The notes under the pieces: generated by a model | Databases searched by the model: none | Told to the model about the DNA's origin: nothing | What the model saw: the letters and a program-made list of their open reading frames with translations, nothing else | NCBI RefSeq assembly: GCF_058153355.1 | Contig: NZ_CM177019.1 | Length of the DNA stretch: 64,000 nucleotides | Reading direction: 5' to 3' (one strand) | In this document: one piece after another, positions 1 through 64,000 of the stretch | Layout: each line of letters opens with the position of its first letter | Position numbering within the stretch: position 1 is the first letter of the stretch | Program-made: the position numbers and the translations under genes

Positions 1-1495
<1,495 letters not shown>

Positions 1496-1555
1496 TATTT
1501 TTACAGCCAGCCGCTAACTTCCTACTGGCTGTAAAATTATCCTCTTCAGGAGGAG

Positions 1556-2981
1556 TAATGCCGATCAGTTAAGGATCAGTTGACCGATCCAGTGGCTGTG
1601 TAAGAATCCGGAAACGCTCACTTGTTTCCGGATTTTTTTATGCACATTGGACAGGCTCTTGATCTGGTATCCCGTTACGATTCTCTGCGTAACCCACTGA
1701 CTTCTCTGGGGGATTACCTCGACCCCGAACTCATCTCTCGTTGCCTTGCCGAATCAGGTACTGTAACGCTACGCAAGCGCCGTCTTCCCCTCGAAATGAT
1801 GGTCTGGTGTATTGTTGGCATGGCGCTTGAGCGTAAAGAACCTCTTCACCAGATTGTGAATCGCCTGGACATCATGCTGCCGGGCAATCGCCCCTTCGTT
1901 GCCCCCAGTGCCGTTATTCAGGCCCGCCAGCGCCTGGGAAGTGAGGCTGTCCGCCGCGTGTTCACGAAAACAGCGCAGCTCTGGCATAACGCCACGCCGC
2001 ATCCGCACTGGTGCGGCCTGACCCTGCTGGCCATCGATGGTGTGTTCTGGCGCACACCGGATACACCAGAGAACGATGCAGCCTTCCCCCGCCAGACACA
2101 TGCCGGGAACCCGGCGCTCTACCCGCAGGTCAAAATGGTCTGCCAGATGGAACTGACCAGCCATCTGCTGACGGCTGCAGCCTTCGGCACGATGAAGAAC
2201 AGCGAAAATGAGCTTGCTGAGCAACTTATAGAACAAACCGGCGATAACACTCTGACGTTAATGGATAAAGGTTATTACTCACTGGGACTGTTAAATGCCT
2301 GGAGCCTGGCGGGAGAACACCGCCACTGGATGATACCTCTCAGAAAGGGAGCGCAATATGAAGAGATCAGAAAACTGGGTAAAGGCGATCATCTGGTGAA
2401 GCTGAAAACCAGCCCGCAGGCACGAAAAAAGTGGCCGGGACTGGGAAATGAAGTGACAGCCCGCCTGCTGACCGTGACGCGCAAAGGAAAAGTCTGCCAT
2501 CTGCTGACGTCGATGACGGACGCCATGCGCTTCCCCGGAGGAGAAATGGCGGATCTGTACAGTCATCGCTGGGAAATCGAACTGGGATACAGGGAGATAA
2601 AACAGACGATGCAACTGAGCAGGCTGACGCTGAGAAGTAAAAAGCCGGAGCTTGTGGAGCAAGAGCTGTGGGGTGTCTTACTGGCTTATAATCTGGTGAG
2701 ATATCAGATGATTAAAATGGCGGAACATCTGAAAGGTTACTGGCCGAATCAACTGAGTTTCTCAGAATCATGCGGAATGGTGATGAGAATGCTGATGACA
2801 TTGCAGGGCGCTTCACCGGGACGTATACCGGAGCTGATGCGCGATCTTGCAAGTATGGGACAACTTGTGAAATTACCGACAAGAAGGGAAAGGGCCTTCC
2901 CGAGAGTGGTAAAGGAGAGGCCCTGGAAATACCCCACAGCCCCGAAAAAGAGCCAGTCAGTTGCTTAACTGACTGGCATTA
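1556..2981 (+). mobile_element. IS4 insertion sequence, 1426 bp
   Basis: Terminal inverted repeats TAATGCCGATCAGTTAAG (1556..1573) and CTTAACTGACTGGCATTA (2964..2981); 12-bp direct repeat CTTCAGGAGGAG at 1544..1555 and 2982..2993; single transposase ORF inside. Confidence 0.9.
1640..2968 (+). CDS. insG: IS4 transposase (DDE family)
   Basis: ORF 1622..2968; start chosen at MHIGQ to give 442 aa; sequence recognised as IS4 InsG. Confidence 0.85.
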
Positions 2982-2983
2982 CT

Positions 2984-3586
2984 TCAGGAGGAGATATTTA
3001 ACATCATTGCCGCCTGGGTGCGATTTTTGACTTCCAGACGGCGATACAGTGATTCCAGATGCGCTTTCACCGTTCCGGTACTGATATTCAGCGCCCTGCC
3101 GATCTCTTTATTTGATTCGCCCGCCGCTAACATGGTTAAAATCTCCCGCTGGCGGGCGCTTAACGATTTGAGATCTTTAATGTCCTTTTCCGGCGTCGTT
3201 CGCCAGTCTCCAGGCAGAAACATCATCCCCATCGCCGCACTATTGACCGCCAACGCAAATGTCTCGACGGTTGAATCACGAGGCACAATGGCCAGCACAT
3301 TAAAATGAATAACTTCCTGTAACCACCGTTTGTTGCAATCCGTCGCCGTAATTAACACCTTAACCTCAGGAAATTGCACCACGGTTTTTTGCAGCAACCA
3401 GTAGCAAAACTCACCATCCTGATCGCCATCGAGCATCACTAAGGCTTCAGGGTAACTTTCCAGCTTTTGCCATAACTCGTCTGCCTGACTGGCCCCCTGA
3501 ATACTCACTCCTGGAATACGATGCTGTAAACTGATTTTCATTCCATGAATAAATATTGACTGCCTGTCAAACATGACTATTTGCAT
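2984..3586 (-). CDS. yhjB: LuxR/FixJ-type response-regulator-like protein
   Basis: 200-aa ORF with C-terminal LuxR helix-turn-helix (REILTMLAAGESNKEIGRALNISTGTVKAHL). Confidence 0.85.
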   Translation of the reverse strand: MQIVMFDRQSIFIHGMKISLQHRIPGVSIQGASQADELWQKLESYPEALVMLDGDQDGEFCYWLLQKTVVQFPEVKVLITATDCNKRWLQEVIHFNVLAIVPRDSTVETFALAVNSAAMGMMFLPGDWRTTPEKDIKDLKSLSARQREILTMLAAGESNKEIGRALNISTGTVKAHLESLYRRLEVKNRTQAAMMLNISS

Positions 3587-4105
3587 AACTGAATCTCCAC
3601 CTGAATACGTTAAAAAGACTTAAGTAGTGGAAGGGTATTACCCGCGAGAAAAAATAAGAATTCGCCATTTGGCGGTGGCCATTCTACAGAGATGACGCGT
3701 AGAAAATAGTTACCGATATAAATAGTTACAGCTAAACGCCTGAAATTACATGTCGAGGGCATTATTTAAAACAATTTTGAGGATTTCCTTATATTGATGG
3801 CTAGTACGCATGCAATTAAAAATGAAATTCCGCGACCACAAGCCAAAATAACAAACGGCAATGAGACAAAAATAAGCACAAATAGCCAATACGTCCTCTG
3901 TTCACTTTAAAGGGAATCGCTGAAAAATACGCTCTGTTTAAGGGGATTCACCGTTCTCATAAAGCTATTCTCCCCTTTTCCTGCTGAGAAATCGCCACAT
4001 TCGTCATGACAACATTGTGAAACCCGGCATTAGATGTTAGAAAAAACAATAAACAATGCGATATGCGCGTTACTGTTTCGCTGTGAACAACAATCGGTCA
4101 AAGAA

Positions 4106-5005
4106 ATGGATAAAATTCACGCAATGCAGTTGTTCATCAAAGTCGCGGAGCTGGAAAGTTTTTCCCGCGCAGCGGATTTCTTTGCTTTGCCAAAGGGAAG
4201 TGTTTCGCGCCAGATACAGGCACTGGAACATCAACTTGGCACCCAGCTTCTCCAGCGCACCACGCGACGGGTCAAACTCACGCCAGAAGGCATGACCTAT
4301 TATCAACGGGCAAAAGATGTGTTGAGTAATCTCAACGAACTGGACGGTCTGTTTCAACAGGATGCCACCAGTATCAGCGGTAAATTACGCATCGACATCC
4401 CACCAGGAATCGCGAAAAGCCTGTTACTGCCGCGCCTGTCGGAATTTCTCTATCAGCATCCGGGAATTGAGCTGGAACTGAGTAGCCATGACCGTCCGGT
4501 AGATATTCTTCATGATGGTTTTGATTGCGTGATACGCACTGGCGCGTTATCGGAAGATGGTGTTATCGCCTGTCCCCTCGGCAAACTGACCATGGTCAAC
4601 TGTGCCAGTCCGCACTATCTGACGCGCTTTGGTTATCCGCAAAGCCCCGACGATCTGACTTCACACGCAATAGTGCGTTACACACCGCACCTGGGTGTAC
4701 ATCCGTTAGGTTTTGAGGTTGCCAGCGTTAATGGTGTCCAGTGGTTTAAGTCTGGCGGCATGTTGACGGTAAACAGTAGCGAAAACTATCTCGCCGCCGG
4801 TCTTGCCGGTCTGGGGATTATTCAGATCCCGCGCATTGCCGTGCGCGAAGCCCTGCGTGCCGGGCGGCTTATTGAAGTATTACCTGGCTACCGTGCCGAG
4901 CCGCTCTCCCTTTCGCTGATTTATCCGCAGCGTCGGGAGCTTTCCCGGCGTGTAAACCTGTTTATGCAGTGGCTGGCTGGCGTAATGAAAGAGTACCTGG
5001 ACTGA
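4106..5005 (+). CDS. yhjC: LysR-family transcriptional regulator
   Basis: ORF 4034..5005; start set at MDKIHAMQLF; N-terminal LysR HTH followed by substrate-binding domain. Confidence 0.8.
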   Translation: MDKIHAMQLFIKVAELESFSRAADFFALPKGSVSRQIQALEHQLGTQLLQRTTRRVKLTPEGMTYYQRAKDVLSNLNELDGLFQQDATSISGKLRIDIPPGIAKSLLLPRLSEFLYQHPGIELELSSHDRPVDILHDGFDCVIRTGALSEDGVIACPLGKLTMVNCASPHYLTRFGYPQSPDDLTSHAIVRYTPHLGVHPLGFEVASVNGVQWFKSGGMLTVNSSENYLAAGLAGLGIIQIPRIAVREALRAGRLIEVLPGYRAEPLSLSLIYPQRRELSRRVNLFMQWLAGVMKEYLD

Positions 5006-5053
5006 CCGACTATACTTTTTAAGAATGACCACGACAGAAGGACAAAAGAGCGG

Positions 5054-6067
5054 ATGACGCAGGAAAACGAGATCAAACGTCCCACCCAGGATCTGGAGCA
5101 CGAGCCGATTAAACCGCTGGATAATAGCGAGAAAGGCGGCAAAGTTAGCCAGGCGCTGGAAACCGTCACCACTACTGCCGAAAAAGTCCAACGCCAACCG
5201 ATTATTGCGCACCTGATTCGCGCGACTGAACGCTTTAACGATCGGCTGGGGAATCAGTTTGGTGCGGCTATCACCTATTTCTCATTTTTGTCGATGATTC
5301 CGATTTTGATGGTGTCGTTTGCCGCCGCTGGTTTCGTTCTGGCCTCCCATCCGATGCTGCTGCAGGATATCTTCGACAAAATTCTGCAAAATATTAGCGA
5401 TCCGACGCTGGCAGCTACATTGAAAAACACCATCAATACCGCCGTTCAACAGCGTACGACGGTAGGGCTTGTCGGCCTGGCGGTGGCGCTTTATTCCGGC
5501 ATCAACTGGATGGGTAACCTGCGTGAAGCGATTCGCGCTCAATCGCGCGATGTCTGGGAACGTTCGCCACAGGATCAGGAAAAATTTTGGGTTAAATATC
5601 TGCGTGATTTTATTTCGCTGATTGGTTTGTTGATTGCGCTCATTGTGACGCTTTCGATCACCTCGGTTGCCGGTTCGGCGCAGCAAATGATTATTAGCGC
5701 CCTGCACCTGAACAGCATTGAGTGGCTGAAACCAACGTGGCGGTTGATTGGTCTTGCGATTTCCATCTTCGCCAACTATCTGCTTTTCTTCTGGATCTTT
5801 TGGCGATTGCCGCGCCACCGTCCGCGCAAAAAAGCGCTAATTCGCGGAACATTTCTTGCTGCTATAGGTTTTGAAGTGATTAAAATCGTGATGACCTACA
5901 CACTGCCATCGCTGATGAAATCTCCGTCTGGCGCAGCATTTGGCTCCGTGCTGGGACTGATGGCGTTTTTCTACTTCTTCGCTCGTCTGACGCTGTTTTG
6001 CGCGGCGTGGATTGCCACCGCCGAATACAAAGACGACCCGAGAATGCCGGGGAAAACGCAGTCTTAA
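5054..6067 (+). CDS. yhjD: Inner membrane protein, YihY/BrkB family
   Basis: 337-aa ORF with multiple hydrophobic segments. Confidence 0.8.
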   Translation: MTQENEIKRPTQDLEHEPIKPLDNSEKGGKVSQALETVTTTAEKVQRQPIIAHLIRATERFNDRLGNQFGAAITYFSFLSMIPILMVSFAAAGFVLASHPMLLQDIFDKILQNISDPTLAATLKNTINTAVQQRTTVGLVGLAVALYSGINWMGNLREAIRAQSRDVWERSPQDQEKFWVKYLRDFISLIGLLIALIVTLSITSVAGSAQQMIISALHLNSIEWLKPTWRLIGLAISIFANYLLFFWIFWRLPRHRPRKKALIRGTFLAAIGFEVIKIVMTYTLPSLMKSPSGAAFGSVLGLMAFFYFFARLTLFCAAWIATAEYKDDPRMPGKTQS

Positions 6068-6180
6068 AATATGCCGGATGCAGCGTAACGCCTTATCCGG
6101 CCTACGAATTTATTCGGCCTGGCTCCCCGTAGCCGGATAAAATGCGCCAGCATCGCATCCGGCTATCATGCGCACATAAC
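6068..6180. repeat. REP/BIME palindromic repeat cluster
   Basis: GCCGGATGCAGCGTAACGCCTTATCCGGCCTAC-type imperfect palindromes immediately after the yhjD stop. Confidence 0.6.
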
Positions 6181-6473
6181 CACTTAAACTCTTCCCCAGA
6201 GCCTTTTCTGTCATCTCTTAGGAGCAAACAATTTCATTCCAACTCATTACTCCAGCATATAAATCCAGTTGGTAACTTTTATTTAACCTAAAACCAGTTT
6301 TATCCACCATTTATGAAATTATGTGAAGCATTTCATAGAAGAAAAATCACCAGCTTAAACATTATTCCCTTTTTGGCTGATTTTCGACCAACTCCGCGAT
6401 TTGTTACACATTGAAATATCACTTTTGCTGTGCGTAATATGGCTATTCGTTAGCCAAAAAATAAGAAAAGATT

Positions 6474-7796
6474 ATGCAAGCAACAGCCACAACACTCGAA
6501 AATAACCAGGAATTTACGCCGGTAAACTCACGTAATAAAGTTCTGGTTGCCTCACTCATCGGTACAGCCATTGAGTTCTTCGACTTCTATATTTACGCAA
6601 CGGCAGCCGTTATTGTGTTCCCGCATATCTTCTTCCCACAGGGTGATCCTACGGCAGCAACGCTACAGTCGCTTGCCACCTTCGCCATCGCCTTCGTCGC
6701 GCGCCCTATTGGCTCTGCCGTCTTTGGTCATTTTGGCGATCGCGTTGGGCGTAAAGCGACGCTGGTCGCCTCGTTGCTAACGATGGGGATTTCGACCGTG
6801 GTGATTGGTCTGCTGCCGGGCTATGCCACGATTGGTATTTTCGCCCCGCTGCTGCTGGCACTGGCTCGATTTGGTCAGGGTCTGGGCTTAGGCGGCGAAT
6901 GGGGCGGAGCGGCGCTGCTGGCAACCGAGAACGCACCACCGCGCAAACGTGCATTGTACGGCTCCTTCCCGCAGCTGGGCGCACCGATTGGCTTCTTCTT
7001 TGCCAACGGCACTTTCTTACTGCTTTCCTGGCTACTGACCGACGAGCAGTTTATGAGCTGGGGTTGGCGCGTGCCGTTTATCTTCTCGGCGGTGCTGGTC
7101 ATTATCGGCCTGTATGTTCGCGTGTCGCTGCATGAGTCGCCGGTGTTTGAGAAAGTCGCTAAAGCGAAAAAACAGGTGAAGATCCCGCTGGGTACGCTGC
7201 TGACCAAACATGTTCGCGTAACCGTACTGGGTACGTTCATTATGCTGGCAACCTATACGCTGTTTTACATCATGACGGTCTACTCAATGACCTTCAGTAC
7301 CGCCGCCGCGCCCGTGGGTCTTGGCCTGCCGCGTAACGAAGTATTGTGGATGCTGATGATGGCAGTGATTGGTTTTGGCGTGATGGTGCCAGTCGCCGGA
7401 CTGCTGGCCGATGCCTTTGGTCGTCGTAAAAGCATGGTAATCATCACCACGCTGATCATCCTGTTCGCGCTGTTCGCCTTTAACCCGCTGCTCGGTTCTG
7501 GCAACCCGATTCTGGTTTTTGCCTTCCTGCTGCTGGGGTTAAGTCTGATGGGACTGACCTTCGGGCCGATGGGCGCGCTGTTACCAGAGCTGTTCCCGAC
7601 AGAAGTGCGTTACACCGGAGCATCGTTCTCTTACAACGTAGCGTCGATTCTCGGGGCTTCCGTTGCGCCGTATATCGCAGCCTGGTTGCAGACTAACTAC
7701 GGGTTAGGTGCGGTGGGGTTATATCTGGCGGCGATGGCTGGCTTGACCTTAATCGCCCTGCTGCTGACCCATGAGACGCGACATCAATCGTTGTAA
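6474..7796 (+). CDS. yhjE: MFS-superfamily transporter
   Basis: 440-aa ORF, 12-TM-like hydrophobic profile. Confidence 0.85.
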   Translation: MQATATTLENNQEFTPVNSRNKVLVASLIGTAIEFFDFYIYATAAVIVFPHIFFPQGDPTAATLQSLATFAIAFVARPIGSAVFGHFGDRVGRKATLVASLLTMGISTVVIGLLPGYATIGIFAPLLLALARFGQGLGLGGEWGGAALLATENAPPRKRALYGSFPQLGAPIGFFFANGTFLLLSWLLTDEQFMSWGWRVPFIFSAVLVIIGLYVRVSLHESPVFEKVAKAKKQVKIPLGTLLTKHVRVTVLGTFIMLATYTLFYIMTVYSMTFSTAAAPVGLGLPRNEVLWMLMMAVIGFGVMVPVAGLLADAFGRRKSMVIITTLIILFALFAFNPLLGSGNPILVFAFLLLGLSLMGLTFGPMGALLPELFPTEVRYTGASFSYNVASILGASVAPYIAAWLQTNYGLGAVGLYLAAMAGLTLIALLLTHETRHQSL

Positions 7797-7799
7797 TAA

Positions 7800-7920
7800 G
7801 AGTGAAAAGCCTGATGCGCTACGCTTATCAGGCCTGAATTCCCATACAATATATTGAATTCGCAAGGATTTGTAGGCCGGATAAGGCGTTCACGCCGCAT
7901 CCGGCAGTTTCCATCACTTC
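7800..7920. repeat. REP/BIME palindromic repeat cluster
   Basis: GCCTGATGCGCTACGCTTATCAGGCCT and GTAGGCCGGATAAGGCGTTCACGCCGCATCCGGC palindromic units between yhjE and yhjG. Confidence 0.6.
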
Positions 7921-9974
7921 TTCATCTGCGACAAAATCGTCCGACACTGATTAGCCTCCCCTTCGGAAGGAGAGATCAGCGCCAGTAACGCCGCCGCCGG
8001 TGTTACCAGCGTTGCCAGTGCCGCCGCGACGGCTCCGCGAGCAATCAACGGTCCGGCTTTTACCCCAGCCTGCGGATTTTTAAATGTCCCACGCACATAC
8101 AGCGGCGAACGCAGTGTGATAATGCGAATCCCTTTACTTTCTGGATCGATAGTCAAATCCAGTTGCTCCGAAGCAAAACTTGCCGTGCCGGTAACATTGA
8201 TCAACGCATTCTCAGTATCAAAAGCAAAAATCTGCGGACGCGCCACACCGTTGGCAATATCCAGATTCGCCGCCGCGCAGTTCACCCGCACCTCATCATC
8301 ACCAAATATCGCACCGACAATGTAGTTGCCGACATTCAGGCCGACAATCTCCATCAGGTTGCGGCTCACCAGCCCGTCATTCATCAACAGTTTCAGGTTG
8401 CCGTTACTGTTGCCTAAAAGCGCCGCCACCGAGTTACCGCTACCGCGTAGTTCCGCGTCACCGTTCATTTCCCCCAGCGTCTTCTGCATCAGTTCTACAT
8501 CGGGCATCAGTTCTTTGAGTTTCAGCCGACGCGCCTGAATATCAGCCCGCCCTTGCATCGGCTTTTTATCGCCTTCCAGATGAATATTCGCCGCAATGCT
8601 GCCGCCTGCCATGCCAAATTTCAGCGGTTGCAGGCGCAGGTCAGCATTTTTGAGGATGATATGAGTAGAAAGATCGCTAATCGGCAAGCTACTACCATGT
8701 TCAATGCGCCGACCTTTGAAGCGGACATCGGCATCCATGACGTCCCATTTATCGGTTTCGAAGCGGTCATAAGGCAGCACTTTGCCCGCAGGCTGAACGC
8801 TTTTTTCGCCTTTCTTCTGCTCAGACCGTTTCGACTTTTCTGCACCTTTTCCAGAATCAACGCCAATCAATGGCCCTAAATCTGCCAGCCGCAATTGCCG
8901 CGATTCGACATCACCTTCCAGTTTTGGCCGTGGCTTGCCGGTGGTGTAGATCAGAGAACCGTGGATATCACTATCGCCAATGCGCCCATTAAAGCCTCGA
9001 TAATCAAATACCGACGATTTTTCAGTGTCGATTTTCGCGACCAGCCGACCATCGGTTTCAAACGGCGGGGTATCGGGCAGCAGAACGCCCGTCAGTTCAT
9101 AGAGATCACCCAGCGAATCGCCAGAAAATTTAAGCCGTAAATCGACACCGCCCATCTTCATTGGGTCATTCACGACGCCATCAAAAGCGACGCGAGTATT
9201 CCCGGAGCGGAAATCAGCCTGTACCGGAAACGGTGTACCTTCGCCGCGTAGTGCCAGCATACCGCCGATTTTACCTTTGCCCGTGAGCGGTTCACCGTTA
9301 TAACGTCCCTGCGCCTTCAGACCAAAAACGTAATCGCCCACCTTTTCTTTGTCCGCTTTACCTTTCGATCCGGTAACTTCACTGAACGGCAGCGGCTTGC
9401 CTAACGGATCGACAAAAATTTCCAGATCCGCTTTGCTTACTTTGTCATCAATAGCGATCCGCCCTTGATCGAACAGAATATTATCCAGTCGAAACGACCA
9501 CGCAGACGGCTTTGCATTCATGTCTTTGTTGTCATCATTGGCGAGATTAAAGGTCCAGTTATTGTTCTTTTCAGAGAGACGAATCAGACGCGCGTCGGGC
9601 TTCTCCAGTTTTATCCACGGTAGCCAGACCGTTTTGGTCAGCAACGCCAGCGGGGCCAGCGTCGCTTCTACCCGCGGCAAATGCACCATTGTTACTTCGG
9701 GAATATCCGGCGGATTGCCAAGAATGATGTCTTCTGCATGCACATGAGGCCACGGCACCCAGCTGCGCCAGCCGGTTTCTTGTTTTTGCCGCTCCCACAC
9801 CACGCCCAGATCGCCACGGATAGCGAATGGACGATTCAACTCCGCAGAGACTTTCTGGTTGATGGTCGGTTTGAGTCGATTCCAGTCAAATGTTGCAATC
9901 AAAATGATCGCCACGACAATCAACAACAAGAAAGTCCCTGAAATCGCAGCGGTTATTTTGCCTGCCTTGCTCAT
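7914..9974 (-). CDS. yhjG: AsmA-family outer-membrane assembly protein
   Basis: ORF 7914..9989; start set at MSKAGK (686 aa); N-terminal membrane anchor. Confidence 0.8.
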   Translation of the reverse strand: MSKAGKITAAISGTFLLLIVVAIILIATFDWNRLKPTINQKVSAELNRPFAIRGDLGVVWERQKQETGWRSWVPWPHVHAEDIILGNPPDIPEVTMVHLPRVEATLAPLALLTKTVWLPWIKLEKPDARLIRLSEKNNNWTFNLANDDNKDMNAKPSAWSFRLDNILFDQGRIAIDDKVSKADLEIFVDPLGKPLPFSEVTGSKGKADKEKVGDYVFGLKAQGRYNGEPLTGKGKIGGMLALRGEGTPFPVQADFRSGNTRVAFDGVVNDPMKMGGVDLRLKFSGDSLGDLYELTGVLLPDTPPFETDGRLVAKIDTEKSSVFDYRGFNGRIGDSDIHGSLIYTTGKPRPKLEGDVESRQLRLADLGPLIGVDSGKGAEKSKRSEQKKGEKSVQPAGKVLPYDRFETDKWDVMDADVRFKGRRIEHGSSLPISDLSTHIILKNADLRLQPLKFGMAGGSIAANIHLEGDKKPMQGRADIQARRLKLKELMPDVELMQKTLGEMNGDAELRGSGNSVAALLGNSNGNLKLLMNDGLVSRNLMEIVGLNVGNYIVGAIFGDDEVRVNCAAANLDIANGVARPQIFAFDTENALINVTGTASFASEQLDLTIDPESKGIRIITLRSPLYVRGTFKNPQAGVKAGPLIARGAVAAALATLVTPAAALLALISPSEGEANQCRTILSQMKK

Positions 9975-10044
9975 CATTCGCTTCCTCATATTTCTTCCTG
10001 TGCCAGTCCTAAAGATAGTCCAGCCAGGCAGAAAATGAGGCAGC

Positions 10045-10812
10045 TTATAGCGCCAGAACTGCCGAATTCAGCGTTTCTATCGGTGCCGGGCGTGAAAGAA
10101 ACCAGCCTTGTGCGGCAAATGCAGGCGAATTTTGTACATCGCGCCACTCTTCCTGCGTTTCCACACCTTCGACAATCACCCCGCGACAATAGCGATTCAT
10201 GAGATGTAAAAGCTGAGAAAAGAGCGTGCGTCCTTCCGGCGACTGACGAAGCATCACAAACAGCTCACGGGCGATTTTGATGTAGTCGTAACGTACTTCA
10301 CTTAGCGCAGAGAAATTCGCCATCCCAGTGCCGAAATCATCCAGCCACAGCGGACCAAATTCACACATCGAGGCAAAGGTTGAGTCTTTTGGCAGGCGGA
10401 TGTGTTCTACCAGTTCGAAACGCAGCCAGGGAAGATGCTCAATCTGGCGCAGGATTTTTGGTTGCTGACGCAGGGCGATGAGCGTAGGACCATCAATATT
10501 GACCGATGCCAGCAGGCCGTGCTCGACAAAGAAGTCAGCATTTTGCGCCAGCAAATCAATCTGCTCTTTCACAACCTCCATCCGATGGCTGACGGTGATT
10601 TCAGTAAAATAGCGATCCGGCGGCAGACGTTGTAAAGGGTTCGAGGGATGCGTGACCACCGTTAATAGCTCCACGGCCATTAACCGTCCGCAGGTTTGAT
10701 AGATCGGCTGCCAGGTGTAAGCACGCTCACACTGCAACCAAAAACGCCGTTCCTGCAAGCTCTCGATGCTTGCTTCAGGGTTGCTTATTCGCTGGATAAC
10801 CTGCCTTATCAT
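10045..10812 (-). CDS. pdeH: c-di-GMP phosphodiesterase (EAL domain only)
   Basis: ORF 10045..10857; start set at MIRQVIQ (255 aa); EAL-domain sequence. Confidence 0.85.
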   Translation of the reverse strand: MIRQVIQRISNPEASIESLQERRFWLQCERAYTWQPIYQTCGRLMAVELLTVVTHPSNPLQRLPPDRYFTEITVSHRMEVVKEQIDLLAQNADFFVEHGLLASVNIDGPTLIALRQQPKILRQIEHLPWLRFELVEHIRLPKDSTFASMCEFGPLWLDDFGTGMANFSALSEVRYDYIKIARELFVMLRQSPEGRTLFSQLLHLMNRYCRGVIVEGVETQEEWRDVQNSPAFAAQGWFLSRPAPIETLNSAVLAL

Positions 10813-11043
10813 CAAAGATGTCCTGTGTTTAAAAGTGATGCTGCCCGGACTCGACAAAGATTATCGGCGCGCAAGGGCAGAACTTTACCGCCTGGCCGGG
10901 TTAAATTTCCCCACTCCACAACGGAATCTTTCAGGAATACGTTCTGGCTCAAAAAAATAATGGAACACTGTTTTAATATGGTTGACCAGCAAACCACCAC
11001 AGCGCAAACTAACGCTAATTTTTTACAGATCAGGTTCACGACT

Positions 11044-11973
11044 ATGTCCAAAAAGATTGCCGTGATTGGCGAATGCATGATTGAGCTTTCCGAGAAAGGC
11101 GCGGACGTTAAGCGCGGTTTCGGCGGCGATACCCTGAACACTTCCGTCTATATCGCCCGTCAGGTCGATCCTGCGGCATTAACCGTTCATTACGTGACGG
11201 CGCTGGGAACGGACAGTTTTAGTCAGCAGATGCTGGACGCCTGGCACGGCGAGAACGTTGATACTTCCCTGACCCAACGGATGGAAAACCGTCTGCCGGG
11301 TCTTTACTACATTGAAACCGACAGCACCGGCGAACGTACGTTCTACTACTGGCGTAACGAAGCCGCCGCCAAATTTTGGCTGGAGAGTGAGCAATCCGCA
11401 GCGATTTGTGCAGAGCTGGCGAATTTTGATTATCTCTACCTGAGCGGGATTAGCCTGGCAATCTTAAGCCCGACCAGCCGCGAAAAGCTGCTTTCCCTGC
11501 TGCGCGAATGCCGCGCTAACGGTGGAAAAGTGATTTTCGACAATAACTACCGTCCGCGCTTGTGGGCCAGCAAAGAAGAGACACAGCAGATGTACCAGCA
11601 AATGCTGGAATGCACGGATATCGCCTTCCTGACGCTGGACGACGAAGACGCGCTGTGGGGTCAACAACCGGTGGAAGACGTCATTGCGCGCACCCATAAC
11701 GCGGGCGTGAAAGAAGTGGTGGTGAAACGCGGGGCGGATTCTTGCCTGGTGTCCATTGCTGGCGAGGGGTTAGTGGATGTTCCGGCGGTGAAACTGCCGA
11801 AAGAAAAAGTGATCGATACCACCGCAGCTGGCGACTCTTTCAGTGCCGGTTATCTGGCGGTACGTTTGACGGGCGGCAGTGCGGAAAATGCGGCGAAACG
11901 CGGGCACCTGACCGCAAGTACCGTTATTCAGTATCGCGGCGCGATTATCCCGCGTGAGGCGATGCCGGCGTAA
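11044..11973 (+). CDS. kdgK: 2-dehydro-3-deoxygluconokinase
   Basis: ORF track extends to 10696, but the true start is MSKKIAVIGECMIEL at 11044 (309 aa); pfkB sugar-kinase family. Confidence 0.85.
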   Translation: MSKKIAVIGECMIELSEKGADVKRGFGGDTLNTSVYIARQVDPAALTVHYVTALGTDSFSQQMLDAWHGENVDTSLTQRMENRLPGLYYIETDSTGERTFYYWRNEAAAKFWLESEQSAAICAELANFDYLYLSGISLAILSPTSREKLLSLLRECRANGGKVIFDNNYRPRLWASKEETQQMYQQMLECTDIAFLTLDDEDALWGQQPVEDVIARTHNAGVKEVVVKRGADSCLVSIAGEGLVDVPAVKLPKEKVIDTTAAGDSFSAGYLAVRLTGGSAENAAKRGHLTASTVIQYRGAIIPREAMPA

Positions 11974-12068
11974 AAGCAGCATATGCAAAAGGCTGGATAA
12001 AGTGTTACCCCTCTATCCAGCTCATCCATAAATACCTGATGGTTGTGCTAACTCATCACCATCAGGCA

Positions 12069-13565
12069 TTACTGTGCGGGTGGAATATCCGTCACTTCAG
12101 GATGTACGTCATCCGTGGCAACAGAGGTTGTGGCAGCAGTAGTAGATGGGGCCATGATTTGATCCCAGGCCGCCTGCAACGCTTTCATGTTAAATTCTGG
12201 CTCGCCTTTCGGCTGCAGAAGAATTAACGCCATATCGTTCGACAACTGCTGGCGCAGATCCTGATTTAACATCTCTACCGTCAGACTATTAAGGAAATCC
12301 TGCCGCAATTTCTGATATTGCTCCGGCGCGATATCGACGACCTGATTTTGCAACGAACGCATCCGCTGGCCCATCAAAATATCGGTATCAGCTCGCGCAT
12401 AGGCGGCAAACAGTTTCTGCAGCTCCAGTTTCTTTTGCGCCACTAACGCATTGAACTCTTCTTCCGGCAGACCTTTATCGCGAACCTTCGCCAGCTCACG
12501 CGCTACCAAATTAAGGTTGCTGTTCAGCTTGTCGTTTGGTGACTCGATGTTGATGGCACACTGCGCACGCAGATACAGCACACGGCAGTCAAATCCAAGA
12601 CCGATGTCTTTGCTGTTACTGGTGCTTAACGCTTGCTGAACGTGCCAGAACAGCGCCTCACGGGCCAGGTCCGCACGCCAGTAGCGCAGCAGTGCGGCTG
12701 ATTCACGAATTGGCTGCCACGGCGTATCCCACATGATAGATAACCGGTCCTGACGTACCGCATCGGTCATAATACTCACCGCTTCAGGACGCAGCGGAGA
12801 AAGCGTCGGCACCGGAGCCGGTGTTTCACGTTTGCCTTTCAGTTCGCCAAACGTTTTGTTGATTTGGTCGACAACCGAGCGCGCATCCACGTTTCCCACC
12901 ACCAGCAGCGTCATTGCATCCGGGGTGTACCATTTCTGATAGAAATCTTTAATCTTTTCCGCTTCAACGGGTTGTTTCAGCGGATCGGCAGGATCGTGAC
13001 CTAACAAGGTTGATCCTTTCAGACGATAGCGCCACCAGCCCTCTTTAGTATCGGCAGGCCAGGTTGCTACCATGTCCTGACTTTGCAGCGCGTGGTTGAT
13101 GGTTTCTGGCGTGATAGTCAGTTTGCCAGTGGCATTTGCCAGATAAGAGAGCGCTTCTTTCAGCAAGTCGTTACGGTTATTGGGCAAACTCAGATTAAAC
13201 AGCGTAGTGTCATAAGAGACAATTACCGGCGGCATCGGGCGTTTAGGGTCGATCCCCTGCTGCCACAATGAACGCGCCTGTGCTGCGTCAAGGCCACCGC
13301 TTTGCGTTAACGCAATACGAGGGATGGCGTGACTGTAACCGCTCTGTTGTGTACTTTCGGCGAGCGAACCGGTATTAACCAGCAGGCGAATTTCAACGCG
13401 ATCGCTGGGACGCTGGGGCGTGGTCAGCACTTGCCACTGTAAACCGTTGGAAAGCGTCCCCTGTTGCCATGCTGGATCAGGCTGGAGCGCATCTGCCTGC
13501 ACATAGCCAGCAGTGGCCATCATCAGCAAACCGCCCGCTAAAAGTCGAATTTTTGTGCCCTGCAT
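12069..13565 (-). CDS. yhjJ: Periplasmic M16-family peptidase-like protein
   Basis: 498-aa ORF with N-terminal signal peptide. Confidence 0.8.
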   Translation of the reverse strand: MQGTKIRLLAGGLLMMATAGYVQADALQPDPAWQQGTLSNGLQWQVLTTPQRPSDRVEIRLLVNTGSLAESTQQSGYSHAIPRIALTQSGGLDAAQARSLWQQGIDPKRPMPPVIVSYDTTLFNLSLPNNRNDLLKEALSYLANATGKLTITPETINHALQSQDMVATWPADTKEGWWRYRLKGSTLLGHDPADPLKQPVEAEKIKDFYQKWYTPDAMTLLVVGNVDARSVVDQINKTFGELKGKRETPAPVPTLSPLRPEAVSIMTDAVRQDRLSIMWDTPWQPIRESAALLRYWRADLAREALFWHVQQALSTSNSKDIGLGFDCRVLYLRAQCAINIESPNDKLNSNLNLVARELAKVRDKGLPEEEFNALVAQKKLELQKLFAAYARADTDILMGQRMRSLQNQVVDIAPEQYQKLRQDFLNSLTVEMLNQDLRQQLSNDMALILLQPKGEPEFNMKALQAAWDQIMAPSTTAATTSVATDDVHPEVTDIPPAQ

Positions 13566-13784
13566 GTGAACCCCTGATCAACTATCCTGGTAATAAAAAA
13601 CTGCCCGTTGTCGGTCAGTCTAAATGACATTAAAAACACTTCGTGTTAGACCGCAAGAACATGAAAATGTCACGGAAGAAGTGAAATAAACCTGAACTCA
13701 CCCAGGTGGTAAGTTCAGGCACAGGGGTCAATTATGCGCAAACACCCGCACTCGGGGAAGGGAGTGCGGGCATAAGTGGTGAGA

Positions 13785-15107
<1,323 letters not shown>

Positions 15108-15253
15108 TTATGGGGTACCTGCGGCCTTAAAATAACACCCAGACAACATCACAGAAATGTACCTGGATCATAATTGAAACAAAAAGGTTAAAAAGTTTGA
15201 GCTGGCTCGCACAAACCAGCACTTTTTAAAGTTTTGTAATCAGTTTGGGGTAG

Positions 15254-17242
15254 CTACTTTTCTTCCAGGTAACTCTCTTCGAAGATTTCAATAGGGAGTG
15301 GGCGAGCAAAAAGGAAGCCCTGGGCAATACCAACGCCCGCTTTTGCCAGCCAGTCGCGTTGTGCTTCAGTCTCCACGCCTTCGGCAATCATTTGTAAGTT
15401 CAGGCTTTGCGCCAACATGATAATTGCAGCAATCATGCTGCTATCTTCCGGCAAGCCTTCAACAAACATTTTGTCGATTTTTAACACGTCGATTGGCAAC
15501 GATTTCATATGCTGCAGCTGACGCAGCCCTGCGTAGCCCATGCCGAAATCATCCAGCGCCACCCGAACGCCGGCATTACGCAACGGGCGGAGAATTGCCA
15601 CCGCTGCATGAGGGTCGTCAATACGTCGGCTTTCTGTCACTTCCAGAATCAGTGTTCCCGGCTGAATGCGATAGCGGGTTAACAGTTCCAGCATATCCGC
15701 TACCATATTCGGGTGCATTAGTTGCAGCGCTGAGAGGTTTACCGACAAGGGCAACATAATGCCGCGCTCTTGCCAGGCAGCCAGCAGTCGACAGGACTCT
15801 TCCAGCACCCAGTGACCGACGGTAACCATCAGCCCACAGCACTCAATGCGATCGATTAAGCCATCCGGCAGATCCCAACTGCCATCCGGTTGCTGGATAC
15901 GCAGTAACACTTCCGCACTGACCAGTTTACCGCTGGTCATCTCGACCTGTGGCTGTAACCAAATCGCAAACTGATGATTTTCCAGTGCATTAAGGATATC
16001 GCTCTCTTCCGTCAACCGCTGTTGGGCGGCTTCCATCTGCTGCGGATCAAAGAACTGAATCTGATTCTTACCTTTATGGCGAGCGGTAAATGCCGCAGAA
16101 ATAGCGCGACTGTAAAGCTGTTCGGCGGTGAGATCGCCGTAGAACATCGCCACGCCAATGCTACAGTGCGGACGAAGTTGAATACGTTCAATCGGCAGGC
16201 GCTCGCTCATGATAGTGAGCACTTGCTGACCTAAAGTAATAGCATGCCACGGCTCCTGTACACCGTTGGCAATGACAGCAAAGTCATAACCACTAATCTG
16301 CGCGAGGATCATACGTGGCGACAGTACCGATTTGAGTTTTTCCACCAGCGTCAGCAGCAGAATTTCTCGTTGCGCCTCTTTCAGCACGCCCGCAGTATCA
16401 CGCAGGGTTTCACAGGTGATAATCATCAGCGCGGTGGTTTGTTTACGCGCGACAACCTGCTCCAGCATCTCCATCAGCAAGGCTTTGTTCGGCAAATCCG
16501 ACACCGGGAAGCGCATCGCATTTTCGTTCTGTTCTTCATAATGGCGCTGCAGCAATTGCTGGTTGAGGTTGTAACTGCGCACCAGCATACCGATTTCATC
16601 GTCCTGATGCAGACGTGGTAATGCCAGTTGGTGACCAACAAGCTCCTGGGCTGGGATGGCGTTAAGTTCACGAGCAATATTGCGTAACGGATGCAAAATC
16701 AGGCGGTTAATGCACCAGCTAATCGCCACCGTCAATATTAACGACAAAAGTAAGTAAATGGTCACTAACGTTGAGAGGGTGCTCATCACGAACTTATACA
16801 TGCGGAAGGAATCCGCCTGTAGCACCAGATAGGCAATTGGCTGCGGGTTTGCCGGACGTTCCAGCGAGTAAACGCCCAGCGAGATTTGCACCGGTAGCTC
16901 AAACATGCGAGTAACCATTACCGGCACCGGACGCTCTGGAATAAAACTTTTACGCAGCGCCTGGAACTGGTTAGGCAGCACCACATCGGCACGGCTGACC
17001 ACGCCTGCCGGTTTAATGCTGGCAAGAATAGCTTCCGCTTCGGGAATATCGCCTTTCAAAATGGCAGAAGATAAGGGTTCGCGGACAGAGCGAGCAATGC
17101 TTTCCAGTTGCGTAGCCGTGTTATAGCGATTCTGCTGGACCAGATGGAACAGCAAAACGGTGCAAAAAATAAAAACGAACACCAGGACAACGGCTGCCAC
17201 CATTGCCATCTGCTTGATTGTTAACGAGCGACTTACGCGCAA
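15254..17242 (-). CDS. pdeK: Membrane c-di-GMP phosphodiesterase (HAMP–GGDEF-like–EAL)
   Basis: 662-aa ORF; N-terminal TM segments, C-terminal EAL domain; start codon not verified. Confidence 0.8.
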
Positions 17243-17323
17243 ATTGTCTCCCCCCGGAAATCCCAGATTGCCGCCCGAGTATACCCGATCGCAGCGGCAT
17301 TAAGAGAGGCGCTATCTGAAAAC

Positions 17324-20300
17324 TTACCAGTCGGCGTAAGGTATCAGCGGCTGCGGCGGTAAATCCATGTCACCCTGCCATCCGGCGGCGGAATAACGTA
17401 CGTAGAGCAGGAAATGGCTGGGCGCGTAATCTTTCGCCTGCTGGATATCAATTGCTGTACCGACAAACCAGTTGGATGTGACGCGACGCTCAAGTAATGC
17501 CCGCGCCGTATAGCCAAAGCCCTGACTGCTGCCGCCATCGTTGGATTGCCGCGCAGCTTCTTCCTGCCAGTCAGTCGGGATCAGATTCATCAGCGGATAC
17601 CGCGGCATGGTTTTGGTGCGCGAATGCGACCACGAACCAGACGCCCCCAGCTCCCACGACCAGTTTTCTGTCCGCTCACGCCACATCACCGGAATGGCAA
17701 ACGACAGGTATTCCTGCGGGCTGTAGTAACCGCCCTGACCGAGTGAGTACCCACTCAGATCTTTGTCGTAATGCCAGATCATGTTGTTCAGGCCGATTGT
17801 CACGCGGCGATTGTTCTGGTTGATGACCTTATAGTAATAGCCCGTCATCCAGCGCACGCGCCAGTTATCTTCAACATTTTTACCGGTTAACTGGTCGCCG
17901 CTAAGCGATGCCCAGACGCCGTTTGCTTCACCTTTATCGTAGCTCAGGCTTAGCCCCACGCCGTCGGCACGCACGCCGCCCCATTTTTTCCCGGTATTGC
18001 CTGGGGAGTCTTTTTGCCCGCCAAAGGCCAGCAAAGAACTGGAGATGGGCCGACGATGGGCGTTAACTGTGTAACCCAGCGGCCCGATATCATCGCTGTA
18101 ACTGATGCCGCCGACCACATCCACCACGTTGAAGCCCATCGGCGTGGTGCCGATATCCCAGCTCCAGACGTCATTTCGCCAGCCGACCGCCACGCTGGCA
18201 CCGGAATCCGACTGGCTGCGGTTGCCGCTACAGTCCTGTAATGTACAGGTGCCCCAGTTGTCATCCCATTTGCCATCGGCATTAGTGGAGAAACTGCCGA
18301 CGTTCATATTGACGAAATCACTGCGAAAGAACATCCGCCCGTCAGAATACGGCGCATCCACCTGCAACATGGTAGTGTGCGCTTTCAGATCGGAGTAACC
18401 ACCGGTGCCGCTCGACCCCCAGTAATCGTGCTCGAGGGTGACGTTAAGATCCTGCTGGCGGTAGAGATCTGCCGCATCGCTGCGCACGCCGCGTTTCAGC
18501 CAGTCATCTTTCTCGTCGTTACGAGTCAGCCGGGTAAAGGTGTCGTTATCCTGCGGACGCGTCGTGGTCACACCGGATGCAACCATCGCGTCTTTGTAGG
18601 TTTCCAGCGCCTGCGTTGGATCGCCCGCCTGTGCTTCAAACTTCGCACCGTCGCGCAGTACCATCGCGCTTTCCATCGACGGTGGCTGAGATTTTGCCTG
18701 CGGGATCAGCTTGTTAAACGTCTGCTGCGCCGCTGCGGTATCGCCAAGCTGCGCCTGCGCCAGCGCCACGCGCCGCTGTGTGTTCAGGGAGGCGTTATCG
18801 GAGGCAGGCAGTTTCGCCAGTTGGCTACGTGCCGCCGCTTTGTCACCGGCAGCGATATCCACTTCCGTCAGGCCAAGAATGGCATCAGCGTTAGTTGGCT
18901 CCCGCGTCAGGACATTCTGATATGCAGCACGGGCAGCAGCGTAATCACGTCGTTGTTGCGCCCAGTCAGCCAGCGTCAGATCAATACGCGAGGAAGGCGG
19001 TTGCTGGCGCAGCATCGCTGCTGCTTCTGCCTCTTTACCGTTTTCTCGCAGGCGATTAGCGGTTTCCAGCACCTGGTCGCTTTGCAGCCGATTAACCAGC
19101 TCCTGAATATTGCTGTTCCACTGGGCACGCGGCAGGCTGTTGATATGCGCCAGTGCCGCTCTGTCCTGGTCGTGACCTGAAAGGTACAGCCCGTAAGCGT
19201 AAACCTGCTCCGGGTCGTTCGGCTTCTGCTGCACGAGATTGCGCATTAACGTATCGGCCTGGCTGCGTTGTCCGGCCTGCCAGAGATCCTGCGAAAGTCG
19301 GTAAGTAATCCATACACTGCCGGGGTCCAGTGCCAGTCGTTGCCGCTGAAGTGCTGCTGCCTGCGCCCATTTGCCCTGGTTTTCCAGTGCCTCTGCCTGC
19401 TGTGCCAGACGATCGTTTTGCAGGCTACGTTCGATATCATCAATGCTGCGCCGCTGGCTGGCAGAGAGCGAGGCGATAAACGCTTCGGCTTTTTCTGGCG
19501 ATTGCTGGCGGTAAATATTCGCTAGCCCGCGCACGGCGTTGGTATTGCCGCTGTCCATGCGCAGCGTCTGCTGGTAATAGCGTTCGGCGGCGGAATAATC
19601 TTTTCGCGCCATCGCCACATCGCCCAGCCCCAACACCGCATAGCTGTCGGTGTTATCGACACTGCGCGCCTGCTGGAACAGGCGTTCTGCCCGGTCAGGA
19701 TTATTGGCTTTCAGCGCGGCATCACCCTGCTGGATCGCCAGCCAGTAGCGGTTTACTTTCAGCAGACTGTTCCATTTGTCGTTGTTGCTGCTGTGCGGGT
19801 CCAGTGCGAGGGCTTTTTCCAGATTCGCCACCGCATTGGCGCGATCGCCTTTCTGAGAATACGCCTGGCCCAGCGCCCCCAGTGCCTCACTGTCTTTCGG
19901 GTTCGCCCGCACTGCCTGTTGTAGTTCGGGAATGGCTTTACCCGCCATGCCAGAGTCCACTGCCGCTAAACCTTGCGCACGAGCGCGGAAAGCAGGGTCG
20001 GCCAGCTGTTTTTGCTGTTCTGCCAGTTGCGATTGCGCAGCAGCTACGCTGTCGCCATCGCTAAAGATAGAGAGATATTTTTTCAGCGCCTGCACGCTGG
20101 CATCGCTGACAGGCATGTCTTTAATCTGCCCGTACCAGATTTTAGAGGCTCCCTCGCGCCCGGCGTTCGATTTCGCCATCTGCTCCAGTACAGCAAAACC
20201 TTCATCACGCCGATCGCTACTAAACAGCAATAGCGCCAGATTGTTTTGCAGGCCCGTATTGCCCGGCGTATCCGCATTGATGCGTTTTAGCTGATTAATC

Positions 20301-20797
20301 GCTTCGCCACGGCGAGCCGGAATTTTCGCCACCGTACTCCAGTACTCGACGGCAATGTCACCTTCCGGCGGCGCACCGTTGAACAGCTTGTTGTAACTCG
20401 CCACAGCTTCTTCTGCATGACCGGTAGTCGCCTGCAATCTTGCCTGTTGCAGTGCCTGACGACCATCCGGAGTAGAAAGTAACATTGTGGTCCGCGACGA
20501 TTTATACGCATTTGAACTCGGCGCTAACTGCGACAGCCGATCGAGCTGTTTTTGCGCGCCATCAATATCGCCCTGACGTAACAGAGAACGGAAACGGGCG
20601 GCAACGACGTCCGGGTTATTCGGATCAATAAGTTCCAGCCGATACAACGACTGTTGCACCAGGTCTTCACGATGGGTCGCTTCGCCTAACCGAACTTGCT
20701 CCAGCAACTGTTGCTGAGCGGTTGGTGCTGCCTCGACCATCGGCATGACGGCCAGACCGAGGGAAAGCGTGAATATGTTTAGTGTGAATTTGCGCAT
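17324..20797 (-). CDS. bcsC: Cellulose synthase outer-membrane subunit BcsC (TPR repeats plus beta-barrel)
   Basis: 1157-aa ORF; repeated TPR-like segments; C-terminal W-ending barrel. Confidence 0.9.
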
Positions 20798-21885
20798 TCC
20801 TGGCCCCAGTCAGGTAATAACTCACCTTTTGTCGAGAAGCGGAAACGGTGTTGATCCCAGCCTTGTCCAAACAGGGTCAGCACATAGTTGTAATAGGCAT
20901 CGCTGCCGGGAAAGTTATCGGCCACGCGCTGGCGCTGAACGGCCTGTGCATCGCGGTTTTGTAAAAAGGGCAGCATGGCGGCAGAAAAACCGACCGGTCC
21001 TTTACCCTGCGCTTTCCCCGTAGCCACATCGACTTTTTCCGGCGGATAGCCGTTTTTCTCGGTGAATGTCGCCATCGGTTTAAACCGGTTGAGCATCCGC
21101 GCTTTTTGCGGATCGCTGTCAGGCATCATGCCTACCCACATGTAAACACGGATAGCGTCGTAGCTGCTGATCAATGTTTTTTCGGCTTTTAGCTGCCAGC
21201 CTTTGTCTTTCTCATAGCGCACCCAGTCTGGTGAAAAGCCTTTCGGGGCGGTTTCCAGCAATAAACGTTGATTGGTTTCGCGCAGCGTAGTCCACGGCGC
21301 GCCAAAGCGGGTGAAATACTGCGCCAGCGTCGGCGGCAGGTAGCTGGGGTTAAAACGCCAGCTGTTATCCTCAGCAAATCCCACTTTGCCCGGCAACAAC
21401 ATGGAACCCAGCCCAGGCACCGTCACTACTTCCTCCCGCGCAATACGTTTTAACAACGCGCTGCCGATATCCGTATAACGCTGCTCTTTCCACAACCGCC
21501 CCGCCTCCAGCAATGACCAGGCCATCCAGACATCACCATCAGAGGCCGAATTGCTGTCCAGCACTTCCCACTTACTGTTCTCTTTCTTGCCCCACAGCCA
21601 GGCGGGCAAATGTTCTTTTAAAGAACCCTGAGCGAGATTGTTCTGCGTCCAGTCGAGAATATTATCGAAAGCTGCACGGTCGTTAGCCGCCAGGGCAAAG
21701 AACATGCCGTAACTTTGCCCTTCGGAGGTGGTGATTTTGCGCGCGTCGCTGGGGTCGATGACGCGCCCTTCCTGACTGATGTAATCCTTTTTGAACTGCT
21801 CCCAAGCAGGCCAGTTGCAGGCAGCCTGAACACTAAAGGCAGCCAGCAGCAGCATCGTCACGAGTCCACTACGCAACACATTCAT
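20779..21885 (-). CDS. bcsZ: Periplasmic endo-1,4-beta-glucanase (GH8)
   Basis: ORF 20779..21891; start at MNVLRSG (368 aa); overlaps bcsC start by 19 nt. Confidence 0.85.
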
Positions 21886-21891
21886 CTTCAA

Positions 21892-24231
21892 TTACTCGTT
21901 ATCCGGGTTAAGACGACGACGGCTGATAATACGCAGCAAACGCCACAGTACCCAGGCCAGCAGCACGACGCTGATTGCCGCCAGCACCGCCAGCAGAATC
22001 GGATGGTTTGCCAGCGCATACCATAAGCGTTCGAACCACGGCAGATGGCCAACGTAATAGACGTCGCCAACACGCAGGCTATTGATACCGGACTCGCGGA
22101 TCACCGCGACCGAGCCGAACATGGTGGCGCGTTTGCCGCTATCGTTCACCGCATCGTTAAGCATTTCATAACCGCGTGGGCTATCTGCCAGCAGCGCAAT
22201 CACGCTACGCTGGTCGTTATACGGCGACTGGAAGCCAATCACCGCTGCCATCGCACCGGAAGAGGTCAGCGTTGATTGAGTTTCTGCCGCGCGATCGCTC
22301 TCGTCCGGCACAATGCCGGGGAACGGGGTCTGGCGCATCGGCGTTTTCACCCAGCTTTCGGTCGCCTGCACCAACAGGTCGATCTGCTTGTCGTCTTTCA
22401 GTTTGTCCGGGATACCACCGATGATCATGATGTCGGCATCTTTGCCCTGAATGGTGCTGCCATCATCGGTCACCGTCAGGTTAATCGCCGGGAAGCCCGT
22501 CTGTGCGCCGATAAAGCCAACGGTATTCAGCAAGGTTTCCATCTGTGCTTCGTTAGGCGCTTTCGGCATCACGGTGATGGTTTGTGACAGATCCGCCATC
22601 CGGCTGAACGGGAAGCCCGCGTTAGCAAATGCGCGTAGATCCGGCATCGGGATGAAGTGGTAATACTTCGAGAAGTCGATGATGGAGTCGTCACCAATCA
22701 CCACATGATTCTGCACCGGCTGGAAGGTAATACAGTTATCCACCGAACCGCCCGGCATCGGGTTCATATACTCAAAGTCAAACCGCAACTGGTTGGTCGC
22801 GCCCAGTTTCAGCGCCGGAATAGAGACATCCGTTTTGCCATCCAGCAAACCTTGTAATACAGGAATACGCAGCAGCAGGCGGTTCGCCTCCTGTTTACTG
22901 CTCAGGTTGAAGGATTGCAGGAACTGGTTATTCAGGCTGATATCCATCCGCGAACTGTCTTTCACCGGCGGCATGGTGTAGCGATAGTTGATATCCATAT
23001 CAATGCCGGTACTGCGCATCAGGTAGAGATCCGGCGGCAGGTTTAGCGAAACGTTAATCGCTGCTGGCTCAAGACCGCTGGATTGTAACTGTTCTTCATA
23101 GGTTTTCAGTTCACCAAAGGTGACCGGACGATCGGTACGCACCCAGTTCGGCGCATCGTACGGCTTACGCGGTAGCAGCGGTTTCACTTCATTCACTACC
23201 ACGCTTTCACCACGGAACAGAATGTTACCCTGAGCGATACCTTTCGCTGCCTGCAACAGGTCTTTGTCGTCACGACCAAAGACCACCAGCAGTTTGACGT
23301 AAGGATTCTGTGGATGGTTGATCATCTCAATCACCGGGGCTTTTACCGCCGGATGATCGCGCAGGAAGTCCGGGCGTTTGTCATTAGTGGCAAAAACGAT
23401 GGCATTGCGATCCGGCAGTTGGTTATAGAGCACCGGGAAGTTCTGCCCACGCCAGCCAGAACGCGAACCAAACCACGAGGCGACAATGGCAGATGCTTGT
23501 TGCAGCCCAACATCCGGCGCACCCGCAAAGACCATCGGCAAGGTGTTGGTGCGGTTATCACGCGGGTCAAAGAATGGTACCGGGAAGTGTGACAGATCAT
23601 TCTTCACATTCAGGGTCTGATAGGTCAGATCCAGTCCACTGCTCCGCCCAACATCCAGCCAAAGCGTGGTGCTGGCCGGGTTTTCGCACACGTCCTGATA
23701 ATGACCGACAAACTCCAGCCGCACACGGTTGAAGTCGGTAATAAACAGTGGGTTAATTGGCATTTGTGCCAGCGTTTTTTTACCCAACTGTTCTTTGGTC
23801 ACTGGCAGCACGCCCATCAGTTCATCATTGAGATAAACCTTTAACTGCGACTGGACAGGCAGTAACGATGGCGATGGCGTGTATTCGAGGTTGAGCATCG
23901 CCTTCGTCACCACTTCATCGCTGCGCATACCAAACTCAATGCTGCCGTTCGGGTTAATGCCACGTAGCACCATGCTGCCCGGCGGTGGCGCAATTTGCGC
24001 AAAGGTCAGCTTCACATCACGCGAAGGACCGTTCTGCGCCACGATGGGGGCATCAGCGCCCTGCACGCCCGGCATCACTTGCCCCACCTGCGGATTTTGT
24101 TCCGTCTGGGCGGCTACAGCTGGCTCAGCATTGATCAGTGGTTGCGTTGCTGGCGTCGCCTGCGTCATGAAAGAGGGGAACGCACTCATCCCCATAGCCA
24201 CTGCACAAATCCAGAATAGTTTTCTTTTCAT
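21892..24231 (-). CDS. bcsB: Cellulose synthase periplasmic subunit BcsB
   Basis: ORF 21892..24318; start set at the signal peptide MKRKLFWICAVAMGMSA (779 aa). Confidence 0.85.
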   Translation of the reverse strand: MKRKLFWICAVAMGMSAFPSFMTQATPATQPLINAEPAVAAQTEQNPQVGQVMPGVQGADAPIVAQNGPSRDVKLTFAQIAPPPGSMVLRGINPNGSIEFGMRSDEVVTKAMLNLEYTPSPSLLPVQSQLKVYLNDELMGVLPVTKEQLGKKTLAQMPINPLFITDFNRVRLEFVGHYQDVCENPASTTLWLDVGRSSGLDLTYQTLNVKNDLSHFPVPFFDPRDNRTNTLPMVFAGAPDVGLQQASAIVASWFGSRSGWRGQNFPVLYNQLPDRNAIVFATNDKRPDFLRDHPAVKAPVIEMINHPQNPYVKLLVVFGRDDKDLLQAAKGIAQGNILFRGESVVVNEVKPLLPRKPYDAPNWVRTDRPVTFGELKTYEEQLQSSGLEPAAINVSLNLPPDLYLMRSTGIDMDINYRYTMPPVKDSSRMDISLNNQFLQSFNLSSKQEANRLLLRIPVLQGLLDGKTDVSIPALKLGATNQLRFDFEYMNPMPGGSVDNCITFQPVQNHVVIGDDSIIDFSKYYHFIPMPDLRAFANAGFPFSRMADLSQTITVMPKAPNEAQMETLLNTVGFIGAQTGFPAINLTVTDDGSTIQGKDADIMIIGGIPDKLKDDKQIDLLVQATESWVKTPMRQTPFPGIVPDESDRAAETQSTLTSSGAMAAVIGFQSPYNDQRSVIALLADSPRGYEMLNDAVNDSGKRATMFGSVAVIRESGINSLRVGDVYYVGHLPWFERLWYALANHPILLAVLAAISVVLLAWVLWRLLRIISRRRLNPDNE

Positions 24232-24241
24232 CGCGTTATCA

Positions 24242-26860
24242 TCATTGTTGAGCCAAAGCCTGATCCGATGGTTGTGCCGTTTCGCTCCGCGCCGGGCGGC
24301 GCGGAATAAACGATACAACCCAGGAAACCAGAGAAGTCAGCACACGGAATATGCCCTTCACCGAAGAAGGCGCAAACTCCGCCAGATGGCGGTAGCCACG
24401 GAAGCCGAGCTTCAGAATATCCAGCAGACTTTCCAGCGGCTTATCTTCCGGATAGCTGTCCTGCCAGAGCGCCCATGTATCCGCACGGGCAAACGTACAC
24501 TGCACAAAATCGATATGTTGCTGGGTGGTGAGCGGCATTAATTTCAGCCCAACTTCATTACCCATCACGCGCGCCACCTGGGCCGGGAAGACGTATTCTT
24601 GCTGACCGCGTTTAAGCAACAGATTCACTTTCTGCCCTTCCAGAATCTGTGCCTGACCGTTGATCTTGATCCCCAAACCACCGTCGGAGAAATCCTGAAC
24701 GGTACACGAGAAGAGGTGACCATCTTCGCGGGCAATTGCCGCGGGCATCGTCATCTCCACGCGGTGCGATCGGCGAACCTGTTTGCTTTCTACCGATACC
24801 GCTACCGCACCACCGAGAATAATCAGGTTGTAGAACACCCACACCATACTGACGATGACAGTGAGCATCTCGGTTGGCGGGCCGTAGAAGTAACGCCAGA
24901 TACCGACCGCAATACCGACCAGGTTGAGCAATACCAGGAAAATGTAGGGCCGTGAGATCACCCAGTCGACGTACTCTTCTTCCACCAGTCCACCTTTGGC
25001 GGTGACGTTAAATTTGCCTTTGTGCGGGTTAATCAGCGCCACCAGCGTCGGTGGTGCGATATACCACGCCAGCACCGTTTCGTAGATTTCACTCCAGAAA
25101 GAGTGGCGATATTTGCCCTGGATCTTCGAGTTGGTCAGGCTGGCGTGAATCATATGCGGCAGCACGAACAGGGCGATCATCAACGCTGGCGCATAGATGA
25201 TGTAGGCATGCAGCAGCAGGAACGCCAGCGGCGCAGTCAGGAAGATCAGTCTTGGAATGCCCGACAAGAAATGGAACATGGCGTTGACGTAGCACAGCCG
25301 CTGAGCAAACTTCAGCCCTTTACCGGTGAGCGGGTTATCAAGACGGAAGATTTGCACCATCCCCCGCGCCCAGCGAATACGTTGGCCGATATGCGCCGAC
25401 AGACTTTCGGTCGCCAGCCCCGCCGCCTGTGGAATACGCATATACGCTGAAGTGTAGCCACGACGGTGCAGACGCAGAGAAGTATGCGCATCTTCGGTTA
25501 CCGTTTCGACGGCAATACCGCCAATCTCATCCAGCGGCTTACGACGAATCACCGCACAGGAACCGCAGAAGAAAGTGGCATCCCACATATCATTGCCGTC
25601 CTGCACCAGACCATAAAACAGCGTGCCTTCGTTTGGCGTTTTACGAAAACGTCCCAGGTTACGTTCAAACGGATCCGGTGAGAAGAAGTGGTGCGGCGTC
25701 TGCATCATCGCCAACTGTTTTTCTTTCAGGAACCAGCCCATGGTCATTTGCAGGAATGAGCGCGTCGGCACGTGGTCGCAGTCGAAAATCGACACGAACT
25801 CGCCTTTGGCATATTTCAGCGCATTGTTGATGTTGCCTGCTTTCGCATGTTCATGAGTGGTACGGGCGATATATTTCACCCCCACGTTTTGTGCAAACTG
25901 GCGAAACTCTTCCCTGCCGCCGTCATCGAGGATCCAGATGTTCAGCTTGTCTTTCGGCCAGTCGATACCCAGCGAGGCGTAAATCGTATTTTTCACCACG
26001 TTGAGATCTTCGTTGTAAGTCGGGACAAAGATATCTACCGACGGCCACAGCGACATATCTTTCGGCAACGGTACTGGCTGACGATTCAGCGGCCATACCA
26101 CCTGGAAGTAGCCGAGCACCAGCACAATCCACGCGTACGTTTCAGCGAACAGCAGTATAAGCCCGCACACCAGACTGACCGGATCGTCCCAGTTCAGCGT
26201 AGAGGTGTAGCGCCACCAGATATAACGGCAAGAAACGGTCAGCGACAGCACAATCAACATTAGCGCCGAGAAGCGCCCCGGCATCCGCCGTACGATCAGC
26301 GCTACACCCCACAGCAGCATCAGGAAGATAAACTGCGCCAGCGGGTTAAACGGCTGGGTAACGCAGATTAACGCCAGAATCAGCGAGAAGGTGACGATGA
26401 TACCGAGGATCAACCGCCGCGCCCCGGCGCTCAAATGGCCGAGTTCTTTTTTCTCATCGAGATGCTGTGTTTTATGGCTAACGCGCTCAGGCAGCTCGTT
26501 CATCCATTGATGGTAACGTCCACGAATATTCTGCAGACCTGAAAATGTCCGCCTGCGGGGTTTCGGCGTTTCTTTGCGCGATGTACCGATCAGTAACCAG
26601 CAGGTTTGAATGAGATAACGGACCGGGTCCAGCGGACGCGGACGCGAGGCGTTGATATGCGGATACAGGTTTTTATGTTCTGCGCGAATACGCTGCCAGC
26701 GCGGGTGCTCCAGCGGAATAAAAATCCAGGCCAGGATCAACCAAAAACAGCCGAGCGTCGCGCTGAAAGCCGACGCGCCGTGACGACGATAATCGCGATA
26801 ACGCCCGATAAGCCGCGCGTTGACCGGCGGGATAAGCAACCACCGGGTCAGGATACTCAT
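24242..26860 (-). CDS. bcsA: Cellulose synthase catalytic subunit BcsA (GT2 plus PilZ)
   Basis: ORF 24242..26908; start set at MSILTRWLL (872 aa); QxxRW-type GT2 motifs; start overlaps bcsQ stop by 4 nt. Confidence 0.9.
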   Translation of the reverse strand: MSILTRWLLIPPVNARLIGRYRDYRRHGASAFSATLGCFWLILAWIFIPLEHPRWQRIRAEHKNLYPHINASRPRPLDPVRYLIQTCWLLIGTSRKETPKPRRRTFSGLQNIRGRYHQWMNELPERVSHKTQHLDEKKELGHLSAGARRLILGIIVTFSLILALICVTQPFNPLAQFIFLMLLWGVALIVRRMPGRFSALMLIVLSLTVSCRYIWWRYTSTLNWDDPVSLVCGLILLFAETYAWIVLVLGYFQVVWPLNRQPVPLPKDMSLWPSVDIFVPTYNEDLNVVKNTIYASLGIDWPKDKLNIWILDDGGREEFRQFAQNVGVKYIARTTHEHAKAGNINNALKYAKGEFVSIFDCDHVPTRSFLQMTMGWFLKEKQLAMMQTPHHFFSPDPFERNLGRFRKTPNEGTLFYGLVQDGNDMWDATFFCGSCAVIRRKPLDEIGGIAVETVTEDAHTSLRLHRRGYTSAYMRIPQAAGLATESLSAHIGQRIRWARGMVQIFRLDNPLTGKGLKFAQRLCYVNAMFHFLSGIPRLIFLTAPLAFLLLHAYIIYAPALMIALFVLPHMIHASLTNSKIQGKYRHSFWSEIYETVLAWYIAPPTLVALINPHKGKFNVTAKGGLVEEEYVDWVISRPYIFLVLLNLVGIAVGIWRYFYGPPTEMLTVIVSMVWVFYNLIILGGAVAVSVESKQVRRSHRVEMTMPAAIAREDGHLFSCTVQDFSDGGLGIKINGQAQILEGQKVNLLLKRGQQEYVFPAQVARVMGNEVGLKLMPLTTQQHIDFVQCTFARADTWALWQDSYPEDKPLESLLDILKLGFRGYRHLAEFAPSSVKGIFRVLTSLVSWVVSFIPRRPARSETAQPSDQALAQQ

Positions 26861-27609
26861 GATGCACTCCCGACTGGCGTTTTCAGCCCGGAATAGTTCA
26901 ACAGGCACCAGTTAGCCAGCGTCAGTATCTCTTCAGCCGCCAGCGCATCACTGCGGTATTCGCCGACTGGTTGCTTAGCCGCCAGGCATTGAGCCATCGC
27001 TTCATCACGATGAATGAGCATTGGCAGTAATCGGCGCTGGCTTTGCAACCAAAGCTGGTAAATATCGTCCTGAACCTGACTGCCGATACGGAAGTCATTA
27101 ATCAAAATATGCGCGCCATCCGGCAGCGCCTGCTGATGCAGCCGGATATGGCAGTTGGCATCCACATTGACGATTGCCAGCGAGTGATCGCACAAACTCA
27201 GCAGCTGGTGGGTTATCTGCGAGGCATCACGCGGTAAGTCGATTAAAATCCACTGGTAACGCCCGCTGGCTTTTAGTTGCTGTAAGCCGGAGCAAATATC
27301 GCTCAGCCGGGTTTGCCAGTGCTGTGGATTTTCTTGTTCTTCAATGGATAACTGACCAAAAGGCAGCAAATCGAGTTGCGAGGTATAGCGCAACCCGGCG
27401 TCACGCCAGTCCTGACCGTCCAGCATGGCTCTGGCCCAGCCCTGACGGTGGGTAAAATCAACGTTAAATGACAGGCGCAACAAGTTGTCCGGGCAGGCAT
27501 CGACCACCAGGACATCTTCTCCCAACATTTGTAATGACCAGGCTAATGCGGCAGTGATGGTTGTTGTTCCCACGCCTCCCCGCACCCCCTGCAATCCCAG
27601 TACGGCCAT
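26857..27609 (-). CDS. bcsQ: Cellulose biosynthesis ParA/MinD-like ATPase BcsQ, full length
   Basis: Uninterrupted 250-aa ORF starting MAVLGLQGVRGGVGTTTIT (deviant Walker A); codon 6 is TTG at 27592..27594. Confidence 0.85.
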   Translation of the reverse strand: MAVLGLQGVRGGVGTTTITAALAWSLQMLGEDVLVVDACPDNLLRLSFNVDFTHRQGWARAMLDGQDWRDAGLRYTSQLDLLPFGQLSIEEQENPQHWQTRLSDICSGLQQLKASGRYQWILIDLPRDASQITHQLLSLCDHSLAIVNVDANCHIRLHQQALPDGAHILINDFRIGSQVQDDIYQLWLQSQRRLLPMLIHRDEAMAQCLAAKQPVGEYRSDALAAEEILTLANWCLLNYSGLKTPVGSAS

Positions 27610-27620
27610 TCACCAATCCC

Positions 27621-27809
27621 CTACTTTTGTTGCGCAAACTCTGCCAGCAACGGCCAGCGTTTTAATGCCGCGGCCAACTGTTCGCGTTGGGAAATATCGG
27701 CATAATCAATATCAGGCAGTGAAAACGCCTGCTTTAACGCCAAAATATCATTCTGGAAGATATAGCCTATCGCGGGATCAGGCAGAGTATCTGGTTCATT
27801 GTTATTCAT
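27621..27809 (-). CDS. bcsR: Small cellulose biosynthesis protein BcsR
   Basis: ORF 27621..27851; start set at MNNNEPDTLPD (62 aa). Confidence 0.7.
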   Translation of the reverse strand: MNNNEPDTLPDPAIGYIFQNDILALKQAFSLPDIDYADISQREQLAAALKRWPLLAEFAQQK

Positions 27810-27851
27810 TTGCTTGATCCCTATGAAATAACCGTACCGTTCATGAGACAA

Positions 27852-28080
27852 TTCTAACCGTGAGCATTTCGCCGGTTTATTGTTTACGGCGAGACGGGAA
27901 TTTGCTCACTTTTTGACTTTCCGTTACGCAACAAAAAAAGTTAAAAACGAAAAGACTAAAATCACACGTCTTGTGACCTGCTAAATTGATTCACATGCTA
28001 AATCTGATAAGTTTTAATTTCAATGGTAGGTTTATTTCTTAGCTTTCGCTAGTAAACTGATAATCAGACAAAATGATGAC
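27852..28080. promoter_or_regulatory. Divergent intergenic control region between bcsRQABZC and bcsEFG
   Basis: About 230 bp of AT-rich non-coding sequence between two divergently oriented operon starts; no individual promoter mapped. Confidence 0.4.
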
Positions 28081-29652
28081 ATGAGGGACATTGTGGACCC
28101 TGTATTCTCTATCGGTATCTCATCATTATGGGATGAGCTGCGACATATGCCAGCAGGCGGCGTCTGGTGGTTTAACGTCGATCGCCATGAAGATGCTATC
28201 AGTCTGGCGAATCAAACAATTGCATCCCAGGCTGAAACCGCACACGTCGCGGTCATTAGCATGGACAGCGATCCGGCGAAAATCTTTCAATTAGATGATT
28301 CTCAAGGGCCGGAAAAAATAAAATTATTTTCAATGCTAAATCATGAAAAAGGTCTATACTATTTGGCCCGTGATTTGCAGTGTTCTATTGATCCCAATAA
28401 TTACCTTTTTATTCTTGTTTGCGCAAATAACGCATGGCAAAACATTCCTGCCGAGCGGCTTCGCTCATGGTTGGATAAAATGAATAAATGGAGCAGGTTA
28501 AACCATTGTTCGCTTTTGGTAATTAATCCCGGAAATAATAACGATAAACAATTTTCATTGTTGCTTGAGGAATACCGTTCACTTTTTGGTCTTGCCAGTT
28601 TGCGTTTTCAGGGCGACCAACATTTGCTGGATATTGCCTTCTGGTGCAACGAAAAAGGGGTCAGCGCCCGTCAGCAGCTTAGCGTTCAGCAACAAAAAGG
28701 TATCTGGACATTAGTTCAAAGCGAAGAGGCGGAGATCCAACCACGCAGCGACGAAAAACGCATTCTGAGTAATGTTGCTGTACTGGAAGGTGCGCCGCCG
28801 CTATCGGAACACTGGCAACTGTTCAACAATAACGAAGTTCTGTTCAATGAAGCCCGTACCGCTCAGGCGGCGACGGTGGTCTTTTCTTTACAGCAAAATG
28901 CGCAAATCGAGCCACTGGCCCGCAGCATTCATACTCTGCGTCGCCAGCGCGGTAGTGCGATGAAAATCCTCGTACGGGAAAATACCGCAAGCCTGCGCGC
29001 CACCGATGAACGTTTGTTATTGGCCTGCGGTGCAAATATGGTTATCCCGTGGAATGCGCCACTCTCCCGCTGTCTGACGATGATCGAAAGCGTGCAAGGG
29101 CAGAAGTTTAGTCGCTATGTGCCGGAAGATATCACTACCTTGCTGTCAATGACCCAGCCGCTCAAACTACGTGGTTTCCAGAAGTGGGATGTGTTCTGTA
29201 ATGCCGTTAACAACATGATGAATAACCCTCTCTTGCCTGCACATGGTAAAGGCGTTCTGATTGCCCTACGTCCGGTACCGGGTATCCGCGTTGAGCAAGC
29301 CCTGACGCTGTGTCGCCCTAACCGTACCGGCGATATCATGACCATTGGCGGTAATCGGCTGGTGCTGTTTCTCTCATTCTGTCGGATTAACGATCTGGAT
29401 ACCGCGTTGAATCATATTTTCCCATTGCCGACTGGCGACATTTTCTCAAACCGTATGGTCTGGTTTGAAGATGATCAAATCAGTGCCGAGCTGGTGCAGA
29501 TGCGCCTGCTTGCTCCAGAACAATGGGGCATGCCGCTGCCTTTAACGCAAAGTTCTAAACCGGTCATCAATGCCGAGCACGATGGTCGCCACTGGCGAAG
29601 AATACCAGAACCAATGCGACTGTTAGATGATACTGTGGAGCGCTCATCATGA
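28081..29652 (+). CDS. bcsE: Cellulose biosynthesis protein BcsE (c-di-GMP binding)
   Basis: 523-aa ORF. Confidence 0.85.
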
Positions 29653-29840
29653 TGACCATCAGCGATATCATTGAAATTATTGTCGTTTGCGCACTGATAT
29701 TTTTCCCGCTGGGCTATCTGGCGCGGCACTCTTTGCGACGCATTCGCGACACCTTACGTTTGTTCTTTGCTAAACCTCGTTATGTTAAACCGGCCGGGAC
29801 GTTACGCCGCACGGAAAAAGCCAGGGCAACCAAAAAATGA
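29649..29840 (+). CDS. bcsF: Small membrane protein BcsF
   Basis: 63-aa hydrophobic ORF overlapping bcsE stop and bcsG start by 4 nt each. Confidence 0.7.
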
Positions 29841-31516
29841 CTCAATTTACGCAAAATACCGCCATGCCTTCTTCCCTCTGGCAATACTGGCGCGGCCTTT
29901 CCGGCTGGAACTTCTATTTTCTGGTTAAGTTCGGCCTGTTGTGGGCGGGATATCTTAACTTCCATCCGCTCCTCAATCTGGTGTTTGCCGCGTTTCTGCT
30001 GATGCCCATTCCGCGCTACAGCCTGCATCGCTTACGCCACTGGATTGCCCTGCCGATCGGCTTTGCTTTGTTCTGGCATGACACCTGGTTGCCTGGCCCG
30101 GAAAGCATAATGAGCCAGGGTTCGCAGGTGGCGGGGTTCAGTACCGATTATTTAATCGACCTTGTCACACGCTTTATTAACTGGCAGATGATTGGGGCCA
30201 TTTTTGTTTTATTAGTGGCCTGGTTATTCCTGTCACAATGGATTCGCATTACCGTTTTTGTGGTTGCCATTCTGCTATGGCTGAACGTACTTACCCTGGC
30301 GGGACCAAGTTTCTCCTTGTGGCCTGCCGGTCAACCGACGACCACTGTAACAACGACGGGTGGTAACGCAGCGGCAACCGTTGCGGCGACGGGTGGCGCA
30401 CCGGTAGTGGGTGATATGCCCGCACAAACTGCACCGCCAACAACGGCGAACCTTAACGCCTGGCTGAATAATTTCTATAACGCGGAGGCGAAACGTAAAT
30501 CGACCTTCCCGTCTTCGCTGCCCGCTGATGCTCAGCCATTTGAACTACTGGTGATTAATATCTGTTCGCTTTCCTGGTCGGATATTGAAGCCGCCGGGTT
30601 GATGTCGCATCCGCTGTGGTCGCATTTCGATATTGAGTTCAAGAACTTTAACTCCGCCACCTCCTACAGTGGCCCGGCGGCGATCCGTTTACTGCGCGCC
30701 AGCTGCGGGCAGACTTCGCACACTAATCTGTATCAACCGGCAAATAACGACTGCTATCTGTTTGATAACCTGTCGAAACTGGGCTTTACCCAGCACCTGA
30801 TGATGGGACATAACGGCCAGTTCGGCGGTTTTTTGAAAGAAGTTCGCGAAAATGGCGGCATGCAGACCGAATTGATGGATCAAACAAATCTGCCGGTTAT
30901 TTTGCTGGGCTTTGATGGTTCGCCGGTTTATGACGATACCGCCGTGCTTAACCGCTGGCTGGACGTTACCGAAAAAGATAAAAACAGCCGTAGTGCCACG
31001 TTCTACAACACGCTTCCACTGCATGACGGCAACCATTATCCGGGCGTCAGCAAAACAGCGGATTACAAAGCGCGAGCGCAGAAATTCTTTGATGAGCTGG
31101 ACGCCTTCTTTACTGAACTGGAGAAATCGGGTCGTAAAGTGATGGTGGTAGTGGTGCCGGAACACGGTGGCGCGCTGAAGGGCGACAGAATGCAGGTATC
31201 TGGCCTACGTGATATCCCTAGCCCGTCTATCACAGACGTCCCCGTTGGGGTGAAATTCTTCGGCATGAAGGCACCACATCAGGGGGCACCGATTGTCATC
31301 GACCAACCGAGCAGCTTCCTGGCTATCTCCGATCTGGTGGTTCGCGTTCTTGATGGTAAGATTTTCACCGAAGACAATGTTGACTGGAAAAAACTCACCA
31401 GTGGGTTGCCACAAACAGCACCGGTCTCCGAGAACTCAAATGCAGTGGTTATTCAATACCAAGATAAACCGTACGTTCGCCTGAACGGCGGCGACTGGGT
31501 GCCTTACCCGCAATAA
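29837..31516 (+). CDS. bcsG: Cellulose phosphoethanolamine transferase BcsG
   Basis: 559-aa ORF; N-terminal TM segments, C-terminal sulfatase-like domain. Confidence 0.85.
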
Positions 31517-31602
31517 GAACGAAAAAGGCCGCAGAGTTTCACCCCTGCGGCCTGATCCGGGCGCAAATTGCCATTACGGCAGCCTGACGCCCGCATGACA
31601 CG

Positions 31603-31710
31603 TTACTTCCGCTTATTCAGCGAGTTCACGATCAGACTGGCAAGAATGCCAGCAATGACCGGAGCCGCTAAATCATGCCAGAAGGCCATGCCCAGTTCTG
31701 CGAGCGTCAT
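31603..31710 (-). CDS. ldrD: Type I toxin LdrD, small membrane peptide
   Basis: 35-aa ORF MTLAELGMAFWHDLAAPVIAGILASLIVNSLNKRK inside the longer ORF 31603..31845. Confidence 0.7.
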   Translation of the reverse strand: MTLAELGMAFWHDLAAPVIAGILASLIVNSLNKRK

Positions 31711-31757
31711 ATAGCCGCCTCTGTTGTAATGACAACGTTTCGCGGCTATTCTTGAGT

Positions 31758-31824
31758 TGTTTGGGTTCAAGATTAGCCCCCGTGATGTTGTCAGGTGCAT
31801 ACCTGCAACGTGCGGGGGTTTTCT
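31758..31824 (+). ncRNA. rdlD: Candidate antisense RNA RdlD (antitoxin of ldrD); boundaries approximate
   Basis: Plus-strand hairpin CCCCCG...CGGGGG followed by TTTT at 31777..31824, opposite the ldrD leader; position inferred from the known ldr/rdl arrangement. Confidence 0.3.
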
Positions 31825-32185
31825 CTCTCCAGCAACCAATGCCACCAGGGATTAAGCCCCCGCAACATTGCGCCTCACCGGAACCTTTCCGGCTTGCCGC
31901 TGCTTTTACGATTGCTTTTTACCGTCAGCACCCGGCAATCTTCCTCATTGCGTGATGCCTTCCAGCTTAATTTCTTTATTTGCAATAGTTGCAGTTCATA
32001 TCCGGGCTGACTCCAGACTGGTAGTGAAATGCGCAATTTTGTAGAATTGCGCCTCCTCGCGACCTCCCCAGTGAATCTGTTGCCTCATTTTTTACATACT
32101 GCGTATTCGACTTCTCCACCTGTTGCGCAAGAGAAACTGGGTTTATTCATTTTTGCGAGGCCGACTTCTTTCTGGACAGGACTTT

Positions 32186-33457
32186 ATGCAGCACAACACA
32201 CTACCGAAACACGATCAGAAAATGCCGTTTACACGCTACGACTTCGGCTGGGTTTTATTATGCATAGGCATGGCGATTGGTGCCGGAACCGTGCTGATGC
32301 CAGTACAAATTGGCTTGAAGGGAATTTGGGTATTTATTACCGCAGCGATCATTGCTTATCCTGCCACCTGGGTAGTGCAGGACATTTATTTAAAAACCCT
32401 TTCTGAAAGCGATTCCTGTAATGACTACACCGATATTATCAGTCATTACCTGGGGAAGAACTGGGGAATTTTCCTCGGGGTTATCTACTTTTTGATGATT
32501 ATCCACGGGATTTTTATCTACTCTCTCTCCGTGGTTTTCGACAGCGCCTCGTACCTGAAAACCTTCGGTTTAACCAATGCCGATCTTTCACAATCTCTAC
32601 TTTATAAAGTCGCCATTTTCGCCGTACTGGTGGCAATTGCGTCTGGTGGTGAACGATTACTGTTTAAGATTTCCGGGCCAATGGTGGTGGTCAAAGTAGG
32701 GATTATTGTCGTCTTCGGTTTTGCGATGATCCCGCACTGGAATTTCGCCAATATAACCGCCTTCCCGCAAGCCTCCGTCTTTTTCCGCGATGTCCTGCTT
32801 ACCATTCCCTTTTGCTTCTTTTCTGCGGTATTTATTCAGGTACTTAACCCAATGAATATTGCCTATCGTAAACGGGAAGCGGATAAAGTACTGGCAACCC
32901 GGCTCGCGCTGCGTACCCACCGAATTAGTTATGTCACGCTCATCGCGGTGATCCTGTTTTTTGCCTTTTCGTTTACCTTCTCAATTAGCCACGAAGAAGC
33001 CGTTTCTGCCTTTGAACAAAATATCTCGGCACTGGCACTGGCCGCGCAGGTGATCCCTGGGCATATCATTCATATCACCTCTACGGTGCTGAATATCTTT
33101 GCCGTACTGACCGCATTCTTTGGCATTTATCTCGGTTTCCACGAGGCCATTAAAGGCATTATTCTCAATCTGTTAAGCCGAATTATTGATACCAAGAAAA
33201 TTAACTCACGCATGCTGACTCTGGCGATCTGCGCTTTTATCGTCATTACGTTGACGATTTGGGTTTCGTTTCGTGTATCGGTGCTGGTGTTCTTTCAGTT
33301 GGGAAGCCCGTTATATGGCATTGTGTCGTGCCTCATTCCATTTTTCCTGATCTATAAAGTCTCACAACTGGAAAAACTTCGCGGGTTTAAAGCCTGGATG
33401 ATTCTGCTGTACGGCATTTTGTTATGCTTGTCGCCACTGTTGAAGCTGATTGAGTAA
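32186..33457 (+). CDS. yhjV: Amino-acid permease-like inner membrane transporter
   Basis: ORF 32123..33457; start set at [11 protein letters not shown] (423 aa); polytopic hydrophobic profile. Confidence 0.8.
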
Positions 33458-33486
33458 ACCGGAGCGCATGGCCCCGGTTTTGTGAG

Positions 33487-34491
33487 TTACCGCTGCGGAT
33501 TTTCATCCTGATCAACAGCAAAACAAGCTACCAGTTGACCGCCGTAGTCTTTTAGCTGCGGCTGCAACTGGGTGCAGGGGCCGAAGCGCCGACGACAGCG
33601 GGCGTTAAACGCGCAGCCCGGCGGTGGATTGAGCGGGCTTGGCAGTTCACCGGTGAGCTTGATGCGCTCGCGGCGATCGTCCGGGTTCAGGCGCGGCGTC
33701 GCGGAGAGTAGCGCCTGGGTGTACGGATGACGCGGGTTATTGAAGATTTGGTCCTTCGTTCCCTTCTCCACGCAGCGGCCCAGGTACATCACCATCACTT
33801 CATCAGCAATATGCTCCACCACCGACAGGTCGTGGGAGATAAAGACATAAGAAAGCCCCAACTCCTGCTGCAAATCCATCATCAGATTCAGCACCTGCGC
33901 ACGCACTGAAACGTCCAGCGCGGAAACCGGTTCATCGGCAATCACCACATCCGGGTCGAGCATCAGACCACGGGCAATGGCGATACGCTGACGCTGACCG
34001 CCGGAGAACATATGCGGGTAGCGGTCGTAATGCTCGGTTTTTAGGCCAACTTTTGCCATCATCGACAACGCTTTTTCCCGACGCTGTTCTTTGCTTAAAC
34101 TGGTGTTAATAAGCAGCGGCTCTTCAAGAATTTGCCCAACTTTTTTACGCGGATTTAGCGAACCATAGGGATTCTGGAAGACGATCTGGATTTTCTGCCG
34201 ACGCAACTTCTGCGCCTGCGGATCGTGCTTGAGCAGATCCTGCCCCTGGTAATACAGTTCGCCACCGGTCGGCGTTTCGATCATCGTCAGCAACCGACCG
34301 AGGGTCGACTTACCGCAGCCAGATTCACCCACTACTGCCAGCGTTTTGCCACGTTCAAGATTAAACGAAACGCCATCCAGCGCCTTTACAAGACGTTCCG
34401 GCGCGAACATGCCTTTCTTCACCGGATAATGTTTTTTCAGGTCGATAGCCTGCAACAGCGGTTGTTGCAGGGTGGCCTCTTGCGTACTCAT
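33487..34491 (-). CDS. dppF: Dipeptide ABC transporter ATP-binding subunit DppF
   Basis: 334-aa ORF with Walker [10 protein letters not shown] and ABC signature LSGGQRQR. Confidence 0.9.
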
Positions 34492-35471
34492 AGTGTGGGC
34501 CTCCCGGCATCATCAAGTGGGTAATGGCATTTGGACTGACGCCCGTCAGCGAGCATATTCAGCGCCGGTTCTTCAGCACGGCATCTGTCAGTGGCATAGG
34601 GGCAACGCGGGTTAAGCAGGCAGCCATTCGGACGGTCGTATTTGCCAGGAACGACGCCAGGCAATGACGCCAGACGTTCTTTGTCCTGGGCAAATTCCGG
34701 CAGCGCGCGCAGCAATGCCTGAGTATACGGATGACGCGGTGCATGGAAGATGGCGTGGGCATCGCCCGTTTCCACCACCTGGCCTGCATACATGACGATG
34801 ATTTTATGCGCCGCTTCCGCCACCAGCGCCAGGTCATGGGTAATCAACACCAGCGCCATGTTCTCTTTCTGCTGCAGCTCCAGCAGCAGTTCGATGATTT
34901 GTGCCTGAATGGTCACGTCCAGCGCGGTGGTCGGCTCATCAGCAATCAGCAGTTTTGGCCGACAGGCAATCGCCATGGCGATCATCACACGCTGGCTCAT
35001 GCCGCCAGAAAGCTGATGCGGGTAAACATCCAGACGCGAAGCCGGATCGGGAATACCGACCTGATTCAGCAGGTCAATCGCCCGCTGACGGCGAGTGCTC
35101 TTATTACCGCCCTGATGCACCTTAATCGCTTCCATGATCTGGAAACCAACGGTGTAGCATGGGTTAAGGCTGGTCATCGGGTCCTGAAAGATCATCGCCA
35201 CTTCGGCACCCACCAGGTTGCGGCGCTCTTTTTCCGAGATACACTGCAAATCCTGGCCGTTAAACTCCAGCTTTTCTGCCATCACGCGGCCCGGATAATC
35301 AATCAGCCCCATAATCGCCAGTGAACTGACCGACTTACCGGAGCCAGACTCACCCACAATTCCGACCACTTCGCCTTGTTTCACGCTGTAGCTGATACGG
35401 TCTACGGCGCGGAACGGTGCGCTTTCGTCACCGAAATGCACCGATAATTTATCTACATTTAATAACGCCAT
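34488..35471 (-). CDS. dppD: Dipeptide ABC transporter ATP-binding subunit DppD
   Basis: 327-aa ORF with Walker A GESGSGKS and LSGGMSQR. Confidence 0.9.
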
Positions 35472-35481
35472 CTCGAACCTC

Positions 35482-36384
35482 TTACTGCTTCAGTTTGGGA
35501 TCGAGCGCGTCACGCAGACCGTCACCCATCAGGTTAAATGCCAGCACCGTCAGCAGGATCGCCAGACCCGGGAAGGTCACGACCCACCAGGCGCTTTGCG
35601 CGAACTGCAACACGTCAGAGAGCATGGTGCCCCACTCCGGCGTTGGCGGCTGCGCTCCCATGCCAAGGAAGCCAAGGGCGGCCATATCGAGAATGGCGTT
35701 AGAGAAACCGAGCGACGCCTGAACAATCAGCGGCGCAAGGCAGTTCGGGAAGATGTTAATAAACATCTGGCGCATCGCCCCGGCACCCGCCACGCGAGAC
35801 GCGGTAACGTAATCGCGATTCACCTCCACCAGCACGGCGGCGCGGGTTAAGCGCACATAGTGTGGCAAGGCAACGAAGGTTAGCGCCAGCGCGGCGTTAC
35901 CAATCGACGGGCCGAAAATCGCCACCAGCACCAGTGCCAACAGCAGACTTGGCAGCGCCAGCATGATATCGACCACGCGCATGATGATGTTATCGACCAG
36001 ACCGCCAAAGTAACCAGCGATCAGGCCGAGAATAACGCCCATAATCAGCGATAACACAACTACCAGACAGCCAACCAGCAGCGACAAGCGCGCGCCGTAC
36101 ATCAGCCGCGACAGCACATCACGGCCTACGTCATCGGTGCCAAGCAAGTGCGCCATGCTGCCGCCTTCCTGCCAGGCTGGCGGGGCGAGCAGTGCATCGC
36201 GGAACTGTTCCGCCGGGTTATACGGCGCAATCCAGTTGGCAAAGATCGCGATAAACAACACGATGACGACGTAAACCAGCCCGACGACCGCGCCTTTGTT
36301 GCGTTTAAAATAGTGCCAGAACTCCTGTAACGGGGTCATCGGCACCGGTGCGCTAATCACTTTATTTTCAGTAACCTGTGACAT
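35482..36384 (-). CDS. dppC: Dipeptide ABC transporter permease DppC
   Basis: 300-aa ORF, polytopic. Confidence 0.9.
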
Positions 36385-36393
36385 GATGTCCCC

Positions 36394-37413
36394 TTACTTC
36401 TTATGACGAATACGCGGGTTCACCACGCCGTACAGCAGATCGACCAGCAGGTTGACGAGGATAATCATCGTCGCCACCAGCAATACGCCACCCTGCACTA
36501 CCGGATAATCGCGGCGTTGCAGTGCGTCAATCAACCAGCGCCCCAGACCGGGCCACGAGAAGATGGTTTCGGTCAGAATCGCGCCTGCCAGCAATGTTCC
36601 CACCTGCAGGCCGATAACGGTCACCACCGGCAGCATGGCATTACGCAGCGCATGGACGATAATCACCCTAAGGCGGGTCAGCCCTTTGGCACGCGCGGTG
36701 CGGATGTAATCCTCGCCCAGCACTTCCAGCATCGAGGAGCGCGTCATACGTACAATGACCGCCAGCGGGATAGTACCCAGCACAATGGCGGGCAAAATCA
36801 TATGGGCGACAGCATCAATAAAGTTGCCGTCTTCACCCCAGATGGCGGTGTCGATCAGCATAAAACCGGTTAACGGATTGGAGTCATCGAGGAACACCAT
36901 GTCGCTCACGCGACCGGAGACGGGCGTCAGGTTCCAGTGCACTGAAACCAGCATGATCAACATCATGCCCCACCAGAAGATCGGCATGGAGTAGCCGGTC
37001 AGCGCCAGACCAACCGCCGTGTGATCGAAAATAGAACCGCGTTTAACCGCAGCCAGCACACCAACCGGAACACCGACCGCGGTCGCAAAAATCATCGCGC
37101 AGACGCCAAGTTCCAGCGTGGCCTGGAAGCGCGGCACGAACTCTTCCCATACCGGAATTCGGCTTTTCATCGAAATGCCTAAATCACCGTGCATTACGCC
37201 CCAAATGTAATGGAGATACTGCTGCCACATCGGTTTATCCAAGCCGAGTTCTGCCAGCAATTGCGCGTGACGCTCTGGGGAGATCCCACGTTCACCCGCC
37301 ATGATCATCACCGGATCGCCCGGGATCATGTGGACAAAGGCAAATGTGAGAAGGGTAATACCGATAAACGTGGGGATGACGAGTCCCAAACGTCGGAGAA
37401 TAAACTGCAACAT
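36394..37413 (-). CDS. dppB: Dipeptide ABC transporter permease DppB
   Basis: ORF 36394..37476; start set at MLQFILRRLG (339 aa). Confidence 0.85.
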   Translation of the reverse strand: MLQFILRRLGLVIPTFIGITLLTFAFVHMIPGDPVMIMAGERGISPERHAQLLAELGLDKPMWQQYLHYIWGVMHGDLGISMKSRIPVWEEFVPRFQATLELGVCAMIFATAVGVPVGVLAAVKRGSIFDHTAVGLALTGYSMPIFWWGMMLIMLVSVHWNLTPVSGRVSDMVFLDDSNPLTGFMLIDTAIWGEDGNFIDAVAHMILPAIVLGTIPLAVIVRMTRSSMLEVLGEDYIRTARAKGLTRLRVIIVHALRNAMLPVVTVIGLQVGTLLAGAILTETIFSWPGLGRWLIDALQRRDYPVVQGGVLLVATMIILVNLLVDLLYGVVNPRIRHKK

Positions 37414-37479
37414 AACCCGGATTCTCTGTAGTGACCCGCAGCCTGGAACTGCGAGTCTGTATTGCTCACAAATCAATTC

Positions 37480-37715
<236 letters not shown>

Positions 37716-37720
37716 TTTAA

Positions 37721-39328
37721 TTATTCGATAGAGACGTTTTCGAAGTGATGTTTGCCTAATGGATCAACCACATAGCCTTTAACTTCTTTGCGTACCGGTT
37801 CAAACACGGTGGAGTGAGCGATGATCAGTGCCGGAGCCTGATCGTGCATCACGACCTGTGCTTGTTTGTACAGTTCAACACGCTTGTTGTGGTCGTCGGT
37901 AGCACGCGCCGGTTGAATCAGATCTTCAAACGGTTTGTAGCACCATTTTGAGTAGTTGGAGCCTTGTTCAGAGGCAGCGCAGCTAAACAGGGTAGCGAAG
38001 AAGTTATCCGGATCCCCGTTATCGCCAGTCCAGCCCATCATTACCGTCTGGTGCTCGCCATCTTTTGCACGCTTGAGGTACTCACCCCATTCGTAGGTAA
38101 CGATTTTCGCTTGTACGCCGACTTTCGCCCAGTCTGCCTGAATCATCTCTGCCATACGACGAGCGTTCGGGTTATACGGACGTTGTACCGGCATTGCCCA
38201 CAGGTCGATGGAGAAGCCTTTTTCCAGACCCGCTTCTTTCAGCAAGGCTTTCGCTTTTTCAGGATCGTAGGTGTAGTCCTGAACATCATCGTTATAGCCC
38301 CACATGGTTGGCGGGATCAGGTTTTTCGCTGATACGCCAGCGCCCTGATACACTGCTTTGATAATCGCGTCTTTGTTCACCGCATAGGTCAGTGCCTGGC
38401 GAACTTTCACGTCATCCAGTGGTTTTTTCTGCACGTTATACGAGAGATAGCCGACGTTCAGCCCCGGCATTTCCATCAGGTTGATGGATTTATCCTGCTT
38501 CATGCGGGCGATATCTGCCGGGTTCGGGTACGGCATCACCTGGCATTCATTTTTCTGCAATTTAGCGTAACGCACGGAAGCGTCAGGGGTAATAGAGAAG
38601 ACCAGCGTATCGATCTGTGGTTTGGTGCCCCAGTAGCCATCAAACGCTTTGTAGCGAATACGGGAATCTTTTTGATATTGCTGTAACTGGAACGGGCCGG
38701 TGCCGATTGGGTTGAGGTCCAGTTTTTCCGGCGTACCGGCTTTCATCATCGCGTCAGCATATTCTTTTGACAGAATAGAGGCGAAGTCCATTGCCAGGTC
38801 AGCAAGGAACGGCGCTTCCGGGCGAGTCAGCACAAACTGAACGGTGTTGTCGTCCACCTTTTTCACTTCGCTGATCAGCTCCGGCAAGCCCATACCTTCG
38901 AAGTATTCGTAGCTGCCGCCAGAAACTTTATGGTACGGGTTTTGCGCGTTTTTCTGACGATCGAACGAGAACACCACGTCATCGGCATTCAGTTCGCGCG
39001 TCGGTTTGAATTCTTTGTTGTTATGCCACTTCACACCTTTACGCAGATGGAAGGTATAGGTTTTACCGTCTTCGCTGACTTCCCACTTTTCAGCGAGGCC
39101 CGGAATCACTTCAGTGGTGCCGATTTTAAATTCAACCAGGCGGTTATAAAGCGGTACGGAAGAGGCGTCATAGGTGGTGCCGGAGGTAAACAGCTGCGGG
39201 TTAAACCCTTCCGGAGAGCCTTCTGAGCAATAAACCAGAGTTTTAGCCTGAACACTTGCTGCGACGGTCATAGCCACCAGGCTGAGACCAAGCTTCAGCA
39301 TCCCTGACTTTTTCAAGGAAATACGCAT
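37721..39328 (-). CDS. dppA: Periplasmic dipeptide-binding protein DppA
   Basis: 535-aa ORF with signal peptide; family 5 solute-binding protein. Confidence 0.9.
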   Translation of the reverse strand: MRISLKKSGMLKLGLSLVAMTVAASVQAKTLVYCSEGSPEGFNPQLFTSGTTYDASSVPLYNRLVEFKIGTTEVIPGLAEKWEVSEDGKTYTFHLRKGVKWHNNKEFKPTRELNADDVVFSFDRQKNAQNPYHKVSGGSYEYFEGMGLPELISEVKKVDDNTVQFVLTRPEAPFLADLAMDFASILSKEYADAMMKAGTPEKLDLNPIGTGPFQLQQYQKDSRIRYKAFDGYWGTKPQIDTLVFSITPDASVRYAKLQKNECQVMPYPNPADIARMKQDKSINLMEMPGLNVGYLSYNVQKKPLDDVKVRQALTYAVNKDAIIKAVYQGAGVSAKNLIPPTMWGYNDDVQDYTYDPEKAKALLKEAGLEKGFSIDLWAMPVQRPYNPNARRMAEMIQADWAKVGVQAKIVTYEWGEYLKRAKDGEHQTVMMGWTGDNGDPDNFFATLFSCAASEQGSNYSKWCYKPFEDLIQPARATDDHNKRVELYKQAQVVMHDQAPALIIAHSTVFEPVRKEVKGYVVDPLGKHHFENVSIE

Positions 39329-39889
39329 TATTCTGCTCCAATTGTGATGTTTGTTGTTTTAACCCTTTGCAGTGGGTTGTCGCTGCCTGACCTTTTTTGT
39401 TTTTTACCCGGTCGGGTCAACGTTATGAGGTGGGGATGCCGTACTAATTAACATCAGTGTAACAGTGCGGATCCTCCATAAAATGCCCCTCGTGACCTAC
39501 AATCTGTCAACAGAATGTGAAAACGTCAATACAGCCAACCGGGATTTACATCAACGGTGAGAATCCACAAACAAAGATTAAAAAAACTTCAAACAGCTAT
39601 TTGCAGCAGAGAAATTTGTGCTACGCCAACATAACCAGAACAATCAGCGTAATATTTAGCAACATTTGGTGATTAAGTTTTATGCATTTAATGAAAAAAA
39701 TCTGAGGAAAAGGTGGATATCTGAGCGATTAATACCATGAAAGCTAAAACGCACAGCGGAAAATGCCAGCGCCAGCCATAAGTAACGCAAAAAAAAGATT
39801 TAAGCAAATATAAAAAAGACAATGGATTCTGTCACAAATCCGTTAATGGATAGTGAGATGTGGGGCGCAAATTTGGCAGGGAAATATGT

Positions 39890-41202
<1,313 letters not shown>

Positions 41203-41410
41203 CATGCCTGCAATCTGGGAAACCGGGGTAGAAAAAAACTTGCAGGCCATAACAGTATCTACGTTCAGATTTGGTCGGTGCCAGAGGATTACTCGCCACT
41301 GCGTGGCTCGCCCTGCGGGCCGTTGCTGACGCAACGTTCTCTCGCTTTGCTCGAGTCGAACCTCTCTGCCCCCGGAGGTTCTTATCCTCTTCAGGTCGCA
41401 GAAAGCAAAA

Positions 41411-41436
41411 AACCAGCCCGTAGGCTGGTTTTTCTA
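41411..41436 (-). terminator. Rho-independent terminator downstream of proK
   Basis: Hairpin AACCAGCCCGTAGGCTGGTT with U-run on the minus-strand transcript, just 3' of the tRNA. Confidence 0.5.
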
Positions 41437-41439
41437 AAT

Positions 41440-41516
<77 letters not shown>

Positions 41517-41607
41517 AATGCGGGGCGCATCTTACTGCGCAGATACGCCCTCGTCAATCCCTTAATAGCAAAATGCCTTTTGATCGGCGAGAAAGTCAGC
41601 AGGCTTC

Positions 41608-43299
41608 TTAGTTAGCCGCTGCCTCTTTTGCCTGCGGGATGTGGCACCAGTTGTTGTTTTCGTTAATTCCACCATCCGGTGAAGTATAGCCAAGACAACC
41701 CATGATGGTGTCGTACAGCTCTACGTGACGGCGTGGCACTTTCATATCAGCTTCTTTTTTCAACTGCGCAAATGCCTGCGCGTTGGCTGGATTTTCCAGA
41801 TATTTATCCGACATCCAGACCATCATCGGTACGCGGAACTGCTCCGGCGGTGCCAGTTCACGCGGTGTGCCGTGCAGGTGCTCGCGTTCGTTAATTGACT
41901 CACCGTGGTCAGCTGCGTAGAACACAATCGCTTTCTTATCGCGAACCTGATCAATCACGCTGGAAATAAAGTGATCCACATAGGTCACCGAGTTGTCGTA
42001 GGAGTTGATCATCTGCGCTTTGGTACAGCCGCTATCAACACCAATACATTCTGGCTTCCACTGCGCAAAGCTGCGCGGGTAACGCTGGGTGTAGTTAAAG
42101 TGCGACCCCTTGGTATGCAGAATGATCAGATGCTTACCATCCGGGTTGCGCCCCAGCGATTGCTGCATTTCGTCTACCAGCAACATATCATCTACCGGCT
42201 TGCCGCGGTTACGCGGTTCCGCACCAATCTGCTCACGATAAGCAATGTTGTCTGCCATCGTGTTGCTGTAGAACCACATTTCGCTTTGCATAGCGTAGAG
42301 ATCAGAACTGAATCCTAACTGCTTCAATACCGCGAAAATGTTCTGTTCTTTTAATGTGCGCTGCGGATTATCTTCTGCTCCACCCTGACGCACAAACATG
42401 CAACGCAGAGAAAGTTTGGTCGCCGTGTCACAAGAATAGCCACGAAACGCCGCCAGATTTTTCTCCTGAGCCAGTTTCGGTGTGGTATTGCGTTCATAGC
42501 CGAAAATGCCCATATGATCCCAGCGCGTGGTTTCACCAATAATGAAAACGACATATGTATCATCAACGTTTTGTGGAGCCTGGTACGTAAACTTCTTCGC
42601 AGGGTTAAGGAGAGAATTGTTATCGGAAGATTCATCGACCCGCGCCCAGGCATAAAGACCTAACGCCGAAAGCCAGTTTGATGGCAGATAAGAGTTCGCG
42701 ACAACGCCACCATAACTCGGCAAATCAACACCTGTCGCCCTCTCCACTTTCTTCTGCTGGATATCCAGCAAACGAATCGGTGCCCAAACCATAATACCTG
42801 CCAGTACGACGACCGCCAGACTCCGAATACGTTGCCCTGGGGTTCGCAGTTGTCGGAGCAAGGTGTAGCGACAGCGGTTATTCCAGATAAGGATAAGAGG
42901 CAATGCGCTTACGGCGATTAACCAGAGAATAAAGTTCAGACCAACAACTTCTTTTGACAGGTCGATATCGGTGGTCATGACGGATGCGATGATGCCATAA
43001 CCAATGACCACATTAAGGAAAGTCATGTAATAGCTGGCACCTGCAGAAAAGAGCACCACCAGCGATGCCAGAATTCGCCAGCTGCGGCGGCCAAACAGCG
43101 AAAGCAGACGCAGTAAAAAGAAGGTCACCAGTACGGTAGCGACCAGTTCAACAACAGCAGAAACGCCTTTCCAGACGGTAAAATCGTGCGCATAGCTGCC
43201 GAAGCGGCGGTAAAAAACCGCGCCATTCATAAAAAGGCCAATATAGATTGCAAGCAAAAAGCTCAGCTTCTGCTGTGTAATCGATTTGATGTATCTCAT
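41608..43299 (-). CDS. eptB: Kdo2-lipid A phosphoethanolamine transferase
   Basis: ORF 41608..43332; start set at [10 protein letters not shown] (563 aa); N-terminal TM segments plus sulfatase-like domain. Confidence 0.85.
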
Positions 43300-43622
43300 G
43301 CAAACAAACCCTGGACAAACAGGTGATAACACCCTGCTTAGTGGCTTTTCAGGCCCGGCAGGGGAAAAGTGCGGAGGTAGTCAGATTAGTAAAATCTACA
43401 CGCGCGAATAAGTAGACCACAGCAAAGGGAAAAAGTGTGGGGAAAGAGTGTGCATGAAGCACAAATTTACAAAAATGCAAGTTTGAAAAGAGACTATAGC
43501 GTTACAAAAAGCAGTAAAAAGGGCCAGTTCACTGGCCCAAATTTTACGCGTCATTGTTTATACATTGCGTTGAAGCGTTTGATTTACACTAAGGCTAAAG
43601 CCCAGTAGCTCGCGGCAGGTCA

Positions 43623-44831
43623 TTAAAGGGAGCCATGCGCCTCACGCAACATTTTCTGCTCTGGCTGGCGAATCGTCGTAGAAAGCGCCAGTGACAGAAT
43701 CAGCAGGGCGAAAATCACGTAGAATGTCACATAGAATCCGCCAAACAGTGAAGCGATAATCGAACCACAAATGCTGCCGATACCGAAACCGAGGTAAATC
43801 ACACCGTAGTTTTTTGCCAGATTATTTAGGCCGAAGAACTCACTGACCAGTGACGGGAACACAGTGATAGTGCCGCCGAAGTTAAATGCCACGCAGGCAA
43901 TCGCTGCAAAGAACGTCACTGCATTCAATGGGGCAAACAGCAGGGCCGCCATGCCCACCAGCGAAATGACCTGACCAATGGTGATAACACGGATACGGGC
44001 GATTTTGTCAGACAGAATGCCCAGCACCAGACGACCAGAAAGGTTGGCGATGGAAATAACCGTCACAGCATTGGCTGCGGAAATTGCATCAAGATGCGCC
44101 AGACTTTGAGCGATATCTTTCGCCACGCCAATCACATACAGGCCACTCATGCAGGCGGTCAGGAACATAACTGCTAACATCCAGTACTGCGGTTTACGCA
44201 TCGACTCTGCCAGCGTGTAATCCTTCTCCACCACGCCATTGCTGGTTTTCACTTCCTGCTTCGGCGCATCTTTCATTAATGTTGCGCCAAAGACAATCAT
44301 CACCAGTACAATCGCGCCCCAAATAACAAAGGTTTTTTCCAGACCGACCGTTTCCAACAGTTGCGTATCGATAAATTTGAAACCCAGACTACCAAGTCCA
44401 TAAGAACCAATAGCGAACGCAGAGATGAGTCCCTTACGCTCCGGGAACCACTTCACGCAGTTAGAGAGCGTCAACAGGTAACCCGCACCATCCGCCAGAC
44501 CAACCAACACACCGGCGCTTAACCACAGCATCATCAGGTTGTTGGAATGTGCTGTCAGGAAGAAACCTAATCCCAGCAAAATGCCGGAAGCCATAGTGAC
44601 GCGTTTAACACCAAAACGTTCTTGCAATTTGCCCGCAACAGAAGACGAAATTGCCAGCCCCAGACTTAACAAGCCGAAAGAGAAAGCAACCTGGCTTACC
44701 GGAGCCCCCAGCTTGGCAGAAAGCGCGCCGTTAAACAGACTCCAGGTATAAACCGACCCCAGGGCAAACTGGGTAATGATAGTACCGATGAGTGTCAGCC
44801 AGCGAGTACGCTGATAATTTGAAGGTGTCAT
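43623..44831 (-). CDS. yhjX: MFS transporter (oxalate/formate antiporter-like)
   Basis: ORF 43623..44876; start set at MTPSNYQRTRW (402 aa). Confidence 0.85.
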   Translation of the reverse strand: MTPSNYQRTRWLTLIGTIITQFALGSVYTWSLFNGALSAKLGAPVSQVAFSFGLLSLGLAISSSVAGKLQERFGVKRVTMASGILLGLGFFLTAHSNNLMMLWLSAGVLVGLADGAGYLLTLSNCVKWFPERKGLISAFAIGSYGLGSLGFKFIDTQLLETVGLEKTFVIWGAIVLVMIVFGATLMKDAPKQEVKTSNGVVEKDYTLAESMRKPQYWMLAVMFLTACMSGLYVIGVAKDIAQSLAHLDAISAANAVTVISIANLSGRLVLGILSDKIARIRVITIGQVISLVGMAALLFAPLNAVTFFAAIACVAFNFGGTITVFPSLVSEFFGLNNLAKNYGVIYLGFGIGSICGSIIASLFGGFYVTFYVIFALLILSLALSTTIRQPEQKMLREAHGSL

Positions 44832-45059
44832 GGCAGTATTCCTGCAGTAATAAAAAGGAAAAATCTCTGCTGACAACCATAACGAAGTGCACTTTATGCC
44901 TGGGGAAAAACGGCATGAAATGCCATCAGAACGGAATGAAATGCATTAGTTCAGGAATGAATGACTCGACGATTATTCATCAAATTTATTATTTAGTAAG
45001 TTAGTCCCCACTATCGCCACATTAGTTGTTATTTATGGGTTTCAATTGTATCTATAACG

Positions 45060-45765
45060 TTAAAATCTGGCACTAACCCCCATCGTATACAGATAGTCGC
45101 TATTGTTAGTGGTATTTTCTGCCTGAGATAGCGCCGCATAGGCGGCAATATTTTGATTGAGCAACATATCAGCGCCTAAGGTGACATCCAGCCAGTTGCC
45201 GTTCTGGTTTGTCGCCGTCATCCGGCTTAAGCCTGATTGCGCCTTCCAGATATTCTCGCCAAATTGCTGGTTATAGCTGATTTGCGCCCAGGGTCGGAGA
45301 TCGCCAAGCCGGGAGTCAACACGCCAGCCTAAGGTACTCACACTGGCATGCCATAACGGATCAGTCAGTGTAGTAGTACTGTCGCCAAACTCGTTATACA
45401 TCGAGGTGGTTGTACCATCGTAATGTAATGCCGCGACCGGGCCGGTTGTAACCTGTTCATATAAAGGAAAATTCCAGCCCATACTCATACTGCTGGTCAC
45501 ATCCACAGGGGTTTCTTCCGCCAGATTGACTTCCAGTCCCAGCGCCCTTTGGCTACTTTGAATACGTTGCGACAGAATATCTGTTGTAATCAGGTTGATG
45601 ATCGCTATCCCAGGTGTAGCGCTCTGTGGAATGTCCGGGTTGCGTATCAACGATATATTCTTGTTGCCAGGCGTAAGCTGTGTTGAGAAAAAAGGCACTG
45701 ATTACCACGCTCGCCAGCAGGCTTAACTGCCAGCGACCACCGCTTTTTTTTATGATCATTAACAC
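45060..45765 (-). pseudogene. yhjY: Autotransporter beta-domain-like protein YhjY, apparently frameshifted
   Basis: Two overlapping minus-strand ORFs (45553..45765 with signal peptide; 45060..45698) in different frames; frame change near 45590..45610. Confidence 0.5.
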
Positions 45766-45916
45766 GACTCCAGGGAAGAGCCGAATTCGGCAATATTATT
45801 GTCATTGTATGAAGGATATCGGGCATAGTAGCCCTGTATTAAATATTGACTTTTTCACCGATGCGTCAAGAAAAGGGGCTGAAATTTTTACGATCGGGTA
45901 CATAGCGAGGGAAAGT

Positions 45917-46480
45917 ATGGAACGTTGCGGCTGGGTGAGTCAGGACCCGCTTTATATTGCCTACCATGATAATGAGTGGGGCGTGCCTGAAACTGACAGT
46001 AAAAAACTGTTCGAAATGATCTGCCTTGAAGGGCAACAAGCAGGGTTATCGTGGATCACCGTCCTCAAAAAACGCGAAAACTATCGCGCCTGCTTTCATC
46101 AGTTCGATCCGGTGAAGGTGGCTGCAATGCAGGAAGAGGATGTCGAAAGACTGGTACAGGACGCCGGGATTATCCGCCATCGCGGGAAAATTCAGGCAAT
46201 TATTGGTAATGCGCGGGCGTACCTGCAAATGGAACAGAACGGCGAACCGTTTGCCGACTTTGTTTGGTCGTTTGTCAATCATCAACCACAGGTGACACAA
46301 GCCACAACGTTGAGCGAAATCCCTACATCTACGCCCGCCTCCGACGCTCTATCTAAAGCCCTGAAAAAGCGTGGTTTTAAGTTTGTTGGTACCACAATCT
46401 GTTACTCCTTTATGCAGGCATGTGGGCTGGTGAATGATCATGTGGTTGGCTGCTGTTGCTATCCGGGAAATAAACCATGA
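45917..46480 (+). CDS. tag: 3-methyladenine DNA glycosylase I
   Basis: ORF 45680..46480; start set at MERCGWVSQDPLY (187 aa). Confidence 0.85.
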   Translation: MERCGWVSQDPLYIAYHDNEWGVPETDSKKLFEMICLEGQQAGLSWITVLKKRENYRACFHQFDPVKVAAMQEEDVERLVQDAGIIRHRGKIQAIIGNARAYLQMEQNGEPFADFVWSFVNHQPQVTQATTLSEIPTSTPASDALSKALKKRGFKFVGTTICYSFMQACGLVNDHVVGCCCYPGNKP

Positions 46481-46917
46481 TTCGGGAAGCGCAACGTTCA
46501 GAACTCCCCGCGATCCTCGAATTGTGGCTGGAAAGTACAACCTGGGGGCATCCCTTTATAAAAGCGAATTACTGGCGTGATTGCATTCCGCTGGTGCGGG
46601 ATGCCTATCTTGCCAACGCGCAAAACTGGGTCTGGGAAGAAGACGGTAAGCTTCTCGGTTTTGTCAGCATTATGGAAGGCCGATTTCTGGCTGCAATGTT
46701 TGTCGCACCGAAGGCCGTCAGACGCGGTATTGGTAAGGCGCTAATGCAGTATGTGCAGCAGCGCCATCCCCATCTGATGCTGGAGGTTTATCAAAAAAAT
46801 CAACCGGCGATAGATTTTTACCATGCGCAGGGTTTTCACATTGTCGACTGCGCATGGCAGGATGAAACCCAACTACCCACCTGGATTATGAGCTGGCCGG
46901 TGGTTCAAACGCTGTAA
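46477..46917 (+). CDS. yiaC: GNAT-family N-acetyltransferase
   Basis: 146-aa ORF overlapping tag stop by 4 nt. Confidence 0.8.
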
Positions 46918-49219
46918 GTGTCAGTTCCGGACCGTTGTATTTTTCCAGCCATGCCAGCGCCGTATTACCCGCACAGCCATTCCCCAGCCGCGAGCTGGGG
47001 AGATCTTTGGTCAGAACGTTCACCGCGCCGTTTTTACAAATACCGTCAGCGGTTAAATCCAGATCCGGCCATGCCCCTTCATGAATGCAAATCACGCCAG
47101 GTTTAATTCCCTCGCTAATGACCGCTCCGGCAAGAATTTGCCCGCGTGCGTTCCACAACCGAACAATATCGCCATCTTGTATGCCGCGCGCCTGGGCATC
47201 GTCAGGATGAATGGTGACAGGCTCACGATTTGCCACCGCGTACAATTCGCGCAGAGAACTGTAATTCAGCTGGCTGTGCAGACGATGTGCCGGATGAGCA
47301 GAAAGTACCTGCAACTGTTCCGGTTCGGCATTGCCCTGCCATTCGTCCGGCTCCAGCCACATTGGATGCCCAGGGCAATCCGGATAAGCGTAATCGGCAA
47401 TACGCTGCGAGAAGATTTCAATCTTGCCGCTGGCGGTTTTTAATGGATGCGCCTGCGGATCGCGGCGAAAATCAGCGAAGCGAATAAACCGCTCACTGTC
47501 CGGGTTTTCCGGCATCTCAATTAACTGGTTGGCCTGCCAGAATTCAGCAAAAGGCGGCAATTCAACCCGCTGGCTTGTCCCACGTTGCCGGGCGACGTTA
47601 TAAAACGTTTCCAGCCATTGCAGCTCACTTTTCCCTTCCGTAAACCGCGCATAGCCGCCCTTCTCCCAACGTTCACTCAACTCGGCAAAGACATCAAAAT
47701 CATTACGCGCTTCATAACGTGGAGGCACCACTTGCTTCATCGGCATCAGATGCTGATTACTGTAATCGCCGGTCATGGTGAGGTCATTACGCTCAAACGA
47801 GGTGGTTGCAGGGAGGACGATATCGGCGTGTTTCGCCGCTGCCGTCCAGAAGCATTCGGAGATCACCACCAGCTCCGGTTTTTGCCAGGCACGAATCAGA
47901 CGATTGGTATCCTGATGATGAGTAAAGTTGGCGCCGCCCGCCCACCAGATAAAACGAATATCCGGGAAGTGACGATTCATGCCATTGTGTTGGTATGCAC
48001 CGCCAGGGTTTTCCAGAGCTTCAACAATACGGGCTACAGGGATTTTATCTACCGCATCGGTGCCACCTGGCAAGCTGCCCTGCATAGATGAAAGCACCGC
48101 AGCGCGGCGCGTAGGGTTACCACCATTGGCAAAATGGTAAGAAAGACCAAAGCCCCCGCCAGGCGTGCCGATTTGCCCTAACATTGCTGCCAGGGTGACG
48201 ATCATCCAGTGTTTTTGCTCACCAAACTGCTGGCGCTGCATTCCCCAGCCAGCCATCAGCATGGTGGTATTTTGGTGAAAAATAGCCGCCAGTTCGCGGA
48301 TTTTCTCTGCGTTAATCCCACAAATCTCTGCCGCCCATTCGGCATTTTTCGCTATTCCGTCACTCTCGCCCAGCAAATAAGAGGCGAAGACGTCATAACC
48401 TGTGGTGCAACGCGCCAGAAACGCTTCGTCGTGCCAGCCATTTTCCACCAGCGTATGGGCGATCCCCAGCATCAGCGCAACATCGGTGCCCATGTGCGGT
48501 GCCACCCACTCCATTTTATCGCCAAAGAAATCGACGGTTTCCGATCGCATTGGATCAATGCAGATCAGCTTTTTCCCGCTGTCACGCAGTGCGGAAAAGT
48601 AAGAAAGCCCCTGCTCATCGGATGCATTCCACGCAATTTTCAGCGTATTGAGTGGGTTAGCACTCCATAGCACCACGACATCGCTATGTTCCAATACCAA
48701 CGGCCAACTGGTTTGCTGTTGATAAACTTCGCTGCCCCCCACGACATACGGCATGATCGCCTGTGCTGCACCGGTCGAATAATCCCCCAGATGCCCAGTA
48801 TAACCGCCTGCCAGCGCCATATAGCGTTGTAATAATGTCGAGGCCTTATGCAGCACGCCGTTTGAACGCCAGCCGTAGGAACCAGCAAAAATCGATGCCG
48901 GACCATAAGCCTCACGAATACGTTTATGTTGTTGGTGAATAAGCTCCAGCGCCTCATCCCAACTCACGCGAACAAATTCATCCTGCCCACGAATGCCTTG
49001 CGGGTTTTCCGGTGACGCGAGAAAGCCCTTGCGCACCATTGGAAATCGTACCCGTGTTTTGCTGTGAACCTGGTCGCGAACCGCACTCTGCAAGGAGTTT
49101 TTCATTTCTGTGACTAACGCGCCACGCGAGCTAAACACGGTTTCGCCGTCGGTTTCAACCAGCATGGGCCCCCAGTGAGCGGCAGTAAGAACAGAATAAC
49201 GTGAGGATGAGTTGGCCAA
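46886..49219 (-). CDS. bisC: Biotin sulfoxide reductase (molybdopterin oxidoreductase)
   Basis: 777-aa ORF, DMSO-reductase family. Confidence 0.9.
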
Positions 49220-49371
49220 ACCGAAGGCTCCTGAAAGATTAGATGTATTGAGCAGTTAAATATTACTTACAAATTTCCGAGTATTCCCAGGAATAATCTT
49301 CATGTTCACGCGGCATAATCTCCCGCCACGGAACCCGTGGCAAAGAATAAAAAGGTTATTAAGGATTAACA

Positions 49372-50031
49372 ATGAAGAAACGTGTTTATCTTATTGCCGC
49401 CGTAGTGAGTGGCGCTCTGGCGGTATCTGGCTGCACCACTAACCCTTACACAGGTGAACGCGAAGCAGGTAAATCTGCTATCGGTGCAGGTCTGGGCTCT
49501 CTCGTTGGCGCGGGTATTGGTGCGCTCTCTTCTTCGAAGAAAGATCGCGGTAAAGGCGCGCTGATTGGCGCAGCAGCGGGTGCAGCTCTGGGCGGCGGCG
49601 TTGGTTATTACATGGATGTGCAGGAAGCGAAGCTACGTGACAAAATGCGCGGCACTGGTGTTAGCGTAACCCGCAGCGGGGATAACATTATCCTCAATAT
49701 GCCGAACAATGTAACCTTCGACAGCAGCAGCGCGACCCTGAAACCGGCAGGCGCTAACACCCTAACCGGCGTGGCAATGGTGCTGAAAGAGTATCCGAAA
49801 ACGGCGGTTAACGTGATTGGTTATACCGACAGCACGGGTGGTCACGACCTGAACATGCGTCTCTCCCAGCAGCGTGCGGATTCCGTTGCCAGCGCGTTGA
49901 TCACCCAGGGCGTGGACGCCAGCCGCATCCGTACTCAGGGCCTTGGCCCGGCTAACCCAATCGCCAGCAACAGCACCGCAGAAGGTAAGGCGCAAAACCG
50001 CCGTGTAGAAATTACCTTAAGCCCGCTGTAA
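49372..50031 (+). CDS. yiaD: OmpA-family outer-membrane lipoprotein
   Basis: 219-aa ORF; lipobox LAVSGC; Gly-rich segment; C-terminal OmpA-like domain. Confidence 0.8.
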   Translation: MKKRVYLIAAVVSGALAVSGCTTNPYTGEREAGKSAIGAGLGSLVGAGIGALSSSKKDRGKGALIGAAAGAALGGGVGYYMDVQEAKLRDKMRGTGVSVTRSGDNIILNMPNNVTFDSSSATLKPAGANTLTGVAMVLKEYPKTAVNVIGYTDSTGGHDLNMRLSQQRADSVASALITQGVDASRIRTQGLGPANPIASNSTAEGKAQNRRVEITLSPL

Positions 50032-50134
50032 TCCCTTTCATGCCAGGTGATGCAAAAATCACCTGGCATTCTTCAGTTTTCCTTCATCATATTTCAGGCT
50101 AAGGTGATCGCCTTATCAGTGAATGGAGAGAAGA

Positions 50135-51109
50135 ATGAAGCCGTCCGTTATCCTCTACAAAGCCTTACCTGATGATTTACTGCAACGCCTGCAAGAGCAT
50201 TTCACCGTTCATCAGGTGGCAAACCTCAGCACACAAACCGTCGAACAAAATGCAGCAATTTTTGCCGAAGCTGAAGGTTTACTGGGTTCAAACGAGAATG
50301 TTGATGCCGCATTGCTGGAAAAAATGCCGAAACTGCGTGCCACATCAACGATCTCCGTCGGCTATGACAATTTTGATGTCGATGCGCTTACCGCCCGAAA
50401 AATTCTGCTGATGCACACACCAACCGTATTAACAGAAACCGTCGCCGATACGCTGATGGCGCTGGTGTTGTCTACCGCTCGTCGGGTTGTGGAGGTAGCA
50501 GAACGGGTAAAAGCAGGCGAATGGACCGCGAGCATAGGCCCGGACTGGTACGGCACTGACGTTCACCATAAAACACTGGGCATTGTCGGGATGGGACGGA
50601 TCGGCATGGCGCTGGCACAACGTGCGCACCTTGGCTTCAACATGCCCATCCTCTATAACGCGCGCCGCCACCATAAAGAAGCAGAAGAACGCTTCAACGC
50701 CCGCTACTGCGATTTGGATACACTGTTACAAGAGTCAGATTTCGTTTGCCTGATCCTGCCGTTAACTGATGAAACGCATCATCTGTTTAGCGCAGAACAA
50801 TTCGCCAAAATGAAATCCTCCGCCATTTTCATTAATGCCGGACGTGGTCCAGTGGTTGACGAAAATGCACTGATTGCAGCATTGCAGAAAGGGGAAATTC
50901 ACGCTGCCGGGCTGGATGTATTCGAACAAGAGCCACTGCCCGTAGATTCTCCGTTGCTCTCAATGGCCAACGTCGTCGCCGTACCGCATATTGGTTCTGC
51001 CACCCATGAGACGCGTTATGGCATGGCCGCCTGCGCCGTGGATAATTTGATTAATGCGTTACAGGGAAAAGTTGAGAAGAACTGTGTGAATCCGCACGTC
51101 GCGGAATAA
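50135..51109 (+). CDS. ghrB: Glyoxylate/hydroxypyruvate reductase B
   Basis: ORF 50123..51109; start at MKPSVILYK (324 aa); D-2-hydroxyacid dehydrogenase family with GxGxxG. Confidence 0.85.
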
Positions 51110-51127
51110 CCGCGACTGCGGGAAGTA

Positions 51128-51153
51128 AAGCCCGATAATCGCCCGGGCTTTTA
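51128..51153. terminator. Candidate bidirectional terminator between ghrB and yiaF
   Basis: Hairpin AAGCCCG...CGGGCTT flanked by A/T runs between convergent genes. Confidence 0.4.
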
Positions 51154-51157
51154 CTCT

Positions 51158-51868
51158 TTATTGGGTTGCAGTGACTGCTGTAGTCCAGGCCTGATTAAAC
51201 GCCTGATGCTGTGCCGGTAATGGCGCAATCAGTTTGTTATATTCACTTGCCTGCTGCGAAGTCGGGAACTGGATGCCATTTGCGACAAAACTCACCTGAG
51301 TACCTTGCTGAGCAATGTAGTCTCCAACCATCACCAGTTGTTGCGTGAAAGTTTGTGCCGCCGGAATCAACGGTTGCAAAGCATCAGCTGGCGTCGTTAC
51401 CACTTTGGTGAATGCCTGATCAAAGACCGGTTTCAGGTCATCGCTCTGTTTTAGCGCAGAGTGCGCAGCATCGGCCTGCAACTTCGCATTTTGCAACTGT
51501 TGCGCCAGTACGCCCAGAGAACCGTTCATTTCACGCAGTGGGCCGCTTTGCGTAACGTAATCCTGCGGTACGCGAATTGCGTTAACGCTGTCTACAACCG
51601 GGCGCAGACCGGAATCCATCGCCTGATTCACCTGCTGTGAATAACCATACAGAATCGCGTAATCAGAGACAAAAGGACCAAACTGTTTTTTCTGATCGGC
51701 AGTCAGGGTTGGTAGACGTTCACCGCTACGCATCACTGTATTCTGCAGGAAGTCGATAAACGCTTTACGCTGATCGCCTTCTTTATCAAAACACCCACTC
51801 AGGCTAACTACCATTAATAACGCCGCAAGAGGCGCAAACCAGCGAGAGCAGGACTTTCCTGTCGCCAT
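51158..51868 (-). CDS. yiaF: Lipoprotein YiaF
   Basis: ORF 51158..51988; start set at MATGKSCSRWFAPLAALLMVVSLSGC (236 aa) with lipobox. Confidence 0.75.
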   Translation of the reverse strand: MATGKSCSRWFAPLAALLMVVSLSGCFDKEGDQRKAFIDFLQNTVMRSGERLPTLTADQKKQFGPFVSDYAILYGYSQQVNQAMDSGLRPVVDSVNAIRVPQDYVTQSGPLREMNGSLGVLAQQLQNAKLQADAAHSALKQSDDLKPVFDQAFTKVVTTPADALQPLIPAAQTFTQQLVMVGDYIAQQGTQVSFVANGIQFPTSQQASEYNKLIAPLPAQHQAFNQAWTTAVTATQ

Positions 51869-52301
51869 TTTCTTACTCCTTTCACCCAAAAAAAGCGCAC
51901 AACGACACACGCGTGTCTGACGTGACAAGGATAGTCCAGGACAGGCTTGCAGGATACCCTTTCTACGTAATCTTCCTGGTAAAATCATGGAGAAAATGAA
52001 ACAAGGTTAATTTGTTGTTTCATTGTTAAAAAATGATAGTGCCGTTGCTTTTTTTGTAGCCAGAGATTTACGCCTTCTCAGAACGTTAGATTTTCGAAAT
52101 CTTTACAAACCGGGAGTGGTAAGAGATATATCGGCATTTATCAGATCGTTAGGTGGCTATAAGTCACGCTAAATGACTGGCTGAATCGAATCATAGCCAG
52201 AGCATGCCCTGACTACACCCCGCTGTGTCTGTTTTTCCCGACTATTCTTAATGAGCTTCGATGCAATTCACGATCCCGCAGTGTGATTTGAGGAGTTTTC
52301 A

Positions 52302-52592
52302 ATGGAATATAAAGATCCCATGCATGAGCTGTTGAGCAGCCTGGAACAGATTGTTTTTAAAGATGAAACGCAGAAGATTACTCTGACGCATAGAACAACG
52401 TCCTGTACCGAGATTGAGCAGTTACGTAAAGGTACGGGGTTAAAAATCGATGATTTCGCTCGGGTTTTGGGCGTTTCCGTCGCCATGGTAAAGGAATGGG
52501 AATCCCGACGCGTTAAGCCTTCAAGTGCCGAACTAAAATTGATGCGTCTGATTCAAGCTAACCCAGCGTTAAGTAAGCAGTTGATGGAATAG
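52302..52592 (+). CDS. yiaG: HTH-type (Cro/C1-like) small regulator
   Basis: 96-aa ORF. Confidence 0.7.
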   Translation: MEYKDPMHELLSSLEQIVFKDETQKITLTHRTTSCTEIEQLRKGTGLKIDDFARVLGVSVAMVKEWESRRVKPSSAELKLMRLIQANPALSKQLME

Positions 52593-52712
52593 ACTTTTAT
52601 CCACTTTATTGCTGTTTACGGTCCTGATGACAGGACCGTTTTCCAACCGATTAATCATAAATATGAAAAATAATTGTTGCATCACCCGCCAATGCGTGGC
52701 TTAATGCACATC

Positions 52713-52872
52713 AACGGTTTGACGTACAGACCATTAAAGCAGTGTAGTAAGGCAAGTCCCTTCAAGAGTTATCGTTGATACCCCTCGTAGTGCATTTCCT
52801 TTAACGCTTCAAAATCTGTAAAGCACGCCATATCGCCGAAAGGCACATTTAAATTATTAAAGGTAATACACT
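52713..52872 (+). promoter_or_regulatory. cspA long 5' leader (cold-responsive regulatory region)
   Basis: About 160 nt of non-coding leader before the cspA start; role inferred from known cspA biology. Confidence 0.5.
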
Positions 52873-53085
52873 ATGTCCGGTAAAATGACTGGTATCGTAA
52901 AATGGTTCAACGCTGACAAAGGCTTCGGCTTCATCACTCCTGACGATGGCTCTAAAGACGTGTTCGTACACTTCTCTGCTATCCAGAACGATGGTTACAA
53001 ATCTCTGGACGAAGGTCAGAAAGTGTCCTTCACCATCGAAAGCGGCGCTAAAGGCCCAGCAGCTGGTAACGTAACCAGCCTGTAA
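52873..53085 (+). CDS. cspA: Major cold-shock protein CspA
   Basis: 70-aa [40 protein letters not shown]... with RNP1/RNP2 motifs. Confidence 0.95.
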
Positions 53086-53112
53086 TCTCTGCTTAAAAGC
53101 ACAGAATCTAAG

Positions 53113-53142
53113 ATCCCTGCCAAATGGCGGGGATTTTTTTAT
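53113..53142 (+). terminator. Rho-independent terminator of cspA
   Basis: Hairpin ATCCCTGCC/GGCGGGGAT followed by TTTTTTT. Confidence 0.6.
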
Positions 53143-53273
53143 TTGTTTATTCAGGAAATGAATAATCGTTCGCGTAATAAAATCTATTATTATTTTTGTG
53201 AAGAATAAATTTGGGTGCAATGAGAATGCGCAACGCCGTAAGAAAGGCGGGAATAACTTCCCGCCGAAGACTC

Positions 53274-53426
53274 TTACTCTTTCAATTTGCAGGCTAAAAA
53301 CGCCGCCAGCTCATAATTCTCCTGTTTAATATGCAATTCACACAGTGAATCTCTTATCATCCAGGTGAAAAATAAAAGCGTGAAACAAATCACTATTAAA
53401 GAAAGTAATCTATATTTCTGCGGCAT
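53274..53426 (-). CDS. hokA: Hok-family type I toxin HokA
   Basis: 50-aa ORF MPQKYRLLSLIVICFTLLFFTWMIRDSLCELHIKQENYELAAFLACKLKE. Confidence 0.75.
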   Translation of the reverse strand: MPQKYRLLSLIVICFTLLFFTWMIRDSLCELHIKQENYELAAFLACKLKE

Positions 53427-53486
53427 TCCCAGCCTCCTGTGTTGATTTCCAACGAGTAAGAGGCTAACCTTATGGTGTTCAGGCAT
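53274..53486 (-). CDS. mokA: Overlapping leader reading frame MokA ending at the hokA stop
   Basis: 70-aa ORF containing the hokA frame; called by analogy with hok/mok/sok loci. Confidence 0.5.
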   Translation of the reverse strand: MPEHHKVSLLLVGNQHRRLGMPQKYRLLSLIVICFTLLFFTWMIRDSLCELHIKQENYELAAFLACKLKE

Positions 53487-53704
53487 AGGGTAGCCTCACT
53501 TTGATTTATAGTCAGGTGGGGCTTTTCTCTGTCTGCCTTTCGGTGAATACCTGAGACAAACAGTCTCAAGCACCCGTGGCTATTCTAGCTTAATAAGTTC
53601 TTTTCTTCTCCTTGATATAATCCTAAAAAAATCTCATAAAATTAATATATGAGACAATCTTTATTCAGCAGAAGATTATTAAAGGTTGCTCTATTATTTA
53701 GCGA

Positions 53705-53735
53705 TAAAAAAGCCTGCCAGATGGCAGGCTTTTTA
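53705..53735. terminator. Bidirectional terminator downstream of glyS
   Basis: Hairpin AGCCTGCCAGATGGCAGGCT flanked by AAAAAA and TTTT. Confidence 0.5.
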
Positions 53736-53747
53736 ATAACGACGTTA

Positions 53748-55817
53748 TTACTGCAACAGCGAAATATCCGCAACTCGCAGGAATAATTCGCGCAGTTTCT
53801 CCAGCATGGTAAGACGGTTGATTCGCAATTCTTTGTCATCAACCATGACCATCACTTTATCGAAGAAGGCATCAACCGGTTCACGCAGCTCAGCCAGTTC
53901 GACCAGCGCATCCTGGTAACGACCTTCAGCAAAGTACGGCTCTAGCTTGTCACGTAGCACCACAACCTGCATCGCCAGTTTAATTTCTTCCGGCTCTTTC
54001 AGAGTAGAGGCATTCACGCGGTCGCTCAGCACTTCGTCAGATTTCGCCAGAATGTTAGATACACGCTTGTTCGCCGCCGCCAGTGCTGCAGCTGCATCCA
54101 GGGTACGGAAGTGCGATACCGCTTTCATTCGGGCATCGAAATCAGCCGGACGAGTCGGACGACGCGCCAGTACCGCCTGGATGGTGTCAACGGTGTAACC
54201 TTCGTCCTGATACCAGGCGCGGAAGCGACCGAGCATAAAGTCGATAACATCATCAACCACGTTGGCATTAGTCAGCTTATCGCCATACAGACGCACTGCT
54301 TCTTCGGTCAGGGTTTGCAGGTCAAGATTGAGGTTCTTCTCAACGATAATACGCAGCACGCCAAGTGCGGCACGACGCAACGCAAACGGGTCTTTGTCGC
54401 CTTTCGGATGCTGGCCGATACCGAAGATACCCGCCAGAGTATCCATCTTGTCAGCTATCGCCAGCGCACAGGCTACCGGGTTAGACGGCAGGTCATCACC
54501 GGCAAAGCGCGGCTGATACTGCTCGTTCAGCGCCACTGCGACATCTTCCGCTTCACCATCGTGACGCGCGTAGTGCATACCCATAACGCCCTGAGTGTCG
54601 GTGAACTCGAAGACCATGTTAGTCATCAGGTCACACTTAGACAGCAGGCCCGCACGGGTGGCATGATTCACGTCAGCGCCAATCTGTTCAGCAATCCAGC
54701 CAGCCAGCGCCTGAATGCGGTCAGTTTTGTCGCGCAGCGTACCCAGTTGTTGCTGGAACAGCACGGTTTGCAGGCGCGGCAGGTTATCTTCCAGACGTTT
54801 TTTACGGTCGGTATTGAAGAAGAACTCGGCATCCGCCAGACGTGGACGAACGACTTTCTCGTTACCAGAGATAATTTGCTGCGGATCTTTCGATTCGATA
54901 TTGGCAACGAAGATAAAGTTCGGCAGCAGTTTGCCGTCGTTCGCATACACCGGGAAGTATTTCTGGTCACCTTTCATGGTGTAAACCAGCGCTTCAGACG
55001 GCACCGCGAGGAATTTCTCTTCGAATTTTGCGGTCAGCACAACCGGCCATTCCACCAGCGAAGCGACTTCTTCCAACAGGCTTTCGCTTAAGTCAGCGTT
55101 ACCGCCAATCTTACGCGCCGCTTCTTCGGCATCGGCTTTAATCTTCGCCTTACGTTCTTCGTAATCGGCGATGACTTTCCCGCGCTCACGCAGAATTTCC
55201 GGATACTGATCAGCATTGTCGATAGTGAATTCCGGCTCGCCCATAAAGCGGTGGCCGCGAATCACGCGATCGGACTGAATGCCCAGAATGGTTGCCGGAA
55301 TGACTTTGTCGCCCAGCAGCAGGGTCACGGTGTGCACCGGACGCACGAAGTGCACGTCGCTTGCACCCCAACGCATCAGTTTCGGGATCGGCAGTTTCGC
55401 CAGCGAAGTCGCAACCATATTCGGCAACAGTGCTTCAGTGCTTTCGCCCTTCACGTGGGCGCGATACAGCAGCCATTCGCCTTTATCGGTAGTCAGACGC
55501 TCAGCCTGGTCAACGGTAATACCGCAACCACGCGCCCAGCCTTCTGCCGCTTTGCTCGGTTTGCCTTCAGCGTCGAACGCCTGGGCAATCGCCGGGCCGC
55601 GTTTTTCGATTTCACGATCCGGTTGTGCTTCCGCCAGGTTAGCTACTTTCAGCGCCAGACGACGCGGAGCAGCAAACCATTGAACGGTGCCATGTGCGAG
55701 GCCAGCGTTATCCAGCTCCGCAGTAAAGTTCGCAGCAAAGGACTCAGCCAGGCTGCGCAGTGCTTTTGGTGGCAGCTCTTCAGTGCCGATTTCCACCAGA
55801 AAAGTTTTCTCAGACAT
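53748..55817 (-). CDS. glyS: Glycine--tRNA ligase beta subunit
   Basis: 689-aa ORF. Confidence 0.95.
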
Positions 55818-55826
55818 AGCCGCCTC

Positions 55827-56738
55827 TTACTTATCTTTGTTGCACATCGGGAAGCCGAGGGCTTCACGGGAAGCGTAGTATGCTTCTGCCACTGCTTTGG
55901 TCAGGGTGCGAATGCGCAGAATATAGCGCTGACGCTCAGTGACGGAGATGGCTTTACGCGCATCCAGCAGGTTGAAGCTGTGGGCGGCTTTCAGAATACG
56001 CTCGTAGGCTGGCAGCGGCAGCGGATTTTCCAGCGCCAGCAGCTGCTGCGCTTCTTTCTCGTATTGCTCGAAGCAGGTGAACAGGAAGTCCACATCCGCG
56101 TATTCGAAGTTGTAAGTGGACTGCTCCACTTCGTTCTGATGGAACACGTCGCCGTAGGTGGTTTTACCCAGCGGGCCGTCGCTCCAGACCAGGTCGTAAA
56201 CGCTGTCTACGCCCTGAATGTACATTGCCAGACGTTCCAGACCGTAGGTGATCTCGCCGGTAACCGGTTTACACTCCAGACCACCAACCTGCTGGAAGTA
56301 AGTGAACTGCGTCACTTCCATGCCGTTCAGCCACACTTCCCAGCCCAGCCCCCAGGCACCCAAAGTCGGGTTTTCCCAGTTATCTTCCACGAAACGGATA
56401 TCGTGGATAGTCGGGTCCATGCCCAGCTCTTTCAGAGAACCAAGGTACAGCTCCTGAATATTGTCCGGCGATGGCTTAATGACCACCTGGAACTGATAGT
56501 AGTGCTGTAAACGGTTGGGGTTTTCGCCGTAGCGACCATCGGTCGGGCGACGAGAAGGCTGAACATAAGCAGCCGCCATCGGTTCTGGCCCCAGCGCGCG
56601 CAGACAGGTCATTGGGTGAGAGGTTCCCGCGCCGACTTCCATGTCCAATGGTTGAACAATGGTGCAGCCCTGGCGAGCCCAGTAATCCTGTAAGGTCAGG
56701 ATCAAGCCCTGGAAGGTCCTGGTATCAAACTTTTGCAT
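55827..56738 (-). CDS. glyQ: Glycine--tRNA ligase alpha subunit
   Basis: 303-aa ORF. Confidence 0.95.
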
Positions 56739-56832
56739 ATTATTTCGTGCTGGATACGTGTGGATTTAAAGGAAGGGATCAGTATACCCGCTGGATGGAA
56801 GATATACAGTACGAAACGGGAAAAAGCAGGGC

Positions 56833-57141
56833 TTAACGCATGGAAAGATGCAAAAAATGGCCATCCGCGTCAAAAGAACAGACAAACTGCTCTTTCCGGA
56901 AGGTATAACCACGCATTTCGTAGCTTCCCTGGAACTGTTCGAAGGCGGTGACGTCGATTTTTTGCTCGCCGGTGTTATAACGTTTTGCCGCCTGATCCTT
57001 GCATAACGCTTCCATATTCAACGAACGCAGAGGATCAACCTTTACCCGTTGTGCTTTCTGCACGGGTGGCGGTGTAGAACAACCCACTAGCGCCATAAGC
57101 ACTATAAGCGCCATTGCCGGAAAGAAAGAGTTCATCATCAT
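56833..57141 (-). CDS. ysaB: Small lipoprotein YsaB
   Basis: About 100-aa ORF with signal peptide and lipobox LVGC; exact start uncertain. Confidence 0.6.
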   Translation of the reverse strand: MMMNSFFPAMALIVLMALVGCSTPPPVQKAQRVKVDPLRSLNMEALCKDQAAKRYNTGEQKIDVTAFEQFQGSYEMRGYTFRKEQFVCSFDADGHFLHLSMR

Positions 57142-57315
57142 TAAATTACCGTCTGGTTTGCAGGTGAGTCTTATTATTTATATCGGTATAGTGGCTGATA
57201 TCTTACGAATTTCCTTAAGCCTCTATAAGCTGTAGTGATAAAACTCAGATTATTCCAGTGCGCCAACCGAATGATTTATCGGTCAGACTTTTTTTAACCA
57301 GATACAGAGACACAG

Positions 57316-58311
57316 ATGCAGCCCAAAATTTACTGGATTGATAACCTGCGAGGGATAGCGTGTTTAATGGTGGTGATGATTCACACCACAACCTGGTATG
57401 TGACCAATGCTCATAGTGTTAGCCCCGCTACCTGGGATATCGCCAATGTTCTGAATTCTGCCTCTCGTGTCAGCGTGCCGCTATTTTTCATGATTTCCGG
57501 CTATCTCTTTTTTGGCGAACGCAGCGCCCAGCCGCGCCATTTCTTACGTATCGGCTTATGTCTGCTTTTTTATAGCGCAATCGCACTGCTCTACATTGCG
57601 CTGCTTACCTCCATCAATGTGGAGTTAGCGCTGAAAAACCTGCTGCAAAAGCCAGTGTTTTACCACTTATGGTTTTTCTTCGCGATTGCGGTGATTTATC
57701 TGGTTTCACCGCTGATTCAGGTGAAGAACGTTGGCGGAAAAATGTTGCTGGTACTAATGGTGGTGATTGGTATTATCGCTAACCCAAACACAGTGCCGCA
57801 GAAAATTGACGGTTTTGAATGGCTGCCAATTAACTTATATATCAATGGCGATACTTTTTACTACATCCTGTATGGCATGTTGGGCCGCGCTATAGGGATG
57901 ATGGACACACAGCATAAAGCACTGTCGTGGGTGTGCGCCGCACTGTTTGCGACGGGGGTTTTTATTATCTCTCGCGGGACATTATATGAATTGCAGTGGC
58001 GCGGAAATTTTGCCGATACCTGGTATCTTTACTGTGGGCCGATGGTTTTTATCTGCGCAATCGCACTATTGACTCTGGTTAAAAATACGCTGGATACACA
58101 CACTGTTCCCGGGCTTGGGCTGATATCACGCCATTCTTTAGGTATATACGGGTTCCACGCATTGATTATCCATGCGCTGCGTACCCGGGGGATTGAGCTT
58201 AAAAACTGGCCAATACTGGATATTATTTGGATCTTTTGCGCGACGTTGGCAGCGAGTTTGTTACTTTCTATGCTGGTACAACGAATCGACAGAAACAGAC
58301 TAGTGAGTTAA
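57316..58311 (+). CDS. wecH: Membrane O-acetyltransferase (acyltransferase 3 family)
   Basis: 331-aa polytopic ORF. Confidence 0.85.
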
Positions 58312-58314
58312 ATA

Positions 58315-58345
58315 AAAGCCCGGTCACATTGGACTGACCGGGCTT
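58315..58345. terminator. Candidate bidirectional terminator between wecH and yiaA
   Basis: Hairpin AAAGCCCGGTCA...TGACCGGGCTT between convergent genes. Confidence 0.4.
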
Positions 58346-58352
58346 ATGTGAA

Positions 58353-58811
58353 TTATTCGCTGTATTCTTCCTGGGTAACCTGTGTTTCTTTTGGTGGGTT
58401 TATTCCGGCATCACGAATATTCTTCTGCACCGCTACTGCACCAAACAAGCTTAAGAAGAAAGCCAGTCCATAAAAACCTTTCTCGCTGAGTAATAACGTC
58501 GCATTCCACAGACCTACCATCAGTAACGCAACAGAGATAATAAAGACAGTCAGGCAGGTCATATAATAAATGGAGGTGGTCGGTATGCCTTCATACTTGT
58601 CCCGAACGGTCTTTTGATAAGATGCCGCAGAAAACAGTCCTAGCACCAGCACGGCAAAATAATATCCTTTTTCATTTAACTGCATCTCTGCATTCCATAG
58701 CCCTAACAGATAGGTAACGATACCACCAACAAGAGCTATCCATGACACAATACTAAATGCCGGAGAATAGGTTGATATTTTGGTAAGCGTCTTATCAGGA
58801 CCGTCTGGCAA
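58353..58811 (-). CDS. yiaA: Inner membrane protein YiaA with 5' end replaced by an IS terminus (chimeric start)
   Basis: ORF reads [10 protein letters not shown] from inside the IS66-family end (58783..58811) into [14 protein letters not shown]...; native start codons MDNKI lie 2.47 kb away at 61253..61267. Confidence 0.65.
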
Positions 58812-58857
58812 ATTCCCGATGCTTTGGACAAAGTATCCACCACTAAATTAATAGTGG

Positions 58858-59286
58858 GTGATAAAAATGTCAGATATACAAAAAAATGCCTCTCCGGGAA
58901 GGCCTAAAGGGTGCCTGAATTATCCTCCTGAATTCAAACAACGACTCATAGAAGCATCATTCCAGCCAGGTGTTTCAATTTCCAGACTGGCCCTGGACAA
59001 TGGTATTAATGCCAATCTGTTGTTCAAATGGCGTCAGAAATGGCGGCAGGGGAAGATAAAATTGCCATCATCAGAATCAGGCAGAGAATCTCAGTTAATT
59101 CCTGTCACTATTGATGCCCAACTCCCAACTGCTCCGGCTAATGAGCCACTGACCGCAAGACCGTCAGTAACACCGGAAATACACAGCATCTCCTGTGAGA
59201 TTACGTTCAGAAACGGCACCCTTCGGTTGAACGGGGCAGTGAATGAAAATCTGCTGTCCTTGCTTATACAGGAGCTGAGACGGTGA
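58858..59286 (+). CDS. IS66-family accessory protein (orfA/TnpA-like)
   Basis: 142-aa ORF; stop overlaps next ORF start (ATGA-type coupling). Confidence 0.75.
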   Translation: MIKMSDIQKNASPGRPKGCLNYPPEFKQRLIEASFQPGVSISRLALDNGINANLLFKWRQKWRQGKIKLPSSESGRESQLIPVTIDAQLPTAPANEPLTARPSVTPEIHSISCEITFRNGTLRLNGAVNENLLSLLIQELRR

Positions 59287-59630
59287 TATCTCTCCCTGCA
59301 GGTTCGCGTATCTGGCTGGTTGCAGGTATCACCGATATGCGAAATGGCTTTAACGGCCTGGCCTCAAAAGTTCAGAACGTCCTGAAGGATGACCCGTTCT
59401 CCGGGCATCTGTTCATCTTCCGCGGACGCCGGGGTGACCAGATAAAAGTGTTGTGGGCTGACAGTGACGGACTGTGCCTCTTCACCAGACGCCTGGAGCG
59501 GGGCCGCTTCGTCTGGCCGGTCACCCGTGACGGCAAGGTGCACCTTACTCCGGCCCAGTTATCCATGCTTCTTGAGGGCATCGACTGGAAACACCCGAAA
59601 CGAACGGAACGCGCTGGCATCCGCATATAA
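59283..59630 (+). CDS. IS66-family accessory protein (orfB/TnpB-like)
   Basis: 115-aa ORF MISLPAGSRIWLVAGITDMRNGFNGLA..., characteristic IS66 orf2. Confidence 0.8.
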   Translation: MISLPAGSRIWLVAGITDMRNGFNGLASKVQNVLKDDPFSGHLFIFRGRRGDQIKVLWADSDGLCLFTRRLERGRFVWPVTRDGKVHLTPAQLSMLLEGIDWKHPKRTERAGIRI

Positions 59631-59649
59631 CCCGTTGTAAAGTGAGGAT

Positions 59650-61221
59650 ATGGACACCTCACTTGCTCATGAGAATGCCCGCCTGCGGGCACTGTTGCAG
59701 ACGCAACAGGACACCATCCGCCAGATGGCGAAATACAACCGCCTGCTCTCACAGCGGGTGGCGGCTTATGCTTCCGAAATCAACCGGCTGAAGGCGCTGG
59801 TTGCAAAACTGCAGCGCATGCAGTTCGGTAAAAGCTCAGAAAAACTTCGTGCAAAAACCGAACGGCAGATACAGGAAGCACAGGAGCGAATCAGCGCTCT
59901 TCAGGAAGAAATGGCGGAAACGCTGGGTGAGCAATATGACCCGGTACTGCCATCTCCCCTGCGCCAGTCTTCAGCCCGTAAACCGTTACCTGCCTCACTT
60001 CCCCGTGAAACCCGGGTCATCCGTCCGGAAGAGGAATGCTGCCCGGCCTGTGGTGGCGAACTCAGTTCTCTGGGATGTGATGTGTCAGAGCAACTGGAGC
60101 TTATCAGCAGCGCCTTTAAGGTTATCGAAACACAACGTCCGAAACTGGCCTGTTGCCGGTGCGACCATATCGTGCAGGCTCCGGTGCCTTCAAAACCCAT
60201 TGCACGCAGTTATGCCGGAGCGGGGCTTCTGGCCCATGTTGTCGCTGGAAAATATGCAGACCATCTGCCGTTATACCGCCAGTCAGAAATATACCGTCGT
60301 CAGGGCGTGGAGCTGAGCCGTGCCACACTGGGGCGCTGGACAGGTGCTGTTGCTGAACTGCTGGAACCGCTGTATGACATCCTGCGCCAGTATGTGCTGA
60401 TGCCCGGTAAAGTCCATGCCGATGATATCCCCGTTCCGGTCCAGGAGCCGGGCAGCGGTAAAACAAGGACTGCCCGGCTGTGGGTCTACGTTCGTGATGA
60501 CCGTAACGCCGGTTCGGAAATGCCTCCGGCGGTCTGGTTCGCGTACAGCCCGGACCGGAAAGGTATCCATCCACAGAATCATCTGGCCGGTTACAGCGGA
60601 GTGCTTCAGGCCGATGCTTACGGTGGTTACCGGGCGTTGTACGAATCCGGCAGAATAACGGAAGCCGCATGTATGGCTCATGCCCGGAGAAAAATCCACG
60701 ATGTGCATGCAAGAGTGCCCACCGACATCACCACGGAAGCCCTGCAGCGTATCGGTGAACTGTATGCCATCGAGGCAGAGGTCCGGGGCTGTTCAGCAGA
60801 ACAGCGTCTGGCGGCAAGAAAAGCCAGAGCCGCGCCACTGATGCAGTCACTGTATGACTGGATACAGCAACAGATGAAAACACTGTCGCGTCACTCGGAC
60901 ACGGCAAAAGCGTTCGCATACCTGCTGAAACAGTGGGATGCACTGAACGTGTACTGCAGTAATGGCTGGGTGGAAATCGACAACAACATCGCAGAGAACG
61001 CCTTACGGGGAGTGGCCGTAGGCCGGAAAAACTGGCTCTTCGCGGGTTCTGACAGCGGTGGTGAACATGCTGCGGTGTTGTACTCGCTGATCGGCACATG
61101 CCGTCTGAACAATGTGGAGCCAGAAAAGTGGCTGCGTTACGTCATTGAACATATCCAGGACTGGCCGGCAAACCGGGTACGCGATCTGTTGCCCTGGAAA
61201 GTTGATCTGAGCTCTCAGTAA
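59650..61221 (+). CDS. IS66-family transposase (TnpC)
   Basis: 523-aa ORF with N-terminal leucine-zipper-like region, CxxC pairs and DDE-type core. Confidence 0.85.
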
Positions 61222-61312
61222 ATATCAATACGGTTCTGGCGAGCCGCTTACATATTTTGTTGTCCATCACAGTATTCCTTTCATTCCTGAATGTGTAAGA
61301 GCTTTATGTTGC

Positions 61313-61654
61313 TCATGCCGGGCGAAACAAACGCATTTGACCAAACAAGCAGACAAAAAAGGCGATAGGGTAGATCACCATTTCATAAGCATTGATAGGT
61401 GCGTTTAAAACACCGATAAACAAGAGACCGATAGTGATTAACGCAACTAACTGGCAGATGTGAATAAAAAAATCATCCAGTTGCCCGAGTTTTTCTGCGC
61501 GAAGATATGCATAGTTGCTAAAAGTTGCCGTCATTAACACGCCAAGAAAATAGCCTTTTCCACTTAACAATGGGCATGAGATCCATAGCCCAAGCAGATA
61601 AACCAGCGCCCCGACAACAAATAATAGTTTTGCCACAGTCTTTGAGGTTTTCAT
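61313..61654 (-). CDS. yiaB: Inner membrane protein YiaB (yiaA paralogue)
   Basis: ORF 61313..61696; start set at MKTSKTVAKLLF (113 aa). Confidence 0.75.
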   Translation of the reverse strand: MKTSKTVAKLLFVVGALVYLLGLWISCPLLSGKGYFLGVLMTATFSNYAYLRAEKLGQLDDFFIHICQLVALITIGLLFIGVLNAPINAYEMVIYPIAFFVCLFGQMRLFRPA

Positions 61655-61821
61655 AACGATCTCCATATCTACCAGCGATACATTACGAGTAACCAACGAA
61701 AGACAAAACTGAAAAATGCCATTAACAAATGATTTCAGAATAAATTCATACTAAATATTAATTAATTACTGATATATATAGATGTGAATTATCCCCCACC
61801 CGGTCAGGCAGGGGATAACGT

Positions 61822-63276
61822 TTACGCCATTAATGGCAGAAGTTGCTGATAGAGGCGACGGAACGTTTCACGTCGTGGCTGATAAGTGGCATAACGCTGC
61901 GCATCTGGTAAATGCGACTGTTCTAACGGCAGTTGTGGCAACAACTCAATGAGCGATTTCTCTGGATTCGCCACAATCTGCGCCAGCCTTGCTGCGCCCA
62001 GTGCTGGCCCCACATCCCCCCCCGTGCGGTAATCGAGTTGCTGACCGCTGATATCCGCCAGCATCTGACGCCAGTACTCACTACGCGCCCCGCCACCAAT
62101 CAACGTAACACTTTGCGGTTTAATGCCGCAGGCATGCACGACATCCATGCCATCTGCCAGCGCATAACCCACGCCTTCCAGCACTGCTCGCGCCAGTTCA
62201 TTGGGGCCATGTTGATGAGTCAAACCAAAGAAAACCCCCTTCGCCTGGGGATTATTGTGTGGTGTACGCTCGCCGGAAAGATAAGGCAGAAACCAAACTG
62301 GCTCGGCACTTTCATCAGCCTGTTGAGCAGCCGCGATTAAAGCTGGGACATTGTTCAGGCCCGTTAATTTCGCGGCCCAATCCAGACACGACGCTGCACT
62401 CAGCATCACAGACATTAAATGCCAACGCTGCGGGAGCGCATGGCAAAAGCTGTGTACGGCGCTTTCTGGCTTGCTTAAGAACCCTTCGCTGACAGCAAAA
62501 TAGACCCCCGACGTCCCCAGCGATAACATTGCCTGATTAGCATCAACCATTCCTACACCAACCGCACCAGCTGCATTATCACCACCGCCTGCGACAACTG
62601 GCACTGCCGCCATACCCCACGCTTTCGCAACTTCAGGTAGCAAAGCACCAGTAATTTCGCTGCCTTCGTATAATGCGGGCATCTGGTCACGAGATAAGTG
62701 GCAAGCCTGCAGCATGACGTCACTCCAGTCACGCTTTGCGACATCCAGCCACATGGTGCCAGCTGCGTCAGACATATCGCTGGCAAACTCCCCCGTCATA
62801 CGCAGACGCAAGTAATCTTTCGGTAATAATACTTTGTCGATTTGACGGAATATCTCCGGCTCATGCCGCTGAACCCATAGCAATTTAGGCGCAGTAAATC
62901 CGGGCATCATCAGGTTACCGGTAATCACCCGTGATTGCGGAACTCGCGCTTCCAGCAAAGTGCACTCTTGCGCACAGCGCCCGTCGTTCCACAAAATGGC
63001 AGGGCGTAATACCCGTTGCTGGGCATCCAGTAAGGTTGCACCGTGCATCTGGCCGGCAATACCCAATGCTTTAACGTCCTGCAGAGAATGCTGATCGCCC
63101 AGAGCTTTCATTGCGCGATCAGTTGCCTGCCACCACTGTTCCGGGTCTTGTTCCGACCAGAGTGGATGCGGGCGCGAAACGGTCAGCTTTTCCGTTTGCG
63201 AAGCAACCACCTCACCCTGCTCGTTGAGCAAAATAACTTTTACGCCCGAGGTGCCAAGATCTATCCCGATATACAT
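61822..63276 (-). CDS. xylB: Xylulokinase
   Basis: 484-aa ORF MYIGIDLGTSGVKVILL..., FGGY sugar-kinase family. Confidence 0.9.
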   Translation of the reverse strand: MYIGIDLGTSGVKVILLNEQGEVVASQTEKLTVSRPHPLWSEQDPEQWWQATDRAMKALGDQHSLQDVKALGIAGQMHGATLLDAQQRVLRPAILWNDGRCAQECTLLEARVPQSRVITGNLMMPGFTAPKLLWVQRHEPEIFRQIDKVLLPKDYLRLRMTGEFASDMSDAAGTMWLDVAKRDWSDVMLQACHLSRDQMPALYEGSEITGALLPEVAKAWGMAAVPVVAGGGDNAAGAVGVGMVDANQAMLSLGTSGVYFAVSEGFLSKPESAVHSFCHALPQRWHLMSVMLSAASCLDWAAKLTGLNNVPALIAAAQQADESAEPVWFLPYLSGERTPHNNPQAKGVFFGLTHQHGPNELARAVLEGVGYALADGMDVVHACGIKPQSVTLIGGGARSEYWRQMLADISGQQLDYRTGGDVGPALGAARLAQIVANPEKSLIELLPQLPLEQSHLPDAQRYATYQPRRETFRRLYQQLLPLMA

Positions 63277-63347
63277 ATCGATCGTTCCTTAAAAAAATGC
63301 CCGGTATCGCTACCGATAACCGGGCCAACGGACTGCACAGTTAGCCG

Positions 63348-64000
63348 TTATTTGTCGAACAGATAATGGTTTACCAGATTTTCCAGTTGCTCCTGGCGAC
63401 CACTCTGATGCACCGGAGACAAATTATGTTCCTGAGCATATTTGGCTAAATCTGCCAGTGACATTTGGCCTTTCAGGATTTGCTGGCCTAATTCGCTATT
63501 CCAGCCGGAATAACGCTGCGCGATGCGTTTATCCAGCTCGCCATCTTCAATCATGCGTGCTGCAATTTTCAGCGCCAACGCCATCGTATCCATCGCGCCG
63601 ATATGACCGTAAAACAGATCATATTTATCAGTACTTTGACGACGGACTTTGGCATCGAAGTTCAGACCGCCGGTGGTGAAACCGCCTGCTTTGAGAATTT
63701 CATACATCACCAGCGCATTCTCTTCCACACTGTTCGGGAACTGGTCGGTGTCCCAGCCCAGTTGTGCATCGCCACGGTTGGCGTCGACAGAACCGAACAG
63801 GCCAAGCGCAATGGCGGTGGCTATTTCATGATGGAAAGAGTGACCTGCCAGCGTCGCGTGGTTAGCTTCAATGTTCAGTTTAATCTCTTTTTCCAGACCA
63901 AACTGTTTCAGGAAGCCATACACCGTCGCGGCATCGTAATCATATTGATGTTTAGTCGGTTCTTGCGGTTTCGGTTCGATAAGCAACGTCCCCTGGAAAC
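63348..64000 (-). CDS. xylA: Xylose isomerase, C-terminal part only (start lies beyond the window)
   Basis: Minus-strand ORF open to the window edge; C-terminal xylose-isomerase sequence. Confidence 0.9.

Follow-up and report, generated by a model that had tools for sequence, protein, structure and literature searches.

The yiaA gene in the analyzed DNA (64,000 nucleotides of contig NZ_CM177019.1, assembly GCF_058153355.1, hereafter the window) is interrupted close to its 5' end by a complete insertion sequence of the IS66 family. A recent, simple insertion has in all likelihood uncoupled this gene from its expression signals and left a null or strongly reduced allele, in which we infer the loss of expression from the nucleotide sequence. 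The course of events would have been as follows: an intact IS66-family element transposed recently into nucleotides 8–15 of yiaA and made there the 8-bp target duplication that is usual for the family, and 2.47 kb of foreign DNA now separates the yiaA body from its own promoter, Shine–Dalgarno (SD) sequence, and ATG. The allele would in effect be a fresh pseudogene. The recent date is suggested by the integrity of the three open reading frames (ORFs) of the element together with the perfect duplication. The coordinates of all features are compiled in Table 1.

Table 1. Features of the interrupted yiaA locus (positions in the window).
Feature	Position	Strand	Remarks
yiaA body, from the third base of codon 3 to stop	58353..58782	-	cut from promoter, SD, and ATG
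Target-site duplication, left copy	58775..58782		ATATTTTG; 8 bp, equal to yiaA nucleotides 8–15 (minus strand)
IS66-family insertion sequence, complete	58783..61251	+	2,469 bp; ends GTAAGCG...CGCTTAC
Left terminal inverted repeat (IRL)	58783..58809	+	19/27 matches to IRR
Insertion junction			junction 30-mer GGTTGATATTTTGGTAAGCGTCTTATCAGG
In-frame TTG	58809..58811	-	inside IRL; start of mechanical 152-codon chimeric ORF 58353..58811
Second terminator-like hairpin	58837..58857	- (same strand as the first)	-9.6 kcal/mol; just upstream of TTG
tnpA	58867..59286	+	139 aa, short accessory protein; alternative GTG start at 58858
Terminator-like hairpin, then T7	58888..58903	- (strand toward yiaA)	-6.3 kcal/mol
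tnpB	59283..59630	+	115 aa; GTG start overlaps tnpA stop (GTGA)
tnpC	59650..61221	+	523-aa DDE transposase, from Pfam and NCBIfam
Reciprocal fusion, 41-codon stub ORF	61142..61267	-	native yiaA start, antisense into right end of the element
Right terminal inverted repeat (IRR)	61225..61251	-	
Target-site duplication, right copy	61252..61259		ATATTTTG; 8 bp
Native yiaA ATG GAC AA	61260..61267	-	far side of the element, with native SD AAAGGAA and upstream region
yiaB, intact neighbor upstream	61313..61654	-	113 aa by comparison with EC42405

The element in yiaA is an IS66-family insertion sequence, as identified from its gene layout, the domains of TnpC, its termini, and the 8-bp duplication at its borders. 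The order tnpA–tnpB–tnpC, in which tnpB overlaps the tnpA end, is an established feature of IS66 elements (Han et al. 2001 J Bacteriol 183:4296; Gourbeyre et al. 2010). All three ORFs of the present element are intact, and each product scored above the curated NCBIfam cut-off for IS66 models. TnpA matched NF047595 (IS66_ISRel24_TnpA) with 88.9 bits (cut-off 74), TnpB matched NF033819 (IS66_TnpB) with 127.8 bits (cut-off 50), and TnpC matched transpos_IS66 with 479 bits. TnpC also contains the Pfam domains PF13007 (LZ_Tnp_IS66), PF13005 (zf-IS66), PF03050 (DDE_Tnp_IS66), and PF13817 (DDE_Tnp_IS66_C), of which the DDE_Tnp_IS66 match covers positions 1–283 of the 284-position model with 345.9 bits. 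The two terminal repeats are imperfect, with 7 of 7 positions matching at the tips and 15 of 20 and 19 of 27 over longer stretches. Termini of the GTAAGCG type are also present at four comparison loci (L001, L002, L004, and L005). The preliminary description had recognized a 2,469-bp IS66-family element with such ends, flanked by an 8-bp duplication; the coordinates and the family models agree with this, and ATATTTTG was found at both borders.

The uninterrupted gene was reconstructed from the two flanks. Read on the minus strand, the right flank of the element is ATG GAC AAC AAA ATA T, and the frame continues in the left flank as ...CA ACC TAT TCT. When the element is deleted together with one copy of the repeat, the result is therefore ATG GAC AAC AAA ATA TCA ACC (MDNKISTYSP...). 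The duplicated nucleotides lie in codons 3–6, where the insertion had been placed before. A comparison with an uninterrupted yiaA–yiaB locus had been suggested in the preliminary description. The healed locus was aligned to the wecH-yiaA-yiaB-xylB locus of E. coli EC42405, which has the same gene order. The gene healed exactly: 3,307 nt around the healed junction were aligned gapless with 98.6% identity, and the 60-mer centered on this junction was found as an exact match in EC42405. Between the healed yiaA (438 nt) and that of EC42405 there are 3 nt differences, and the encoded protein is the same as YiaA WP_001296808.1 of this strain, which confirms that excision rebuilds the natural start MDNKIST.... 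The yiaA body matched the NCBIfam model PRK11383 (YiaA) with 197.6 bits (cut-off 150); YiaA belongs to the YiaA/YiaB family of inner-membrane proteins.

Such exact healing is the signature of a real transposition and not of a misjoin. Copies of insertion sequences are a classic source of misassembly, and the junctions might for this reason be an artefact in which a copy of the element was misplaced into yiaA. A misjoin would not, however, produce a perfect 8-bp duplication of family-typical length at the exact termini, nor would it heal exactly on excision. Moreover, the element occurs in one copy only in the 64-kb window, where a search for a further copy located the 40-mer of its IRL a single time. 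We consider an artefactual origin of the junctions extremely improbable. A 523-aa ORF at 28081..29652 was inspected as a second IS66 copy and was rejected; it shares the length of TnpC, its sequence is unrelated, and it corresponds to bcsE by collinearity.

The element is a mosaic, in which a short ISRel24-type TnpA is joined to ISCro1-like TnpB and TnpC. Positions 502–2469 of the element, comprising tnpB, tnpC, and the right end, exhibited approximately 97% DNA identity to chromosomal and plasmid copies from E. coli annotated as ISCro1 family, a label that RefSeq gives to the matching copies in thousands of E. coli records. The same positions are 96% identical to one copy annotated as IS679. 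The ISCro1/IS679 group, which occurs in Enterobacteriaceae, resembles the element in its GTAAGCG termini, in an 8-bp duplication, and in the layout of three genes. The left part is different: the first 500 bp or so aligned poorly to IS679 and had almost no match in E. coli. An identity to ISCro1 of approximately 95% or higher over the whole length was not found, and the left 500 bp, including tnpA, did not match the ISCro1-annotated copies. TnpA of IS679 has about 216 aa, whereas the element encodes a 139-aa protein of the ISRel24 type (NF047595), and this short TnpA accounts for the element length of 2,469 bp.

Full-length matches were obtained from four plasmid records of Escherichia albertii. 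In the IncF plasmids of this species (e.g., pESA134_1, NZ_CP070285.2), the 2,469-bp element is present with 95.7–95.9% identity, and the left end of the yiaA element is identical throughout to the E. albertii plasmid copy. The E. albertii copy at 95.9% identity (L004) is flanked by the duplication GAATAAGG and lies inside a Tn3-family transposase gene. A closer relative was found in the draft assembly GCA_047897835.1 (L005), whose 2,469-bp copy is 99.8% identical with 5 differences and has the same termini. This copy is flanked by the duplication CACCGGAC and adjoins a SPATE-type autotransporter gene. Its TnpC is identical, and the contig carrying it is the only other one on record with this exact protein; for its identical TnpA, the domain PF01527 is recorded. 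Neither the E. albertii copies nor that of GCA_047897835.1 lie in yiaA. Thus, three independent insertions agree in their ends and in their length, and each has a duplication of its own, which confirms both the boundaries of the element and the length of the duplication. As the ORFs are intact, the duplication is perfect, and near-identical copies occupy other sites, the element is probably still active.

A 300-nt probe of the left junction was spanned in none of 5,426 complete E. coli genomes, 5,394 of which contain the yiaA half of the probe, and the full-length element was likewise absent from all 5,426. The first 40 nt of the element had no exact match in 100,044 species-representative genomes, which indicates that this variant of the element is rare. 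The flanking 8.8 kb reached at best 98.7% identity to any complete E. coli genome, which implies that the host is an E. coli to which no genome of that set is closely related. By these genome comparisons, the yiaA insertion is private or restricted to a lineage. The novelty here is an insertion site for a rare mosaic IS66 isoform, the IS66 family itself being well known.

Matches to the right junction were also obtained, and these were rejected as the same insertion since they represent different, IS679-type insertions elsewhere in yiaA. Three complete E. coli genomes have IS679-type elements in this gene at other positions. In O111:H2 12A, and apparently also in strain 10035776-3, the element lies at about nucleotides 134–141 of yiaA with the duplication GTACGGCA, and in FDAARGOS_943 it lies at about nucleotides 275–282. 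These insertions are events independent of the present one; both the elements and the sites are different. The notion of yiaA as a hotspot for IS66 elements was not upheld, as the sites are three different ones and the number of insertions does not exceed a rough estimate of chance. This estimate, a generous one, assumed 10,286 chromosomal IS66-type places, a 438-bp target, and a genome of approximately 5 Mb, and gave about 0.9 insertions, so that a few independent insertions in yiaA are unremarkable.

The rearrangement divided the gene such that its expression signals remained on the far side of the element. The native ATG (61265..61267), the SD, and the promoter region are intact there, and they now precede the 41-codon stub, which stops at 61142. 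This stub has better expression signals than the fusion starting from TTG at the other junction and is without obvious function. In a study of Lrp (PMC10127797), yiaB and yiaA were treated as separate transcription units with a promoter each. A promoter of its own for yiaA is therefore expected immediately before the native ATG, in a region that now lies beyond the element. The genes of the element are on the plus strand and directed away from the yiaA body, so that read-through from the transposase genes cannot drive yiaA.

The preliminary description had also proposed that an ATG at 58811, inside the terminus of the element, replaces the first three residues (MDN) and that yiaA may now be expressed from signals of the element. 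The frame is indeed open from this position into the yiaA body, and the peptide would be as claimed if this start were used. The codon itself is not ATG: the minus-strand triplet 58811..58809 is TTG (CAA on the plus strand), and it is the sole ATG, GTG, or TTG between an in-frame TAA (58850..58848) and the junction. TTG is a legitimate but inefficient start codon in bacteria, several-fold weaker than ATG in E. coli, where initiation also needs an SD spacing of about 5–9 nt. TTG 58811 does not possess an SD at this distance. The only SD-like stretch near it is CGGGAA, which ends 1 nt upstream and has a pairing energy of -4.3 kcal/mol with the anti-SD. The native start combines an ATG with AAAGGAA, which is spaced by 7 nt and reaches -5.6 kcal/mol. 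Folding over 73 nt gave -15.2 kcal/mol for the TTG region and -7.8 kcal/mol for the native start region, so that the former is predicted to be the more stable and to sequester the start. From these properties, TTG 58811 is a very poor initiation site. Furthermore, of the three frames that leave the element through its left end, two encounter a TTG or GTG ahead of any stop codon, and an in-frame chimeric ORF is therefore expected from a mechanical scan and does not go beyond chance. A search of a large protein collection for the exact 152-aa chimeric protein gave no gene product on record. We regard the TTG ORF as a side effect of the junction and not as a means of expression.

Transcription from the left end of the element into yiaA was considered as well. 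A consensus scan of the minus strand at a threshold of at least 9 of 12 positions gave no outward σ70 site in this end, although such a scan cannot prove absence. When the scan was relaxed, the best score was 8/12, and the best-placed site at this score was CTGACA-17-TAATTT (58873 to 58845), whose -10 hexamer matches at 3 of 6 positions and which sits about 27 nt upstream of TTG 58811. The two terminator-like hairpins on the same strand (Table 1) would, from their predicted structures, tend to halt transcripts that arrive from deeper in the element. Other IS families are known to drive neighboring genes through outward or hybrid promoters (PMC3281130). In this promoter-trap study of Paracoccus, outward promoters are listed for elements of the IS5, IS3, and IS21 families. 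Members of the IS66 family, for which its table gives 8-bp direct repeats, were captured but are absent from the list of outward promoters. The yiaA case resembles such IS-mediated activation in the position of the element: one of its ends borders the 5' end of a gene, and its orientation would allow transcription outward. It differs from activation of that kind in that the element interrupts the coding sequence instead of preceding an intact gene, the scan gave no promoter-like site at its threshold, the TTG is without usable SD spacing, and hairpins occur on the outward strand. The insertion acts like any gene-disrupting insertion sequence, and the evidence does not place yiaA among the cases of IS-driven activation.

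The open frame and the weak promoter-like site speak for a chimeric YiaA made from a promoter and a start codon that the left end of the element supplies, but with all observations put together this is quite unlikely. The claim of a credible new start that expresses yiaA could not be sustained against the TTG codon, the SD-like stretch at 1 nt, the stable fold, the missing outward σ70 site, and the two hairpins. A more specific form of the idea, in which CTGACA-17-TAATTT acts as a weak outward promoter and, together with TTG 58811, keeps a low level of a YiaA that is altered at its N-terminus and still functional, is in our estimation very unlikely. MDN are the only native residues replaced, so that a low-abundance chimeric YiaA could still function. 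If this weak promoter were real, an outward-reading expression signal would be documented for the first time in an end of an IS66-family element.

Translation might also begin within the yiaA body, where in-frame starts are present at GTG 58748, ATG 58685, and GTG 58652, with transcripts supplied by read-through or spurious transcription. GTG 58652 has the best SD-like match among them (AAAAAGGAU, -5.4 kcal/mol), but its spacing is 11 nt, and GTG 58748 and ATG 58685 are essentially without an SD. Such starts would cost 21 to 53 residues of the 145-aa protein, and a promoter is missing for them likewise. An N-terminally truncated YiaA arising by this route is thus judged highly improbable.

The loss of yiaA expression through a simple insertion thereby remains the preferred reading, and comparable yiaA genes split by IS66 elements have been annotated as pseudogenes by RefSeq. 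The consequence for annotation is that yiaA should be described here as an IS-disrupted pseudogene, and a 152-aa product initiated at TTG should not be entered. The case also illustrates that an in-frame "chimeric start" at the junction of an insertion sequence is the usual outcome of a mechanical ORF scan. Its significance beyond annotation is little. We know of no function for YiaA, so that no phenotype is predictable from its loss. As for the surroundings, the 64-kb window corresponds to the standard bcs-dpp-eptB-bisC-cspA-glyQS-wecH-yiaAB-xylB region of E. coli, and structural differences from EC42405 occur elsewhere in it too.

The 2,469-bp IS66-family element inserted in yiaA was found to be a mosaic, whose portions at 58783..59285 and 59286..61251 differ in affinity. 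Its left ~500 bp, which comprises the left terminal inverted repeat and a short ISRel24-type tnpA, is unrelated to IS679, and no match to this part was found among copies annotated as ISCro1. The remainder, with tnpB, tnpC and the right terminal inverted repeat, is ~97% ISCro1-like. The switch falls at the tnpA/tnpB boundary (GATATCTCTCCCTGC), and this position in the sequence suggests recombination between IS66 lineages as the source of the mosaic.

Two other copies of this element were located (Table). The near-identical one lies directly downstream of a gene for a SPATE-type serine-protease autotransporter and is adjoined by further transposase genes, surroundings of the kind usually seen on a virulence plasmid or island. 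The E. albertii plasmid copy, flanked by the target duplication GAATAAGG, splits a Tn3-family transposase gene, whose two flanking parts are annotated under one protein accession. The yiaA gene has also received IS679-type insertions in two E. coli genomes, which are independent events at other positions in yiaA than that in the window. The insertion in O111:H2 12A is flanked by the duplication GTACGGCA, and the FDAARGOS_943 locus was rearranged further: it contains ISSfl3 and IS1 and has lost xylAB.

In the window, the native yiaA promoter region, Shine-Dalgarno sequence and ATG now drive a predicted 41-codon stub ORF, which enters the 3' end of tnpC in antisense. Antisense RNA against the transposase gene could arise from these native yiaA signals.

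Table. Coordinates of the insertions, element copies and small features.
Feature	Sequence	Position	Strand
IS679-type insertion in yiaA	E. coli O111:H2 12A locus (L001)	946..3651	
IS679-type insertion in yiaA	FDAARGOS_943 locus (L002)	~1030..3650	
Element copy, 5 differences	GCA_047897835.1, ABXYKR010000031.1 (L005)	3134..5602	
Element copy, 95.9%	E. albertii pESA134_1 (L004)	1501..3969	
Stub ORF, 41 codons, from native yiaA start	window	61142..61267	-
Insertion of ~1,278 bp vs E. coli EC42405	window	39981..41258	
Transposase ORF in this insertion	window	40173..41153	+
rdlD (Rfam match)	window	31759..31824	

The 326-aa product of the ORF in the ~1,278-bp insertion is an IS110-family "RNA-guided transposase" by its match to NCBIfam NF033542 (253 bits), and matching copies are labeled IS621 family in RefSeq, with a best identity of 98.7%. 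The insertion is directly adjoined by a REP/naRNA4 element (Rfam match, 39898..39979), and its left end of ~190 nt (39981..40172) is non-coding and corresponds to the bridge RNA-encoding part of IS621. A few genomes also carry IS621 at this dppA-RtT locus. The RtT repeat, present as a single copy (41272..41406) vs two in EC42405, is located downstream of tRNA-Pro(CGG), proK, although the RefSeq note describes RtT as "processed from tyrT transcript".

The ldr/rdlD type I toxin-antitoxin (31519..31920) has one unit vs five tandem units in EC42405, which is repeat copy-number variation. Between cspA and glyS, a hok/sok locus was observed (53424..53575 and surroundings; Rfam sok, 124 bits); no IS150 lies beside it in the window, and an IS150 occurs at some point within the matching 8.8-kb stretch of several of the closest genomes.
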